Shown here: positions 1 to 64,000 of the stretch, piece by piece | How positions within the stretch are numbered: position 1 is the stretch's first letter | Layout: each line of letters starts with the position of its first letter | Source: SAR202 cluster bacterium bin16 | Lineage (GTDB): Bacteria; Chloroflexota; Dehalococcoidia; Lucifugimonadales; Australimonadaceae | DNA length: 64,000 nt | Reading direction: 5' to 3' | Assembly: GCA_002238425.1 (NCBI GenBank) | Contig: MPMJ01000006.1 | Span: forward strand, 5,149 to 69,148 | Notes under the pieces: generated by a model | Database searches by the model: none | Told to the model about the DNA's origin: nothing | Seen by the model: the letters and a program-made list of their open reading frames with translations, nothing else | Made by a program: the position numbers and the translations under genes

Positions 1-441
1 AAGTACGGCCCCGACTGGCAGACGCCCAAGGGTCCCGGCTTCGAGTCCGACGTCGTCGGAGAGGTCGCGAGCGACGCGCTGCTGGACCCCGGACCCCGAC
101 TCCTGCGCAAGCTCTCCCTCGGCCTCCTGCCGCGCCCCAACGTCAGCGTGCAGGTCTTCGACCGCGACGGCGGTCCCGTAGCCGGCGCAGAAGTAGCCGT
201 CGCCGGCCTCGGCCGCTCGAGGACCAACGCGCATGGCGCCGCACGGCTCTACGTGCCCGGCTTCGCCTGCTACGCCATGACCGTCACATACCCCGGCCAC
301 CGCGAACTCCTGTACGAGGAGTTCCTCACCCCCAACGCCGCCTACACCTACCACCCCGGCCCCATCGTCACCCCGGAAGAACACTACAAAGCCGGCGTCC
401 GCGCCATGGCCCTCGAACGGAAAGAGGACGCCAAGGGGTAA
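1..441 (+). CDS. Partial (5'-truncated) LicD-like nucleotidyl/phosphotransferase with C-terminal carboxypeptidase-regulatory-like domain
   Basis: Frame is open from base 1. KYGPDWQTPK matches the LicD C-terminal YG.DW..P motif, followed by the beta-sandwich motif DGGPVAGAEV. Confidence 0.5.
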   Translation, partial: KYGPDWQTPKGPGFESDVVGEVASDALLDPGPRLLRKLSLGLLPRPNVSVQVFDRDGGPVAGAEVAVAGLGRSRTNAHGAARLYVPGFACYAMTVTYPGHRELLYEEFLTPNAAYTYHPGPIVTPEEHYKAGVRAMALERKEDAKG

Positions 442-446
442 GCCTC

Positions 447-600
447 CCGTCGTTCCTGCCTTCGCAGGAACCCCGCAGCCCTCCGGGGTGGACGCAGGGA
501 GGGCCTTGTCATGTTGAGCGGAGCCGAAGGCGGAGTCGAAACATCTCTCAGGAAGGTTCCGCTCATGGTGAGCCTGTCGAACCATCCTGCGCAGGCAAGA
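447..600. repeat. Cluster of REP-like palindromes
   Basis: GTCGTTCCTGCCTTCGCAGGAAC, GTCATGTTGAGCGGAGCCGAAGGCGGAGTCGAAACATCTC and CTCATGGTGAGCCTGTCGAACCA; each recurs elsewhere in the window. Confidence 0.8.
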
Positions 601-814
601 ACCTCACAGCCCTAGCACTGGTCGCCCGCCGCTCTTGCCTCCCTACCCACGCCCGACTAGGATGAACCCCCCTCTCTGAGAGGCCCGCGGGCACCACTTG
701 GAGCATCCCCTATGGATGCCTCAAAGCAGGGGCGCAGAGGGGCAAGACCCGCTCCCCGGGGCGGGGGGCAGTCAACAAGGACGACCCGCCAAGCAAGTCA
801 CGAAGAACGACTCG

Positions 815-1747
815 ATGCAACGCTACATCATCATCAGGCTCTTCCAGGCGGTGCTCGCGCTCATCGGCGTGAGCATCATCGTCTTCACGCTCGTCCGCAT
901 CACGGGCAGCCCGATCGACGTGCTCGCGCCCGCCGACGCCACAGAGGAAGACCTCAGACGCGTCGCAGCCCTCTGGGGCTTCGACAAACCGCTCTGGGAG
1001 CAGTACGTCTTGTTCGTCGGCAACGCGCTCCAACTGGACTTCGGCCCCTCCATCAAGTTCCAGGGACAGAGCGCGATGAGCCTCATCGGCAACGCCATCC
1101 CCAACAGCCTGCAGCTCGCCGGCTTCGCGATGTTCGTCAGCGTGGTCATGGCGGTGCCCATCGGCGTCATCTCTGCGGTCAAGAAGGGCACGCCCATCGA
1201 CATGATCGGCAAGCTAGTCGCCCTCCTGGGCCAGTCGCTGCCCCCCTTCTGGCTCGGCATCGTCCTCATCTGGATATTTTCAGTAAACCTGGGCTGGCTG
1301 CCCGTCTCCGGAAAGGGCGGCTTCACCCACATCATCCTGCCCGGCGTGGCGCTGGGCTGGTTCTCCGTGGCCGCCTTCATGCGCCTCACCCGCTCCGCGA
1401 TGCTGAACGTCCTGGACAGCGAGTACGTGAAGTTCGCGCGCATCAAGGGCACGCCGGAATGGAGGGTCATCTGGAAGCACGCGCTCAAGAACGCCGCGAT
1501 CCCGCCGCTCACGCTGTTCGGCATCATCGCCGGCATCATGGTCACCGGCGTCGTCACGCTGGAGACCGTCTTCGCGTGGCCCGGCATCGGCCAGCTCGCC
1601 CTCACCTCGGTGAACGCCCGCGACTACTCCGTCGTGCAGGGGCTCGTCATCCTCATCTCCGCGATGTTCATCACCATCAACCTCGTCGTGGACATCCTCT
1701 ACGCCTACATAGACCCGCGCGTCCGCTACGGCGGAGGGAGAGGCTGA
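815..1747 (+). CDS. dppB: Peptide/nickel ABC transporter permease (DppB/OppB family)
   Basis: MQRYIIIRL start, EAA-like motif YVKFARIKG, C-terminal DILYAYIDPRVR. Confidence 0.92.
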   Translation: MQRYIIIRLFQAVLALIGVSIIVFTLVRITGSPIDVLAPADATEEDLRRVAALWGFDKPLWEQYVLFVGNALQLDFGPSIKFQGQSAMSLIGNAIPNSLQLAGFAMFVSVVMAVPIGVISAVKKGTPIDMIGKLVALLGQSLPPFWLGIVLIWIFSVNLGWLPVSGKGGFTHIILPGVALGWFSVAAFMRLTRSAMLNVLDSEYVKFARIKGTPEWRVIWKHALKNAAIPPLTLFGIIAGIMVTGVVTLETVFAWPGIGQLALTSVNARDYSVVQGLVILISAMFITINLVVDILYAYIDPRVRYGGGRG

Positions 1748-1748
1748 C

Positions 1749-2651
1749 ATGGCCGTCGCAACCTCCCCTGCCGCAATCGCACGCATCCCCGGGGCCCGGA
1801 TCGTCGGGTGGGTCTGGACGTTCCTGCGCCGCTACCCGGTCATACCCGTCGCGGTGCTCCTCATCGTCCTCGTCATCCCCGCCCTCTTCGCCGAGCTCAT
1901 CGCGCCGCACGACCCCATCGACGGCAACCTCCGAGCGCGACTGCTCCCGCCCGCATGGACCGACGGCGGCGATTGGAGCTACCCGCTCGGCAGCGACCGC
2001 CAGGGGCGCGATATCCTCAGCCGCATGATCTTCGGCGCGCGCACGGCGGCGCTCGTATCGCTCGCCGCGCTGGCCGTCGGCGGCATCATCGGCTCCGTGC
2101 TCGGCCTAGTCGCGGGCTACTTCGGGAGCTGGTGGGACCACATCATCATGCGGCTGGTCGACATCAACCTCTCGCTGCCGCTCATCCTGCTCGCGCTCGT
2201 GCTCGTCGTGCTGTTCGAGCCCGGCACGGCCACCACCGTCGCCGTCGTCGCGCTGCTGCTCTGGTCGCGCTACGCCCGCCAGGTGCGAGCGGAGGTGCTG
2301 ACGCTCAAGGAGATGGACTTCGTCGCCCGCGCGCGCGTCGCGGGGGCCTCGAACCTGCGCATCGTCTTCCGCCACATCCTCCCCAACGTCTTCAACACCA
2401 TCATCGTCCTCGCGACGCTCCAGGTGGGGAACGTCATCCTGCTGGAGGCGTCGCTCAGCTTCCTCGGCGCGGGCATCCCGCCGCCGGACCCCGCGTGGGG
2501 CGTCATGGTCGCGGAGGGACGCGACTTCATCGTCACGTCGTGGTGGCTCTCGGTCATCCCCGGCCTCGCCATCATGTTCACAGTGCTCTCCATGAACCTC
2601 CTCGGCGACTGGCTCCGCGACTACCTCGACCCCAGGCTCCGCCAACTGTAG
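1749..2651 (+). CDS. dppC: Peptide/nickel ABC transporter permease (DppC/OppC family)
   Basis: PLGSDRQGRDILSR, RHILPN, GDWLRDYLDPR motifs. Confidence 0.92.
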   Translation: MAVATSPAAIARIPGARIVGWVWTFLRRYPVIPVAVLLIVLVIPALFAELIAPHDPIDGNLRARLLPPAWTDGGDWSYPLGSDRQGRDILSRMIFGARTAALVSLAALAVGGIIGSVLGLVAGYFGSWWDHIIMRLVDINLSLPLILLALVLVVLFEPGTATTVAVVALLLWSRYARQVRAEVLTLKEMDFVARARVAGASNLRIVFRHILPNVFNTIIVLATLQVGNVILLEASLSFLGAGIPPPDPAWGVMVAEGRDFIVTSWWLSVIPGLAIMFTVLSMNLLGDWLRDYLDPRLRQL

Positions 2652-2760
2652 AGGGGCGGTTCGCGAACCGCCCCCCTCGGGTCTCCACCCTTCACCGCTC
2701 ATGGTGAGCCTGTCGAACCATCCTCCGAAGGCAGGACGCGCTTCAGCGCTCCCTCGCCCC
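2648..2760. repeat. REP-like palindrome cluster
   Basis: GTAGAGGGGCGGTTCGCGAACCGCCCC (also at about 9045 and 36645) plus CTCATGGTGAGCCTGTCGAACCA. Confidence 0.8.
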
Positions 2761-2837
2761 CCTGCCTGCACGTGGGAGGTGCGAATCGGGGCGCCTACCA
2801 CGGGCTGACGCCAGGTGGTCACGCTATCCTCTCGCGC

Positions 2838-3155
2838 TCAGATGGAGACTTCCCTCACCTCTCCCGGCCGCGCCTCGGCAACGGCGGCGCGGATATCGTC
2901 GATGCGAAGCCGGACGTAGGGCCATGCCGTTCTGAGCAGAACGATGATGGCCAGTCTTCTGCCTGAGAGATTCTGCTGATGCCTGATGCTCTGGTCGGTG
3001 GTGATCAGGACTTCGTAGCCCTCCTGTTCGGCCTTGTCCAGCAGGTCTCCGTTGAGAAGGCTGTCCCACCCTTTCTCTGCCGCCGTATCGATCGTGTGTC
3101 CGTGGAGGTCCCGCCTGAGAGGCACGGGCGTTCCGTGATCAAACAGTATCTTCAA
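2838..3155 (-). CDS. DUF5615/VapC45-like PIN toxin
   Basis: MKILFDHG, NGDLL, LITTDQSIRHQQNL motifs; overlaps the upstream DUF433 gene. Confidence 0.82.
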   Translation of the reverse strand: MKILFDHGTPVPLRRDLHGHTIDTAAEKGWDSLLNGDLLDKAEQEGYEVLITTDQSIRHQQNLSGRRLAIIVLLRTAWPYVRLRIDDIRAAVAEARPGEVREVSI

Positions 3156-3387
3156 GACTGCTCGCGAGTACGGGCACTTTCAGGGAGTTGGCCGCGTGCT
3201 GAAGAACGGCCCTGACCTTCCATTCGTCCACCGGATGGAACCATTCCAAGAATTCCTCTACGGTGGCGCCGCTTTCCAGGTTCTCGAACAGGGCGGACAC
3301 GGGTAGCCTGGTGCCGGTGAAGACCCACGCTCCACTGAGCTTGCCGGGCACGCTTTCTACCGCCGGGCACTTCTCCCAGTCGGTCAT
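3139..3387 (-). CDS. DUF433 antitoxin
   Basis: PGKLSGAWVFTGTRLPVSALFENLESGATVEEFLEWF is the DUF433 signature. Confidence 0.88.
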   Translation of the reverse strand: MTDWEKCPAVESVPGKLSGAWVFTGTRLPVSALFENLESGATVEEFLEWFHPVDEWKVRAVLQHAANSLKVPVLASSLEDTV

Positions 3388-3474
3388 ACGTTCACCTCGA
3401 TTCCTGCCGCCCTTCCGATCGTTCGTCAGCTCACAGGAGCCAGCACCCATTTTCCTCCGGCAGACTGCCTGCGT

Positions 3475-4587
3475 CTACCGAGTGCTGACAGCGGGCGAGC
3501 GCAGCCCGTACATCCGCGCTGCGTTCTTCCAGAGGATCGCCTCGAGCGCGTCGTCCGGAACCTCTTCGTTCTCGACGAGCTCACGGATCTCCAGCGCGCA
3601 CGTCTCCACCGTCACCTCGTGCGGGAAGTCGCTCGACCAGATGAACGGGTCGCTGCCGACCGTGCGCACGGCGTGCGCGAGGTCGGGCTCGTCGCCCTCG
3701 ACGCCTATGAAGATGCGCCCTTCGTGAACGTGGCGCAGGATGTGGTCGCGCACGCTGTCGCCGTCGCGCAGCTGCAGGAAGCGCCGGTTCGGGTCGAGCG
3801 GTGTGAACGCGTTGTAGGAGCCTTCGCCCCGCTCGAGTGCCATCAGGAACCACGCGACGCCGCCCTCCATGAAGCCGTAGCGCACGTTCGGGAACTTGTC
3901 GAAGATGCCGTTGAACAGCATGCTCATGAACGAGATCATGATGCCGAACGGGTGCCCCATCGCATGTATCGCCGCGAAGATGTTGAGGTCGTGGAAGCCG
4001 AGGTCCGGGTACGAGCCGCCGTGCACGGAGAGGCAGCAGCCGAGGCGGTTCGCCTCCTCGTGGACGGGCCAGTAGTGCTTTGAGCCCAGGTGGCCCTGCA
4101 GGCCGGTGGCGGGCAGCATCCCGCCGCACATGCCCAGCTCCTCGACCGCTCGCCGCAGCTCTGCCGCCGCAAGCTCGGGCTCCTGCATCGGCAGCAGCGC
4201 CACCGCCTGCAGGCGGTCGTCCTTCTGCAGGTACTCCTGGTGTATCCAGTCGTTGTAGGCGCTGGTCGCCATCGCTATCTGGTCGAGGTCGACCATCCGG
4301 CCCACCGCGAGCGCCTCGGTCGGGTACAGCACCGCACTGCCGATGGACAGTTCGTCCATGAAGCGCGTCCACCCGCGCACTTCCTCCGGGTTGGAGAAGG
4401 AGCCTTCCGGCGAGATGCTGAGCAGGTTGTGGTAGTTGTCCAGTTCCGGGAAGACGTTCCGGCGGCGCATCCGCTCCACCGCGCGGCTGGCCTGCAGGTC
4501 GCGCGGCATCCTGTCGATGATGCCGTCCTTGTTCTCCAGCACATGGCCGTCGCCGTCATAGATCGGGCCGTTGTACGTTCGCGCCAT
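3475..4587 (-). CDS. Amidohydrolase_2 family protein
   Basis: DGDGHVLE, AYNDW, EGGVAW, SSDFPHE motifs. Confidence 0.88.
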   Translation of the reverse strand: MARTYNGPIYDGDGHVLENKDGIIDRMPRDLQASRAVERMRRRNVFPELDNYHNLLSISPEGSFSNPEEVRGWTRFMDELSIGSAVLYPTEALAVGRMVDLDQIAMATSAYNDWIHQEYLQKDDRLQAVALLPMQEPELAAAELRRAVEELGMCGGMLPATGLQGHLGSKHYWPVHEEANRLGCCLSVHGGSYPDLGFHDLNIFAAIHAMGHPFGIMISFMSMLFNGIFDKFPNVRYGFMEGGVAWFLMALERGEGSYNAFTPLDPNRRFLQLRDGDSVRDHILRHVHEGRIFIGVEGDEPDLAHAVRTVGSDPFIWSSDFPHEVTVETCALEIRELVENEEVPDDALEAILWKNAARMYGLRSPAVSTR

Positions 4588-4645
4588 CGGATGCCTCCTT
4601 CGCTGTCCCGAGCCTGCCACTCGTGCTGCCTTTACGCAAAATCTC

Positions 4646-5167
4646 CTAGTCGTACCACTGGCCCGTGACCGTCTTGCCGTCCGCGACGCCGGGGTCGACG
4701 ATGGTCGTCTTGAACGGCGGGAAGAGCACGTCTACGATGACGCGCGGCGCGGGCGCGGGGCGTGTCCGCTCCGCAACGATCTCGTCGACGCGCTTCACGT
4801 GCGCTTCGAGCACGCCCGCGATGAACCGCGCGAACTCCGGGTTGCCGGACGCCTTGATGGCCTCCTCGTCTATCAGCCCCTCGATCGCGGCCTCGACCGG
4901 GTTCGCGGGCGCGGGCACGCCGCCGTGCACCATGCCGGGCGGGTTCCACGTCACCTCTGGCCGCATCTCATCCGAGAAGTGGACGGACAGCTCGCCCGAC
5001 TCGTGCGAGTGTCGGATGCCGACCTCGCCGGGGATGAGCAGCAGCGCCGTAACGAGGCACTTGTCGTTCTCGACGAGCGTGTACCACTTGCGCTTGTGCG
5101 CTCCGGGTATCGACTCGCCGCGCCAGCCCTGCTGGTCCAGCGGAAGCGTGTAAGGATTGACGGCCAT
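4646..5167 (-). CDS. Hypothetical protein, cupin-like
   Basis: HSHESGE and PPGMVH resemble cupin motifs 1 and 2; AAGGAA RBS upstream. Confidence 0.5.
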   Translation of the reverse strand: MAVNPYTLPLDQQGWRGESIPGAHKRKWYTLVENDKCLVTALLLIPGEVGIRHSHESGELSVHFSDEMRPEVTWNPPGMVHGGVPAPANPVEAAIEGLIDEEAIKASGNPEFARFIAGVLEAHVKRVDEIVAERTRPAPAPRVIVDVLFPPFKTTIVDPGVADGKTVTGQWYD

Positions 5168-5354
5168 GGCGTTCCTTTCTCTGCGTTCGCTAGTGTCCGG
5201 ACGTCGTGACGTCCGGCGCCAACGCGCCCGCAGCGCGCGCCCCTGCCCTCTTGAAGCCGGAGCGGCCGCATCGCCACAATGGCAACTGCAACGGTGCGGC
5301 TATAAGATAGCGCGTAATCGGAGCGCAGTCCAAGCACGACACGGAGGATTCGCC

Positions 5355-6659
5355 ATGCTGAGCACGGCAGACAACGAGATGCTGACGCAGGTGGGCAAGG
5401 GAACTCCCATGGGCGAGATGATGCGCCGCTACTGGCTCCCCATCATGCCCGTCGAGGAACTCGGCGGCCCTGACGGCGCCCCCCAGCGCTTCCGCCTGCT
5501 CGGCGAGGACCTCATCGTCTTCCGCGACTCCAGCGGCGACGTGGGCGTCTTCTCCGAGACGTGCCCGCACCGCGGCGCCTCGCTCTTCTTCGGACGGAAC
5601 GAGGACAACGGACTGCGCTGTATCTACCACGGGTGGAAGTACGACGTCACCGGCCAGTGCGTCGACATGCCCAACGAGCCCGGCGAGAGCAACTTCAAGG
5701 ACAAGATCCGCGCGTGGGCGTACCGCGGCGCGGTGCATGGGGGCGTCGTGTGGGCGTACCTCGGCGAGGGCGACCCGCCCGGACTGCCCGATTTCGAGTG
5801 GACCGCCATGCCGGAGGAGCAGCGCAACTTCTCGCTCGCGCAGCGCGCCTGCAACTGGATGCAGGGCCTCGAGGGCGACATCGACACCAGCCACCTCTTC
5901 TTCCTCCACGGCAGGCTGGACCCGGACGGCTCCGGCAACACCGGCGTCTGGCATAACGACAAGCACCCGACGCTGGAGGTCGTTCCCACGAAGTACGGCG
6001 TCGTCTACGGCGCGAACCGCGAGGAGAACGAGGAGACCACCTACTGGCGCATCACGCAGTTCCTCTTCCCCATCTTCACCTTCTTTCCCGCCGCCCCGGA
6101 CGGCACCGTCCCTGGCCACATCTGGGTGCCGATGGACGACCACCACACGATGGTCTGGACGGTCTCCTGGCACCCCACGAAGAACGTGGCGGACAGCAGG
6201 CGGTTCGGCGTGCTTGGCAACGCGACGCACCCCGCGGGCGAATTGCTGCCGGACACGGCCGGCGGCCTCGGACGCTTCCGCCCGCGCGCCAACAAGACGA
6301 ACGACTACGAGATTGACCGCGACCTGCAACGCACCGAGACCTTCACCGGCATCGCCACGGTCTTCCTGCAGGACCAGGCCGTCACCGAGAGCATGGGCTC
6401 CGTCCAGAACCGCAGCATCGAGCACCTCGGACGCTCGGATGGCATGATCATCCAGGTGCGCCGACGCTTGCTCAACGCGGCGAAGGCGCTCCATTACGAC
6501 AACGTGACGCCCCCGTGCGTCGAGAACCCGGAGTGGTACCGCGTGCGCTCCGCCATCGGCACGCTCCCCAAGGGCGAGTCCTGGTACGAGCACATGCACG
6601 ACTGGCTCTACGCCAAGGTAGACGAGCCCCCCGCGCTGGAACTCGCGGTGCCGCGCTAG
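5355..6659 (+). CDS. Rieske non-heme iron oxygenase alpha subunit (phthalate 4,5-dioxygenase-like)
   Basis: CPHRGASL and CIYHGWKYD Rieske motifs, EGDIDTSHLFFLH iron site, QDQAVTESMG; GGAGG RBS. Confidence 0.92.
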   Translation: MLSTADNEMLTQVGKGTPMGEMMRRYWLPIMPVEELGGPDGAPQRFRLLGEDLIVFRDSSGDVGVFSETCPHRGASLFFGRNEDNGLRCIYHGWKYDVTGQCVDMPNEPGESNFKDKIRAWAYRGAVHGGVVWAYLGEGDPPGLPDFEWTAMPEEQRNFSLAQRACNWMQGLEGDIDTSHLFFLHGRLDPDGSGNTGVWHNDKHPTLEVVPTKYGVVYGANREENEETTYWRITQFLFPIFTFFPAAPDGTVPGHIWVPMDDHHTMVWTVSWHPTKNVADSRRFGVLGNATHPAGELLPDTAGGLGRFRPRANKTNDYEIDRDLQRTETFTGIATVFLQDQAVTESMGSVQNRSIEHLGRSDGMIIQVRRRLLNAAKALHYDNVTPPCVENPEWYRVRSAIGTLPKGESWYEHMHDWLYAKVDEPPALELAVPR

Positions 6660-6764
6660 GGCCACGTCGTTCCTGCGCAGGCAGGAACCTCATCCCTCCC
6701 TCAGGCTGCGAGATTCGCGCCTGCGCGGGAATGACGGAACCGACCCACGTAATCGTCTCTTCAC

Positions 6765-7100
6765 CTAGCGCCGCGATGCCAGTCGCTCGACAACCAAGCG
6801 GTTCATACTGACCCCTGCTTCGGCGGCGTCCATTGCAAAGGCGCGATGGGTCTCGGGCGGGATGCGAAGGGTAAGCGTTCCGCTGTAGCGCCGGGTGGAA
6901 AGCGGCTCCGGTCCGGGAGCGCCTTCCTTGCGCAGGTCGTCCACGGAGAAGGCCACGAGGTCGCGGATGCCTGCAAACGCCTTCTCAGGGGTTTCGTCCA
7001 GATGGCTGAGCAATCCAAACTCGGCGCACGTTCCGACGTACTCCTCATCCTCTTCGGACCAGGAAACCCGATAGGTGTAGCGGTCTACCTCTTCCGTCAT
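6765..7100 (-). CDS. hicB: Orphan HicB-family antitoxin
   Basis: YTYRVSWSEEDEEYVGTCAEF, PEPLS, YSGTLTLRIPPETH (RHH); GGAGG RBS; no adjacent hicA. Confidence 0.85.
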   Translation of the reverse strand: MTEEVDRYTYRVSWSEEDEEYVGTCAEFGLLSHLDETPEKAFAGIRDLVAFSVDDLRKEGAPGPEPLSTRRYSGTLTLRIPPETHRAFAMDAAEAGVSMNRLVVERLASRR

Positions 7101-7159
7101 TCTGTCCCCTCCAGTGTGTCGATGGTTGCAGTAATGCAACCAAGCGTCAAGCCGACGCG

Positions 7160-7403
7160 CCCGAGAGATGCTTCGACTCCGCTGCACTCCGCTCAGCATG
7201 ACAACCCCACCTCCCCCACTCCCCACCCCGCGTGCGCTGCCCTGCGCACGTGCGACCTTGCGGTCGCCAGGGATTCCCGCCTGTGCGGGAAAGACGGGGC
7301 CACGCCAGGGCCGCCATTCCACGTCCCGGCCCCCTGTCCGCTCGTCCTGAGCTTGTCGAAGGATGCAGCGCCCGCTCGTGGTTCGACAGGCTCACCATGA
7401 GCG
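7160..7403. repeat. REP-like palindrome cluster
   Basis: GAGATGCTTCGACTCCGCTGCACTCCGCTCAGCATGAC, GATTCCCGCCTGTGCGGGAA, GTCCTGAGCTTGTCGAAGGA and TGGTTCGACAGGCTCACCATGAG. Confidence 0.8.
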
Positions 7404-7430
7404 GAATATCTGTTCTTGTGATTGCCTTTA

Positions 7431-8981
7431 TCACCACACGCCCAGATGCGGCGGGAGGGTGGCGGAGTCTGCGCTGCCGTCGTCTTCGTGTTCGCGTTCG
7501 CCGGGCTGCGAGGTTCCTGCCTCCTCAGGAACGACAGAGCCGCCGTCTTCGTCTTCGTCGCGGGAGTGCGGGGGCACGGGGACGCCGACCGGCGGACGCG
7601 GGTTGAGGAGGAACGGCTCGTAGCCGGTCCAGATCTGGAGCGAGGGCGGGGTCATGAACGCGAGGGCGAGGGCGTCGGCGCGGTCGGGCGAGGGGAGGTT
7701 CTTCTTGCGCAGTTCCCGCTTGCTCTCCATCAGCACCTGGCCAGAGCTGGAGACGTCGTAGCGCAGGGAGAGGAGTTGCGCGGCGAGCTCCTCGTCGTCC
7801 GGCAGCGCGATGAGGCGGTCGTTGATGAGGCGGCGCAGCTCCCAGAAGATCTCGGAGCGCAGGTTTGCGAAACGCGTCGGGTGCATCGCCTTGCGCCCGA
7901 ACTGCACGCCCCGGACGGGCGCTTTCAATTCGCGCAAGCGGTCGACGACGCCCGCTCCGAGGCCACCCTCGTCCACGAATATCGCCTCCGCGCCGAGTTC
8001 GCGCGCCATGAGCGCGGTCTCACCGGCGACCCGCATGGTGTCGATGAGTCCGAACGACTTCATCTCAACGACGCGCTGTCCGCGGCGCGCGCAGAGCACG
8101 GACTCGTTGTCGCCGAATCGGCCGACGTCGACGCCGATGTAGAGCGGCTCGCGGGCGTCGTCCTCCTCGGTGGGCGCGCCCTCGCCGCTGGGGGCGTCCT
8201 CCCGCATCGCGTCCTCGACGGCGGCGCGTCCGACGAGCGAGTCCTCCAGCGTGTCGGGGAACTGTGCGTAGACGGCCGCGATGAACTTGGGGTGGTCGGC
8301 GCCCCATTGCAGGGCCTTGTCGGCGATGTCCTCGGCGGTGATGAGGCCGGGCCGCGCGGGCTCCTCGCCGGTGAGGTTGGGGGTTTCGTAGGCGGAGATG
8401 CGCATGTGGTGGTACTGGTGACGCTTCGCGTGGTGGGACTCGTAGAACGTGCCGGACGTGGAGAAGGCGTTGCCCGCGAGAAGCGTCCTGGATGCGTTGA
8501 GACGGACCGCGGCGTCGAAGTGGGACTCCCGGACGGCGTGGGCCTCGTCGACGATAAGGAGGAGCTCCGGCGAGTGGAAGCCGTGGATGTTGTCCGGGTT
8601 GTTCGTAGCGAAGCCGATGGCGAACCGGTCGGGCGAGATGAAGTACTTGCCTTTGGTGAGCTTGCCGCTGAGGGCGTCTCCTGCGGCGTCGCAGACGGCG
8701 GCGAGCTCCTGCCAGAGGATCTCGCGCACCTGCCGGTTGGTGGACGAGATGACGACGACCTTCGCCTGTGCACGCGTCTCGACCCACCAGAGGATGAGGC
8801 GTGCCAGCGCCCAGCCCTTCCCGCAGCCGTTCGCGCCCACGACGGAGACGCGGCGCGAGCCCGCGACTGCCTCGAGCATCTCGCGCTGCTTCGAGTAGGG
8901 CTCCCCCGCCGCGCCGAGGACGTTCTCGACGAACCCGGCGGGGTCGTCCCGGTACTGTGGATAGCGGACCTCGTTGTTCAT
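7431..8981 (-). CDS. Phage terminase large subunit (orphan)
   Basis: YRDDPAGFVENVLG N-terminus, Walker A GANGCGKG, Walker B LLIVDEA, nuclease motifs IGVDVG, FVDEGGLG and SPDRADALALAF. Confidence 0.88.
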   Translation of the reverse strand: MNNEVRYPQYRDDPAGFVENVLGAAGEPYSKQREMLEAVAGSRRVSVVGANGCGKGWALARLILWWVETRAQAKVVVISSTNRQVREILWQELAAVCDAAGDALSGKLTKGKYFISPDRFAIGFATNNPDNIHGFHSPELLLIVDEAHAVRESHFDAAVRLNASRTLLAGNAFSTSGTFYESHHAKRHQYHHMRISAYETPNLTGEEPARPGLITAEDIADKALQWGADHPKFIAAVYAQFPDTLEDSLVGRAAVEDAMREDAPSGEGAPTEEDDAREPLYIGVDVGRFGDNESVLCARRGQRVVEMKSFGLIDTMRVAGETALMARELGAEAIFVDEGGLGAGVVDRLRELKAPVRGVQFGRKAMHPTRFANLRSEIFWELRRLINDRLIALPDDEELAAQLLSLRYDVSSSGQVLMESKRELRKKNLPSPDRADALALAFMTPPSLQIWTGYEPFLLNPRPPVGVPVPPHSRDEDEDGGSVVPEEAGTSQPGEREHEDDGSADSATLPPHLGVW

Positions 8982-9094
8982 GGCGTGCCTTCGTTCGCTC
9001 TTGTGCCTTCGTGATGCTGCAGGGCGGTTCCATTCGAGGAGTGGCCGGGCGGTTCGCGAACCGCCCCTACGGGAGCCTTCTCCACCGCTTAACG

Positions 9095-9127
9095 AAAAGA
9101 GCCCCGGCCACTTGAAGGCCGGGGCTC
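9095..9127 (-). terminator. Intrinsic terminator-like hairpin upstream of terminase
   Basis: 11-bp stem GAGCCCCGGCC/GGCCGGGGCTC with a 7-nt loop, followed by TTTT on the minus strand. Confidence 0.6.
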
Positions 9128-9182
9128 GTCCCCGTTCGTTGTGCGCGCGCCCGGTTGCACTGGTGGGGCGCGTGTTGCGTAC

Positions 9183-9212
9183 ATCATAACCGGTGGGGTG
9201 TTGGTTGTGCAA
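9183..9212 (-). promoter_or_regulatory. Putative sigma70-type promoter
   Basis: Minus strand TTGCAC-N18-TATGAT. Confidence 0.45.
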
Positions 9213-9380
9213 CTATGAGGAGTCGCTGTGCATACGAGAACAGCTGTGACCACATGCCGCCACACGGGCGGGTACACGAGCCCAGCCAACTATGTCAGGT
9301 GTGAGCGGAAGTTCGGCTTCGCCTAGTTTGACCGTGGCAGCCTCTCGGCCTCACACTGGGGTCCGGAGGCTGCTCATCCT

Positions 9381-9620
9381 GTGTCTATCTGGCACGCAAC
9401 GATAGTAGTAGGTGCAGCCCTGTGCGTGTCCCTGTTCACCCCCGCTGGTTACGCTCCTGTTCTCATTGCCCTGCTCGTTGTGGCAGGGTATGGCGGCTAT
9501 TCCGTCGCGAAGCGCCCCAGCGGGGTCGTGCTGCGCCGCGTGCTCACCGGCATAGTGGTAGGTGCCTGCCTTGCCGTGTTCGCCGTGTACCTAGAGTGGG
9601 CGCGCAGGGTATCGCCATGA
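9381..9620 (+). CDS. Small hypothetical membrane protein
   Basis: Three hydrophobic segments; GGAGG upstream of GTG. Confidence 0.5.
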   Translation: MSIWHATIVVGAALCVSLFTPAGYAPVLIALLVVAGYGGYSVAKRPSGVVLRRVLTGIVVGACLAVFAVYLEWARRVSP

Positions 9621-9743
9621 GCGCACTGCGACCACCGAATATCTGAACGTTCAACCCTAGTTCGTCGACGGCCTGATCTCTACCGAAGGTGCCGTTTTGC
9701 CCAGCATGATGCTGAGGGACCAAGTGCCGTAAGCCAACGCGGG

Positions 9744-9763
9744 CGAGCGCCAAGAGGGCCTGT
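9744..9763. repeat. 20-bp direct repeat of the rnpB 3' end (att-like)
   Basis: CGAGCGCCAAGAGGGCCTGT is identical at 9744-9763 and 10206-10225. Confidence 0.85.
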
Positions 9764-9852
9764 GCACGATGTGACATCCGCCCATTGTGCGTTCCATTCG
9801 CGCTGCCTAGCCTTGACCGCGATGCTACACTCGCAGAGGAGAGATTCAGCGC

Positions 9853-10185
9853 ATGACCACGCAACCCACAACCAGCCAGCCCCCGAGCGTTGAAGAGCGC
9901 CTGAGCAGGCTCGAAGGCGGCTATGACCGCATCGGCGACCTCGTGCAGTTAGTCGCCGGCCTCCGCACGGACATGAACGCCTTCCGCGCGGACATGAACG
10001 CGCAGTTCGAAAGCCTGCGCGCCGAGACCAATCAGCGCATCGAGAGCCTGCGCGCCGAAACCAACCAGCAGATCGAGAGCATGCGCGTCGAGATGAGCAA
10101 GAACGCCCGCACGACCTACGTCCTGCTGAGCACCTCGTGGCTCGCGCTCATGCTCACCACCGTCGGGATCAACTTCCTGACGTAG
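9853..10185 (+). CDS. Coiled-coil protein with C-terminal TM anchor (DUF1640/CCDC90-like)
   Basis: EERLSRLEG, 11-aa repeats (ESLRAETNQRI), hydrophobic tail; GAGGAG RBS. Confidence 0.7.
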   Translation: MTTQPTTSQPPSVEERLSRLEGGYDRIGDLVQLVAGLRTDMNAFRADMNAQFESLRAETNQRIESLRAETNQQIESMRVEMSKNARTTYVLLSTSWLALMLTTVGINFLT

Positions 10186-10212
10186 CCTCTCCACCCAACA
10201 ACGGACGAGCGC

Positions 10213-10598
10213 CAAGAGGGCCTGTAAGCCGGATTCTGTATCCCGTGCGGGGCACGGGACGGCGGCCATCTATCTGGTCCCTCCGTTGCCGGAAGGGATC
10301 GTGCGGCCTACCCGGGGACAGCAGCCGGGCGCTGCGCTCCGCAGAGCGGAGACGTCCCCCTATTTGGCCTTGCTCCGGGTGGGGTTTGCCAGCATCCCGG
10401 CTTGCGCCGGGACCTGGTGCGCTCTTGCCGCACCGTTTCACCCTTGCCTGTCCCTCGCGTTGCCGCGAGGCCATCGGCGCTATCGTCTCTGTGGCACTTT
10501 CCGTCGCATCGCTGCGCCTGGGCGTTACCCAGCACCCTGCCCTGTGGAGTCCGGACTTTCCTCCCCGGCGACGCCGGAGCGGCCGCCCGGCCCTCTTG
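10213..10598 (-). ncRNA. rnpB: RNase P RNA (type A)
   Basis: Minus strand GAGGAAAGTCCGG and ACAGAATCCGGCTTA conserved P4 motifs; P1 helix CAAGAGGGCC/GGCCCTCTTG; TATACT -10 at 10607-10612. Confidence 0.97.
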
Positions 10599-10649
10599 AC
10601 GTGTCCAGTATACGCCCTGCGGGGGCGTGCTCGGCGTGGCGCCTCTGCC

Positions 10650-11531
10650 CTACGCGCCATTGCCGCGGGCTGCACTCCATCGGGACTTGAAGAGGAGTTG
10701 TCCTGCCCAGCCGGCGTACTTGCCGAAGCGCGCACGGGCAACCTCGCCCAGCTGCTTGTCGCTGAGACGGGGGCTAGTGGGAAAGTAGCGGGACATGAAT
10801 TCTCTTCTGATGTGGGTGTCTATCGGGAATGCTTCAGGTTTGTTCAGGGCAAACAGGGATATGCAATCGGCGATCTTCGGCCCGATGCCACGAAGCTGCA
10901 TGAGCCGTTGTCTCGCCTCAGCATAGGGAGTCTCGGATGATGAGAGCCGACTCAGGTCCAATTCGCCGCTGCAGATGAGACCGGCAGCATGCAGGATATG
11001 GCTGTGCCGTTCCAGGCCAAGCCGCATGGTACGTAGAGGTACCGGCCCTGCCTCCAGGACTCGTTCAGGGCTTGGAAACGTGTAGCGAATATCCTGACCG
11101 AGCTGTACCCGCTCTCCGAGTTCCTCGGCTATGTCCTCGAGGATCCTGCCTATGCTCTTGACGCTGTTGTTCGCAGAGCAGATGTAGGCAACCATGCATT
11201 CCCAGGGGTCGGGCTGCCGGAGCACCCTCAGGTAGAGGTAAGCCCGCGCCAGGGCTGCCATGTCAGGGTCCCGAGAAGAAAACGTGGCGTAGATGGCATC
11301 GATGTCCTCGTGGAGGCAAAAGTAGGAGATCAGAAGGGAATCGAGGTTGGTGTGGGCGCGGTATTCGAGGGCGCCATGGTCCTGGCGAATATGAACGATG
11401 TTTCCATCGAGAACGCCTGAGTGCCATCCCTGCTCCAGCTTCCGCCAACGAAAGTCCTGGGAACCGTCGAGGACATTGGCGAGATCGAAGGGATGGAGGG
11501 TCGATGAGGGGATCGGGAGGCGGGCCTGCAT
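10650..11531 (-). CDS. 8-oxoguanine DNA glycosylase (Ogg1-like, HhH-GPD)
   Basis: LRQPDPWECMVAYICSANNS; HhH LRGIGPKIADC and FPIDTH. Confidence 0.88.
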   Translation of the reverse strand: MQARLPIPSSTLHPFDLANVLDGSQDFRWRKLEQGWHSGVLDGNIVHIRQDHGALEYRAHTNLDSLLISYFCLHEDIDAIYATFSSRDPDMAALARAYLYLRVLRQPDPWECMVAYICSANNSVKSIGRILEDIAEELGERVQLGQDIRYTFPSPERVLEAGPVPLRTMRLGLERHSHILHAAGLICSGELDLSRLSSSETPYAEARQRLMQLRGIGPKIADCISLFALNKPEAFPIDTHIRREFMSRYFPTSPRLSDKQLGEVARARFGKYAGWAGQLLFKSRWSAARGNGA

Positions 11532-11694
11532 CGGAACTCCTAGAGGCTGGGTCAGGCAAGGACATTCTACTGTTCGTTGGATTCCATCGTTCCCAGACTC
11601 CGTTGCGCCAGACCTTCCCCGAGAGGATGTTGCGCGCTAAGGCGCGGGCTCGGCGTGGCGTAGTTCTTCCCACCTTCGCAGGAACAACGGGCCG

Positions 11695-13065
11695 CTAGCG
11701 GAGGGTGACCTCCGTTTTGCCGCGTTTGACGGTGACCTTCGAGACGACGGAGCGGAGGAGGTCGCGGCGCTCGGGGTCTGGGAGGTTGTCCCAGTCGTTG
11801 AGGATCTTCGTGACGTTGGCTTCGAGCCGGGCGCGGGCAGCCTTGCTGTCGCCTGCCTGCCTGACCTGCTCGCCGAGGTCCTGCTTGATGGCGCGCAACT
11901 GCTCCAGGCCGCCGCGCAGCGTCGAGAGGGACATCGTGCCGTTCGCAGCGCGCTGCACGCCCTCCATGAACTGCTTGTCGAGCGAGTGGATCGTCGTTTC
12001 ACAGCGGGTCTTGTCGCCCGCGAGCCATGAGACGTCGCCGGGGTCGTCGCCGCGCTCGCCCGCGGCGAGCCGCTCGCGCACGAGGCTCACGACGTCTGCC
12101 TCCAGTTCGTCGGCCTTCATGGTGCGGTAGTCGCACTGGTTGCGGTTGATGCGCGACTGGCACTGGTAGTAGCGGTATTGGGCGCGCGCCCGCTCGCCGT
12201 CCTTCCGGCGCCATGTCTGGCGGCGGACGATGCCCATCATCCGCTTGCCGCAGTGGTGGCAGTAGAGCAGGCCTGCGAGCAGGAACACGGGCGCGGGGCG
12301 CGAGGTGCGCTGCGACGGGCTCCGCTCCAGCAGCCGGTCCTGCGCCCGGCGGAAGTGCACCGACGAGACGATGGGCTCGTAGCTGCCCGGTATGCGCATC
12401 CCGAAGCGGTGGTACGTGCCGATGTACGCCGCGTTGCGCAGGACGTCCCGCACGGTCACGAGACTCCACCGGCGTCCGCTCCTCGTGCGGATGTTCCGCC
12501 TGTTCAGCTCCGCGGCGACCGACCGGACGCTGCCGCCGGGCTCCAGGTAGAGGCGGAAGATCGTCTTGACGACCTCCGACTCCTTCGGCGAGACGTGGAA
12601 CGCGCCGTCAGCGGTGACGTAGTAGCCGTAGGGCGGCTTGCCGAGGGCAAGGCCCTTCGCGGCCTTCGCCATCATCCCCGCCCTGATGCGCGCGCTCCGC
12701 TGCGCCGCCTTGCGGGAGTTGCGGAGCGCGTTCTGCAGCGGGTCCGGCAGGTCGAGGTCGTCGCAGACCACCTTGGAGGAGAGCGCGTCCATCTCCAGCA
12801 CGCGCTCCACCTGCTCTTCCAGCGTCGGGCCGAGGTGGACCGCGTCCGGCGTCACGACCAGATAGCCTTGGCGGTTCTGACGGATGAAGTCCATCATCTC
12901 CTGCCAGCCTTCGCCGCCGCCCTCGCCCTTGAGATCGGCGAACGTCCCGTGCGGGATGTGCCGCCGCGTCTCGCAGTACTCGTGGAACGCGTGCATCAGC
13001 GCCTCGCTGGCTGCGCGGGCGTTCCGGGCCTCCGTGTCCACGGTGAAATAGCCGATAGCTCGCAT
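11695..13065 (-). CDS. Large serine recombinase-family protein, degenerate catalytic domain
   Basis: PPYGY, recombinase domain (LRNAAYIG, EPIVS), Zn ribbon LLAGLLYCHHCG and YYQC. The N-terminus reads GYFTVDT instead of YxRVST. Confidence 0.82.
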   Translation of the reverse strand: MRAIGYFTVDTEARNARAASEALMHAFHEYCETRRHIPHGTFADLKGEGGGEGWQEMMDFIRQNRQGYLVVTPDAVHLGPTLEEQVERVLEMDALSSKVVCDDLDLPDPLQNALRNSRKAAQRSARIRAGMMAKAAKGLALGKPPYGYYVTADGAFHVSPKESEVVKTIFRLYLEPGGSVRSVAAELNRRNIRTRSGRRWSLVTVRDVLRNAAYIGTYHRFGMRIPGSYEPIVSSVHFRRAQDRLLERSPSQRTSRPAPVFLLAGLLYCHHCGKRMMGIVRRQTWRRKDGERARAQYRYYQCQSRINRNQCDYRTMKADELEADVVSLVRERLAAGERGDDPGDVSWLAGDKTRCETTIHSLDKQFMEGVQRAANGTMSLSTLRGGLEQLRAIKQDLGEQVRQAGDSKAARARLEANVTKILNDWDNLPDPERRDLLRSVVSKVTVKRGKTEVTLR

Positions 13066-13140
13066 CGCTCTACTCCATGTTGTTTTCTTGTTCGGTTGTC
13101 TTCATGTGCCTCATTCGCACACCCCACACCGCCCCCACAG

Positions 13141-13262
13141 TACCCTCACCCTAGCCCTCTCCCCTTGTAGGGAGAGGGGATCAGACAATCCCACCATTCC
13201 TCGCCACTTCACCCTAACCGCGCTGAAGCGTGTTGCCCTCCCCCCCTGCAGGGAGAGGGAGC
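13141..13262. repeat. REP-like palindromes (CCCTCACCC...GGGAGAGGG family)
   Basis: TACCCTCACCCTAGCCCTCTCCCCTTGTAGGGAGAGGGGATCAG; copies at about 18728, 29565 and 39355. Confidence 0.82.
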
Positions 13263-13266
13263 AGAA

Positions 13267-13965
13267 CTACTCCGGAAGCAGGATGCGCCCGCAGTTCGGA
13301 CATCGAACCGGGGCTGAGGAGGTGCGTACCTCCTGTGCCGTGCGCATCGGGACTCCGACGCGGCACGTGTTGCATGCGTTGTTGTGCATCTGTGCGACGG
13401 GATGCGTGTGGTTCCTGCGCACCTGTTCGTACAGCGCGACCTCCGGCGGCGGGGTCCGGGCGACCGCGTCGGCGCGCCGGCGTTCCAAGTCGGTCACTTC
13501 AGCCTCGAGCCGCTGCTTCTCGGCTGTGAGCGACTCCTGTTCCGCCGCCCACGAGACTTTCAGCGACTCCAGCTCCTTCGCGGAGGCGTCCCTCGCGCCG
13601 CGCGCCGTGTCCAACTCCACCATCACTTCGAGGAGCGAGTCCTCCTCGTGGCCCCGCTGCCGCTTGAGCATGTTGACGTCGGCCTGGAGGTCCTGCAGTT
13701 CGCGGGGGTTCACGACCACGCCGCTGTAGAGCCTCTTCTCGGCGGCGTCCACGCGCTCGGTGAAACCGGCGATGACAGAGTCGAACTCCTGCTGGCGGGA
13801 GAGTGCCGAGTCGACGTCCGTCTGCTCCGACGCCAGGCGCTGGGTCAGCGTGCGTATCGCCGAGTCGTCGCCGAGGAGCGGCGCGATCTCGGCCAGCCTC
13901 GCACGGCGGACGACAAGCTCACCGTCCACGGATTGCAGCGCGAGCAGTTCACGGGTCGCGGGCAT
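13267..13965 (-). CDS. C4-type zinc ribbon coiled-coil protein (DUF164/CT398-like)
   Basis: Long coiled coil, NPRELQDLQ, CNTC and CPNCGRIL. Confidence 0.88.
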   Translation of the reverse strand: MPATRELLALQSVDGELVVRRARLAEIAPLLGDDSAIRTLTQRLASEQTDVDSALSRQQEFDSVIAGFTERVDAAEKRLYSGVVVNPRELQDLQADVNMLKRQRGHEEDSLLEVMVELDTARGARDASAKELESLKVSWAAEQESLTAEKQRLEAEVTDLERRRADAVARTPPPEVALYEQVRRNHTHPVAQMHNNACNTCRVGVPMRTAQEVRTSSAPVRCPNCGRILLPE

Positions 13966-14044
13966 GGGGCAATTCTAGGGAGCGGGAACCTGCCCGTACA
14001 TGAAAAAGGGATGCGCGTTAGGGGCTAACGCAAGTGGGGGTGCG

Positions 14045-14245
14045 TGTCATCCTGAGCCCTTCGGCAAGCTCAGGACAGGCTCTGTCGAAGGATCTCTCTG
14101 GAAGACGCCTCGTTCTCCACGGACGTTCCCCGAGAGATTCCTCGGCTCCGCTGCTCTCCGCTCGGAATGACAACTAAAGGGTGCGCTGCGCTCCGGCTCG
14201 GAATGGCAAATAAAGGGTGCGCTGCACCCCGCTCGGGATGACAAG
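14045..14245. repeat. REP-like palindrome cluster
   Basis: GTCATCCTGAGCCCTTCGGCAAGCTCAGGAC, GAGATTCCTCGGCTCCG...CGCTCGGAATGAC and tandem derivatives. Confidence 0.8.
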
Positions 14246-14252
14246 TCGCCCG

Positions 14253-14912
14253 CTAACGGGCGCGCCAGGCGATGCCCAGCTCGGCGCCGAGCGCCGTGGC
14301 CACGACGTACGCGGCCTCCTTCAGTTCCGGCGCACGCTCCGGCTGCGGTGCGCTCCCGAGGAGCGCGGCCAGCGAGGTCACCGGCCTGTCGCCGATGCCG
14401 CAGGGGACGATGGGCTCGTACGCGCGGAGGTCGGTGGCGACGTTCAGGGCGAAGCCGTGCATCGTGACGCCGCGCGAGACCTTCACGCCAATCGCCGCGA
14501 TCTTCCCCGCGCCTGTCCACACGCCCGTCAGCCCTTCCTCGCGATGCGCGAGGACGCCGTACTCGGCCAGCGAGGCGATCAGGGCGCTCTCTACCGCCGC
14601 GACGTACCGCTTCGGTCCCAGGCCAAGCTCGGTGAGCGACACGATGGGGTAGCCCACGAGCTGCCCGGGCCCGTGGTACGTCGTCTGCCCGCCCCTGTCG
14701 GTCTCGACAAGCGGGGCGTCGAGCTGCGCGAGCACGTCCTCCGACACGGAGCGCCGTCCTGCGGTGTAGACCGGCGCGTGGCCCATCAGCAGCAGCGTGT
14801 TGCCGCGCTCGCCGGCAACCCGCTCTTCGAGCAGCTCGCGCTGGAGGCCCCACGCCCACGCGTAGTCGATGCCCTCGCCGAGCCAGTGGACCTCGCCGTG
14901 GTGTGGTGTCAT
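14253..14912 (-). CDS. lipB: Lipoyl(octanoyl) transferase
   Basis: TDRGGQTTYHGPGQLVGYPI, KIAAIG, HGFALNV, IVPCGI. Confidence 0.93.
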   Translation of the reverse strand: MTPHHGEVHWLGEGIDYAWAWGLQRELLEERVAGERGNTLLLMGHAPVYTAGRRSVSEDVLAQLDAPLVETDRGGQTTYHGPGQLVGYPIVSLTELGLGPKRYVAAVESALIASLAEYGVLAHREEGLTGVWTGAGKIAAIGVKVSRGVTMHGFALNVATDLRAYEPIVPCGIGDRPVTSLAALLGSAPQPERAPELKEAAYVVATALGAELGIAWRAR

Positions 14913-15092
14913 CTCAGAAACCACCGTCATCCAGGGGTAGACGTCGGAGCAGTGATTGCTCGTAAATGAAGAGACGCCCCCAGTTGGGGGCGTCGGCCCA
15001 GTGATGCTATCACTGGGGGGGTGAAGCCATTTCACACCGATGTGCCTCAGATGTCAAGCGCGAATAGTCCCCTACCCACACGAGCTGAACAC

Positions 15093-15716
15093 ATGACACA
15101 GCGGGTCGCAGTCTATATCGACGGGCTCAATCTCTACCAAGGTCTCAAACAGCAGAGGTGGCAGCGTTACTACTGGCTAGACCTGCGCCTCCTGTCCCTG
15201 AGACTGCTGCGAGCCGACCAGCAACTGGTGGCAGTCCGCTATTTCACTGCTGTTGTGCGTCCGGTGCCCCATGACGCAGACAAACCCAAGCGGCAGGGCA
15301 CCTACCTGGAGGCACTAGCTACTCTTCCCGACCTGCATATCCACTATGGATACCATCTCGCAAAGAGACGGCGCTGCCCTCACTGCGGAGCCATTGAGCA
15401 AACCTACGAGGAGAAGATGACCGACGTGAACATAGCGGTCGAACTGCTCGGCGACGCCCAGGACGACCTCTTCGATACCGCCCTCGTCATATCAGGAGAT
15501 GGCGACCTGGCCGGACCCGTGCGCACCATCGGCGAGCGCTATCCCGCAAAGCGAGCTGTAGTCGCTTTCCCACCGGCCCGACATTCCGCAGCGCTTCGCC
15601 AAGCAGCGAGAGGTTTCTTCACGATAAGCCGCAGTGCTCTCAGGGACAGCCAGTTCCCCGATCGCGTATCCAACTCCGATGGCTATGTGCTGACGCGTCC
15701 TTCGAGTTGGCAATGA
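15093..15716 (+). CDS. NYN/LabA (DUF88) PIN-like nuclease
   Basis: VYIDGLNLY, EEKMTDVNIA, ISGDGDL; internal CPHC; ends RPSSWQ. Confidence 0.88.
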   Translation: MTQRVAVYIDGLNLYQGLKQQRWQRYYWLDLRLLSLRLLRADQQLVAVRYFTAVVRPVPHDADKPKRQGTYLEALATLPDLHIHYGYHLAKRRRCPHCGAIEQTYEEKMTDVNIAVELLGDAQDDLFDTALVISGDGDLAGPVRTIGERYPAKRAVVAFPPARHSAALRQAARGFFTISRSALRDSQFPDRVSNSDGYVLTRPSSWQ

Positions 15717-15732
15717 GACCCACCGCGCCGCG

Positions 15733-16584
15733 CTACACCGTGAACTTCATGAGGTCTTCACCGAAGATCAACGTTCTGTCGTAATTGGCACTGATGACCT
15801 CGCGCGACCATGGTTCGTCGACGTCTCCCATGTGGGTGGCGACTACGTGCGGGACGAGGGACCGGGCGGCGACGTCCGCGAGACCGTGCGGGCAGGTGTG
15901 CGAGTTGGCGATGCGCCGCGCGAACTCCGTGAGGTTCTCCCGGTCTACGTCGTGGTAGTCGCGGCCGTCGGGCGCGGGGCCGCCCCGGTGCGGCTGGGTG
16001 TACATCAACTCGTGCAGCAGCATGTCCGAGGTGGAGGCGGCCTCGACGATGGCGTCGCTCACCGCCGTATCGCCGGAGATGACCAGTTTGCTGTTGTCGT
16101 CCTCGAACACGAAGCCGAGGGCGGGCTTCACGTAGCCGTGCTCGACCTCAAGCGCGGTGGCTCGCCAGCCGTTGCCCTCGACATGGTCGCCGTGGTCGAC
16201 CTCGATAACGCGCACGTTCATGACGTCCTCGCCCACGCGGTCGTGGAGCCGGCGGATGCGGATGTCCTCCTCGAAGGCGTGGACGAGGCGGTCGACGAAG
16301 TCCCTCGTGCGCGCCGGGCCGACGACGGTGAACGGTCGCTTGCGGTAGCGGATCCAGCCGGTGAGCAGCACGTGGGCGAGGTCGATGGTGTGGTCCGAGT
16401 GCATGTGGGTAAGGAAGATGTAGTCCAGCTCCGCGGTGTCCTGCCCGATCTCCACCATGCGGCGCACGCAGCCGGTGCCCGTGTCCACGAGGACGGACTC
16501 CCCGCCGATGCGGAGGAGGTTGCTAGGCCCCGCGCGCTGCGGGCTGGGCTGGGGCGTGCCTGTGCCGAGCAGGGTCAGTTCCAT
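15733..16584 (-). CDS. MBL-fold hydrolase (RNase Z/AtsA-like)
   Basis: LLGTGTP, THMHSDH, ISGDT, LLHE motifs. Confidence 0.88.
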   Translation of the reverse strand: MELTLLGTGTPQPSPQRAGPSNLLRIGGESVLVDTGTGCVRRMVEIGQDTAELDYIFLTHMHSDHTIDLAHVLLTGWIRYRKRPFTVVGPARTRDFVDRLVHAFEEDIRIRRLHDRVGEDVMNVRVIEVDHGDHVEGNGWRATALEVEHGYVKPALGFVFEDDNSKLVISGDTAVSDAIVEAASTSDMLLHELMYTQPHRGGPAPDGRDYHDVDRENLTEFARRIANSHTCPHGLADVAARSLVPHVVATHMGDVDEPWSREVISANYDRTLIFGEDLMKFTV

Positions 16585-16701
16585 GGGGCGTTGCTCCTTC
16601 GTTGGTGCGCCTGCGGCTTCAGACAAGTGGGTCGTGTCTCAGTTTGACGACGAGGGGCGCAGGAAAGAGAGTGAGGATCATGTGCAGCGGAACATTCGAC
16701 A

Positions 16702-17004
16702 TTATAGAGACCCCCATAGTCGGGAAGCGTCATCCGCCCTCTGTTGTATCTGTGCTGCTAGAACGCGTGCAGCCCCTACCGTGAGTGAAGTCGCCGCAAC
16801 CATGCGAACAGGCCCATCGACCAGAAACCGGAGAGTGATTTCTGCTGCATACTGGTCGGCTCGCGGTATATCAGGCACTTCGATGTTGTACCCAGCCATC
16901 ATGTAGTGGGGCAGGTTGAGTTCTCCTTGAAACTCAGCGTGTGCGAACGGTTCTGTCATCTCCATTCCTCTCTGTGTCTCTTCTCGGGTGTCTTCCCTCG
17001 TCAC
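16702..17004 (-). CDS. Hypothetical protein
   Basis: ORF overlapping the upstream gene stop; lower-GC segment. Confidence 0.4.
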   Translation of the reverse strand: MTREDTREETQRGMEMTEPFAHAEFQGELNLPHYMMAGYNIEVPDIPRADQYAAEITLRFLVDGPVRMVAATSLTVGAARVLAAQIQQRADDASRLWGSL

Positions 17005-17333
17005 TCGTTCTCTAGTTCGCGCTGAGCGCGTTTGAACTCAGCGGCCTTTACGGTAGCTTTGCGCTTCTCTTCCTGAGTGTTCCTCATTGCTGCGCCGACC
17101 ATAAGCAAGATTGTCAGCAGGGCAGCCAAGACAGCGAGGGGCCATATCGTCCAGTCTGGAAGTTCAGCGTCGAACAGTAGAAACGGAAGTGACGCGAGCA
17201 AGAACAGCACCAACAGCATGAGCAGGAAGATGCACGGCCCGCAGAGGATCAGCCCGAAGACTGAGGCGAAAGCGGCCTTCACCTTATCGCCGGCGCTCAG
17301 TTGTATTTCGGGTTCCTTCATGGTGTAGTCCAC
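17001..17333 (-). CDS. Hypothetical membrane protein
   Basis: Two long hydrophobic stretches; AAGGAG RBS. Confidence 0.55.
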   Translation of the reverse strand: MDYTMKEPEIQLSAGDKVKAAFASVFGLILCGPCIFLLMLLVLFLLASLPFLLFDAELPDWTIWPLAVLAALLTILLMVGAAMRNTQEEKRKATVKAAEFKRAQRELENE

Positions 17334-17429
17334 TGTCTCCTTTGGTCGTCGGCGTTTAGGTGGGAGGATGCGGGGATGACGGAAAAGGGATGCGAGGTTC
17401 CTGCCTTCGCAGGAACGACGGGAGGTGCG

Positions 17430-18605
17430 CTAGTGGTGGAAAAGGCGGACGCCGGAGAGGGCCATGGTGATGCCGTATTCGGCGCAGGCGGCGGCTACGT
17501 CTTCGTCGCGGACGGAGCCGCCGGGCTGGACGACGTATTTCACGCCACTCATGGCGGCGCGGTCGATGTTGTCGCGGAAGGGGATGAAGGCGTCGGAGGC
17601 CATCGAGACGTTGGTGAGTTGGTCCAGCCACGCGCGGCGCTCGGCGGGGCTGAGGCGTTGCGGGGTCTCCGCGAACGCGGCGCGCCAGACCTGGTCCTCG
17701 GCGGGGGCGAGGTCGTCGCGGATGAAGCCGTCGACGGCGTTGTCGCGCTCGGGGCGCCCGATGCCTTCCCTGAACGGCAGTCCGAGCGTGGCCGGGTGCT
17801 GGCGCAGCCACCAGATGTCGGCCTTGTTGCCAGCGAGGCGCGTGCAGTGGATGCGCGACTGCTGCCCTGCCCCGTTTCCGATGACCTGGCCGTCGAGCGC
17901 GAGGCACATGGAGTTGGACTGCGTGAACTTGAGCGTGACCAGCGCCACGGTGAGGTCGCGCTGCGCCGATTCCGGCAGGCCGCCGTCGGCGCCTGTGACG
18001 TTGGCGAGCTGCGCGGCCCAGTCGGAGGTGCTGTTGCGGCCCTGCTGCATCCGCACGCCGAACACGGTGCGCGTCTCCTCGTCCGGCGGCTCGTAGTCGG
18101 GGTCGGCCTCCAGCATGCAGTAGCGCCCGCCCTGCTTGGCGGAGAGCAGCTCCGCAGCCTCCGGCGTGAAACCGGGCGCGATGATGCCGTCCGAGACCTC
18201 GCGGCGTATGAGGCGGGCTGTGGGTGCGTCGACCTCGTCCGAGAGCGCGATCCAGTCGCCGAACGACGAGACGCGGTCGGCGCCGCGGGCGCGGGCGTAG
18301 GCGGCAGCGAGGGGCGAGAGGGACGCGCCGTCGACGAAGTACGCCTGTGCGAGGGTGTCGCTGAGCGGTACGCCGACCGCCGCTCCGGCGGGGCTGACGT
18401 GCTTGAACGACGCCGCGGCGGGCATGCCGGTGGCGGCTCGGAGTTCGCGCACGAGTTGCCAGGAGTTGAGCGCGTCCAGCAGGTTGATGAAGCCGGGCGA
18501 GCCGTTACGGACCTCGAACGGGAGCGTTCCCTGCTCAACGAACGCCCTCGCAGGGGTCTGGTGGGGGTTCATCCCGTAGCGGAGTGTGATCTCGGACTCA
18601 GGCAT
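17430..18605 (-). CDS. purH: AICAR transformylase (PurH C-terminal part only, no IMP cyclohydrolase domain)
   Basis: LRYGMNPHQ, SFKHVSPAGAA, GAGQQSRIHC, ASDAFIPFRDN, GVRLFHH. Confidence 0.92.
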   Translation of the reverse strand: MPESEITLRYGMNPHQTPARAFVEQGTLPFEVRNGSPGFINLLDALNSWQLVRELRAATGMPAAASFKHVSPAGAAVGVPLSDTLAQAYFVDGASLSPLAAAYARARGADRVSSFGDWIALSDEVDAPTARLIRREVSDGIIAPGFTPEAAELLSAKQGGRYCMLEADPDYEPPDEETRTVFGVRMQQGRNSTSDWAAQLANVTGADGGLPESAQRDLTVALVTLKFTQSNSMCLALDGQVIGNGAGQQSRIHCTRLAGNKADIWWLRQHPATLGLPFREGIGRPERDNAVDGFIRDDLAPAEDQVWRAAFAETPQRLSPAERRAWLDQLTNVSMASDAFIPFRDNIDRAAMSGVKYVVQPGGSVRDEDVAAACAEYGITMALSGVRLFHH

Positions 18606-18659
18606 GCCTATCCTCGTTCAAGTTGTTCAGAGTAGCGTACCCGGCCCCACCACCCCGGT

Positions 18660-19015
18660 CACCCCCATCCTATCCTTCCCCCATCAAGGGGGAAGGGATC
18701 AGGCGCCCCAATGCCCCACCCCCGGGTACCCTCACCCCAACCCTCTCCCCTTGTAGGGAGAGGGGGTCAGACACTGTCATTCCGAGCGTAGCCGAGGAAT
18801 CTCTCGGGAACTGCATTGCGCATGCGAACGCTCCCCGAGAGGATGTTGCGCGCTAAAGCGCGGGCTTCGCTCAACATGACAATGCAAGGAGGCCTCGGCC
18901 TGAGTCAGCATAGGCGCCCCGCGCCGCTCCCCACCCCGTGTGCACTGCCCGTGCACTCTGGATTCCCGCTTTCGCGGGAATGACGGGGAATGGCGGGGAA
19001 TGGCAGGAATGACGG
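18660..19015. repeat. REP-like palindrome cluster
   Basis: CCCCATCCTATCCTTCCCCCATCAAGGGGGAAGGGA, CCCTCACCC family, GTCATTCCGAGCGTAGCCGAGGAATCTC and ATTCCCGCTTTCGCGGGAAT. Confidence 0.8.
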
Positions 19016-19032
19016 ACAACCATCCTTGCGCC

Positions 19033-21663
19033 CTACCCCAGCCCGATGCTCTCGTCGACGACTTCGAGGCGGGCCTTGACGGCGCTGAGGAAGGCGGCGG
19101 CCTCCGCGCCGTCGCCGACGCGGGGGGCGAAGGGGGGGCAGAGGGTCATCATGGGGCGGACCGGGAAGGCGGCGGCCTCCGCGCCGTCGCAGACGCGGTG
19201 GTCGAAGGTGAGACAGAGGTTCATCATGGAGCGCACGGCGATGGCGTCGCCCTCGACGACGACGGGGCGCTTCACGATTGCTTCCGTCGTCATGATGGCG
19301 GCCTGCGGGTGGTTGATGATGGGCACGGAGACGACGGAGCCGAGCGCGCCGGTGTTGTTGAGCGTGAACGTCCCGCCCTGCACGTCCTCGATGGCGAGTG
19401 TCCCCGCGCGCGCGCCGTCGGACAGGCGGCGCAGCTCGGCGGCGATGCCTGCGATGCTGAGCGTGTCGGCGTCGCGCAGCACCGGGACCATGAGCCCGGC
19501 CTCGGTCGAGACGGCGACGGCGAGGTTGACGCGGTTGTTGAGGGTGATGTGGCCGTCGTCCCAGCGCGCGTTGAGGCGCGGGTGCTCGCGCAGGACAGCG
19601 GCCAACGCGCTCGCCGCGAACGGCAGGTAGGTGAGCGGCGTGCCGTGCCTCTCTTCGAATGCCGCCTTGAGCGCGTCCCGCGTTCGCACGAGGCGGGTGA
19701 CGTCCACCTCAACCATCGACCACGCGGCGGGAATCTCGCGGGAGGAGCGGGCCATGTGCTCGGCTATGATGCGGCGGACGGGCGTCAGGGGCATCACGGA
19801 GGTGTCTTCGGCTGCTGCGGCCGGCTCTGCCGGGGCGGCCTCTTCTACTGCTTCCTCTTCCTCCACATCCTCGGGAGCTTCTTCCTCTACCTCATCGACT
19901 TCTTCTGTAGCCGGTTCCTCCTCTACTTCCTCTGGAGCAGCTTCATCCGCGACCGGCTCTGCCTCCGTGGCTTGCGCTGGCTCCGCGGCTTCCTCGTGCG
20001 CTGCCCACGCACTCCCAACAAGCTGCGAGGTTCCTGCCTCCGCAGGAACGACGGGGGGAGGAGCGGGAGTGACGGGGATGGGGGGCTCGTCCTCGGCAAT
20101 GTCTTGCGCGGCCTGCTCCGCCTCTGCGGCTTCCGCCTCTTGCTCGACGACATCTTGCGCGACTTGTACTGCCTCCGCGGCCTGCGCAGATTCCTCGGTT
20201 TCCTCGTGCGCTGCCCGCACACCCTGGATTCCCGCCTGTGCGGGAATGACGGGAATCGGGGGCTCGGCGTCGACTATCGCCAGCGCCGCGTCTTCCGCCT
20301 CTTGCTCGGCGAAATCTTCCGTGAGCGGCTCTGCCTCCGCGGCCTGCGCAGGTTCCTCGGTTTCCTCGTGCGCTGCCCACGCATCCCCAACAGGCTGCGA
20401 GGTTCCTGCCTCCGCAGGAACGACGGGGGGAGGTGCGGGAGTGACGGGACTCGGGAGCTCTTCTCCGATTTCAGTCGGCACCGCGTCTTCCGCCTCTTGC
20501 TCGGCGACATCTTCCGTGAGCGGCTCTGCCTCCGCGGCCTGCGCAGGCTCCTCAGTTTCCTCGTGCGCTGCCCGCGCACCCTGGATTCCCGCCTGTGCGG
20601 GAATGACGGGGCTTGGGGGCTCGGCGTCGGCTACAGGCTGTGCCGCGTCTTCTTCCGCGACCGGCTCTGCCTCCGCGGCCTGCGCAGGCTCCTCGGTTTC
20701 CTCGTGCGCTGCCCACGCACTCCCAACAGGCCGCGAGGTTCCTGCCTCCGCAGGAACGACAGGGGGAGGTGCGGGAATGACCGGGCTTGCCGCCTCAGCC
20801 TCATCTTCCGGAGCGGCCTCCTCTGCCGCCTCCTCCGGTGCAACCGCTTGCACTTCTCCTGCAGCGGGTTCCTCTTCTGCGCTCGCTTCCTCCGTTTGGG
20901 AAGTCATACGGCTGACGGCTTCGAGCAGGTCCTTGCTCGTGATGCGGCCTCCGGTGCCGGTGCCCTCAATCGTCGAGAGGTCGATGCCATACTGCGCCGA
21001 CAGCCTCGCGACGAGCGGCGAGATGACGTAACTGCGGTCCGGCTCCGCGACGCTCGGCGCTGCGGGCTCGTGCGCGCTTTCGATGTGCACGTGCGCGTCC
21101 TGCAGGGCGTCCGGGCGTCCCTCCCCGTGCTCCCCTGAGCCTGTCGGGCCGACGCTGCGGACGCTGTCCATGAACTCAAAGGCGGGTTGCGCGGCTTCTT
21201 CGTCGCCCCCACCCCCAGGGAGAGGGGGTTCTTGTTCGCTGTTCGCGGCCGGCATCGCCCACGCGCCGCCAACACGTCCGGCGTCGCCGGTTGGTTCATC
21301 TTCGGCAGGTGCTTCTTCCTCGAAGGAGATGGGGTCAGCGGATGCGGCTGGGTCGGGCTGGTGAGGGCGCGCTGAAGCGCGTCCTGCCTCCGGAGGAACG
21401 ACGGAGGGATCCTCCCCATCCACCTCCATCTCGCAGATGGGCTGGCCCATGGGGACGGTCTCGCCCTCTTCGGCGAGGGCACGGACGAACACGCCCGTGA
21501 ACGGCGACGGGGCCTCCATGCTCACCTTGTCGGTGACGACTTCGACGAGGGGGTCGTATCGCTCGACGTGCTGGCCCGGCTCCACGAGCCACTTGCCGAT
21601 GACACCCTCGGTCACCGATTCACCCACCTGCGGCAGTTCGATAATCTTGATCATGTTCAGCAT
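19033..21663 (-). CDS. Dihydrolipoamide acyltransferase E2 with greatly expanded repeat linker
   Basis: Lipoyl domain EVVTDKVSME, E3-binding ISPLVARL...GTGGRIT, catalytic FDHRVCDG. Confidence 0.9.
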   Translation of the reverse strand: MLNMIKIIELPQVGESVTEGVIGKWLVEPGQHVERYDPLVEVVTDKVSMEAPSPFTGVFVRALAEEGETVPMGQPICEMEVDGEDPSVVPPEAGRASARPHQPDPAASADPISFEEEAPAEDEPTGDAGRVGGAWAMPAANSEQEPPLPGGGGDEEAAQPAFEFMDSVRSVGPTGSGEHGEGRPDALQDAHVHIESAHEPAAPSVAEPDRSYVISPLVARLSAQYGIDLSTIEGTGTGGRITSKDLLEAVSRMTSQTEEASAEEEPAAGEVQAVAPEEAAEEAAPEDEAEAASPVIPAPPPVVPAEAGTSRPVGSAWAAHEETEEPAQAAEAEPVAEEDAAQPVADAEPPSPVIPAQAGIQGARAAHEETEEPAQAAEAEPLTEDVAEQEAEDAVPTEIGEELPSPVTPAPPPVVPAEAGTSQPVGDAWAAHEETEEPAQAAEAEPLTEDFAEQEAEDAALAIVDAEPPIPVIPAQAGIQGVRAAHEETEESAQAAEAVQVAQDVVEQEAEAAEAEQAAQDIAEDEPPIPVTPAPPPVVPAEAGTSQLVGSAWAAHEEAAEPAQATEAEPVADEAAPEEVEEEPATEEVDEVEEEAPEDVEEEEAVEEAAPAEPAAAAEDTSVMPLTPVRRIIAEHMARSSREIPAAWSMVEVDVTRLVRTRDALKAAFEERHGTPLTYLPFAASALAAVLREHPRLNARWDDGHITLNNRVNLAVAVSTEAGLMVPVLRDADTLSIAGIAAELRRLSDGARAGTLAIEDVQGGTFTLNNTGALGSVVSVPIINHPQAAIMTTEAIVKRPVVVEGDAIAVRSMMNLCLTFDHRVCDGAEAAAFPVRPMMTLCPPFAPRVGDGAEAAAFLSAVKARLEVVDESIGLG
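19940..20790 (-). repeat. Five in-frame repeat units in E2 built on REP palindromes
   Basis: Alternating VVPAEAGTS / VIPAQAGIQ followed by AAHEETEEPAQAAEAE-like blocks; the DNA matches intergenic REPs. Confidence 0.9.
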
Positions 21664-21899
21664 TCCCTCTGCGCTACCGGTTCAGCCTCACTGCGCAACT
21701 TGCCCCGACGGTTCACCCCCATCCCAGCCTTCCCCCATCGAGGGAGAAGGGACAAACACCCTCGCTCCAAGACTGCGAGGTTGCGCGCTAAAGCGCGGGA
21801 ACGACGGGGCCGTGCCCATGCTCCTCACCTCGCCGACTCACCCCTATCCTGACCTTCCCCAACAAGGGGAAGGGACAAACACTCCCGCTCCTGGGATGC

Positions 21900-22883
21900 T
21901 CAGTACGCCACCAGTTCTCTGAGTTTGGCCGCTATCTTCTCCGCTGTCGGCATGTAGGCCGCCTCCAGCGTGGGGGCGAAGGGCATCGCCGGAATCTCGG
22001 GGCCCGCGCACCGCATCACCGGGGCGTCCAGGTACTCGAACGCGTGCTCGGCGATGAGCGCGCTCACCTCCGAGCCGACGGACACTGCGGCGTTGTCCTC
22101 GTGCACCACGAGCACCTTGCTCGTCTTGCGCACCGACTCCAGCACCGTTTCCGTATCGAGCGGCCGGAGCGTGCGCAGGTCGACGACCTCGACGCTCACG
22201 CCCTCGTTCTCCAGTTCGGCAGCCGCCTGCATCGAATAGTGGAGCGTGAGGCCGTACGTGATGACCGACACGTCGGTCCCCTCCCGCTTCACCTCCGCCA
22301 AGCCGATGGGCACGACGTAGTCCTCGTCCGGCGTCTCGCCGCGCACCGAGCGGTACGTGCGCTTGTGCTCCAGCACGATGACGGGGTCGTCGTCGCGGAT
22401 GGCCGCTTTCAGCAGGCCCTTCGCGTCGTACGGGGTCGCCGGGGCAACGACCTTCAGGCCGGGCGTGTGGGCGAAGTACGACTCGACGCTCTGGGAGTGG
22501 TAGAGCCCGCCGCGCACGTGTCCGCCGTACGGGGAGCGCAGCACCATCGGCACGTTCAGCTTCCCGTTGGAGCCGTAGCGAATGCGGGCAGCCTCGCCGA
22601 TCATCTGGTTCACGGTCGGCCAGATGAAGTCCGCGAACTGCACCTCGGCGATGGGGCGCAGGCCGGAGAGCGCCGCGCCGACCGCGATGCCGGCTATCGA
22701 GGCCTCGGCAAGCGGCGTGTCGATGACGCGCTGCTCCCCGAACTCGTCGAGGAAGTCCTTCGTGGCGAGGAAGACGCCGCCACGGCGTCCCACGTCCTCG
22801 CCCATCACGAACACAGACGAGTCGCGCGCCATCTCCTCGCGCATCGCTTCGCGTATGGCTTCTATGACGGTGACTACTGCCAT
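21900..22883 (-). CDS. 2-oxoacid (branched-chain) dehydrogenase E1 beta subunit
   Basis: GEDVGRRGGVF, DTPLAE, EVQFADF, HSQS, DLRTLRPLD. Confidence 0.93.
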   Translation of the reverse strand: MAVVTVIEAIREAMREEMARDSSVFVMGEDVGRRGGVFLATKDFLDEFGEQRVIDTPLAEASIAGIAVGAALSGLRPIAEVQFADFIWPTVNQMIGEAARIRYGSNGKLNVPMVLRSPYGGHVRGGLYHSQSVESYFAHTPGLKVVAPATPYDAKGLLKAAIRDDDPVIVLEHKRTYRSVRGETPDEDYVVPIGLAEVKREGTDVSVITYGLTLHYSMQAAAELENEGVSVEVVDLRTLRPLDTETVLESVRKTSKVLVVHEDNAAVSVGSEVSALIAEHAFEYLDAPVMRCAGPEIPAMPFAPTLEAAYMPTAEKIAAKLRELVAY

Positions 22884-22888
22884 CGTTA

Positions 22889-23133
22889 CTCTCTCACGCT
22901 AGTCCTTCGCCCCTTACCCCAGCCCTCTCCTTCAAAGACCCTTGCGTCACCCCTATCACACCACTCTTCCCCCGCGGGTTCACCCTCACCGCGCGCTAAA
23001 GCGCGTTGCCCTCTCCCCTCAAGGGAGGGGCCGAACACCCCTCGCGTGCCCTGCCAGGCACTCTGGGTTCCCGCTTTCGCGGGAATGATGAATGGGAGTG
23101 GGCATGATGAATGGGAGTGGGCATGACGGGTGC
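22889..23133. repeat. REP-rich insert between E1a and E1b flanked by a duplicated E1b start
   Basis: Palindromes plus a 19-bp tandem ATGATGAATGGGAGTGGGC; flanks 22865-22888 and 23134-23157 are 21/24 identical. Confidence 0.75.
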
Positions 23134-23154
23134 TGACGGTGATTACGGCCATCG

Positions 23155-24177
23155 CTACGTCTCGCTCGTGACGTGGCGGAACACGTCCTCGTCGCTGGGG
23201 AAGGGGGCGGCTTCTGCGGAGTCGGTCGCCACGTTGATCTCGTCGCGCGCGCGCTTCTTCATCGCGGCGTCGCGCTCCTCGGAGAGCAGTCCTGTGCCGG
23301 AGAGCAGCGCGTGCAGTTTCTCCAGCGGATCGCGCTTCCGGGCCTGCTCGATCTCCGCGGGGTCGCGGTAGACAGTGTCGTCGTCGTCGCTGGTGTGCGG
23401 GAGGTAACGCTCGACGTCGAACTCAACGATGCTCGGCCCGCCGCCGATCGCGGCGAGCTGCACCGCGATCGACGCCGCCTGGTACGAGGCGCGGACGTCG
23501 GTGCCGTCGACGGTCGTGCCCGGCATCGCGTAGCCTTCGGCGCGCAGTGCGTACCGCTCGATGGCCATCTGGCGCGACATGGGAACGGAGATAGCGTACT
23601 TGTTGTTCTCCACGAAGAAGACGATGGGCAGCTTGTGGATGGAGGCGAAGTTCATCGCCTCGTGCACCTCGCCCTGGCTCGTGGTGCCGTCGCCGAAGAA
23701 GCAGGCGACGACCGTGTCCTCGCCGCGCATCTTCGCCCCCAGCGCCCAGCCGACAGCCTGCGGGACGTGCGTGCCGATGACGTTGGAGTGGTTGATGAAC
23801 TTGAGCTCAGGAGCGGCCCCGTGCTGGGGGAACTGGCGCGCGCCTGAGAGCGGTTCGCCATCCCTTGCGAGGAAGCCCCGCAGCGAGTCCTCCGCCGTGA
23901 GGCCGAGAGCTGTCGTTACTGCAAGATCGCGGTAGTAGGTGAAGCAGAAGAAGTCCGGCGCGTTCTTCCGGAGAGCCCAGACGGAAGCGAGCTGCGCGGC
24001 CTCGTGGCCCTGGCTCGACGCGACGATGGCCGCCTTGCCCTGCCGGTTCATCGCCCACACCCGTTCGTCCAACGTACGAACGAGGAGCATGGTGGCGTAG
24101 ATGTCCAGCAGGTCCTCTGTGGTCAGCGCATCTGCCGGCGCATCCGGGAGGTCGGTCTGCAGTTCCGCATCTGCCAT
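23155..24177 (-). CDS. 2-oxoacid (branched-chain) dehydrogenase E1 alpha subunit
   Basis: TPP motif GDGTTSQGEVHEAMNFA...ENNKYAIS; PHTSDDDD resembles BkdAA. Confidence 0.92.
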   Translation of the reverse strand: MADAELQTDLPDAPADALTTEDLLDIYATMLLVRTLDERVWAMNRQGKAAIVASSQGHEAAQLASVWALRKNAPDFFCFTYYRDLAVTTALGLTAEDSLRGFLARDGEPLSGARQFPQHGAAPELKFINHSNVIGTHVPQAVGWALGAKMRGEDTVVACFFGDGTTSQGEVHEAMNFASIHKLPIVFFVENNKYAISVPMSRQMAIERYALRAEGYAMPGTTVDGTDVRASYQAASIAVQLAAIGGGPSIVEFDVERYLPHTSDDDDTVYRDPAEIEQARKRDPLEKLHALLSGTGLLSEERDAAMKKRARDEINVATDSAEAAPFPSDEDVFRHVTSET

Positions 24178-24305
24178 CGTACGTCGATTATCCCACACCC
24201 GCCGCTCCACGCCACGCGGGATACGGGACGTTTTCGGCGCATTCCGCACCCCTGCCCGCCCAGCCCGGGTTGCGTAATCGCACTTAAAGGTGCGATGCTC
24301 TTGCC

Positions 24306-24511
24306 GTGAACAACAGGGAGTTCGTCAGGCGCGCGAGGGCCTACGCCAGGAAGACAGGACAGGAGTTCGTATTCAACCCGCGACTCGGCAAGGGCAGCCA
24401 CGCACAGGTGCGGGTCGCACGTACAGGACGACCGTTCCACACGGCGAGATCCCCACGGGCACCCTGGCTGCGATGCTGAAGGACCTGCAGATAGACAGAG
24501 GGGAGTTCTAG
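24306..24511 (+). pseudogene. hicA: HicA toxin, frameshifted
   Basis: GTG-NNREFVRR...GKGSH lies in one frame and TTVPHGEIPTGTLAAMLKDL in another; one base is missing near 24417. Confidence 0.75.
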
Positions 24512-24514
24512 GCG

Positions 24515-24964
24515 ATGCGCTACGAGTACCCTTGCAAGATCGTCCGGGATGAGGAAGAAGCACGGTCATCCGGAAGAGAGGCGTATAACGTGACCTTTCC
24601 GGACGTGTACGGGGCCAACACCAGCGGGTGGTCATGGGACGAGGCGCTGTCGATGGCCGAGGACTGCCTGGTAGCTGCCTTGGCAGCGCACGTCGAGTAT
24701 CACGAGGACATTCCGGCTCCAAGCCCCCTGCGGGAAGGAGAGGTGGGAATCTCCGTGACGCCCGTCGTTGCGGCGAAGCTGGCGCTCTATACGGCAATGC
24801 GGGAGCAGCACATCACGAACGTTGCACTCGGAGAACGCCTTAGCCTCAGCGAGTCCGCGGTGCGGAAGCTCGTGGACCCCGACCACCGCTCTCACATCAG
24901 TTCGGTGATGAAGGCGCTCCGGGCCGTCGGGCGCAACCTCGTGGTTGAGGACAGGGCTGCCTGA
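24515..24964 (+). CDS. hicB: HicB antitoxin with C-terminal HTH
   Basis: YNVTFPDV, EALSMAEDCL, AAKLALYTAMREQ, DPDHRSHI. Confidence 0.88.
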   Translation: MRYEYPCKIVRDEEEARSSGREAYNVTFPDVYGANTSGWSWDEALSMAEDCLVAALAAHVEYHEDIPAPSPLREGEVGISVTPVVAAKLALYTAMREQHITNVALGERLSLSESAVRKLVDPDHRSHISSVMKALRAVGRNLVVEDRAA

Positions 24965-25090
24965 GGCGCCGGCGTCAGCCAGCGTGTGCTGTCCACGAAC
25001 GTTTCCCGAGAGATGTTTCGGCTGCGCTCAACATGACAACCTCATCCCCTCCCCTGCCCGTTACAATCATTCCTCAACAGGAGGGTCAGG

Positions 25091-26266
25091 GTGCAGCAGC
25101 CGCGTGATGTGCTCGTCCGGTTCCATGAGATCGGGCTGAAGGGGAAGAACCAGCCGATGTTCGTGCGGCGGCTCGTCGAGAACCTCGAACGGGCGACGGC
25201 CGGGCTCGGGGTCGAGCGCGTGTGGGCGACGCGGATGCTGGTGCGGATGCGCCTGGCGCCGGAGGCGGACTGGGAGGCGGTGCGGGCGCGGACGGCGACG
25301 GTGTTCGGCGCGGTGAAATTCAGCATCGCGGCACGCGCAGAGCCTGAGTACGAGGCGGTTTCGGCCCTGCTCCACGAGACCGCGCAGGCGCAGCATTTCT
25401 CGACGTTCCGCATCTCCGCCAACCGGACCGACAAGACGTTCCCCCTTACCTCCCATGACCTCAACGTGCGGCTCGGCGACGAGGTACGCGAGGCCTCCGG
25501 CGCGCGCGTCGACCTCTCGCACCCGGAGGCCGATTTCCGCGTGGTGGTGGGGCGCGACGACGCGTTCGTCTACGCGGACGACTACCGGGGCGCGGGGGGA
25601 CTGCCCGTCGGCACCGGAGGGAAGGTCGCGGTGATGATGTCGGGCGGCATCGACTCGCCGGTCGCGGCGTGGCGCATGATGCGGCGCGGCTGCAAGGCGG
25701 TGCTGGTGCACTTCCACTCCTTCCCGCTCGTGGAGGGGCGTTCGCGGGACAAGGCGAAGGAGCTCGCGGAGTCGCTCAACGGCTGGCAGTACGACACCCG
25801 CCTTCACCTCGTGCCGTTCGCCGACGTGCAACGCCGCGTGATACTGGAGGTGCCGGGGCCGCTGCGCGTCGTCGCGTACCGGCGCTTCATGGTGCGCATC
25901 GCGGAGGCGATCGCCGTGCGGGAGGGGGCGCAAGCACTCGTGACCGGCGAGAGCCTCGGGCAGGTCGGCTCGCAGACGCTGCGCAACATCGCGACCGTCG
26001 ACGAGGCGGCGTCGATGCCGATACTGCGCCCGCTCGTCGGCATGGACAAGAGCGAGATCATCGACCAGGCGGAGGCGATCGGGACGTTCGAGACGTCGAT
26101 CCAGCCGGACGAGGACTGCTGCACGCTGTTCGTGCCGCGCTCGCCGGCGACCGCCGTCAAGCCCGAGCAGATCGCGGAGCACGAGGCGCGGCTGGACGTG
26201 GCCGCGCTCGTGAGCGAGGCGGCGGGGGCGGCGGAGGTGTTCGAGTACCACGCGCCGGTGGCGTAG
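25091..26266 (+). CDS. thiI: tRNA 4-thiouridine synthase
   Basis: EIGLKGKN, THUMP domain, SGGIDSPVA, TGESLGQV, DEDCC. Confidence 0.95.
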   Translation: MQQPRDVLVRFHEIGLKGKNQPMFVRRLVENLERATAGLGVERVWATRMLVRMRLAPEADWEAVRARTATVFGAVKFSIAARAEPEYEAVSALLHETAQAQHFSTFRISANRTDKTFPLTSHDLNVRLGDEVREASGARVDLSHPEADFRVVVGRDDAFVYADDYRGAGGLPVGTGGKVAVMMSGGIDSPVAAWRMMRRGCKAVLVHFHSFPLVEGRSRDKAKELAESLNGWQYDTRLHLVPFADVQRRVILEVPGPLRVVAYRRFMVRIAEAIAVREGAQALVTGESLGQVGSQTLRNIATVDEAASMPILRPLVGMDKSEIIDQAEAIGTFETSIQPDEDCCTLFVPRSPATAVKPEQIAEHEARLDVAALVSEAAGAAEVFEYHAPVA

Positions 26267-26322
26267 GGCCGACGTGCCCACGAACACCCAGGGCCGAATA
26301 TAATGGTCAGGGAGACGTCGCC

Positions 26323-26556
26323 ATGCAGAAAACGTTACACGTCAGAGCAAGGGTCCAGTTGGGCGGCAGGATCGAGATCGTGGACGAGGGACTCTCGGTG
26401 GGCGAGGACGTGGACGTGGTCATATCGCCAGCGCCCCCGCCAACGACTCGCTCGGCCTACCAGATCATCGCGGAAGGACCGGGGAAACGCTCGTTCAAGA
26501 CTGCGAAGGACGTTGACGACTATATCAAGGAAGAGCGGGCGTCTTGGGACCGCTGA
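26323..26556 (+). CDS. Putative antitoxin (VapB-like)
   Basis: VQLGGRIEI...VDDYIKEERASWD; overlaps the PIN gene start. Confidence 0.75.
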   Translation: MQKTLHVRARVQLGGRIEIVDEGLSVGEDVDVVISPAPPPTTRSAYQIIAEGPGKRSFKTAKDVDDYIKEERASWDR

Positions 26557-27000
26557 CGCTTCCGTCACGCGGATCGATCTACCTGGATACCACTGCCATC
26601 ATCTACAGCGTGGAGCGCAACGAGCCGTATTGCACGCTGCTCGATCCCGTCTGGCAACAGGCAGAGGCAGGACGGCTCGGGCGTTGTATGCAGCGAACTG
26701 GCAGTCTCGGAAACCCTGGTGAGACCCATACGGGAGGGTAATACCGATCTGGAGTCGGTCTTCCGTTCCCTATTCGCCGCCAGGGAGATGGTGCTGCTCC
26801 CGGCCACGCGCCAACTGTGGGAGGACGCCGCTCGCCTCCGTGCAGAGACGGGGCTGAAAACACCCGACTCTCTCCACGCCGCAACAGATCTCAGGGCGGA
26901 ATGCTCGCTCTTCATCACCAATGACACCGGTTTCCGCCGCGTCCAGGGGTTGCCTCTCATCGTCCTGGAGGACCTCCTCACAGAGGATGCCCCTGTATAG
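26544..27000 (+). pseudogene. vapC: VapC/PIN toxin, frameshifted
   Basis: IYLDTTAIIY lies in one frame and CSELAVSETLV...LKTPDSLHAAT...FITND in another; an extra G near 26679-26681. Confidence 0.78.
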
Positions 27001-27075
27001 TTCCGCGCCCGTTTGACGCGCCATGCGGCCGGTGATAACAAGCGGGGAAGTCTCAAAAACCAGGGAGGAACCCCC

Positions 27076-27852
27076 ATGTCACGCGAAATCGACGAAGTCA
27101 AACGGGAAGTCGCCATCGCCAACCGTGTTCTGTCGGAGATGGGACTCGCCACGCACATCCTCGCCTCGCTTGGGCACGTCAGCATGCGCGTCCCCAACCA
27201 GCCGGACCTGTTCGTCGTGAAGGGGCGCGGCTACGCGACAGACGCCCTGCCCGTCGTGCGACCGGAGGAGATGATCGTCGTTGACATGGACGGCAACTTC
27301 ATCGACGGCCCGAAGGGCACCTCGCAGTGCTACGAGGTCAAGATGCACTCCTGCATCTACCGCGAGCGTCCGGAGGTGCTGTCCGTCGTCCACACGCACC
27401 CCCGCTACACGAACGTCCTCGGCCTGAACGACGTGAAGCTCAAGCCGATGTCGAACGAGGGGCACCAGCTCGTGCGGAACGACATCCCCGTCTTCCCGCA
27501 CTCCAAGCTCATCATCACGGAAGAGGACGGCATGCAGGTCGTCGGCGCGATCGGCAACAGCCCCGCGCTCCTGCTGCGCGGACACGGCGCGGTGACGACG
27601 GGGCGGAACATGGAGCAGTCCGTGATGAACATGCTGCACCTGGAGGAGCAGTCGCGCCTCAACTGGGTGGCGCTCGCCGCGTTCGGCCCGGGCTACAAGG
27701 GCATCCCGGACGAGAGTATGGACGAGTTCGCGGCGGGTCAGGCCGCGATGAGCCAGGCCCCGCACCTCGCACGTCCGCTCGCCAACATGCCCCCCATCCC
27801 CATGGGCGGCGTCTGGAAGTACTACACGGAGCTGGTGAGCCAGGACCTGTAG
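27076..27852 (+). CDS. Class II aldolase/adducin family protein
   Basis: GHVSMR, MHSCIY, VVHTHP, LLRGHG. Confidence 0.88.
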   Translation: MSREIDEVKREVAIANRVLSEMGLATHILASLGHVSMRVPNQPDLFVVKGRGYATDALPVVRPEEMIVVDMDGNFIDGPKGTSQCYEVKMHSCIYRERPEVLSVVHTHPRYTNVLGLNDVKLKPMSNEGHQLVRNDIPVFPHSKLIITEEDGMQVVGAIGNSPALLLRGHGAVTTGRNMEQSVMNMLHLEEQSRLNWVALAAFGPGYKGIPDESMDEFAAGQAAMSQAPHLARPLANMPPIPMGGVWKYYTELVSQDL

Positions 27853-27952
27853 GCACGGAGCACGGCACACGAGGCGTGGGGGGAGCCCGGCGGGTTTGGT
27901 TGAGCATCGGCCGGTAAGGATGTAAGATTTCCTTGTATCCTTGCAGTAAGGG

Positions 27953-28297
27953 ATGGCCATGCTTGCCAAGCTCACGTCCAAGAACCAGATAACCCTGCCA
28001 AAGGCCGTCGTCTCCGCGTTCGAGGGCACGGACTATTTCGATGTCACCCAGGAGGATGGGCGCATCATGCTCACCCCCATGCGGGTGACTCCTGCCAGGA
28101 CCTGGACGCTCGCCGATGCCGAGGCTTACGTAGAGAAGATGAAGCGGCTGCAACTTCCGATGGACACGACCGACCCGGAGGTCTGGTTGCAGCGCATGAA
28201 CACGGACAACTCCGAGGCCATCTGGGACAAGATGGACCGGCTTGGGATCACTGAACAGGACATCGCTGACGCTATCGAATGGGCGCGGCGAGGTTGA
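27953..28297 (+). CDS. AbrB/MazE-type antitoxin
   Basis: AKLTSKNQITLPK N-terminus; LGITEQDIADAIEWAR C-terminus. Confidence 0.85.
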   Translation: MAMLAKLTSKNQITLPKAVVSAFEGTDYFDVTQEDGRIMLTPMRVTPARTWTLADAEAYVEKMKRLQLPMDTTDPEVWLQRMNTDNSEAIWDKMDRLGITEQDIADAIEWARRG

Positions 28298-28719
28298 TGA
28301 CCCCACTGCGGTTCGTAATCGACACCAACGTGGTAGTAGGCACTCTCATCTTCCGCTCTGGAAGGCTTGCCTGGCTCCGAGAGGCCTGGCAGGCACAGCA
28401 GGTTATTCCACTCCTCAGTGATGCCACCAGCGCGGAGTTTGCCAGGGTGCTTTCATACTCGAAGTTCGGTCTGAGTCCAAGCGAGCGCACCGACCGTCTG
28501 TCCGCCTACCTCCCCTGGTGCGAGACCGTCGACGTACCGGGCGATACGATTGCCCCAGAGTGCCGCGACCCCTCTGATGCTCCGTTCCTCCAACTGGCTA
28601 TCGCAAGTCAGGCTGATGCGCTGGTGACAGAAGACCGCGACCTTCTCACACTTGCTCCTGTGTTCGACATACCCATCCTCACGTCACGTGAGGCGTGGGA
28701 GCGCCTCACGAACGCCTGA
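28297..28719 (+). CDS. PIN-family toxin (PIN_3 type)
   Basis: VIDTNV, CRDPSD, LVTEDRDLL; TGATG coupling with the antitoxin. Confidence 0.87.
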   Translation: MTPLRFVIDTNVVVGTLIFRSGRLAWLREAWQAQQVIPLLSDATSAEFARVLSYSKFGLSPSERTDRLSAYLPWCETVDVPGDTIAPECRDPSDAPFLQLAIASQADALVTEDRDLLTLAPVFDIPILTSREAWERLTNA

Positions 28720-28742
28720 CCAACCCGATATACTTGCGCCCC

Positions 28743-29531
28743 ATGAGCAACAAGGTACTCGTCGACGTCGCCGACGGCGTGGGCACGATCACGCTGAACC
28801 GGCCGGGGCAGCACAACGCCATCGATTTCGAGATGTGGGGGCTGCTGCGCGACGCGGCACTGCGGGTCGGCGCGGACGAGAGCGTGCGCGTCGTCATCCT
28901 GACCGGCGCGGGGGAGAGGGCGTTCTCGGCGGGCGCAGATATCAAGGACTTCCCAGCGCACCGGAGCAACAGCGACCTCGCCCGCGACTACGCGGACGCC
29001 TTCGAGGGCGCGCTCGACGCGGTCGAGCAGATGCCGAAGCCGGTCATCTGCATGATCCGCGGGATATGCGTTGGCGGGGGCTGCGAGCTGTCGATGGCCG
29101 CCGACCTCCGCATCGCGGCGACGGGCAGCACGTTCGGGGTGCCGGTCGCGAAGATCGGGGTGCTCGTCGGCTATAACGAGATGCGGCGACTCTTACACCT
29201 CGTAGGACCCGGGCACGCGGCGAACCTCCTACTGACCGCGCGGCGCATCGACGAGGAGGAGGCGCTGCGCATCGGGCTGCTGTCGGAGGTCGTCGACGCC
29301 GACCGGCTGGTGGAGTACACCTACGGCCTGGCACGGGAGATGACCACCTACGCCCCACTTTCACAGTCCGCGCACAAGCGCATCATCCGCACGGTTCTTG
29401 CGAAACCCAGTCTCACAGCCCTCACCGATGAGGAGCGCTGGCTGCCTCTTTCCATCTTCGACACGGAGGACGGACAGGAGGGGTACCGGGCCTTCATGGA
29501 GAAGCGTCCGCCGCGCTTCCAGGGGCGGTAG
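28743..29531 (+). CDS. Enoyl-CoA hydratase/isomerase
   Basis: LNRP, AFSAGADI, GGGCEL, EKRPPRFQG. Confidence 0.92.
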   Translation: MSNKVLVDVADGVGTITLNRPGQHNAIDFEMWGLLRDAALRVGADESVRVVILTGAGERAFSAGADIKDFPAHRSNSDLARDYADAFEGALDAVEQMPKPVICMIRGICVGGGCELSMAADLRIAATGSTFGVPVAKIGVLVGYNEMRRLLHLVGPGHAANLLLTARRIDEEEALRIGLLSEVVDADRLVEYTYGLAREMTTYAPLSQSAHKRIIRTVLAKPSLTALTDEERWLPLSIFDTEDGQEGYRAFMEKRPPRFQGR

Positions 29532-29658
29532 GGCGATGCGTAGCGCCGCTCCCCGCCCCCGCAGTACCCTCACCCTAGCCCTCTCCCCTTGTAGGGAGAG
29601 GGGATCAGACGCCCTGCCCCACAGGCACACCCCCATCCTGACCTTCCCCGGCTTTGCA

Positions 29659-30225
29659 TCAAAACCCATGATTCCCTGCGAGTTTTGTAGCAGGCGACGT
29701 GTGTTCTGTAGCAGCCATTGTCAGCGGGTCGACGCCCATCTCGAAAGCCGACTGGATGAGGCAGCAGATGTTGTGTGCGACGAACTTCAACAAGACCTCG
29801 TTGATCTGCGCGGCGGGGCTCTTGGAGCGGACGGCGTGACCGAACTTGCTCTTGACCATAGCAAAGGTGGTCTCGATGTTGGAGCGCTTGTGATAGTGGT
29901 CGAGGAACTCAGCCCGCTTCAGGTTGAAGTAGTGGAATGCCCGCTCCCACAGAAGGTCGCGCCTATGGTGGCCGGAGCGGGCAACGGAGTTGCTCTTGAA
30001 GGGAATGAAGCCCCTCGCACCTACGCCCGCGATTGCGTGCAGGTTCGTACGGCTGAGGTACGCCTTGTCTCCAGAGAGCTCGCGGACGTTGAAGTGCTCA
30101 TCGGTTCGAGCGAGGAGCAGAGGCAACTGTGGCGCATCGGCGGAGTCAGTAGTCGTGACTTCGGCCGCCGTGATGATGTTACTGACGACTCCGCAGATCG
30201 CGTGGGCCTTCACCCAGGTAGCTCA
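29659..30225 (-). pseudogene. DDE transposase, C-terminal half (IS5-like)
   Basis: KAH...GDKAYLS...YHKRSNIETTF motifs; N-terminus absent; the stop lies inside the left TIR. Confidence 0.8.
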
Positions 30226-31480
30226 TCTCGCCGAGCCGTTCGATGTTGTCCTGACGAACCCACCCTTTTCGATGACTAAGGAGAAGAAGAAGGAGGCGGA
30301 TCGGCGCATCCTGGCCCAGTACCGCATGGCACACCAGAACCCCACGTCGGGAGCCCTGCGTTCGTCACTGCGATCCAACATCATGTTCATGGAGCGATAC
30401 GCTGATCTAGTGCGCCCCGGAGGGAGGTTCCTGACGGTGATCGACGACACACTCTTGGCAAGTGATGTCGACGTCTTCCGAGCGACGCGGAACTTTCTGA
30501 GGGAGCATTTCCTAGTCCGAGGAATAATCTCGTTGCCGAGCGGTGCCTTCAGGAGGCAAGGTTCAAGGGTCAAGACTTCCATTCTCGTCATGGAGAAGAA
30601 GCACTCAGCCAGCGAGAATCAGCCTGCTTGTTACGGATTCTTCGCCGAGAAACTAGGAGTTGATGACCTTGCGCCGCGAGCATCACGTGCTGACATCGAG
30701 GAAGCCCGCGATGCAGCAAACGAGGAGATCGAGGTGATACTGCGGGAGTACAGGCAGTACCTTGACGGCGAGCGCGTGGAAAGGGGTGTCGTCCTGCCAA
30801 GCGACCAGTTGCAGGATCGTCTTGACCTGAAATCGTGTGCACCCGAACTAGGGCGGATGGCCGACGAATGGCGCGCTGGAGGTGCCGAACTAAAGTTATT
30901 TCGGCAGTGCGTTACCCCTGTGACTGAGGTTGTTTCTCCGGCAGCCCATCCGGAGCAGGAGTTCAAATTGCTCAAGGTATCCTACGATGGACGCTGCATC
31001 GTTGAGCGCGAGCGTAAGGGCGACCGAATCAGGGCCAGGACAATGCACCGCGTACGAGAGGGCCAGATGGTGTTCTCAATTATCCGGGCTACCGACGGGG
31101 CCATCGGGATAGTACCGCCTGAACTGGACGGTGCTCTAGTCTCCCCCGACAGTTTCATGGTCTTTGCCTGTGCCACGCCGCAGGATACGCACTACCTGAG
31201 AGCGGTCCTGCGTTCTCACGAACTGCGTGCAGACATGCAGGCCAAGTCCACTGGGTCAGGTCGCTACGTGACCGCATGGCCCGATGTCGGAGATTGGCTC
31301 CATGTACCGTGGCTTCCAGATGACGAGAGGCGGCAAGTCGGAGATGGGTTGATGGAAGCACTTGAACTAGAAAGGCAAGCCGATGCTCAGCGTCGGGACG
31401 CGATGGAGAGGATTCACGCATTGGGGGTAGAGTCGAAAGAGAGCGTCATACGGTGGGAGAGGTCCAAGGCACCTAGGTAG
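30226..31480 (+). pseudogene. N6-adenine methyltransferase with specificity domain, 5'-truncated
   Basis: FDVVLTNPPF (motif IV) immediately after the junction with the transposase; motif I and start are missing. Confidence 0.75.
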
Positions 31481-31546
31481 GGTGACCCACTGGACTGGGG
31501 ACATAGCCTTGTATCAAGAACAGAAGAGTTGGACAGAGGCGTATCC

Positions 31547-32209
31547 ATGAGTATTTCAAGCAACGAAACCGAACAGGAGCGCGGCACCGTCTACATCCTG
31601 TCGAACCCCGCCATGCCCGATTGCATCAAGATCGGACGAGTTGATGGGGTCACTTCTCAGGCGGTTGTCGACAGGATGCGAACTCTTGATGGAACGAACA
31701 TGCCCCGGCCCTTCCACTGCGAGGCCGCCGTCGTCGTCGAGAACCACAGAAGGGTCGAGAAGGCTCTGCACACGATATTCGGCGACCGGCGTATCCGCGA
31801 GAACCGCGAGTTCTTCGAGGGCGTATCGGTGGTGCGAGCGCAAGCTGCGCTGGCCTTGGTGGCGATTGAGGATGTGACGCCCAGTGGCGTACCGCCGGAG
31901 CTCAACGCCGCTGACGGCACGGTCGTAGAGGAGAAACCTCCGCGAAGATCCCGATTTACGTTTTCTAAGGCAAAGGTGCCTGTGGGTGCAAACCTCACAT
32001 GGGCATACGACCCCTTGATTGCCTGCGAGGTAGTGGACGACCGCCAAGTGCGCTACGACGGTTCACTCTACATGCTCTCGCCATTGGCGCAGAAACTCCT
32101 AGGGGTCACGTGGTCTCCCCAGGGCACCACGTACTGGCTCTACGAAGAAGAGACGCTGGACGAGCGCCGCAAGCGGCTAGAGGACGAGGACGATGAGGCA
32201 GGGTCATGA
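31547..32209 (+). CDS. T5orf172/MUG113-type GIY-YIG protein
   Basis: VYILSNPAMPDCIKIG, EKALH, NREFF; C-terminal WLYEEETL domain. Confidence 0.85.
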   Translation: MSISSNETEQERGTVYILSNPAMPDCIKIGRVDGVTSQAVVDRMRTLDGTNMPRPFHCEAAVVVENHRRVEKALHTIFGDRRIRENREFFEGVSVVRAQAALALVAIEDVTPSGVPPELNAADGTVVEEKPPRRSRFTFSKAKVPVGANLTWAYDPLIACEVVDDRQVRYDGSLYMLSPLAQKLLGVTWSPQGTTYWLYEEETLDERRKRLEDEDDEAGS

Positions 32210-32423
32210 GGTCAAGCAAATGATGTACGTCATCTGCCACGACAGGTCGAACCACTCCGGCGGCAGCCGAATCCATCAGGTGGGTGGTTGCTGGCACGCA
32301 CGACACCACGAAGCCAACCCAGCGACGATGGTCTGGACGCAGTCCTACACGCAGGCAGAGGCCGAGGCTGTTCTGCGGGCCGAGCGGCGGGACATTCGAT
32401 ATTGCGGCAATTGCTTCCGGTGA
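32193..32423 (+). CDS. Small Cys/His hypothetical protein
   Basis: IH...C...CGNC possible Zn site; overlaps the upstream gene. Confidence 0.45.
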   Translation: MRQGHEVKQMMYVICHDRSNHSGGSRIHQVGGCWHARHHEANPATMVWTQSYTQAEAEAVLRAERRDIRYCGNCFR

Positions 32424-32584
32424 ACTCGTGCGACTGCTACTGGCATGTGCTTCCCCGGCCCGTTGTACCTGTAGGGTCGTTTTGGAGCAAGATTGCGACT
32501 TCTGGAGCAAAGGTGAGTTTTGGAGCAAAGCCGACCTTCCCCCATCGAGGGGGAAGGGATCAGCAAGGGTCACGGGGGTAACCG

Positions 32585-33766
32585 ATGCCTCCGATGCCGC
32601 TGGAGGGCGTTACCGTCCTCGATTGCACGCAGGTGATGGCGGGGCCGTTCTGCACGATGCTGCTCGCCGACATGGGCGCGGACGTCATCAAGGTGGAGAA
32701 GCCGGGCGGCGACGACTCCCGGCGGATGGGGCCGCCGTTCATCAACGGCGAGTCCGCAGCCTTCCTCGGCATCAATCGCAACAAGCGGAGCATCGTCCTC
32801 GACCTGCGGAACGATGTCGACCGGAGCGCCTTCCGGCGCATCGCCGCGCAGGCCGACGTCGTCGCCGAGAACTTCCGTCCCGGCACGATGGAGCGGCTCG
32901 GCCTCGGCCCTGTGAAACTGCGTGAGGAGCACCCAGAGCTGATCTGGGTTTCCATCTCCGGTTTCGGGCAGACGGGGCCCTATGCCAGCCGCCCCGGCTA
33001 CGACCTGCTGGCGCAGGGCATGTCCGGCATGATGAGCGTGACCGGCTACCCGGACTCGCCGCCAGTGAAAGTGAGCATCCCGCTCGCCGACCTGAGCGCC
33101 GGGCTGTTCGCGGCCAACGGCGTGCTCGCCGCATACATCCACCGGCTCAAGACCGGCGAGGGGCAGGCGATCGACACCTCGCTGCTCGAGGCCGCCGTCG
33201 CCCTCACCGTCTGGGAGGCCGCCGAGTACTGGGGCTCCGGCGTCGTGCCCGGCCCCAAGGGGTCGGCGCACCGGCTCGTCGCCCCGTACCAGGCGATGGA
33301 GAGCGCCGACGGCTATTTCAACATCGGTGTGGCGAACCAGGCGAACTATGAGCGTCTCTGCGCGGCGCTGGAACGTCCCGACCTGCTGACCGACTCCCGC
33401 TTCACAGCGAACCCGGACCGGGTCCGCAACTACGAGGCGCTCGCCGCGGAGATACAGCGCACGACGCGCACGCGCACGTCCGGCGAGTGGCTGGCCGTGT
33501 TCGAGGCCGCGGGCGTCCCTGCCGGGCCGATCTACGGCATGGACGAGGTCTTCGCGAACGAGCACGTCGTCGCTCGCGGGATGGTGACGCCGCTGGAGCA
33601 CCCGGTCGCGGGGACGATCAACAACCTCGGCGTCCCGGTCAAGATGTCGGCGACACCGGGCCAGGTGCGGCTGCCCGCCCCTACCCTCGGCCAGCACACG
33701 GAGGACGTGCTGCGGCAATTCGGGGTGCCGGAGGATGAGGCGGGGGCGATCCTGGGGCGGGGGTAG
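32585..33766 (+). CDS. CaiB/BaiF family III CoA transferase
   Basis: GPFCTMLLADMGADVIKVE, NRNKRS, ENFRPG, PGYD, LGQHT. Confidence 0.93.
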   Translation: MPPMPLEGVTVLDCTQVMAGPFCTMLLADMGADVIKVEKPGGDDSRRMGPPFINGESAAFLGINRNKRSIVLDLRNDVDRSAFRRIAAQADVVAENFRPGTMERLGLGPVKLREEHPELIWVSISGFGQTGPYASRPGYDLLAQGMSGMMSVTGYPDSPPVKVSIPLADLSAGLFAANGVLAAYIHRLKTGEGQAIDTSLLEAAVALTVWEAAEYWGSGVVPGPKGSAHRLVAPYQAMESADGYFNIGVANQANYERLCAALERPDLLTDSRFTANPDRVRNYEALAAEIQRTTRTRTSGEWLAVFEAAGVPAGPIYGMDEVFANEHVVARGMVTPLEHPVAGTINNLGVPVKMSATPGQVRLPAPTLGQHTEDVLRQFGVPEDEAGAILGRG

Positions 33767-33787
33767 GTCGGAGGGGGCAGGCCGACC

Positions 33788-34951
33788 CTACGGGCCTCCT
33801 CCAACCAGCGCTGGAGGTTCCTCCAGCACATCGAGAATGGCATCCGCGCAGTAGACGCGGTTGCGCCGTCTCTCCCCAACACGAGCGAGGACACCTATCG
33901 CCTCCAGCCGGTCGATGGCGCGCTGGGCCGTCGTGAACGCGGAGCCGAGGCGTTCGGCGACGCCTCCTACCGTCCAGAAAGGGTTCTCGAAGAAGAGATC
34001 AAGCGCCCTCTCCGGAAGCCTAGACCGCTCCCCCGTCAGTTCATCCTTCCACCGTTCAAGCAATGCATCCAGCCGCTGAATCCGCTCCACGGCATCTTCG
34101 GACTGAAGCTCCACTCCTTTCAGGAAGTAGACCAGCCATTCTTCCCATTCGCCTTCCGCAGTCACGCCGAGCAGTCGTGCGTAGTACTGCTCACGCGTGG
34201 CCTCGAAGTAGGCGCTCAGGTACAACAGCGGAGATGGAATGACGCCCCGCGTTACGAGGAGCAACGTGATGAGCAAGCGCCCGACCCTTCCGTTCCCATC
34301 GAGAAATGGGTGGACGGCCTCGAACTGTGCGTGGACCAGTGCTGCGTGCACGAGCGGAGGCAGCGTATCGTCGTGCAGGAACGACTCCCACGCCCCCAGG
34401 CAAGGCATCAGGTCCGATGGCGGCGGGGGAACGTACGTCGCTTCGTTCAGCGTGCACCCAGGAGCCCCGATCCAGTTCTGGCTGCGGCGGAACTCTCCCG
34501 GCGTAGAGGCGTCACCCAGAACGCCCCGCATGAGACATTCATGCATCTCGCGGACCAAGCGAAGGGACATCGGCAGCGTTTCCAAACGCTCCAAGGCGTA
34601 CTCCAGGGCCACCACGTAATTTCCTACCTCCCGCAGGTCGGCAGGGCTCCGCTCAACGGCTGCACCGGCCTCTGCGGCAAGCAACTCTCCGAGAGTCGCC
34701 TGGGTGCCCTCGATGCGGCTGGACAGGACCGCTTCCTTACGGACGAAGGGCCGTATGAGAAGATGAGGGTTAGGCAAGCGCCTTCCTTCGCCGGCGAGCC
34801 TCCCTATAGCCCGGTCAGCAGCCGAGAGTCCGACCATGAGCGCTTCGCTCCACGTCAAGGGCGGCGGGAGCGGGGCAGGAACGTAGGCACGATAGCCTCC
34901 CGTGCAATTCACCAAGCGGCCATGAGGCTGACGGTCCCGTCTGAGTTCCAC
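33788..34951 (-). CDS. Fic family protein
   Basis: EAVLSSRIEG and canonical HPFLDGNGRVGR; C-terminal HTH. Confidence 0.92.
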   Translation of the reverse strand: MELRRDRQPHGRLVNCTGGYRAYVPAPLPPPLTWSEALMVGLSAADRAIGRLAGEGRRLPNPHLLIRPFVRKEAVLSSRIEGTQATLGELLAAEAGAAVERSPADLREVGNYVVALEYALERLETLPMSLRLVREMHECLMRGVLGDASTPGEFRRSQNWIGAPGCTLNEATYVPPPPSDLMPCLGAWESFLHDDTLPPLVHAALVHAQFEAVHPFLDGNGRVGRLLITLLLVTRGVIPSPLLYLSAYFEATREQYYARLLGVTAEGEWEEWLVYFLKGVELQSEDAVERIQRLDALLERWKDELTGERSRLPERALDLFFENPFWTVGGVAERLGSAFTTAQRAIDRLEAIGVLARVGERRRNRVYCADAILDVLEEPPALVGGGP

Positions 34952-35146
34952 ATCGGTTCCTTATTAGCGCCTGCGAAAATAACCAACTCTGCTATTATCG
35001 AATAGAAGTCGATTCGAAAACAACTATGCCTGCAGAGTGTCATGCTGAACAGGGTACAGCGGAGTGGAGGCATCTCTCCGAGTACGTTGGCATTGACGAG
35101 GGTGTCCCTGAGAGGTTCCTTGGCTTCGCTCGGAATGACTCTTGCG

Positions 35147-35959
35147 CTAGTCCTCCACGATGGCGAGGGCGCCGTCGCGGACGGTGACCTGGTGGCCGGA
35201 GAAGTCCATGGACGCCTGGGCGGCGAGGACGTAGCGGTCGCCGACCGTGTCCACCTGCGCGGGGCGCGGGCTCTCGCGGGCCCACTGGGGGCTGTCCTCG
35301 GTGACGATGCCGCCGCCACCGCCGGGGATGCCCGCGCCCGTCTCGCGGGCCCGCTCGTCTCCGCCGCCGCTGCCGGGGCCCATGCTCAGGACGCAGATGT
35401 TGAACTCGCGCTCCTCCTCGGCGACGAACTTAGCGAACGCCCGGATCGAGAGCTTCGAGACGCCGTAGACGCACGTGCCGATGTTCGGCGGGGCGTCCTG
35501 CCGGACGCGCAGCGTGCCCTGCCCGAAGTGGATCACGTGCCCCGCGTTGAGCGACTCCATGTACGGGAGCACGTGCTTGGTGCAGAGGAACGTGCCGCCG
35601 AGGTTCGTGCGCATCACGCGGTCGAAGAACGACTCGTCCATGTCGCGGATGCGGGGCCAGCGGGGCGCGCCCTCGTGGAAGTGCGTCACGATGGCGGCGT
35701 CGTTGATGAGCACGTCGATGCGTCCGTACTGCCGGTAGACGCGGTCCATGAGCGAGCGCACCTCGTCCTCGACGCACACGTCGGTGCGCACGGCGAGCGC
35801 TTCCGCTCCGAGGGCGCGCACCTCGCCCATCACTGTCTCCATGGGGGCGACGTCGGCGATGGCGAGCCGCGCGCCCTCCTTCGCGAACGTCTTCGCCACC
35901 CACCGGCCGATGCCCTTCGCGCCGCCCGTGACGACGACCACCTTGCCTTCGACTGACAT
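35147..35959 (-). CDS. SDR family oxidoreductase
   Basis: TGGAKGIG, YGVSK. Confidence 0.88.
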   Translation of the reverse strand: MSVEGKVVVVTGGAKGIGRWVAKTFAKEGARLAIADVAPMETVMGEVRALGAEALAVRTDVCVEDEVRSLMDRVYRQYGRIDVLINDAAIVTHFHEGAPRWPRIRDMDESFFDRVMRTNLGGTFLCTKHVLPYMESLNAGHVIHFGQGTLRVRQDAPPNIGTCVYGVSKLSIRAFAKFVAEEEREFNICVLSMGPGSGGGDERARETGAGIPGGGGGIVTEDSPQWARESPRPAQVDTVGDRYVLAAQASMDFSGHQVTVRDGALAIVED

Positions 35960-35989
35960 GCCGCGCCTCCTTGTTGTGCTGTGCGCCCC

Positions 35990-36385
35990 CTACGCGCCTT
36001 CCAGCAACTCGTAGAGCAGTATGCGGTTGCCGCACGTGTCGTCGAACAGGGCCTGTGCGCCGCCCGCGGCGTCTATCGGCTTCATCGAGAACACGACGCC
36101 CAGTGCCTCGAGGCGTTCGTACTCAGCCTGGATGTTGTCAACGGCGAAGGCCGCATGCGGGATGCCTTGTTCGAAGATCGCCTGCTGGTAGGCCTGCGCG
36201 GCGGGGTTGTCGTTGGGCTCCAGGAGCAATTGGGCGCCGTCCGGCGCATCCGGCGAGACGACCGTCAGCCACTTGAACTCCCCCACCGGGAAGTCTTCCT
36301 TCTTCACGAAGCCGAGAATGTCCGTGTAGAAGGCGAGCGCCTTGTCCTGGTCGTCTACGTGGATGCTGGTCAGTTCGATCCTCAT
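35990..36385 (-). CDS. VOC/glyoxalase family protein
   Basis: VDDQDKALAFYTDILGF, FDDTCGN. Confidence 0.9.
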   Translation of the reverse strand: MRIELTSIHVDDQDKALAFYTDILGFVKKEDFPVGEFKWLTVVSPDAPDGAQLLLEPNDNPAAQAYQQAIFEQGIPHAAFAVDNIQAEYERLEALGVVFSMKPIDAAGGAQALFDDTCGNRILLYELLEGA

Positions 36386-36454
36386 TCAGCTTCCTTCCTG
36401 TATGGAGATGGGCAGGGAGTGTACTACGGCGGGCGCTCCAGAGGAGGGATGCAG

Positions 36455-36725
36455 AGCGCCCACAAGAGGACGCCCCTACACCGGGCACCGCGCCACCTCC
36501 CCTCCCCCGTGCCCTCACCCGCCGCGCAAGCGCGTCGACCTCTCCCTGGGGGAGAGGTGAGGGGGATTCCCGCTTTCGCGGGAAGGACGGGTGGGATGCG
36601 GGAGGTTCCTGCCTTCGCAGGAACGACGGACGAGTACGGGACGCGGGGGCGGTTCGCGAACCGCCCCTACGCCAGGCGAGGTTCCTGCCTGCGCAGGAAC
36701 GACGGACGCCTTCTCACAGGAACGA
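36455..36725. repeat. REP-like palindrome cluster
   Basis: GAGGTTCCTGCC(TTC/TGC)GCAGGAACGAC x2, GGGGCGGTTCGCGAACCGCCCCTAC, ATTCCCGCTTTCGCGGGAA. Confidence 0.8.
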
Positions 36726-36847
36726 CAGAAGAAAGGGGGCGCGGGGTTTGCTATGCTACGCGCCGCCATACGCCACAAATGGCGGGAGAGAACACCTCCC
36801 AACAGAGAGCATGTAATCGCACACCACTACGGCAGGAGAGAGAGCAT

Positions 36848-39076
36848 ATGACCACCGCACCACGCGTCGTTGGCACACCGGTACCCCGCATCGACGGGCG
36901 CGACAAGGTAACCGGCTCGGCCAACTACGGCGCTGACTTCGAGATCCCGGGCACGCTCTGGGCGAAGACCCTCCGCAGCCCCTTCCCGCACGCGCGGATA
37001 CGCGGCATCGACGCCTCCGCCGCTCGGGCGCTGCCCGGCGTCCACGCGGTCCTCACGGGCGACGACATACCCGACAACATGCGCTGGGGACGACGCATCG
37101 TCGACGTGCCCGTGCTCGCGCAGGGCGAGGTGCGGTTCGTCGGCGAGCAGGTCGCGGCGGTTGTTGCGGACGACGAGGAGATCGCGCAGCGGGCGCTCGA
37201 ACTCATCGACGTCGACTACGAGGAGCTTCCCGCAGTCACGGACCCCGAGGAGGCGATGAAGAACGAGATACTCGTGAACCCGGACATGCACGGCTTCAAG
37301 GGCCTGCTGTACGAGGTGAACGAGCCTACGAACGTCGTGGTCCACTTCGAGTGGAGCAAGGGCGACGTGGAGGCGGGCCTGCGGCAGGCCGACCTCGTGG
37401 TCGAGAACACGTACACGACGCCCTCGCAGCACCAGACGTACATGGAGGCGCACAACGCCACGGTGCGCGTAAACCCGGACGGCACTGCCGAGGTGTGGAC
37501 GCCCGGCAAGGCGCCGTACGCGGTGCGGACGCAGATATCGGGGCCGCTCGGCGTCGAGCCGGAGAGCATCGTCTTCCACCCGGTGACCATCGGCGGGGAC
37601 TTCGGCGGCAAGGGGTCGCCGATGAACGTCGCGCTCGGCTACCTGCTGTCCAAGGCGGCGGGGAACCGCCCGGTGCGGATGGTGTTCGACTACGCGGAGG
37701 AGTTCCTGGCAGCGAACCCGCGCCATTACTCGAAGTTGCGGATGCGCACGGGCGTCAAGAAGGACGGCTCCATCACCGCGCACGACGTCAGCATCGTGTT
37801 CGACAGCGGGGCGTACGCGGGGTTCAAGCCCGCGGGGCACCTCGGCGGCGCGAAGGCGGCGGGAGGACCTTACCGAACGGAAAACGCGCGCGTGGTGGAG
37901 GACATGGTCTACACCCACAACACGCCGTGCGGCCACATGCGCGGGCCGGGCGAGCCGCAGGCGGTCTTCGCCCTCGAATCGCACATCGACGAGGTCGCCG
38001 ATGCGCTCGGCATGGACCCCGTGCAGTTCCGCCTGATGAACCTCGTGGAGGACGGCGAGCCCACTGCGCTCGGCGACGTGTTCGTCGAGAACCGGGCCGC
38101 AGAGGCGCTCGAAGTTGCCGTCGAGGCGTCGGGCTACAACGCGGCGAAGGCGTCCGGCGTGGGGCGCGGCGTTTCCGTCGGGGAGCGCCCGCCGGGCGGC
38201 GGACGCATCAACTCGCAGGTGTCGATGGAGGCGGACGGCTCCGTCCTCATCACCACTCCCCTCTTCGAGCAGGGCGCGGGCGCGTACACGGTGCTGCAGC
38301 AGGTCGTGGCCGAGGACCTCGGCCTCCCCGCCGACGCCGTGCGTATGGTCGTCGCCGACACGGGCCTGTTCGACATGGACCAGGGCGTGGGCGGCAGCCG
38401 CGTGACGAACCTCGGCACAGTCGCCACGCACGAGGCCGTCGGGCAGGCGCAGGGAGAGCTGTTCAAGCTAGCGGCGGAGCTGCAGAACTGGCCGGAGGAG
38501 AAGCTCGTCGTGCAGGGGCAGATGCTCGTGCGGACGGACACCGGCGAGTCGCAGCCGTGGAGCAACCTCATCGCCCGCGTGGGCACGCCCGTCGTCGGGC
38601 GCGGTGTCGCCTCCGGCGGCTACGAGAACCCGGTCACCGGCTACTGCGCGCAGATCGCCGAGGTCGAGGTCGACGCGGAGACCGGACAGATACGGCTGAC
38701 GAAGCTGACGACCGTCCACGACACCGGCACCATCATCAACCCCATCGGCCACCAGGGGCAGATCAACGGCGGGGCGATGATGGGCATCGGATTCGGGCTG
38801 CAGGAGGAGCTGGTGCGGGAGAACGGCTTCATCTCCACGCTCTCGTTCGCGGACTACAAGATACCGAACATCGCCGACATCCCCGAGCTCACGACGGTCG
38901 TGCTCGACACGCCGGGCCAGGGCGTCGGCCCGTACAACATCAAGGCTATCGGCGAGAGCCCCAACGCGCCTACGGCGGCGGCCATCGCGAACGCCATCGC
39001 CGACGCATGCGGCGTGCGCGTGCGCGACCTGCCGGCGACGGCGGAGAAGGTGTACGAGGCGTTGCAGGATGCGTAG
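36848..39076 (+). CDS. Xanthine dehydrogenase-family molybdopterin-binding subunit (CoxL-like)
   Basis: DKVTG, IGGDFGGK, HMRGPG, GQINGG, KAIGE; active-site loop is not the CODH AYxCSFR. Confidence 0.9.
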   Translation: MTTAPRVVGTPVPRIDGRDKVTGSANYGADFEIPGTLWAKTLRSPFPHARIRGIDASAARALPGVHAVLTGDDIPDNMRWGRRIVDVPVLAQGEVRFVGEQVAAVVADDEEIAQRALELIDVDYEELPAVTDPEEAMKNEILVNPDMHGFKGLLYEVNEPTNVVVHFEWSKGDVEAGLRQADLVVENTYTTPSQHQTYMEAHNATVRVNPDGTAEVWTPGKAPYAVRTQISGPLGVEPESIVFHPVTIGGDFGGKGSPMNVALGYLLSKAAGNRPVRMVFDYAEEFLAANPRHYSKLRMRTGVKKDGSITAHDVSIVFDSGAYAGFKPAGHLGGAKAAGGPYRTENARVVEDMVYTHNTPCGHMRGPGEPQAVFALESHIDEVADALGMDPVQFRLMNLVEDGEPTALGDVFVENRAAEALEVAVEASGYNAAKASGVGRGVSVGERPPGGGRINSQVSMEADGSVLITTPLFEQGAGAYTVLQQVVAEDLGLPADAVRMVVADTGLFDMDQGVGGSRVTNLGTVATHEAVGQAQGELFKLAAELQNWPEEKLVVQGQMLVRTDTGESQPWSNLIARVGTPVVGRGVASGGYENPVTGYCAQIAEVEVDAETGQIRLTKLTTVHDTGTIINPIGHQGQINGGAMMGIGFGLQEELVRENGFISTLSFADYKIPNIADIPELTTVVLDTPGQGVGPYNIKAIGESPNAPTAAAIANAIADACGVRVRDLPATAEKVYEALQDA

Positions 39077-39092
39077 GAGGCGTGCAGGGGCT

Positions 39093-39400
39093 GTCATGCT
39101 GAGCGGAGCCGAAGTATCTCTCAGGGGACGTTGGCGTATGCGGACGCTTGCCCGAGAGATTCCTCGGCTACGTTGCACTTCGCTCGGAATGACAAGCCAC
39201 CCTGCCCCATGCCGGGGTACCCTCACCCCAGCATCGAGTGCGGGGCAGGCTCTAACCCTCTCCCCTTGTAGGGAGAGGGATCAGGCGCCCGAGAGATTCC
39301 TCGACTCCGCTGCACTTCGCTCGGAATGACAAGGCACCCTGCGCTGCGCCGGGGTACCCTCACCCTAGCCCTCTCCCCTTGTAGGGAGAGGGGATCAGGC
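39093..39400. repeat. Tandem composite REP units
   Basis: Two copies of CCCGAGAGATTCCTCG...CGCTCGGAATGACAAG...CCCTCTCCCCTTGTAGGGAGAGGG. Confidence 0.8.
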
Positions 39401-39416
39401 AGAGACGGGTAAACGA

Positions 39417-41045
39417 ATGGATGAACTACGACCCATAGGAGAGGTGGCGCGGAGCCTTGGCATCGCTCCGAAGCACCTCATCCCCTTCGGGGATACGAAG
39501 GCGAAGGTGTCGCTGGACGCGATGCGCCCGGAGCAGAAGGGGAAGCTCATCGTCGTGACGGGCGTGAACCCCACGCCTGCGGGAGAGGGCAAGACAACCA
39601 CTTGCGTCGGGCTCACGCAGGGGCTGGGGAAGATCGGCAAGAACGTCGTGACGACGCTTCGGGAGCCGTCGCTCGGGCCGATATTCGGCATCAAGGGCGG
39701 CGGCACGGGCGGCGGCAGGGCTCGCGTCATCCCGGAGGACGAGATCAACGTCCACTTCACCGGCGACGCGCACGCCGTCTCCTCCGCGCACAATCTCCTA
39801 GGCGCGCTCGCAGAGAACGTCATCTACCGCGGGCGCATCCCCGGCACGAAGCCGTCCGACATCACCTGGCGGCGCGTCGTCGACATCGAGGACCGGGCGC
39901 TGCGCAGCATCGTCTCCGGCCTCGGGGGCTCCGCGAACGCCCCGCTGCGCGAGACCGGGTTCGACATCGTCACCGCGTCCGAGATCATGGCCGTGCTCGC
40001 GCTCTCGTCCGGGCTGGACGACCTGCGCGCCCGCCTCGGCAGGATCACGGTCGCCACAGGCAGCGGCGGAGCGCGCGTGACCGCAGAGGACGTGGGGGCG
40101 GTCGGCTCGCTGATGGCGCTGCTGCGGCACGCCATCCTCCCGAACATGGTGCAGACCACGGAGGGGCAGCCGTCGTTCATCCACACCGGGCCGTTCGGCA
40201 ACATCGCGCACGGCTGCAGCTCGGTCGTGGCTGACCGGCTCGCGCTGGGCTACGCGGACTACGTCGTGACGGAAGCGGGGTTCGGCGCGGACCTCGGCTT
40301 CGAGAAGTTCATGCACATCAAGTGCCGCACCAGCGGGCTGCGCCCGAGCGCGGCGGTGCTCGTCGGCACCGTGCGGGCGATGAAGCACCACGGGGGCGTC
40401 GCGATCAAGGACCTGGACTACCCCGACCCGCTCTCCGTGCGCATCGGCTGCGCGAACCTCCAGCACCTCGTCGGCGTCGTACGCAAGTTCGGCCTGCCGG
40501 TGGTCGTCGCCATCAACCACTTCCCGTCCGACACGCCGGAGGAGACGGTGGTGATGCAGGACGCGGCGATCGAGGCGGGAGCGTCGCAGGCGGTCGTCTG
40601 CAGCGGTTTCGTGGACGGCGGCGAGGGCGCGGTGGAACTCGCGGAGGCGGTTGCGCGCACGTCGGAGGCGGGCCCGCCGCGCGCCAGGTGGCTGTACCCG
40701 CTCGACGCTCCGCTGCGGGAGAAGGTGCGCGTGCTCGCGGAGACGGTCTACGGGGCGTCGGACGTGCGCTGGAGCGCGTCGGCGTCGCGGCAGCTCGAAC
40801 GGTTCGAGGACCAGGGCCTCGGCGGGTTCCCCATCTGCATGGCGAAGACGCCGCTCTCCATCTCGCACGACCCGTCGCTGAAGAACCGGCCCACCAACTA
40901 CACCTTCGAGATATCGGACGTGCGGGCGTCGACCGGCGCGGGGTTCGTGTACCCCATCGCGGGCAACATCGTCACGATGCCCGGCCTGCCCGGCACGCCA
41001 CGGGCGCTAGACGTCGACAGCAAGGGGAACATCACCGGGCTGTAG
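39417..41045 (+). CDS. fhs: Formate--tetrahydrofolate ligase
   Basis: TPAGEGKTT, GIKGGGTGGG, HTGPFGNIAHG, TEAGFGADLG, TMPGLP. Confidence 0.96.
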   Translation: MDELRPIGEVARSLGIAPKHLIPFGDTKAKVSLDAMRPEQKGKLIVVTGVNPTPAGEGKTTTCVGLTQGLGKIGKNVVTTLREPSLGPIFGIKGGGTGGGRARVIPEDEINVHFTGDAHAVSSAHNLLGALAENVIYRGRIPGTKPSDITWRRVVDIEDRALRSIVSGLGGSANAPLRETGFDIVTASEIMAVLALSSGLDDLRARLGRITVATGSGGARVTAEDVGAVGSLMALLRHAILPNMVQTTEGQPSFIHTGPFGNIAHGCSSVVADRLALGYADYVVTEAGFGADLGFEKFMHIKCRTSGLRPSAAVLVGTVRAMKHHGGVAIKDLDYPDPLSVRIGCANLQHLVGVVRKFGLPVVVAINHFPSDTPEETVVMQDAAIEAGASQAVVCSGFVDGGEGAVELAEAVARTSEAGPPRARWLYPLDAPLREKVRVLAETVYGASDVRWSASASRQLERFEDQGLGGFPICMAKTPLSISHDPSLKNRPTNYTFEISDVRASTGAGFVYPIAGNIVTMPGLPGTPRALDVDSKGNITGL

Positions 41046-41089
41046 GGGCGGCGCTCACCGTCGAAGTTTCAACATGACGGAATCGAAAT

Positions 41090-41290
41090 ATGCCGAAGGT
41101 TAGAGATGCCATCCGGCTCGTGGAGCGTGACGGGTGGTACCATGTGAGGACGCGGGGTAGCCACAGGCACTTCCATCATCCTGAGAAGCCAGGAACAGTG
41201 ACTATCGCCGGCCACCCGGGAGAGGATCTGCCGCCAGGTACGTGGATCGGAATCCAGGAACAAGCGGGACTTCGCAGGAGGAACCGATGA
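41090..41290 (+). CDS. hicA: HicA toxin
   Basis: DGWYHVRTRGSHRHFHHPEKPGTVTIAGH. Confidence 0.9.
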   Translation: MPKVRDAIRLVERDGWYHVRTRGSHRHFHHPEKPGTVTIAGHPGEDLPPGTWIGIQEQAGLRRRNR

Positions 41291-41628
41291 AGCTGAGATA
41301 CGCGGTAGTCTTCGAGCAGACCCCAAACAACTACGGCGCTTACGCGCCGGACGTGCCCGGCTGCATCAGCACCGGCAAGACATGGGACGAGATGCAGGAG
41401 ATGATCCGGGAGGCCCTGACGTTCCACATCGAGGACCTGCTGGAGCAGGGCGAGCCGCTTCCTGAGCCCAAGAGATCCATCGACGAGGCTATCGCATACC
41501 ACAGTCAAGCGCTCGGAGAATCCGCCCTCAAGAGCTACGCCGAGTACGGCGACCCTGTCCCTTCAATCTCGACGACCTTCCAGATGGTCGAGGTCGACGT
41601 TGCCGTTCCACAGGCTGTGAAAGCCTAG
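41287..41628 (+). CDS. hicB: HicB antitoxin
   Basis: YAVVFEQTPNNYGAYAPDVPGCISTG; ATGA overlap with hicA. Confidence 0.9.
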   Translation: MKLRYAVVFEQTPNNYGAYAPDVPGCISTGKTWDEMQEMIREALTFHIEDLLEQGEPLPEPKRSIDEAIAYHSQALGESALKSYAEYGDPVPSISTTFQMVEVDVAVPQAVKA

Positions 41629-41704
41629 GTCCTCCCAAGGGCAACATCGCCGGGTTGTGACACCTCCGCCACTCCCGGCACAGCAAAGAGGGAGGTCGAA
41701 GCGC

Positions 41705-42070
41705 ATGGAGCCACAACGGTTCAGCTACCAGCGTCCGGAGAATGACCGGGCGAAGAATCTGACGCCCCTTTGCCAGACGGACAGGCTGTGGGCGGACATG
41801 CAGCTCGTGAAGGAAGGCGGCGAGAACAAGCTGCACAGCCACACGGTGAGCGACGGGTTCTTCATGGTGATACAGGGCGCCGCGAAGTTCTACGGCGATG
41901 GCGACGTCCTGCTGGCCGAGCTGGGCGCGCAGGAAGGCGTCTTGATGCCGCACGGCTTCAAGTACTGGTTCGAGAGCTCGGGGACGGAGCCGTTGCAACT
42001 GCTGCACGTCGCCGCCAGCGACCCGAACCTCCGGGACGTTCGTGTCGGGCCGAGCCGGGAGTCGGGGTAG
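41705..42070 (+). CDS. Cupin domain protein
   Basis: GGENKLHSH, MPHGFKYWFE; GGAGG RBS. Confidence 0.78.
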   Translation: MEPQRFSYQRPENDRAKNLTPLCQTDRLWADMQLVKEGGENKLHSHTVSDGFFMVIQGAAKFYGDGDVLLAELGAQEGVLMPHGFKYWFESSGTEPLQLLHVAASDPNLRDVRVGPSRESG

Positions 42071-42147
42071 GCGGGTCACCCCCACGAGGGGGAAGGAGTG
42101 GGCAGGCCGGGCGGCGTTCACCGACGGTTGTGCGCGGGGGTTCCCTT

Positions 42148-42730
42148 GTAGGGCGAGAGGTTCCCCGAAAGGGCACCCACAAGGGATGCCCCTACACCAG
42201 GCCACCCGACAGGGGATTCGGCTTCGCTCAGCGTGGACAGGCGATGCCACGCACCGCCTCGTGACCTAGCGGTCACCCTGGATTCCCGTTTTCACGGGAA
42301 TGACGGGGGGAGGGGGTTCGCCGCCAGGAGAGGGGAACCCCGAAGGGCACCCACAAGGGGTGCCCCTACATCGGGCCACCCGAGAGGGGATTCGGCTTCG
42401 CTCAGCGTGGACAGGCGATGCCACGCACCGCCTCGTGACCTGGCGGTCACCCTGGATTCCCGTTTTCACGGGAATGAACGGGGGGAGGGGGTTCGCCGCC
42501 AGGAGAGGGGAACCCCGAAGGGCACCCACAAGGGGTGCCCCTACAGCGGGCCAGCCGAGAGGGGATTCGGCTTCGCTCAGCGTGGACAGGCGATGCCACG
42601 CACCGCCTCGTGACCTGGCGGTCACCCTGGATTCCCGTTTTCACGGGAATGACGGGGGGAGGGGTTCGCCGCCAGGAGAGGGAACCCCGAAGGGCACCCA
42701 CAAGGGATGCCCCTACAGCGGGCCACCCAA
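42148..42730. repeat. Tandem array of about 3.3 x 174-bp composite palindromic units
   Basis: GGGCACCCACAAGGG recurs at 42171, 42345, 42520 and 42692; the units are near-identical. Confidence 0.93.
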
Positions 42731-42737
42731 GAGCTGG

Positions 42738-43982
42738 TTAGACCTTGGGGAGGCACTGTTTCCAGTCGGCGCCGGTGGGGAGGACGGAGGTGATCATGTA
42801 GGGGTAGTCGTGGAACTGGTTCTCTTCGGAGGTCCAGGCGAGGCCGGGCGGGTCGCCGCCTTCCGCCATGGTGCGAACGGCCTCGAGCATGAAGCGGCGC
42901 ATGGCGATGATGTGCATGTCGCTGGCGCCGAGGTTCTCTTGGGTCCTGTCGCTGATGGCGCCCATGCTCTCGGTCACCATCTTGTCCTGCGTGTGGTTGC
43001 GAGCGGCGACACCGCACCAGTAGTCTCCCGACTTCTGCTCCTCGCGGCTGAGCTGGTAGTGGTTGGCGCGGGTGTAGTAGCTCATGAAGTCCGGGCCCAC
43101 CTCTGCACGGTCACTCTGGGCGTACGAGTCGTCGACGCTCTTGTCCCACCAGACCTCGAAGTCGTAGCGCCAGTTGGTGTAGTCGTCGGCGGGCACTTGG
43201 TAGATGGTGTGGACGGCCTCGTTGTAGCCGTTGGGGGAGTCGCCGCGCGGCGTGTTGCCGATGCAGGGCATGAGGAAGGTGTTGGTACGCACCATCTCCT
43301 GTGTGTCGTCATAGGGGTAGATGGTCGCGGCGCGGACGCCCCACGGCAGCCTGTCGATGGCGACGCGGGCGGGGCGGCGACGCGCCTGGGCCATGGGGTT
43401 GTCCTCGCCGGATATGCGCCGGTGGAGGTAGGCGGAGTGGATGCTGTCGTTGTCGCCCTCCAGCGCCTGGAGCCAGTTGCACTCGAGGAAGAGCTTGCTG
43501 CCGACGACGACGTGGTCGCGCGGCAGGGTGAACCACGGGAGGTTGGGTACGAGCGGGGTCTTCTCCTTCGGCCCCATGTAGGTGAGGACGACACCGTTGC
43601 GCTCCTCGCACGGGTAGGACGTGTGCTGGATGGTGTCCTTCAGCCTGCTGGTCTCCGGCTCGGCGGGGATGTCCAGCACCGTGCCTTCCACGTCGTACTG
43701 CCAGCCGTGATAGATGCACGTGATGCTGCAGTTCTCCACGCGTCCGTAGAAGAGCGACGCCCGGCGGTGCGAACAGTACTCGCCGAGCAGCCCCACCCTG
43801 CCGTTGCTGTCGCGGAAGGCGACGAGGTCCTCGTTGAGGAGCTTGACGCGCACCGGAGCGCAGTCCGGCTCCGGCAGTTCCTCGGAGAGCAGCGCCGGTA
43901 TCCAGTAGCGGCGGAACAGATCGCCCATCGGCGTGCCGGGCCCGACACGGGTCAGGATCTCGTTGTCCTCGGCGATAGACAT
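42738..43982 (-). CDS. Rieske oxygenase alpha subunit (phthalate 4,5-dioxygenase-like)
   Basis: CSHRRASL and CIYHGW, EGDNDSIHSAYLH, QDKMVTESMG. Confidence 0.92.
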   Translation of the reverse strand: MSIAEDNEILTRVGPGTPMGDLFRRYWIPALLSEELPEPDCAPVRVKLLNEDLVAFRDSNGRVGLLGEYCSHRRASLFYGRVENCSITCIYHGWQYDVEGTVLDIPAEPETSRLKDTIQHTSYPCEERNGVVLTYMGPKEKTPLVPNLPWFTLPRDHVVVGSKLFLECNWLQALEGDNDSIHSAYLHRRISGEDNPMAQARRRPARVAIDRLPWGVRAATIYPYDDTQEMVRTNTFLMPCIGNTPRGDSPNGYNEAVHTIYQVPADDYTNWRYDFEVWWDKSVDDSYAQSDRAEVGPDFMSYYTRANHYQLSREEQKSGDYWCGVAARNHTQDKMVTESMGAISDRTQENLGASDMHIIAMRRFMLEAVRTMAEGGDPPGLAWTSEENQFHDYPYMITSVLPTGADWKQCLPKV

Positions 43983-44073
43983 GACGCACCTCCCCAAGTG
44001 TTACGTCAGCGACCGAGCGCCGCGTGATGGCTGCAACTATAGCCCTGGCGGGATGCGTGTCAACGCGGCTGCG

Positions 44074-44979
44074 TCAGCGGCGTTCGTCCATGATGCGGCC
44101 GGCGATGCGCAGGTCCCACATCTGCAACGGGTTGTAGCCTGCCAGCTCCGGATACTCGTCGACGGCCATGTCGTAGAAGTTGCCTATGGCGTCCGGCATC
44201 GGCACCGGCGGGTCCGCGAGCTCGGCGGCGAGGTGGCCGTAGACGACCTCGCGCTCTTCGGGGGTCGCTATCGAGGCGCCAGGGGCTTTCATCAGGCCGT
44301 CCGGGATGGAGGTCATCACGTCCAGCGCCGCCTGCTTGTCCTCCTTGAAGAGCCTCGCCGCGTCGAACGCGGCACGCACGAGGTTCTCCATGTCCTCGGC
44401 ACGGCTCTCGAGCAACTCCACGGACGTGGTGTAGACGACGCCTCCCAGGAAGCCGAAGGTGCCGATGTCGAGCGGCACGAGCCCTGCCTCCGCAGCGGCG
44501 TCCGAGAAGAGGTTGGTGACGACGGCTGCGTCGCAGTCTCCTTCCACGACGCGCTTCCACGGCGACCAGCGGCCCACCTCCGCGTCCGGCGCGAGCACGA
44601 CCTCGAACTCAGTGAGTCCGGCGCGACGAAGCCAGAGCGGGTCGATGAGGTTCGTCGGGCGGGCGTCGCGCACGGCGATGCGTTTGCCGCGCAGTTCGTC
44701 GAGGCTCGTGACGCCGGGGCGTACGTAGAGGCGCTCGTTGATGGTGGTGACCGCCGCCGCGATGGATACGAGGGGCATGCCCTTCGCCCGGTTGAGTTGC
44801 TGGTTCCAGTAGTTCTCCGCGAGCACCTCCGCCCTGCCGTCGAACAGCAACTCGGCGTACTCGCGGCCTTCGGGTCGCTCGAGGACGATCTCCGTGCCGT
44901 AGGCCGCGGCGGTGCGCTGCACGGTGTAGAGGTACGGCAGGCGGTCGGCGTCGCGCCAGAGTAGTCGGATCGTGCCCAT
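44074..44979 (-). CDS. ABC substrate-binding protein (NitT/TauT-like)
   Basis: VTSLDELRGKRIAV motif; no evident signal peptide. Confidence 0.65.
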   Translation of the reverse strand: MGTIRLLWRDADRLPYLYTVQRTAAAYGTEIVLERPEGREYAELLFDGRAEVLAENYWNQQLNRAKGMPLVSIAAAVTTINERLYVRPGVTSLDELRGKRIAVRDARPTNLIDPLWLRRAGLTEFEVVLAPDAEVGRWSPWKRVVEGDCDAAVVTNLFSDAAAEAGLVPLDIGTFGFLGGVVYTTSVELLESRAEDMENLVRAAFDAARLFKEDKQAALDVMTSIPDGLMKAPGASIATPEEREVVYGHLAAELADPPVPMPDAIGNFYDMAVDEYPELAGYNPLQMWDLRIAGRIMDERR

Positions 44980-45123
44980 GGGTTTCCTCCCTACGAGAGA
45001 CATCAGTGAGAGTAGCACGGACAGTACGCCACGCCCCGCCCGATCACCCCCATCCTAACCTTCCCCCATCAAGGGGGAAGGGATCACGCCGCCTCCCTCC
45101 ATTGAGGGGGAAGGGACCAGGCC

Positions 45124-46140
45124 TCAAGCCTGAGCGAGGTCCAGTTTGCCCCCCAGGCGGGGGTACGCCTCCAGCGCGTTGCCCTCGAATATCAGGCGCT
45201 TCTCGGCTTCGGTGATGCCGGGGACAGCGTCGACGTAGGGCTTCGTGTCGTCGAAATAGCGGCCTGTCCGTTCGTCGACGCCGCGCACGGCGCCGATCAT
45301 CTCGGACGCGAAGATGACATTGGACGCGCCCATCACCTTCACGAGGAAGTCGATGCCCTCCTGGTGGTAGACGCAGGTGTCGAAGTAGAGGTTGCCGAGC
45401 AGCAGTTCGTCGAGAGGCGGCTTGCCCATGTCCTGGGCGATGCCACGGTAGCGGCCCCAGTGGAACGGGACGGCGCCTCCGCCGTGGGGGAGGACGAACT
45501 TCAGACTCGGGAAGTCCGCGAATATTTCCGAGGTGAGGAACTGCATGAAGGCAGTCGTGTCGCCGTTCAGGTAGTGGGCGCCCGTGCCGTGGAAGTTGGG
45601 GTTGCATGACATGCTGACGTGGACCATCGCGGGGACTTCCAGCTCGACCATGCGCTCATAGAGGTCATACCACCAGCGGTCGGTCAGCGGCGGGTCGGTC
45701 CAGTAGCCGTCCGTCGGGTCGGGGTTGAGGTTGCAGCCGACGAACCCGAGCTCGTTGACGCAGCGGTCGAGCTCGGCGATGCACTCCGTCGGGGATACGC
45801 CGGGCGATTGCGGGAGCTGGCAGACGCCTATGAAGTTGTCCGGGAACATGGTGCAGACGCGGTGGACGAGGTCGTTGACCGTACGGCTCCACTGGATGCT
45901 CGTCCGGGCGTCGCCGAAGTGGTGCCCCATCCCGCCTGCGGTCGGCGAGAAGAGCGCCACGTCCGTGCCGCGATCGCGCTGGAGCCTGAGCTGGCCGTTC
46001 TCGATGGTCTCGCGTATCTCGTCGTCGCTGATCGACAGCGGTTCGGTGAAAGGGCGTCCGGCGCTCTCGATCTGGCGGGCGCGCCACTCCCGCAACTGTC
46101 GCGGGGCGGTCGTGTAGTGTCCGTGGACGTCGATGATCAT
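45124..46140 (-). CDS. ligJ: 4-oxalomesaconate hydratase
   Basis: MIIDVHGHYTTAP, QLPQSPG, HGGGAVPFHWGRYRG, FASEMIGAVRG, YFDDTK. Confidence 0.87.
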   Translation of the reverse strand: MIIDVHGHYTTAPRQLREWRARQIESAGRPFTEPLSISDDEIRETIENGQLRLQRDRGTDVALFSPTAGGMGHHFGDARTSIQWSRTVNDLVHRVCTMFPDNFIGVCQLPQSPGVSPTECIAELDRCVNELGFVGCNLNPDPTDGYWTDPPLTDRWWYDLYERMVELEVPAMVHVSMSCNPNFHGTGAHYLNGDTTAFMQFLTSEIFADFPSLKFVLPHGGGAVPFHWGRYRGIAQDMGKPPLDELLLGNLYFDTCVYHQEGIDFLVKVMGASNVIFASEMIGAVRGVDERTGRYFDDTKPYVDAVPGITEAEKRLIFEGNALEAYPRLGGKLDLAQA

Positions 46141-46284
46141 GGGCGGATTCTACGTCATGAGGTTAGACCTCGCCGGTACCCCTTCCCTGCCCCGCGGCGC
46201 AACTTGCGCATCGTATGAGGCAAGCGCATGATGGCGCCGCCGGTAAACCAAAGGCGTATGAGAGGCTGCTGCAGGAGGTGACTC

Positions 46285-47361
46285 TTGACTCTGCTCATCA
46301 ACACGGAAGAAGCCCGGCGCGTCCTGACGATGGACGACTGCCTCGACTACCTGGATACCGCGTACAAGGACCTTGCGAACAAGGAGGCGGTCACCGCTCC
46401 TCCCGGAGGCCGCTGGGACGTGTGGGTGCCCGTCGGTGACGAGAAGTACTACGTGTTCGGCACGCTGCAGGGCGCGAGCCGCCGCCTGGGCGTGTTCGCG
46501 ATGCGCTTCAAGTCGGACATCATGCACTACCCATGGGAGGCGGACGGCCAGACGCTCGACAAGTACTGCGTCGAACCGGGCAAGTACTGCGGCATCATCA
46601 TGCTGTTCAGCGTGTGGGACGGAGAGCCGCTGGCCATCCTGAACGACGGGCACATCCAGCACATGCGCGTCGGCGCCACCGCCGGGGTCGCGGCGAACTA
46701 CATGGCGCGAGAGGACGCCACGTCGGTCGGCATGTTCGGCTCGGGCGGGATGGCGCGGACGTACCTGGAGGCGTTCGCCAAGGTGCGCAAGATCGACTAC
46801 TGCAAGGTGTACAGCCCCACGAAGGCGCACCGGGAGTCGTACGCGGCGGAGATGAGCGACAAGCTGGACATCAACGTCATCGCGGTAGACAGCCCGGACC
46901 AGGTCACCGAGGGAACGGACATCGTCGCGGGGTGCACCGATTCGGCGCAGCCCATCATCCACCCTCAGTACATGGCGCCCGGCATGCACGTAACGCCCGT
47001 TCTGCCGAAGGAACTGCCGCGAGAGTCGGTCGACAAGTTCGACGTCGTCGTGCGGCACAACAACGGCGGTGCCGAGGGGTTCTTCGTCGGCCAGGACGAG
47101 GAGTACGCGGGGTTGCCCGCCGGGCACTTCGACAGCTCCTACCGGGGCGTGGACCGCAGCGACTCCCCGACGCTTGCCGACCTGGTGTCGGGCAAAGCGG
47201 CAGGCCGCACGAGCGACGACCAGTTGACCTGCTACTACAACGTGCCGGGCTCCGGGCTACAGTTCGCCGCGGTCGCCTACCGGACGTACGAGTTGGCCAA
47301 GGCGGCCGGACTCGGGCGGGAACTGCCGACCGAATGGTTCCTGGAGGACGAGCGAGACTAG
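46285..47361 (+). CDS. Ornithine cyclodeaminase/mu-crystallin family
   Basis: QHMRVGA, FGSGGMA, GSGLQFAAV. Confidence 0.85.
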   Translation: MTLLINTEEARRVLTMDDCLDYLDTAYKDLANKEAVTAPPGGRWDVWVPVGDEKYYVFGTLQGASRRLGVFAMRFKSDIMHYPWEADGQTLDKYCVEPGKYCGIIMLFSVWDGEPLAILNDGHIQHMRVGATAGVAANYMAREDATSVGMFGSGGMARTYLEAFAKVRKIDYCKVYSPTKAHRESYAAEMSDKLDINVIAVDSPDQVTEGTDIVAGCTDSAQPIIHPQYMAPGMHVTPVLPKELPRESVDKFDVVVRHNNGGAEGFFVGQDEEYAGLPAGHFDSSYRGVDRSDSPTLADLVSGKAAGRTSDDQLTCYYNVPGSGLQFAAVAYRTYELAKAAGLGRELPTEWFLEDERD

Positions 47362-47384
47362 GTTCCGAAACGAGCGTGTTCTTC

Positions 47385-47413
47385 TTGACACGCATGAGAG
47401 CGGTGTCCATCAT
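47385..47413 (+). promoter_or_regulatory. Putative promoter of the TTT operon
   Basis: TTGACA-N17-CATCAT overlapped by the inverted repeat GACAC...GTGTC. Confidence 0.4.
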
Positions 47414-47460
47414 GAGCGGCCAGCGCCGGACTTGATGGCGAATTCAGGCAGGAGGGCGTC

Positions 47461-48663
47461 ATGGGAAAGCGAAACAGGATGTGGCGGCTCCTTTCAGGGC
47501 TATTCCTCGCCACCGGACTCGTGGCGGTTCTTGCCGCTTGCGGAAGCGATCCGACAGCGACGCCGACACCGGTGCCGCCGACAGCGACGCCCACCACCGC
47601 CCCTGCTGCAGGAGCGACGGCTGAGCCGAGCGCGCCGGCAGTCCCCACACCGACCCCAGCGCCGTCGTTCGACGCCGAGGCGTACTTCGCCGGCAAGACC
47701 GTGCGCATCGTCGTGGCGTGGGACCCCGGCAACAGCATCGACGCACACGCACGAGCGGTGTCGCGGGTGCTGCCCAGGTACATCCCCGGAAACCCGAAGT
47801 CCATCGTCGTCAACAAGGACGGCGCTACCGGGACGGTTGGCGGGAACTGGTGGCACGAGAACGCGCAGGGCGACGGCCTCTGGCTGTTCGCCAACACGGG
47901 CGCGAACCCCATCTCGCAGATCCTGCGTCCGGGCGTGCGTTACGACTTCCGCGACTACACGTCGGTCGGCGGCATCATGCAGCGCACGACGATGTGGATG
48001 ATCGCGGGCGACGCTCCCTACAACCGCATCCAGGAGGCTTCCGGCGGCTCGGAAGAGTTCACCGTGGGTCTGAACACCGAGTCTGAGACCGGCACGGCGA
48101 AGGCGCTGGCGCTGGCCCAATGGCTCGACCTGCCGATGCGGCCGCTGTACGGCATCGGCTCCGGGTTCGCGGCGTTCCTGACGACGTTCGACCGCGGCGA
48201 CGCCGACAGCTACATCTCCGGCAGCGCGTGGTACCGCACGCCGGGCTCGCGTCCGGGCTGGTTCACCGACGGCGTTGTCGAGCCGTTCGCCATGCTGGGT
48301 TCGAAGGACGTCTTCGCCAACAACGGCGAGATAGACGTTCCGGACGACCTCCCGCACATCAGCGAACTGCTGACGGACGAGCAGATAGCGGTCTGGTCCG
48401 GCATGAACCTGGAGGACACGGCGTTCTACCGCGGCCTCTTCACGCCGAAGACGATCGAGCCCGAGGTACTTGCAGTGCTGCGCAAGGCGTTCGACGACAT
48501 GTTCAACGACCCCGAGTACCAGGAGATCTACGAGAGCCTCGTCGGTCTACCGGTCGACCAGGGCGGCAGGCTTGCGCCTGAGGTCGTGGACGAGGCGCTG
48601 GACAACTGGGCTGCGAACGCTGACGAGATCAAGGCGGTGTACGCACAGTTCCTTCCGCAGTAG
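47461..48663 (+). CDS. Tripartite tricarboxylate transporter substrate-binding lipoprotein (TctC/Bug-like)
   Basis: Lipobox LAAC, PT-rich linker, YFAGKTVRIVV...PG, IPGNP. Confidence 0.8.
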   Translation: MGKRNRMWRLLSGLFLATGLVAVLAACGSDPTATPTPVPPTATPTTAPAAGATAEPSAPAVPTPTPAPSFDAEAYFAGKTVRIVVAWDPGNSIDAHARAVSRVLPRYIPGNPKSIVVNKDGATGTVGGNWWHENAQGDGLWLFANTGANPISQILRPGVRYDFRDYTSVGGIMQRTTMWMIAGDAPYNRIQEASGGSEEFTVGLNTESETGTAKALALAQWLDLPMRPLYGIGSGFAAFLTTFDRGDADSYISGSAWYRTPGSRPGWFTDGVVEPFAMLGSKDVFANNGEIDVPDDLPHISELLTDEQIAVWSGMNLEDTAFYRGLFTPKTIEPEVLAVLRKAFDDMFNDPEYQEIYESLVGLPVDQGGRLAPEVVDEALDNWAANADEIKAVYAQFLPQ

Positions 48664-48754
48664 CAGAGAGACTTCGTGAACCGGCCAGCCGTCCCTGTTA
48701 TTGGAACGGCTGGCCGCTGCTCATCAGCACTTAACGCCTAAGGAGTCAGGCAGA

Positions 48755-50842
48755 GTGGCCGAGTACATTGCCGCCCTGGGGTTCCTCGGAGACCCGCTCT
48801 ACTGGACGATGCTGGTGCTGGCGGTCGTGCTGCTGGGAACGATCGGCCTCATCCCGGGTCTGGGCAGCACGACCATCGCCGCTATCGCCATCCCGTTCCT
48901 GCTGTTCAACTTCGGCGACAACCCCACTGCAGGCATCATCTTCCTTGCGGCCCTCGGCGGACTGAACAACACGCTGGACTCGGTGCCCGCAGTGCTGCTG
49001 GGTTACCCGGGCGCCGCCACGCAGGTCACGTTCCTCGAAGGCCACCAGCTCGCGATGCGGGGACGGGCCGCGCATACGCTGGGGGCTATCTACGCCGTAT
49101 CTGCCATCGGCGGCGTGGTCGGGGCGATAGCGCTGCTCGCCATGATCCCGTTCATGCGCCCCATCCTGGTCCGGTTCTCGTTCCCCGAGATAGCCGCCAT
49201 GGCGATGTTCGGCGTACTGATGGTGTCCGTACTGAGCCGCGGCGCGATGATCAAGGGCATCATCTCCGGCCTCCTCGGCGTGCTGGTCAGCACGATCGGC
49301 ACCGACGGCATACAAGGCCTGCCACGGCTCACCTTCGAACAGGTCTACCTGCTGGACGGGCTTCCCCTGATACCGACGCTGATCGGGTTCTTCGCGCTTC
49401 CGGAGCTGATAGACCTGACCATGACGGGGCGGCCGGTTTCCCAGCCGGGAACGGTCTCGACCAAGGAGGTCTTCTCCGGTGCGCGGTACGGCGCGAGCAA
49501 GTGGCGGATGGCGATCCGGCAGAGCTTGTTCGGTGTGTTCATGGGCGCGATCCCGGGGATCGGGAGCGCCGTCATCGACTGGCTCTCGTACGCGTTCGGC
49601 ATGGCGCTGTCGAAAGACAAGACCGGGTTCGGCAAGGGGTCGCTGGACGGCGTGCTCTTCGCTGAATCGGCCCAGAACTCGAAGGAAGGCGGCCAGGCGA
49701 TCCCCACGCTGGCGTTCGGCATCCCCGGCGGCTCCTCGTGGGCCATCGTGCTCGTCGGGCTCCTCTTCTACGGCATCGCCCCGGGACTGGGGATGCTCGA
49801 CCAGCACCTGGACGTGATGGTCGCCATCGTCGTGACGCTGGCCCTGGGCAACCTGCTCATCACCATGATGGGAATCGTGGCGACCGGCCAGATCGCGAAG
49901 GTGACGCTGGTGCCCTACCCGCTCCTGGCGGCAGCCCTGTTCCCGCTGGTGTTCATCGCGGCGTTCCAGTCGACGACGGCGTGGGGCGACATCCTGGTGC
50001 TCATCGCGGCGGGCATGCTCGGCCTCGCGATGAAGTGGCTCGGCTGGCCACGGCCTCCGTTCATCCTCGGGTTCATCCTGGGGCCCATCATCGAGAAGAA
50101 CCTGTGGACGGCCTTGAACGTGTTCGGCCCCGTGGGGATGCTCACGCGGCCTATCTCGATCATCCTCTTCATCTTCGCGGTGTTGAGCGTCATCTACCTG
50201 ACCAAGGCGATGGCCACGGGGACGGCGATCAGCAAGATCGCTTCAACCGCGGCCCCACAGGGCGGAGTCCCGCCGGCGCAGGGCGGGTCAGGAGACGAGC
50301 CGGACGCGGCAGCGACGGCTTCCGGATGGAGCAGGATACTTCCGGGCCATCCACGTTTCCGCTGGACGTGGGAGTCCGCTTTCCCCTTCACGGTGCTCGC
50401 GGTAGTCGTCCTGTTCATCGTCGACGTCAGCGCGCTGAGAACCGGGGCTGCGAAGTTCCTGCCGCTCTACCTCAGCATCGCTCTCATCCCGCTCATCCTG
50501 TACGAGACGTTCCGGATGAACGTGTACCGGACAGAGCGGGTGGACATCATGGACCTGGGGATGCGGACCGGCACAGACCGGATAGCGTTCCGCGCGTTCC
50601 TGGGGATCTCGGCATGGCTCGCCGCCATGGTCATCGGCGGCGCCATATTCGGACTGCAGTACGCCACCGTTGGATTCGCAGTCCTCTTTGGGTTCGCAAC
50701 GCTGCAATGGCGAGGCCGCAAGAGACTCTGGGCGCTGGTGCCCGGCGTGATCGTGGCTATCGTCGTGTTCGGAGTCCTGGACCAGATCATGCACGTCATA
50801 TGGCCCGACCGCGTTATACTCGACGCGCTTCTCGGGCGGTAA
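48755..50842 (+). CDS. tctA: TctA permease with fused TctB-like C-terminal domain
   Basis: GLIPGLG, ESAQNSKEGG, PTLAFGIPG, ILGFILG; extra four-TM tail. Confidence 0.85.
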   Translation: MAEYIAALGFLGDPLYWTMLVLAVVLLGTIGLIPGLGSTTIAAIAIPFLLFNFGDNPTAGIIFLAALGGLNNTLDSVPAVLLGYPGAATQVTFLEGHQLAMRGRAAHTLGAIYAVSAIGGVVGAIALLAMIPFMRPILVRFSFPEIAAMAMFGVLMVSVLSRGAMIKGIISGLLGVLVSTIGTDGIQGLPRLTFEQVYLLDGLPLIPTLIGFFALPELIDLTMTGRPVSQPGTVSTKEVFSGARYGASKWRMAIRQSLFGVFMGAIPGIGSAVIDWLSYAFGMALSKDKTGFGKGSLDGVLFAESAQNSKEGGQAIPTLAFGIPGGSSWAIVLVGLLFYGIAPGLGMLDQHLDVMVAIVVTLALGNLLITMMGIVATGQIAKVTLVPYPLLAAALFPLVFIAAFQSTTAWGDILVLIAAGMLGLAMKWLGWPRPPFILGFILGPIIEKNLWTALNVFGPVGMLTRPISIILFIFAVLSVIYLTKAMATGTAISKIASTAAPQGGVPPAQGGSGDEPDAAATASGWSRILPGHPRFRWTWESAFPFTVLAVVVLFIVDVSALRTGAAKFLPLYLSIALIPLILYETFRMNVYRTERVDIMDLGMRTGTDRIAFRAFLGISAWLAAMVIGGAIFGLQYATVGFAVLFGFATLQWRGRKRLWALVPGVIVAIVVFGVLDQIMHVIWPDRVILDALLGR

Positions 50843-50872
50843 ACCGCATCGCGACCGATAAAGGAGGCACCC

Positions 50873-51460
50873 ATGCGCCGCACAATGATTCGACAGACCA
50901 CAACCGCAGCCATCATCGTGGCGCTGGGACTGGCGTTACTCGCCGCTCTGTTGCCGGGAGTCACGCCGTTCGGCTCCGAGGCCCGAGGACAGGACGGCGA
51001 TTCCGCACCGAGCGTCGTTGTCTGGCCCGGCGTCGGGGAACTGCACAGCGGAAGCAGCTTCGCAATCATGGGCACCGGGTTCGAGCCCGGGCAGGAGATA
51101 CACGTGCTGCTGCAGACGAGCATCGGGCGAGGCTTCGCCGGCACCGTCACCAACGAGATCACCGGGAACGTACAGCCGCCTATCGAGGCGGCGGACGAGT
51201 CGGGGAACTTCGCGGCACGTTTCGACATGGGGCGGTTCGAGCGCGTGATGTCGGAAGGCATCGCGGGCATCACCGTAACCGACGCCGACTTCAACGTGCT
51301 GGCGTCGACCCCAGTAGCGATGTGCGACCCGCAAGGCCGGTCGCGAGTAGAGGTGTACCCGCGCGGCGCACCCGACTACGAAGCCAACCCGGACGACCCG
51401 CGGCCGACCACGTACTGCGCCGGTTTCTTCGAGTACCCGGAGCGTCCCGAGGCAGGCTAG
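50873..51460 (+). CDS. Secreted hypothetical protein
   Basis: Signal peptide, GTGFEPGQ motif; AAGGAGG RBS. Confidence 0.65.
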   Translation: MRRTMIRQTTTAAIIVALGLALLAALLPGVTPFGSEARGQDGDSAPSVVVWPGVGELHSGSSFAIMGTGFEPGQEIHVLLQTSIGRGFAGTVTNEITGNVQPPIEAADESGNFAARFDMGRFERVMSEGIAGITVTDADFNVLASTPVAMCDPQGRSRVEVYPRGAPDYEANPDDPRPTTYCAGFFEYPERPEAG

Positions 51461-51543
51461 TCCACGCTGACATATCAGCAAAGAAGGGCCAGCTCCCCGC
51501 TGGCCCTTCTGTCGTGCGTGGCGACAAGGCTTTCCCTCGTCCT

Positions 51544-52911
51544 TTACCGGGAGCGCGACTCCAACAGGTCCGCAACCTGCATCCCCGTGCTGTAGCCGCT
51601 GGAGAGGGCGCCGTTGACCGACGGCACACGCATGTAGTCGCCCGCCAGGAAGAGGTTGTCGAAGCGCCCTGCCATCTGCCCAGGGACGTTCGCCATCGCG
51701 GCGAGCATGCCGGGGTCCCCCATGCAAAGCGCCTGTTCCCAGCGGTACACGCGGAAGAACAGCCCCTCGTCATCGCCGGGAAGAGCGGAGCCCGGAGGCG
51801 CCTTCCTGCGAGCGGCGCCCAGCAGTTGGCGCTTTATCTCATCGTCGTCGAGGGGGATGAGTTCTTTGGCACGATCGCGCCCGATGAGCAGGTCGAGGAT
51901 GCTCTTGCCCGGAGGCGCGCAGGCAGGGAGGAAGGCGCACCGGTCCAGCAAGAGCGGCGTGTCGTCGTCCTCCGGGTAGAGCGCGCCGTGCCAGCCGGGA
52001 GGAAGCGGGGCGTGGTCGAGGCCTATCACCACCCGGCAGCCGGTTGAGTAGCTGACGGTGCTGAGCGCGCGGCGCGTCTCTTCCGGCAGGTCGGGGATGA
52101 GGTCCGGGACCTTCGTGCCGGGGACGGCGCAGATGACCGCGTCCGCCTTGATGGTCTCGCCGTCCACGATCACGCCGGCCGCCTCCCCGTCTGCGGCAAC
52201 GATCCTCCTCACAGGAGTCGATACGCGGACCGCATCGGAGCAGGCATCGGCGAGCGCTGCGCTCAAGGAGCCAATGCCCCGCTCAGGCATGTAGACCCTG
52301 CCGGAGTGCAGCATCGTTTCGCCGATGTACGCCCGCATCAGCGCCTGGCCTGCGGGCATCGGATCGCCCAATATCATGTCGAGGGGCCCCCTGAGCGTCA
52401 CCTGCAGGTTCCCGGGCACGCGGAGCCGCTCCAGGTAGTCGCCGAAGGACTCATCGTCGTCGATCTCGGCGAGGGGGCTGTCGCCGGCGAAACTCATGTA
52501 TGCCGCCTGGCGATGGATCTGCCGCATCACCGCAGAGCCCGCCCGCATCCCCGATGGCGAGAGGAAGCCCATCGTGACTGCCGTACGCAGGTGCCGTACG
52601 AAGTTCCAGAACGACTGGTCAGGCGTCGTGGTAACCCACCGGCCATTGCGGTGGTGGCCGAACTTCATCTTCGAAGGGACCAGCGGCAGCCCCAACTCCT
52701 CGCAGAGGCGGAACGCGGTGTCGTAGGTGGAGGTGAAGACGAATGCGCCCGTGTCCAGAGAGAAACTGTCCACCCTCTCGCCCCTGCCGCGTCCGCCCAC
52801 GTGCTCTTCGGCCTCGAGCAGGAGCGGGGTGATGCCCCGCTTCATCAGAGCATAGGCGGCGCTGAGCCCGGCGAAGCCTCCACCGACGATAACGACCCGC
52901 TGTGCAGCCAT
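51544..52911 (-). CDS. FAD-dependent oxidoreductase (protoporphyrinogen/amine oxidase family)
   Basis: GGGFAGLSAA, VGGR, LAGDY...GALSSG. Confidence 0.87.
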   Translation of the reverse strand: MAAQRVVIVGGGFAGLSAAYALMKRGITPLLLEAEEHVGGRGRGERVDSFSLDTGAFVFTSTYDTAFRLCEELGLPLVPSKMKFGHHRNGRWVTTTPDQSFWNFVRHLRTAVTMGFLSPSGMRAGSAVMRQIHRQAAYMSFAGDSPLAEIDDDESFGDYLERLRVPGNLQVTLRGPLDMILGDPMPAGQALMRAYIGETMLHSGRVYMPERGIGSLSAALADACSDAVRVSTPVRRIVAADGEAAGVIVDGETIKADAVICAVPGTKVPDLIPDLPEETRRALSTVSYSTGCRVVIGLDHAPLPPGWHGALYPEDDDTPLLLDRCAFLPACAPPGKSILDLLIGRDRAKELIPLDDDEIKRQLLGAARRKAPPGSALPGDDEGLFFRVYRWEQALCMGDPGMLAAMANVPGQMAGRFDNLFLAGDYMRVPSVNGALSSGYSTGMQVADLLESRSR

Positions 52912-53053
52912 GAGCGCGGTCCTCTTCAGAGTTGCCCTGGGATGTGGTGGGCCAAGCGGTACCGTACTGCGAACCTTCGAGTGGGTGGTGTCCCTAGCTT
53001 AGAGCATCTCCGCTACAACCCTACCATTCGCCCGTAGGAAGAAGTCAGTGACC

Positions 53054-53656
53054 TCAAGCACTGAGATAGCGTGTGACTTCTCTTGCTAGCGCCCCTATCC
53101 CACGCTGCCCGCAGGTGATTACATGCGGTCCGCGGATCGCTTGGGTCATCTTGTGGGGTATAGGTGTCGAAGCCCAGATAACCACCACATCAGCCCAGGC
53201 GACATGCTTATCCGATGTCTTCCTGCCGGGATTCTGCTCTTCGGTAAGGAATCGCAACTCGCATCGCTCCGAACACAGCGCCTGCAGCTCCCGTCTTGAA
53301 CCTGGCCCTCCGCCCACTACGAGCAACTTCGTTTGGCCAGACCCACGCATCGCCTCCAGCATTTCCACGACGGCAGTGCGGTTGTCCCCCCCTCCGCAGC
53401 CGTCGCAGTGCTTAGCCACCACGTCGATGATCATCCTGCCATCACACCGCGCTTTCTCGCGGCAAGCCTGCTTATGGCACGTGCGGAAGATAGTTTCGCG
53501 GATCGCTTTCTCTGCTTGAGGCAACTTCGCTTTGGCAATACGCCCCTTCCCTGGTCGGGTTAGTCTGGCGCGGTACAACACATCAAGACCGATGTCTGCG
53601 GCGGTGCTTTCAAGACCTAGCGCCCCAAGCACGTCAATAAGTGAGATGTCCTGCAT
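53054..53656 (-). CDS. Hypothetical protein, Cys-rich with DUF2325-like C-terminus
   Basis: CHKQAC, CDGC, LLVVGG...ADVVVIW...H. Confidence 0.55.
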   Translation of the reverse strand: MQDISLIDVLGALGLESTAADIGLDVLYRARLTRPGKGRIAKAKLPQAEKAIRETIFRTCHKQACREKARCDGRMIIDVVAKHCDGCGGGDNRTAVVEMLEAMRGSGQTKLLVVGGGPGSRRELQALCSERCELRFLTEEQNPGRKTSDKHVAWADVVVIWASTPIPHKMTQAIRGPHVITCGQRGIGALAREVTRYLSA

Positions 53657-54034
53657 ACAAGACTAGGATACCCTACCCAAGGTCGTTCTCGACAAAGCCC
53701 ACTTGCATATGACAGTGGGGTAGTGTTTCAGTTTCGCTACGAATCTCGTTGCGGAAGGTAGGCTGGGGCTGGCGGGGTTTCCTGGTCTCCGGAAGTGGAT
53801 CCCGGATCCCGCCAAGCCCAGCCTACCGATGGGAGCAGGTGGGCGGTGTGGCCGCCGCCCGGTGGGGCTGCAACCCTGCCAGGTGCCGGACGGCGGCCAG
53901 CTTTTATGGGGCGCAACGCAGGCATGACCACCTCCTTCCGGCAAGCATTCGCCCGCCTTGCTTTCAACAAGCGGCCCCGCCGATTGCACTCGGTGGGGCC
54001 GCACTGCTGTCATATGGGGTTTAGGTGATGGCAG

Positions 54035-54205
54035 CTAAGGGTCGGTAGGTCGTTCCTCTACGCACCACTCGACGTTATAGAACGTTCCGATGCGGTCGCC
54101 ATTCAAGTCGGTAAACTCGACATTGCCGAGGGCGTCCGTTGTGTAGTTCTCGGCGCTCACCTTGCGTTCCTCGGAACCGCGCACCTTGATGATGTACGTC
54201 TTCAT
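54035..54205 (-). CDS. Small hypothetical protein (56 aa)
   Basis: MKTYIIKVRG...; ATGA overlap with the upstream ORF. Confidence 0.55.
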   Translation of the reverse strand: MKTYIIKVRGSEERKVSAENYTTDALGNVEFTDLNGDRIGTFYNVEWCVEERPTDP

Positions 54206-54387
54206 GAGGGCTCTTGGATGAACACTGTTTGCGCCTCCGCATAAAGCACGGTTGCCCCGGCGGCGACGCCCTTGAAGTAGTCGGCTGGCTCGTTCGTCGT
54301 TGTTTTCGATAATGTAATCCACGTGGCTGCCATGATGGCGGCGGCCATGACGAGCCCGTTACGTAGGCTGGTGTTCGAATCTGCCAT
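54202..54387 (-). CDS. Small hypothetical membrane protein (61 aa)
   Basis: AAAGGAG RBS; hydrophobic segment. Confidence 0.5.
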   Translation of the reverse strand: MADSNTSLRNGLVMAAAIMAATWITLSKTTTNEPADYFKGVAAGATVLYAEAQTVFIQEPS

Positions 54388-54411
54388 CGTTGCGCGCTCC
54401 TTTGCGCTGCC

Positions 54412-54501
54412 CTAGGACAGCGCGTTGGCGATGATGGCCATAGCCAGAATCGTGAGTGGAACCAGCCAAGCCAGTCCTGTTAGATTGTCGTCGTTCTTCA
54501 T
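54412..54501 (-). CDS. 29-aa hydrophobic peptide (not in the ORF track)
   Basis: MKNDDNLTGLAWLVPLTILAMAIIANALS*; GGAAGG RBS. Confidence 0.45.
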   Translation of the reverse strand: MKNDDNLTGLAWLVPLTILAMAIIANALS

Positions 54502-54837
54502 TGGGGCCACCTTCCCGGGTGATGATTGGGGCCGACGGTGTCGCATACCGTCGGCCCTTCACTCCCTCGGATGGTACTCCCCTCCCCTCGGGCGGTCAAT
54601 CCCGCGCTTGCTATTCGCAAGGGCGGGGCGTAGCGTGGCCGCTTGCGATGGTTAGTCCTTGCAAGGGATTGCGCGATCTGCGCCCCCTTGCGGCCCCTTA
54701 TGGGGAGGACTAGCCGTCGCAAGCTTGGCTTTTATCTACTCCTGCAAGGCGGTAGCGCGATGGCAAGCCTAACGCTCAGGGCGTGGCGCATCCGGTAAGC
54801 CCCCTGCCACAGCATTCAAAATGGAGGATGTGCCTAG

Positions 54838-55128
54838 GTGAATCTCGGCTACGCACGCCGCCGCATCGCAATAGAAGTCAGCAAGCGCTACAGGTGGCTG
54901 GAGTGCACCGTACACCCAGCCACAGCGCTTGTTCTGGCCATTTCCGTTCCCGTTGACCTGCCTAGCGCTGGGGTGTGGGCAGTGGCCGAATGGGCACCGG
55001 TCGTGTCTGTAGTGGTCGCGTGCGGCAGGCTCTACTTCCCGGTGTTCAAGATGCAGCGCGTCGAGCACGGGCACGACACCCCTGACCCTCCAGACCCCAA
55101 CACGATCTATTGGTGGCCCGAGCGCTAA
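54838..55128 (+). CDS. Hypothetical protein
   Basis: ORF with GGAGG upstream; no recognisable motif. Confidence 0.3.
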   Translation: MNLGYARRRIAIEVSKRYRWLECTVHPATALVLAISVPVDLPSAGVWAVAEWAPVVSVVVACGRLYFPVFKMQRVEHGHDTPDPPDPNTIYWWPER

Positions 55129-55263
55129 CCGGTTAGCCCTCGCAGCATGGCGTATCCGGTAAGGGCAGCCGGGCAGACTCCCGAGATTCGCTTTCAAACT
55201 GTAACAGTGCCTGTCAGTGCGACCGCTTGGCATGGCAGTGCGGGCGTTGTACGCTCAGTCATT

Positions 55264-58200
55264 ATGGTTATTGCCGATACCCTCAGGGACGCGCAAGCGG
55301 TAGAAGACCGCATCAACGCGGTGTTCACGGCTTCATCGACCCGCGACCGTGCCCTAGTCGTGCGCAGCCTCTTTGCCGAGCAACTGGACTTTGACATGGA
55401 ATGGGGAACGGTGAGCCTCGCCGGAATACGCGGCGTGCAGCTACCGGCCGATGCCCACCGTATCGCCTCGGTGGAAGACGAAGTCGAAATCCTGTACGTG
55501 GATCTCGGCGAGACGCAGGCGGACACGAACCGCATTCGCAAGGCGGAGGTCGACGCTGTGGCAAAGCGCATCGCGGATGACCTTGGCGACGACCTGCTGC
55601 TCGTCTTCACTAACCGCGACGCTGACCAACTCCAACTCGTGCACCCGAAATTCGACGGGGCGCGCGTCACCCTCCGCCGCATGACTGTCGAGCGGGACCT
55701 GCCACGCCGCACCGCCTGCCAGCAGATCGCCGAGATATACAAGCAGTGGCGCGAGCCGGGCAAGACGCTCTCCCGCGCACTGGACGACGCCTTCAACGTC
55801 GAGGCCGTCACCAGCCGCTTCTTCAAAGAATACAAGCTCTTCTTCAAAGAGGCGGAGGGGAAGGTCGGCGGCTTCGGCGACGACGAGGAGGCGAAGCGCA
55901 TCTTCACGCTCACCCTCTTCAACCGTCTCATGTTTGTCTACTTTCTCTCCCGCAAGGGCTGGCTTACGTTCCGGGGAGACGCCGATTATCTCAACGCGAT
56001 CTGGGAAGACTACCGCGACCGGAACGACGAGCAGAACTTCTACAACGAACGGCTCGCTCCGCTCTTCGACCGCCTCCAGAACGAACACCTCATGGCATTG
56101 GAGAAGCACAACCCTGCGCTGTACGAGAAGATTGGCGAGCCGCCGTTCCTCAACGGCGGACTCTTCGCGGAGAGGAAGCCGCCAGGAGTGACCGTGCCCG
56201 ACGAGGCGGTACGCCCCGTCATCCGCGAACTGTTCGCTAGGTTCAACTTCACCGTCATGGAGTCCACGCCCTACGACGTCGAGGTGGCCGTGGACCCGGA
56301 GATGCTCGGCAAGGTGTTCGAGGAGTTGGTGAACGAGCGCAACAAGTCCGGCGCGTACTACACGCCGCGCACCGTCGTCTCCTACATGTGCCGCGAGGCG
56401 CTGAAGGGTTACGTCGCTACCGAATGCCCGGTCCTCCCCGAAAACGTCGTGGCTGCGTTCGTGGACGCGCACGACACCGCAGGCCTGCCGGTTGCGGAGG
56501 CCGCGTCAATCGCGCTCGCGCTCGAACGAGCCGCCATTGTCGATCCGGCCTGCGGCTCCGGGGCATATCTCCTTGGCATGATGCAAGAGCTCGTGGACAT
56601 GCACCTGGCCCTCTACCGTGCAGGCGTCACGCCCAAGAGCCTCTACGAGTTGAAACTGCGCATCATCGAGCGCAACCTCTATGGCGTCGACATAGACGAT
56701 TTTGCTGTCAACATCGCCATGCTCCGCCTCTGGCTCTCGCTCGCCATAGACTACGAGGGCGAGGTCAAGGACATCCCTCAGCTCCCCAACCTGGACTTCA
56801 AGATTGAGCGCGGGGACAGCCTGCTAGGCCCTGACCCCAGCCCCGACAACTATGGCGACCTTTTCCGCAACGCCGTGCGCGACAAGGCTAACGCCCTTGC
56901 CAAGGCCAAGGCGGACTACTTCACCGCCACCGGCGGTGAGAAGGCGAATGCCCTGCACACGATCCGTGAAGCCGAGGACGCGCTCAGGCAGTCTCTCGCC
57001 GAGGACAAGCCTGTCCCGGACGGCGCGGTGGACTGGCGCGTCGCCTTCGCCGACGTGTTTCACAGGCGCGGCGGCTTCGATGTGGCCATCGCCAACCCGC
57101 CCTACGTCCAGTTACAAAAGGACGGCGGGAGGCTCGGACGGCTCTACCAAGGCACGGGCTTCACAACGCTCGTGCGCTCCGGCGACATCTACCAGTTGTT
57201 CTATGAGCGGGGCTGCCAATTGCTGCGGGAGCGCGGCCTATTGGGCTACATCACTTCCAACTCCTGGCTCCGGGCGGAGTACGGCAAGCCGCTACGTCGC
57301 TACTTCGCCGAGCACCATGCGCCCCTCCGATACCTTGACTTGGGGAAAGATGTCTTCAAGAGCGCCATCGTGGACAGCGGCATCTTCCTCCTGCACACAG
57401 GCGGGAGTGCGGATGCGTTTCCCGCCGTGGACATGGACAAGCTTCCTCTGTGTGATTTCCCGCCACCGGACGACTTGTGGGGAACAGTACGACCAGATAT
57501 AGAAGCGCCGTGGAGTATCCTCTCACGTATCGAGCAGGGCGTTATGGACAAGATGCACACGCAGGGAATGCCGCTCAGTGAGTGGGAAGTCACAATCAAC
57601 ATGGGGATAAAAACTGGCTGCAATAATGCTTTCATCATCGACAAAGGAACGCGCGACACAATGATAGCACAGGATCCGAAGTCTGAACGAATCTTTAAAC
57701 CAGTGCTCCGTGGCCGAGACATCCATCGCTATCATGCTTCACATGCAGGTCAGTGGTTGATTGACACTCATAACGGTTATGACGATGTGCAGCCTGTCAA
57801 TGTACATGATTATCCTGCCATCGAGGCTCACTTAGACCAGTTTTATGCACATTTGGAGAAGCGGAATGACCAAGGTAGGACTCCATACAACCTCCGAGAC
57901 TGCGCCTATCACAATCTCTTCACACAAGAGAAACTGTTGTGGATGGATTTAACCGAACATGGCCGCTTCTTGTATGACGAAGGCAGGATGTTCTGCCTCA
58001 ATACAGTCTATATGATGTCTGGTGAATCTATTAAGTACCTGTGTGCAATCCTTAACTCCAGTCTCATCACTTGGTATATGAGAAGTACTGCACTGACTTC
58101 TGGGATGGGTGTAACTAGATGGTTTATTGTGTTTGTCGAGGCTATCCCTGTGCCCGAACTCTCTGCCATCGAACAGCGTCCGTTCGTCCGCCTCGTCGAC

Positions 58201-58464
58201 GCGATACTGGAGGCCAAAGCCGCCAACCCCGACGCCGACACGAGCGAGATGGAAGAGGAAATAGACTGGTTGGTCTATGACCTTTACGGCCTCACCAACG
58301 AAGAGACGGCAGCCGTGGCGGACTCCTTGTGGAACGGGCCGCTGAGTGAGGATGAGGAGGATACAGCATTGGTCCGCATCATCGAAGAAAGCCTGGAGGA
58401 AGGGCGCGGCGACATGGAGGAGGTGAGGCAGACACTGCGGGACTGGGATGGAACTCGAACGTAG
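55264..58464 (+). CDS. Eco57I/Type IIG-like N6-adenine methyltransferase with TRD and antitoxin-like tail
   Basis: LNGGLF, DPEMLGKVFE, GAYYTP, DPACGSG, NPPY, TaqI_C-like TRD, IDWLVYDLYGL followed by an extra ~45 aa. Confidence 0.9.
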   Translation: MVIADTLRDAQAVEDRINAVFTASSTRDRALVVRSLFAEQLDFDMEWGTVSLAGIRGVQLPADAHRIASVEDEVEILYVDLGETQADTNRIRKAEVDAVAKRIADDLGDDLLLVFTNRDADQLQLVHPKFDGARVTLRRMTVERDLPRRTACQQIAEIYKQWREPGKTLSRALDDAFNVEAVTSRFFKEYKLFFKEAEGKVGGFGDDEEAKRIFTLTLFNRLMFVYFLSRKGWLTFRGDADYLNAIWEDYRDRNDEQNFYNERLAPLFDRLQNEHLMALEKHNPALYEKIGEPPFLNGGLFAERKPPGVTVPDEAVRPVIRELFARFNFTVMESTPYDVEVAVDPEMLGKVFEELVNERNKSGAYYTPRTVVSYMCREALKGYVATECPVLPENVVAAFVDAHDTAGLPVAEAASIALALERAAIVDPACGSGAYLLGMMQELVDMHLALYRAGVTPKSLYELKLRIIERNLYGVDIDDFAVNIAMLRLWLSLAIDYEGEVKDIPQLPNLDFKIERGDSLLGPDPSPDNYGDLFRNAVRDKANALAKAKADYFTATGGEKANALHTIREAEDALRQSLAEDKPVPDGAVDWRVAFADVFHRRGGFDVAIANPPYVQLQKDGGRLGRLYQGTGFTTLVRSGDIYQLFYERGCQLLRERGLLGYITSNSWLRAEYGKPLRRYFAEHHAPLRYLDLGKDVFKSAIVDSGIFLLHTGGSADAFPAVDMDKLPLCDFPPPDDLWGTVRPDIEAPWSILSRIEQGVMDKMHTQGMPLSEWEVTINMGIKTGCNNAFIIDKGTRDTMIAQDPKSERIFKPVLRGRDIHRYHASHAGQWLIDTHNGYDDVQPVNVHDYPAIEAHLDQFYAHLEKRNDQGRTPYNLRDCAYHNLFTQEKLLWMDLTEHGRFLYDEGRMFCLNTVYMMSGESIKYLCAILNSSLITWYMRSTALTSGMGVTRWFIVFVEAIPVPELSAIEQRPFVRLVDAILEAKAANPDADTSEMEEEIDWLVYDLYGLTNEETAAVADSLWNGPLSEDEEDTALVRIIEESLEEGRGDMEEVRQTLRDWDGTRT

Positions 58465-58717
58465 CCGCAGGTTCGACCGCAATCTGAACCAGATACGTAA
58501 CGCAGCCCTCCGGAGGAGGGTAGAACGAGTGATTGCGGACATCGAAGCGGCTGCGAACATTACAGAAGCCGCAGGTATACGGAGGCTCGCCTCCACGAGC
58601 GGGCAATACTACCGCATCAGAATAGGAGACTACCGCATCCTCATCACAGTTGAAGGAGATACAGCGATCCTGTCAGGGTTCATGCACAGGAGCATCGCCT
58701 ACCGACAATTCCCGTGA
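58448..58717 (+). CDS. relE: RelE/ParE family toxin
   Basis: YYRIRIGDYRI, HRSIAYRQFP; overlaps the methyltransferase stop. Confidence 0.88.
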   Translation: MELERSRRFDRNLNQIRNAALRRRVERVIADIEAAANITEAAGIRRLASTSGQYYRIRIGDYRILITVEGDTAILSGFMHRSIAYRQFP

Positions 58718-58824
58718 CACGCCCTGACACCAAGACTCTCAGCCCACGAGTCCTGTGCTATGGTGAATCAAGGTTTCAAATGAAGGATCGGTCGCCAAGT
58801 GCAAGAAGGCGGAGGTATTGGCAG

Positions 58825-59085
58825 ATGAGCAAGAGGTCTGAGCAAGACGCTCTCCTTGTAGCTGCTATCGGGTTTGTCGCTGTCGGTGTCTTTATGGTTG
58901 CAGCGATTCAGAGTGGATTGCTGCCTTGGGCGTTCCTATTCGGCGCACTTGCGTTCACGGCAATGCTAGTACTCTCCCGTGACCTGAAACTTGCTTCTGG
59001 AGTGGGCGGGATCGTCACCGTGCTGATAACGATGATAGGCGTCGCCAATGTCCTTTCTCCAGGATGGCACCAGAACTTGCTTTGA
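58825..59085 (+). CDS. Small 3-TM membrane protein
   Basis: GGAGG RBS; three hydrophobic helices. Confidence 0.55.
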   Translation: MSKRSEQDALLVAAIGFVAVGVFMVAAIQSGLLPWAFLFGALAFTAMLVLSRDLKLASGVGGIVTVLITMIGVANVLSPGWHQNLL

Positions 59086-59120
59086 GGACTGCCTCAAGGG
59101 TCCGGTGTGAGAGAAACGGC

Positions 59121-59276
59121 ATGAGCATCAGGGTGAGGGCAAGGTTCTCCAACGGCGTGCTTATGCCGCTGGAACCGCTCGACCTTGAGGAAGGCCGCGA
59201 ATACGTAATCACCATCGAGTATGAGCCCGTGCCCGACCGCGGCGCTGAAGGCCAACCCGAAGAACCCGCCCCGTGA
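59121..59276 (+). CDS. DUF104-like antitoxin-family protein
   Basis: VRARFSNGVLMPLEPLDLEEG signature; GTGA overlap with the helicase start. Confidence 0.75.
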   Translation: MSIRVRARFSNGVLMPLEPLDLEEGREYVITIEYEPVPDRGAEGQPEEPAP

Positions 59277-62200
59277 ACATCCTCCACGCGCATACCGACC
59301 CGCCTCTGCTGGAGCGCCTCCAGGAGATGCTGGCCGGGTCTGCGCGAGCCGACATTGCGGTCGGCTACTTCTTCATCAGCGGCTTCGGCCCCCTCGCTGA
59401 GAGCCTGTCGCACGGGGGCATGGAGCGGGTGCGCATCCTGGTCGGGCACGTAGACCGGCCCGTGCTGGAGCAGGTGGCCTACGGCCTGCAGCAGGCGGAA
59501 GCGCTCCGTTTGCAGCAGGAGCAGGACGGTCTCGTGCGGCGCAGTGCGCGGGAGGAAGGCGTCCGCCGCGCCGCCGCCAGCGTTGGCGTGGGAGTGTCGC
59601 TCCTTCCGCAGAGTGAGGAGTCAGAGCAAGCGGTCGACACGCTGCGCGATCTCGTAGCCTCCGGCCGGGTGGAAGTGCGCTCGTACCCGCGCGGACCGCT
59701 CCACGCGAAAGCGTACCTCTGCTGGTACGCGAACCATCCCGAACCCGGCTCAGCCGTCGTGGGTTCGTCGAACCTGACGCTTGCGGGGTTCACGCACAAC
59801 ACTGAACTGAACGTGCGGGTGACCGGCGACGCGGAGATGACTGAGTTGGGCCGCTGGTTCGACGAACTGTGGGCGGACTCGGACGACATCGGCAAGGAGT
59901 TGGTGACGCAACTGGACAAGTCGTGGGCGCTGGCGGCCACGACTCCCTACGAGGTCTACCTGAAAGCGCTCTACGAACTGTACGGCGGCCAGATGGGAGA
60001 GGACCTGCCGCTCGACCAGGGGCGCACTGCGGAACTGGCGAACTTCCAGTTGGACGCGGTCAGGCAGGCGCTCAACATGGTTGTCGCGTATGGAGGCTGC
60101 TACATCGGCGACGTGGTGGGGCTCGGCAAGACGTACATCGGCGCGGAGACGCTGCGACAGCTACGAGTGACCTACCCGAACGACGGCCCGCCGCTCATCA
60201 TCTGCCCTCCCGGGCTCATCCCCATGTGGCGCTTCTTCAACGAGCGCTTCGGGCTGGGTGCGGAAGTCATCTCGCACGCCGTCATCAGCGCACCGCCCGA
60301 CCCTGAATTCGACGAAGAGTCCGGCCGCTACCTGGACGAGGATGGAGCGGCCACCGGCGTCGTCCTCGAAGACACCTACCCGAACCGGGGGCCTGTCCTG
60401 GTGGACGAAGCGCACAACTTCCGCAACGTGAACCGGCGGTCGCGGGGACTGCGCCACTACCTCGAATCGGGCAATCACAAGGTCGTGCTGCTGAGCGCAA
60501 CGCCTCAGAACCTCGGTCCCCAGGACATCTATCGCCAAATCAGCCTCTTCCTCGACGATGAGGACCACGGCCTCGACATCGAGCCGGTCAACCTGCCCGA
60601 CTACTTCCGCAACGCGCAGCGGTGGTTCCAGTATCGGACGGAAGAAGAGAACTACAAGGCCGACTACGCCGCATGGGATGCTGGCGGTCGGACGGGCGCC
60701 GCGCCGATGAACAAGCCGGTGGAGCCCGACGTCCCCCCTGCCAGCATAGAAGAGGTGCTGGGGCCGGTGTTCATACGGCGGCGGCGCAAGGACATCAAGG
60801 AGTTGTACGGAGACAGCGCGGAGGTGAACGGCAAGCCCGTCCAGTTCCCCGATCCGGAACTGGACAACCTGACGTACCAGCTCGACAAGGTATATGCGAG
60901 GGCAGGTTCGCTGGCGGAGATACAGGCGCTGATCCAGAGCCACCAGGGAGCGCGCTACCGGGCTGCCCACTATCTCACCAGGGAAGCCGCAAAGCGCCCG
61001 GAATACCGCGACCTCTCCCGTGCAAGTGACCGGATCGCGGGCCTGATGCGCGTGCTGCTGCTCAAGCGGCTGGAGTCGAGCATCGAAGCGTTCCGTTCCA
61101 CGCTGCGGAACCTGATCCAGAGCAATCGCAACTTCGCACAGGCGCTCGCAGGCGGCTACGTTCCCATCGGTCAGACCGCAACGCGGATACTTAACGGGGA
61201 ATCCTTCGACAGCGACAGCCTGCTTGCAGTGCTTGAGGCCGAGGAGCAGCGGAGGCGGGAGCGTGGAGCGCGGCGAGAAACACTCATCCACTCGACACAC
61301 GATTTCCGTGTCGACGAGTGGCAACGGGACCTCGACGCCGACCATGCCGTCCTTCAGGACCTGCTGAGCCGTATGGAGAACGTCGGTCCCGACGACGACG
61401 ACAAGCTGCGAGCACTGCGCGAATTCCTGGACCGCAAAGAGGTACGCTCCGGCAAGGTGCTCATCTTCTCCGAAGCCGAAACAACTATCGAGTATCTGTA
61501 TGGGCAACTTGATCCGAACGACGACATCCCAGAGCTCGAACGGCTCACGGGCAGTAACCGCGATCAGGCCTCAGCAATCGTGCGGCGCTTCTCTCCGCGT
61601 TCGAACCCTTCGAACGTGCGTGTCGCGCAGGAGATAAGAGTCTTGCTGGCAACGGACGTCGTCTCGGAAGGTCAGAACCTGCAGGACTGCGCCCGCGTGC
61701 TCAACTACGACCTCCACTGGAACCCCGTCCGCCTCATCCAGCGGTTCGGGCGCGTCGACCGCATCGGGACGGAGCATGAGGTCATCAACCTCCACAACAT
61801 GTGGCCGGACACCGCCGTCGACGCGGGGCTGGAACTCACAGATCGGCTGCACAACCGCGTGCAGTCGTTCCATGACCTGATAGGGCTGGACAGCAAGTTG
61901 CTCTCCGAGTCCGAACGCCTGAACAACGAGGCGATGTACCGCATCTACGCGGAGAAGGAGATGCCGGAAGCAACGGACGGCTTGGACTCCGTGGCCGCGA
62001 GCCAGCGCGCTATCGCGTTGCTTCAACGCATCAGGGAGAGCGAGCCCGACAAGTGGGAGTGGCTAACCACGCTGCCCGACGGCATCCGCTCAGCCCTGAT
62101 GGGCCGTGGCCCCCGGAGTGTGCTCAGCACGGCAGAGTCCGACAACAACGCAGACTACATCCAGAGACCCATGGAGGTAGACGGAGCGCAGATGCCGCTG

Positions 62201-62785
62201 GTATCGCCATCCACACCCGGTAGCGAGCCGTCCGCCTTTGAGGACCCCCGTCCGGGTGAAACGTTGGTGTTGCTGGCAACCGGCGACGTGAAGGCGTGCT
62301 ATGCCGTGGGAGGCAACCTCGTTCCCCGGCCCATCGGAACCGCCCAGTTCACCGCCGCAGCCGAATGCGAACCGGATACTCCCGCACAACTGCTGCCCGA
62401 GGACACGAACGAGCGCGTTATGGCCGCGTTCGAATCCTTCCGGGAGAGCATCGCCAGGAGGCTTGGCAGTGCACGACGCCCCAGAGGAAGCCGCAGCCGT
62501 CAGTACGTGTCGCGTCAACTGAGGATTGCGCGGGATGCGGAGGACAACCCGGCAACAATCCAACGCATCAACGACCTGCGGCTGATCTTCCAAGGCAGCC
62601 TTCCCGAGCAAGCGGAGCGGGCGTTGGCAGACCTCGCTGCCCATCGGATAGAGGGACAGGCCCTACTGGACCGCCTGAACGCCTTGCGCGAGCGGTACCG
62701 GCTCAACCCGCCGGACAGGCAGGACGCCGACACAGCGGGCGCACCACATGTGGTGCGCATCGTCTGCTCGGACGGGTTGATTTGA
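59273..62785 (+). CDS. PLD nuclease-SNF2-type helicase fusion
   Basis: HAKAY...GSSNLT...NTELN; DVVGLGKT, DEAH, SATP, SEGQNLQ, QRFGRVDR. Confidence 0.9.
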   Translation: MNILHAHTDPPLLERLQEMLAGSARADIAVGYFFISGFGPLAESLSHGGMERVRILVGHVDRPVLEQVAYGLQQAEALRLQQEQDGLVRRSAREEGVRRAAASVGVGVSLLPQSEESEQAVDTLRDLVASGRVEVRSYPRGPLHAKAYLCWYANHPEPGSAVVGSSNLTLAGFTHNTELNVRVTGDAEMTELGRWFDELWADSDDIGKELVTQLDKSWALAATTPYEVYLKALYELYGGQMGEDLPLDQGRTAELANFQLDAVRQALNMVVAYGGCYIGDVVGLGKTYIGAETLRQLRVTYPNDGPPLIICPPGLIPMWRFFNERFGLGAEVISHAVISAPPDPEFDEESGRYLDEDGAATGVVLEDTYPNRGPVLVDEAHNFRNVNRRSRGLRHYLESGNHKVVLLSATPQNLGPQDIYRQISLFLDDEDHGLDIEPVNLPDYFRNAQRWFQYRTEEENYKADYAAWDAGGRTGAAPMNKPVEPDVPPASIEEVLGPVFIRRRRKDIKELYGDSAEVNGKPVQFPDPELDNLTYQLDKVYARAGSLAEIQALIQSHQGARYRAAHYLTREAAKRPEYRDLSRASDRIAGLMRVLLLKRLESSIEAFRSTLRNLIQSNRNFAQALAGGYVPIGQTATRILNGESFDSDSLLAVLEAEEQRRRERGARRETLIHSTHDFRVDEWQRDLDADHAVLQDLLSRMENVGPDDDDKLRALREFLDRKEVRSGKVLIFSEAETTIEYLYGQLDPNDDIPELERLTGSNRDQASAIVRRFSPRSNPSNVRVAQEIRVLLATDVVSEGQNLQDCARVLNYDLHWNPVRLIQRFGRVDRIGTEHEVINLHNMWPDTAVDAGLELTDRLHNRVQSFHDLIGLDSKLLSESERLNNEAMYRIYAEKEMPEATDGLDSVAASQRAIALLQRIRESEPDKWEWLTTLPDGIRSALMGRGPRSVLSTAESDNNADYIQRPMEVDGAQMPLVSPSTPGSEPSAFEDPRPGETLVLLATGDVKACYAVGGNLVPRPIGTAQFTAAAECEPDTPAQLLPEDTNERVMAAFESFRESIARRLGSARRPRGSRSRQYVSRQLRIARDAEDNPATIQRINDLRLIFQGSLPEQAERALADLAAHRIEGQALLDRLNALRERYRLNPPDRQDADTAGAPHVVRIVCSDGLI

Positions 62786-62860
62786 AACGACTGGACAGAG
62801 ACCGGCATGGCGGGCTAGGGCACTCTTGCCCTCGCTCAGTCATCTATGGGTTGGGCAATG

Positions 62861-63766
62861 CTACAATGACATTGCTCCGATACTAACTAGGGCCCCCTCA
62901 GCTGCCTCTAGTGCAGACCTCGCTTCATCCTCTCCGGCTTCTATCCCATCGTGGACGACGGCATTTCGCAATGTATACAGTTCCTTCTCCCATCGTGTAT
63001 GTTCTTCAGTACCAATGAATTCTCTTCCCAAGGCTTTAGGTAAGTGAACCCTGAGAAGGTTGCTTAAGCCTGCGTCTAGCAAGTCCTTGACACTGTCTCT
63101 CGAATAGGCCGGTTGTATATGGCCTTCAGTTGTTCGACTTACTCTTGACAAGTAGTAGCGGGTGAGGATTCGGTCGACGCCAACCTCGAATGCTGTTTCT
63201 GCTTCTATGACAGCAACTCGGTAGTCTTCGAAGAGTACTGAACGCTTAGCATTGAGAAATAGTACGTCCACTACTGGGAGAGGACGCTCGTACGCCAAGT
63301 CTCTCAAGGCATCACTGCTCATCATCGCCTTACGAGACATTGTAAGGCCGAGCCCCATATCGAATCTGGCCGAATGTTGCTCAGTAATACTGCCATCGTC
63401 TTCGATTCCAAATATTCCATGTGCCGTATCACTGAGCCCCAACTCATGTATCGGGATATGCCCAACATGGAATTCCTTGGTTGCGACGCGATACACATCC
63501 AGGAGCCTGTTGATAGCTTTATGGGCTGTACTGGTTAATTCGTCGATGTCATCGCCTGTAGTAGAATACGGGAAACGAACTGCTATTCTTGTGTAGGACA
63601 CTCGGCCTAGGCGGTCATGCTTTATCTCGACGTTCTTGCTACCGCCACGCCAAGATCGTTCGAATTGTATCTCGTAGTCTTGCCCATCAATGCGGAGTGG
63701 CAACCAGCCTGCCTCGCCCCATATCAACGCGTAGGGAATCTCAGCAGTGAATACTGTGGATGGCAT
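62861..63766 (-). CDS. HEPN-like (Apea-type) protein
   Basis: AETAFE and RNAVVH (Rx4H); lower GC. Confidence 0.6.
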   Translation of the reverse strand: MPSTVFTAEIPYALIWGEAGWLPLRIDGQDYEIQFERSWRGGSKNVEIKHDRLGRVSYTRIAVRFPYSTTGDDIDELTSTAHKAINRLLDVYRVATKEFHVGHIPIHELGLSDTAHGIFGIEDDGSITEQHSARFDMGLGLTMSRKAMMSSDALRDLAYERPLPVVDVLFLNAKRSVLFEDYRVAVIEAETAFEVGVDRILTRYYLSRVSRTTEGHIQPAYSRDSVKDLLDAGLSNLLRVHLPKALGREFIGTEEHTRWEKELYTLRNAVVHDGIEAGEDEARSALEAAEGALVSIGAMSL

Positions 63767-64000
63767 ATGTCCCTCCCAACACAGGAGACATTGTACTGCC
63801 TGATGAAGCCCCTCGTGACCGCGCCTGTTATCATGAGCACGGAGCCGGTTCCCGACGCGGGACTCCTGGTAGCGTCTCCGGTTCGGTCTCCGGCATTCCC
63901 CAGCCGTCATCGACCAGGTACTCCTCGGTGGTGGACTCGGCGTCCCGCCCGCGCTGCCGCGAACACTGACTCCACCGTCTCCGCCTCATCCTCGTCGCCG

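Follow-up and report, generated by a model that had tools for sequence, protein, structure and literature searches.

Toxins that lack an antitoxin are common within restriction, BREX-like and CRISPR loci. In the available text of PMC3506569, it is a long-standing proposal that immunity proteins restrain such toxins, with PrrC as the sole worked example. The window analysed here, a stretch of 64,000 nucleotides from SAR202 cluster bacterium bin16 (Chloroflexota, uncultured), raises the same question: which protein serves as antitoxin to a RelE whose gene overlaps the 3' end of a DNA methyltransferase (MTase) gene? The computations support the answer that the MTase itself carries the toxin-binding part of an antitoxin and that the overlapping RelE has no other candidate antitoxin, because its C-terminal tail is homologous to antitoxins, tail and RelE co-occur strictly, the tail is conserved across a clade, and a predicted complex of tail and RelE passes its controls.

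Organization of the locus

The relevant features of the window are the following:

55264..58464, + strand: Eco57I/PglX-type N6-adenine DNA methyltransferase (MTase) with a TaqI_C-like specificity domain (Pfam, PADLOC, NPPY motif)
58261..58305, + strand: terminal conserved helix of the MTase family, IDxLVYxLYGLTxEE (from the C-termini of relatives)
58321..58461, + strand: RelB-like tail, an acidic linker plus two helices, in frame with the MTase (homology, predicted toxin binding)
58448..58717, + strand: RelE-family toxin gene, 89 aa, ATG start (PF05016)
58714..59085, + strand: small predicted membrane protein ORF (TM ORF), 123 aa, in the same operon, overlapping the relE stop by 4 nt
59121..59276, + strand: AF2212-like small protein without a toxin-binding tail (PF01954, 5.2e-9), its stop overlapping the helicase start by 4 nt
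59273..62785, + strand: PLD (HKD) nuclease-SNF2-type helicase fusion, presumed restriction/effector partner of the MTase (Pfam PLDc_2, Helicase_C)

The MTase frame is open from 55147 to 58464 (1105 aa), and its probable start is M40 at 55264, because a database protein of 100% identity (P0005) is 1066 aa long. The protein has the features of an Eco57I/PglX-type N6-adenine MTase, namely an Eco57I domain (PF07669, 2.6e-35), an NPPY motif readable in the translation and a TaqI_C-like domain (PF12950, 4.9e-14), and it matches the PADLOC model REase_MTase_IIG at 1.4e-138. The presumed partner of the MTase, not foreseen in the initial annotation, is thus of PLD-SNF2 helicase type and no restriction enzyme of the classical kind; it matches the PADLOC models 'HKD+Snf2' (1.9e-54) and DrmD (2.5e-38). 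MTase, relE, TM ORF, AF2212-like ORF and helicase follow one another in this order on one strand and are tightly packed, with overlaps of 4-22 nt. The locus belongs to a defence island, in which genes for Tiamat and a NACHT protein follow just downstream.

The MTase stop codon (TAG at 58462..58464) lies beyond the relE start at 58448, which gives the 17-nt overlap described in the initial annotation. Besides the MTase, the only + strand frames upstream of relE (58119..58280 and 58127..58264) end more than 160 nt short of it, and a profile of the antitoxin tail (see below) matches nothing on the contig except the MTase; the earlier reading that no separate relB precedes relE is thereby upheld.

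The RelE toxin

The product of relE matches PF05016 over residues 6-85 of 89 (25.4 bits, cut-off 23; E 2.2e-5), and its best relative among solved structures is RelE3 of Methanocaldococcus jannaschii (3bpq_B, E 1.1e-7, 83 residues), with a further solved RelBE complex (1WMI) among its PDB matches. By these comparisons it is a member of the RelE/ParE superfamily, of the RelE3-like branch. Proteins of the RelE family are ribosome-dependent mRNA endonucleases. Residues Y55, R56, R58, G60, R63, R81, Y85 and R86 are invariant in 17 RelE homologues, and from work on E. coli and archaeal RelE we take R56, R58, R63, R81, Y85 and R86 to be the catalytic positions.

The C-terminal tail of the methyltransferase and its homology to RelB-type antitoxins

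Relatives of the MTase that lack the tail stop 0-15 residues past the motif IDxLVYxLYGLTxEE (28 of 29 other loci in the class sample, and most metagenome loci), so that the extension of the window's MTase amounts to about 40-45 aa; both the ORF and the ends of the relatives bear out the earlier estimate of about 45 aa beyond the family terminus. The consensus of 76 aligned C-termini, ExxEDxALxxAIxEGxxxxxVSRxxIFxxL, agrees with the antitoxin ending that the initial annotation gave from recall (EDxxLxxAIEEG...EEIxxxL), and the residues E-E-E-D-x-A plus a distal Leu are invariant or near-invariant among 77 MTase tails.

The same genome encodes a paralogous RelE (contig C97, 49% identical) that is paired with a stand-alone antitoxin of about 52 aa. 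In both BLASTP and profile searches the similarity of the MTase tail to this antitoxin exceeds chance: the two are identical at 16 of 36 positions (BLASTP, E 8e-8), and among the 53,358 six-frame ORFs of this genome an HMM built from the 77 MTase tails finds the MTase (3e-13) and the paralog's antitoxin (1e-12) and nothing else of significance, the next match having an E of 0.38. Applied to 98 RelE loci, the same HMM matches 67 ORFs in 65 loci; 53 of the 80 RelE loci on genome contigs are matched, and 49 of these matches are to the ORF that ends at the relE start. Profile-profile alignment (hhalign) of the MTase tails with the C-termini of 66 stand-alone antitoxins gives a probability of 97% (E 1.1e-10, 37 columns), and the only significant match of the joint tail/antitoxin profile to solved structures is M. 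jannaschii RelB3 (3bpq_A, E 0.0016; next match, 0.36), so that an HHpred-type comparison finds the antitoxin similarity that the initial annotation had supposed. The tail/antitoxin profile matches chain A of 3BPQ and the window's RelE matches chain B; therefore both halves are homologous to one solved toxin-antitoxin complex.

The RelB-like Pfam families PF18506 and PF25734 match 47 and 45, respectively, of the 76 aligned members, and relatives also yield RelB-like matches below the Pfam cut-off (L027 tail, 2.8e-5; L002 antitoxin, 4.1e-5; L007, 0.018; L026 MTase tail, 0.13). The window's own tail, in versions of 48, 60 and 67 aa, matches neither family up to an E of 10; searches with it return no antitoxin family from Pfam or NCBIfam and no antitoxin among the PDB phmmer matches, the best of which (ZnO7, 11cm_A, E 0.0049) was judged spurious. 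An HMM of the 66 distant stand-alone antitoxin C-termini scores the window tail at 2.5 bits (E 340, rank near 100) and finds the paralog's antitoxin at 1.4e-4. The membership of the window tail among RelB-type modules accordingly rests on transitive and profile-level evidence, because direct matches are absent or insignificant. The tail sequence is acidic and short, a caveat on its homology.

In position, the tail is as expected of a RelB, since its coding sequence directly precedes the toxin gene and overlaps with it; stop and start overlap by 11 or 17 nt both in fused pairs and in stand-alone pairs of Chloroflexota. In size it departs from a small protein of about 50-90 aa, the module being the C-terminus of a 1066-aa enzyme. 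As judged from the profiles, the tail and the module with which the stand-alone antitoxins of this RelE subfamily bind the toxin at their C-termini are homologous.

Predicted structure and toxin binding

In the AlphaFold2 model of the full-length MTase without RelE, residues 1024-1066 have a pLDDT below 50, compared with 84-93 for the preceding 30 residues of the body, which extends to about residue 1022; this fits an appended module that would fold upon binding. Binding of the tail to RelE is predicted by co-folding the toxin with the last 66 residues of the MTase, a check proposed with the initial annotation, in which three runs gave ipSAE values of 0.66, 0.44 and 0.61 (median 0.61) and the best of three controls gave 0.01. 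Of 80 solved complexes, 58 attain the same mark, as do 2 of 110 mismatched pairs; the computation used its own alignments, and the pass may reflect memory of the solved RelBE complexes 3BPQ and 1WMI. The runs share at least 59% of their contacts, with a partner pLDDT of at least 52 (range 52-64), and the predicted interface comprises MTase residues 1027 and 1030-1062 (numbering of P0005) and RelE residues including 56, 81 and 83-85.

Distribution of the fusion and of stand-alone forms

The fusion recurs in another family of the same phylum, in a genome (G059) whose tailed MTase, relE, PLD and helicase occur in equivalent order, with the PLD and helicase domains encoded by separate genes after relE; its MTase is 49% identical to that of the window over the full length, tail included. 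Among the best 120 of 245 homologues of the C-terminal part of the MTase, 100 extend at least 35 aa beyond the motif, 92 of them in agreement with a loose acidic-ED-x-A-L pattern. In a tree of 105 such MTases, built after removal of the tail, 83 full tails are found on both deep branches, and the 22 members with a truncated or absent tail are scattered over the tree. The initial annotation allowed that the fusion might be a one-off or an assembly chimera; this was rejected, as was a frameshift artefact, since a cluster of identical 1066-aa proteins exists and about 100 other clusters bear the tail.

Among 135 loci found through the MTase rather than through RelE (30 from the class sample, 25 from a further phylum sample and 80 from metagenomes), three have both tail and RelE, 132 have neither and none is discordant. 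The 80 metagenome loci, from a JGI scan, yielded neither a RelB-like tail nor RelE, and tail-bearing MTases are rare among species-representative genomes (3 of 70 MTase-positive genomes in two samples). A relE gene lies inside the MTase/helicase operon at the window, G059, L030 and L056. The tail of one MTase, P0014, has an internal gap of 14 residues, and a RelE 87% identical to that of the window (P0001) is possibly on the same contig; a complete tail may therefore not always be needed.

Stand-alone antitoxins of the subfamily occur as a helical N-domain plus tail, an AF2212-like domain plus tail, a 52-aa tail-only protein and a form of about 152 aa that joins the C-terminal subdomain of the MTase to the tail. 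They share with the window fusion the C-terminal module, its position and the overlap with relE, and differ from it in the N-terminal partner; the AF2212-like domain of the window has no tail and is encoded by a gene of its own before the helicase. This ORF is identical at 19 of 33 positions (58%; E 8e-15) to the N-domain of the 'AF2212-like + tail' antitoxin of locus L007; the tail HMM does not match it and the toxin-binding motif is absent from it. The tail module is likewise present on proteins of 52-170 aa that have no link to any MTase or helicase. The 152-aa form is widespread (90 of 113 matches have a Met start and a full tail) and carries an N-terminal segment of its own which, by eye, is absent from the MTase sequences seen; at L027, L032 and L039, the MTase 3' subdomain, tail and relE occur, and neither an MTase body nor a helicase lies within 4.5 kb of them. 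These short forms look like derivatives of the MTase-tail fusion.

Proposed mechanism and alternative explanations

We propose that the operon encodes a restriction-like defence pair, the N6-adenine MTase and the PLD-SNF2 helicase-nuclease, in which the antitoxin would be present solely as the tail of about 45 residues, homologous to the toxin-wrapping C-terminal part of RelB-type antitoxins. When free, the tail would be a flexible two-helix appendage; when bound, it would cover the conserved Arg/Tyr face of the RelE produced from the overlapping, translationally coupled gene, and RelE would therefore be held inactive on the MTase, one to one. The activity of RelE would thus be tied to an ongoing supply of intact MTase: if synthesis of the MTase were halted by phage host shut-off or loss of the locus, or if the exposed tail were clipped, RelE would be freed and translation would stall, which would stabilise the defence locus and also provide dormancy or an abortive back-up. 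The defence MTase itself thus probably restrains a growth-arresting RelE toxin, and we consider it reasonably likely that the best explanation of the whole is an MTase tail that, as sole antitoxin, holds RelE and ties its activity to the intact MTase. Of the claim in the initial annotation that the MTase is the antitoxin, the module, its standing as sole candidate and its predicted binding are supported by homology, co-occurrence, clade conservation and co-folding, whereas neutralisation, like the lability of the tail, the trigger, the pay-off and a role in addiction or abortive infection, is what we infer. An enzyme of 1066 aa is an unusual 'labile antitoxin', which counts against this reading.

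The same observations may be read in other ways. If RelE were a dedicated abortive-infection back-up of the PrrC kind, its release would depend on a particular event at the complex of defence proteins, such as the binding of a phage anti-restriction protein to the MTase, the presence of unmodified DNA or a failing PLD-SNF2 effector. Such a guard accords with the position of RelE within the MTase/helicase operon at four loci (the window, G059, L030 and L056), with retention of the covalent link across a deep clade, with the setting in a defence island next to Tiamat and a NACHT protein, and with the PrrC precedent for immunity components that inhibit associated toxins (PMC3506569, available text). 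However, nothing in the sequence suggests an allosteric switch, a tail of this kind is a RelB module of generic type and is present on proteins of 52-170 aa unconnected with any MTase or helicase, and plain titration accounts for all the data; we regard a guard of this kind as unlikely. Purely selfish addiction, which we rate as rather unlikely, would have a RelBE cassette that lost the start of its antitoxin gene and became attached to the MTase gene at the 3' end, persisting since deletion of that end kills the cell and stabilising the island with no part in phage defence. The remnants at L027, L032 and L039, which consist of the MTase 3' subdomain, tail and relE alone, the wide occurrence of the 152-aa form and the scattering of tail losses over the tree speak for it, but it gives no reason for 83 of 105 clade members to retain the fusion instead of a small neighbouring gene, and it is compatible with a defence role too.

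Two further explanations would make the fusion incidental or defunct. The true antitoxin might be a small separate polypeptide, initiated at an internal in-frame start (GTG at 58315 or TTG at 58327, both between the last MTase helix and the tail) or clipped off the MTase across a linker that is acidic and predicted to be flexible, and a 52-aa tail-only antitoxin is indeed enough for the paralog. This is improbable given that neither start is preceded by a Shine-Dalgarno-like run in a simple test, that the 152-aa forms have an N-terminal segment of their own not seen by eye in the MTases, and that the fully displayed linkers share no conserved in-frame start (none in L026 and L114, none after the motif in L056 and one ATG in L028; the linkers of L025 and L030 were seen in part only). 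It is very improbable that the tail is a decaying remnant and that RelE is inactive or is neutralised otherwise, for example by the AF2212-like protein encoded 350 nt downstream: the window tail has diverged, and the AF2212-like ORF shares 58% identity with the N-domain found in genuine antitoxins of the subfamily, but the near-invariance of E-E-E-D-x-A and the distal Leu in 77 MTases, the retention in RelE of all family-invariant residues, the lack of a toxin-binding motif or tail-HMM match in the AF2212-like ORF, and the presence in G059 of fusion and RelE with no AF2212-like gene all point the other way.

We advance only tentatively, as something less than likely, the proposition that the covalent tail is a built-in guard tying programmed translation arrest to the integrity of the immune enzyme. 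RelE would then stay silent as long as intact MTase, on its own or together with the PLD-SNF2 helicase, continued to be produced, and would be unleashed once a phage shut off host expression, once the MTase was degraded or blocked by it, or once the island was lost. If this were true, it would be the first 'missing antitoxin' of a defence-linked toxin that could be read directly from an immunity protein's own sequence, in line with the hypothesis in the available text of PMC3506569.

Comparison with known systems

The closest characterized counterpart of the two halves is RelBE3 of M. jannaschii (3BPQ; PF18506/PF25734 with PF05016), in which the antitoxin coding sequence is likewise upstream of the toxin gene and overlaps its start, and which shares the motif ED-x-x-L-x-x-A-I-x-E-G ... 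V-S-R-x-x-I-F-x-x-L. Unlike RelBE3, the window has its antitoxin module at the very end of a 1066-aa MTase, of which it makes up the final 45 residues or so, and the tail itself falls below any Pfam RelB model.

PrrC is an ABC-ATPase/HEPN protein that binds non-covalently, with no antitoxin-like partner sequence, and is activated by phage peptides. In PrrC-EcoprrI the anticodon nuclease is kept latent by a type Ic restriction-modification enzyme and, as in the window, a translation-blocking RNase resides in a restriction-modification locus and is presumed to be restrained by the modification/restriction proteins (PMC3506569, available text). Unlike PrrC, the window's toxin belongs to the RelE family, and the putative inhibitor, which can be recognised as an antitoxin module, forms part of the MTase chain by covalent linkage. 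A PrrC-type anticodon nuclease guard was rejected as an identity for the locus, the toxin being of the RelE family and the MTase not HsdM. The analogy with PrrC-EcoprrI drawn in the initial annotation holds for functional logic and does not extend to relatedness, because PrrC is an unrelated HEPN/ABC protein.

The arrangement of a PglX/Eco57I-like MTase beside an N-terminal HKD nuclease-SNF2 helicase fusion recalls DISARM and the BREX-related 'Type-2 BR' systems, the latter comprising a DUF499 ATPase, an N6-MTase, an HKD-Swi2/Snf2 helicase and DUF3780 (PMC12839542, available text). Membership in Type-2 BR was rejected, as the ORFs of the operon and of 14 kb downstream include neither DUF499 nor DUF3780; membership in DISARM, which would call for DrmD at equivalog score along with DrmA, DrmB (DUF1998) and DrmC, was rejected on a score of 153.6 bits against the NCBIfam DrmD cut-off of 610 and on the lack of DrmA or DrmB among the scanned neighbours. 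The back-up RNases named for Type-2 BR in the available text of PMC12839542 are HEPN, Schlafen and PIN proteins, with neither RelE nor an antitoxin tail among them. Hachiman, a nuclease/helicase defence system, is likewise linked with a type II toxin-antitoxin pair, PezAT, but that pair is complete and separate and acts as a transcriptional repressor, whereas the window's antitoxin has no gene of its own (PMC13064477, available text). A literature search, whose scope ended short of the auxiliary-effector supplements of PMC12839542, found no description of an MTase-RelB fusion. We regard the locus as a type II toxin-antitoxin pair with a new architecture, integrated into a restriction-like system of MTase and PLD-SNF2 helicase.

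The restraint proposed here would be legible from sequence, as a RelB module welded to a modification enzyme, kept across a large clade and found only alongside RelE among the MTase-first loci. The hypothesis that immunity proteins restrain toxins thereby becomes a simple, testable system of a tail of about 45 residues and a toxin of 89. The fusion of an antitoxin to a host gene would also illustrate a route for the domestication or hitch-hiking of toxin-antitoxin pairs, and the tail could act as a portable tag that tethers RelE to a chosen protein.

Other features of the operon

RelE, the TM ORF and the AF2212-like ORF are not represented by any PADLOC model. Scans for promoters and terminators showed no excess over chance: promoter-like sites numbered 3, with 1.7 ± 1.1 expected, and terminator-like sites 4, with 6.7 ± 2.6 expected. 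The TM ORF matches no family of Pfam, NCBIfam or PADLOC; a weak homologue of it is encoded at the equivalent position in locus L030 (tblastn, 2.5e-4).

Gene organization of the methyltransferase-relE locus

The Eco57I/PglX-type N6-adenine DNA methyltransferase (MTase), which has a TaqI_C-like specificity domain (Pfam 2.6e-35 and 4.9e-14; PADLOC type IIG model, 1.4e-138), is the first gene of a compact cluster. Its start is probably internal to the open frame, because an identical database protein of 1066 aa (P0005) begins at M40.

55147..58464, + strand: MTase, single open frame by translation (1105 aa)
55264, + strand: probable MTase gene start (M40), where P0005 begins
From 58261, + strand: last conserved helix of the MTase family, by comparison with tail-less relatives
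58448..58717, + strand: RelE/ParE-family toxin ORF (PF05016; 89 codons)
58462..58464, + strand: MTase stop codon TAG, within the relE ORF (overlap 17 nt)
58714..59085, + strand: membrane-protein ORF of 123 aa with predicted membrane helices, between relE and the AF2212-like gene
59064..59276, likely start 59121, + strand: AF2212-like small protein (PF01954); its stop overlaps the helicase start by 4 nt
3' of the AF2212-like gene, + strand: PLD(HKD)-SNF2 helicase, 1170 aa (Pfam, PADLOC)
64614..68009, window-equivalent, beyond the window end (locus L216): Tiamat TmtA gene (PADLOC 6.2e-161)
68615..71362, window-equivalent, beyond the window end (L216): DUF4062-NACHT protein
71976..74384, window-equivalent, beyond the window end (L216), - strand, opposite to the cluster: ResIII/Helicase_C helicase

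The initial annotation described an MTase extended about 45 residues past the usual family end, with a stop overlapping relE by 17 nt and no separate relB, and all of this stands: tail-less relatives end 0-15 residues beyond the last conserved helix, after which this protein continues for ~45 more residues comprising an acidic linker and two predicted helices (the tail), and ORF inspection of the window found no small antitoxin ORF upstream of relE. The three ORFs 3' of relE have overlaps of 4-22 nt. The membrane-protein ORF has no family match and a weak homologue at the equivalent place in genomic locus L030 (tblastn 2.5e-4). Over 33 positions the AF2212-like ORF shares 19 residues with the N-domain that stand-alone antitoxins of the "AF2212-like + tail" type have in this RelE subfamily (loci L007-L010); it lacks the tail, which is on the MTase, and thus the halves of such an antitoxin are split between two genes here. 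AF2212-like genes also precede the helicase in L030 and L056. Because the Tiamat gene, the DUF4062-NACHT gene and a further helicase continue downstream on the contig, the region is a defence island.

Relationship of the tail to RelB antitoxins

By sequence, the toxin is a member of PF05016 (25.4 bits vs a cut-off of 23); it keeps all residues invariant among 17 homologues, including R56, R58, R81, Y85 and R86, and its best solved relative is Methanocaldococcus jannaschii RelE3 (3bpq_B, E 1.1e-7). A paralogous RelE, 49% identical, is encoded on another contig of the same genome (C97); upstream of it lies a stand-alone ORF of ~52 aa, with an overlap of 11 nt between its stop and relE. This C97 antitoxin shares 16 of 36 residues with the MTase tail (pairwise E 8e-8).

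As a guard against compositional bias, a profile was built from the tails of 77 homologous MTases. Run against all six-frame ORFs of the genome with 30 aa or more (53,358), it retrieved the MTase at 3e-13 and the C97 antitoxin at 1e-12, the next match having an E of 0.38. In 98 RelE loci of other genomes (12,118 ORFs) there were matches at E <=0.01 to 67 ORFs, spread over 65 loci. Of the 80 genome_contigs loci among these, 53 were matched, and 49 of the matches were to precisely the ORF whose end falls at the start of relE. When the MTase tails and the C-termini of 66 stand-alone antitoxins were compared profile to profile, the probability was 97% (E 1.1e-10, 37 columns). The joint profile of 76 tails and antitoxin C-termini has the consensus ExxEDxALxxAIxEGxxxxxVSRxxIFxxL, which bears out the antitoxin ending EDxxLxxAIEEG...EEIxxxL given in the initial annotation, and finds one significant solved protein, the antitoxin RelB3 (3BPQ chain A, E 0.0016; next 0.36); a single complex supplies both this match (chain A) and the best relative of the toxin (chain B). 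The Pfam RelB-like families PF18506 and PF25734 match 47 and 45 of the 76 members, respectively.

The window tail itself has no Pfam RelB match even at E 10 and no antitoxin among its PDB phmmer matches, and with a profile of distant stand-alone antitoxins only it scores 2.5 bits (E 340), against 1.4e-4 for the C97 antitoxin. Because these direct tests fail, its assignment is transitive, from the MTase-tail family to Chloroflexota stand-alone antitoxins to RelB-like proteins. The proposed antitoxin similarity of the last residues accordingly holds between profiles and not as a direct Pfam match: the tail is RelB-like at profile level only, being neither a small protein nor directly matched.

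Conservation and co-occurrence

RelE proteins of this subfamily occur in 19 of 401 genomes of a phylum sample. One of these, a complete genome from another family (G059), repeats the arrangement. Its MTase (1076 aa, 49% identical from end to end) likewise carries a tail, relE and the MTase stop overlap by 11 nt, and PLD and helicase follow, each encoded by a gene of its own. Among the 80 top-ranking RelE loci of species-representative genomes are four full-length MTase-tail fusions (L026, L028, L030, L056), four short ORFs that join the MTase C-terminal subdomain to a tail (L027, L032, L039 and L100, the last degenerate), and ~68 small stand-alone antitoxins; all fused cases are from Dehalococcoidia or other Chloroflexota assemblies. 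In a collection of 5.8 billion proteins, 245 match the last 146 residues of the MTase, a list biased towards tails because the query contained one; of the best 120, 100 continue for 35 residues or more after the terminal motif, and 92 of these 100 also fit a loose acidic-ED-x-A-L pattern (two more, P0090 and P0107, have full tails by eye that the anchor pattern missed). The fusion is hence neither a one-off nor confined to this assembly.

When 105 of these MTases, with the tail removed beforehand, were placed in a maximum-likelihood tree, full tails (83) lay on both deep branches, and partial (13) and absent (9) tails were scattered, requiring at least 14 changes, a pattern suggesting that the fusion is old and has been eroded repeatedly. 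Within the five-member subclade of the window's MTase, one sister-branch MTase (P0014) has a tail interrupted by an internal gap of 14 residues; the contig of P0014 and that of an intact RelE 87% identical to the window's (P0001) are both 2,854,006 nt long. If the two are neighbours, the shortened tail may be enough, or RelE may be on its way out.

Co-occurrence was assessed in 135 loci found via the MTase and never via RelE. A class sample of 401 genomes supplied 30 of them, the phylum sample another 25, and metagenome contigs the remaining 80. Three loci (window, G531 and G059) have both tail and RelE and 132 have neither, with no discordant locus, a few of the negatives being weak because some metagenome loci have little sequence beyond the MTase stop. 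An MTase C-terminal match was found in 70 genomes of the two genome samples, with a tail in three. One of three other genomes of the window's genus has any MTase match; this homologue (L133, genome G739) lacks a RelE and carries another kind of extension, of 55 aa, at its end, so the module is not common to all even of the genus sample.

Structure prediction and proposed function

The full-length MTase model has a mean pLDDT of 72; residues 990-1020 reach 84-93, and residues 1024-1066 fall below 50 as two unanchored helices, as expected for an appended module that would fold on binding. Co-folding of RelE with the last 66 MTase residues gave ipSAE values of 0.66, 0.44 and 0.61 (median 0.61; best of three controls 0.01), with at least 59% of contacts in common between runs and partner pLDDT of at least 52. 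Of 80 solved complexes 58 reach the mark applied, as do 2 of 110 mismatched pairs; because RelBE complexes are already solved, the pass may reflect likeness to these and not independent evidence. The predicted interface comprises tail residues 1027 and 1030-1062 (P0005 numbering; +39 for the 1105-aa frame) and RelE positions including 56, 81 and 83-85.

We favour the proposal that the MTase is itself the antitoxin of RelE, which is probably correct. Translational coupling at the overlapping start would yield RelE, which the tail would then bind and keep on the MTase; RelE would be freed when the supply of intact MTase stops or the exposed tail is removed. Less probably, an internal start yields a separate small tail-bearing product. 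In-frame GTG (58315) and TTG (58327) codons do lie between the last helix and the tail, but neither has a Shine-Dalgarno-like run by a simple test, and no start is conserved among the loci with the full linker displayed (none in L026 or L114, none after the motif in L056, one ATG in L028; the L025 and L030 linkers were seen only in part). If the MTase is the antitoxin, the pay-off could lie in stabilizing the locus, in a back-up through abortive infection or dormancy, or in a specific guard like PrrC, the last of which we consider rather unlikely.

The proposed restraint resembles the logic of PrrC-EcoprrI, and it matches the hypothesis, put forward in PMC3506569, that immunity proteins inhibit associated toxins. 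A similar pairing of N6-MTase with HKD-Swi2/Snf2 occurs in DISARM and in the "Type-2 BR" systems (PMC12839542), but the other defining genes of both were not found among the neighbouring ORFs scanned, and the helicase scores far below the NCBIfam DrmD cut-off. A full-text literature search, with supplementary files outside its reach, found no description of an MTase-RelB fusion, which is apparently undescribed; the toxin and tail families (PF05016, RelB-like) are known.

Stand-alone forms and other C-terminal additions

A widespread family of ~152-171 aa, apparently unannotated (hypothetical protein where named) and usually followed by relE, has a short N-terminus peculiar to it, then a homologue of the last ~100 residues of the MTase, then the tail; 90 of its 113 database matches have a Met start and full tail. 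Examples are L027:4008-4511, L032, L039, L056:4605-5084 and L026:7466-7966. In L027, L032 and L039 it accompanies relE, and neither an MTase body nor a helicase lies within 4.5 kb; in L056 it forms an additional module, placed after the fused MTase-RelE pair and before the helicase. These forms probably derive from the fusion, because an antitoxin would not otherwise hold an MTase subdomain.

C-terminal additions seem common in this MTase family. L026 also encodes another MTase C-terminal fragment (6371-7042) with a different C-terminal region lacking a RelB-like tail, overlapped by a 123-aa ORF (7039-7410); the two may be a different toxin-antitoxin-like pairing on the same subdomain. A metagenome contig (L210) encodes a homologue with a 234-aa extension of a different kind, and seven loci (L143, L144, L160, L162, L174, L176, L183) share a conserved ~55-aa extension unrelated to RelB. 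In many tail-less relatives, a convergent and partial second copy of the MTase's C-terminal (specificity) region lies 40-60 nt from where the full gene ends (G552:C1:1006856-1007831, G594:C1:1241141-1242099, G537:C1:2476806-2477773; also genomes G542, G396, G560, G310 and G286), a layout like that of the invertible specificity cassettes of phase-variable restriction systems.
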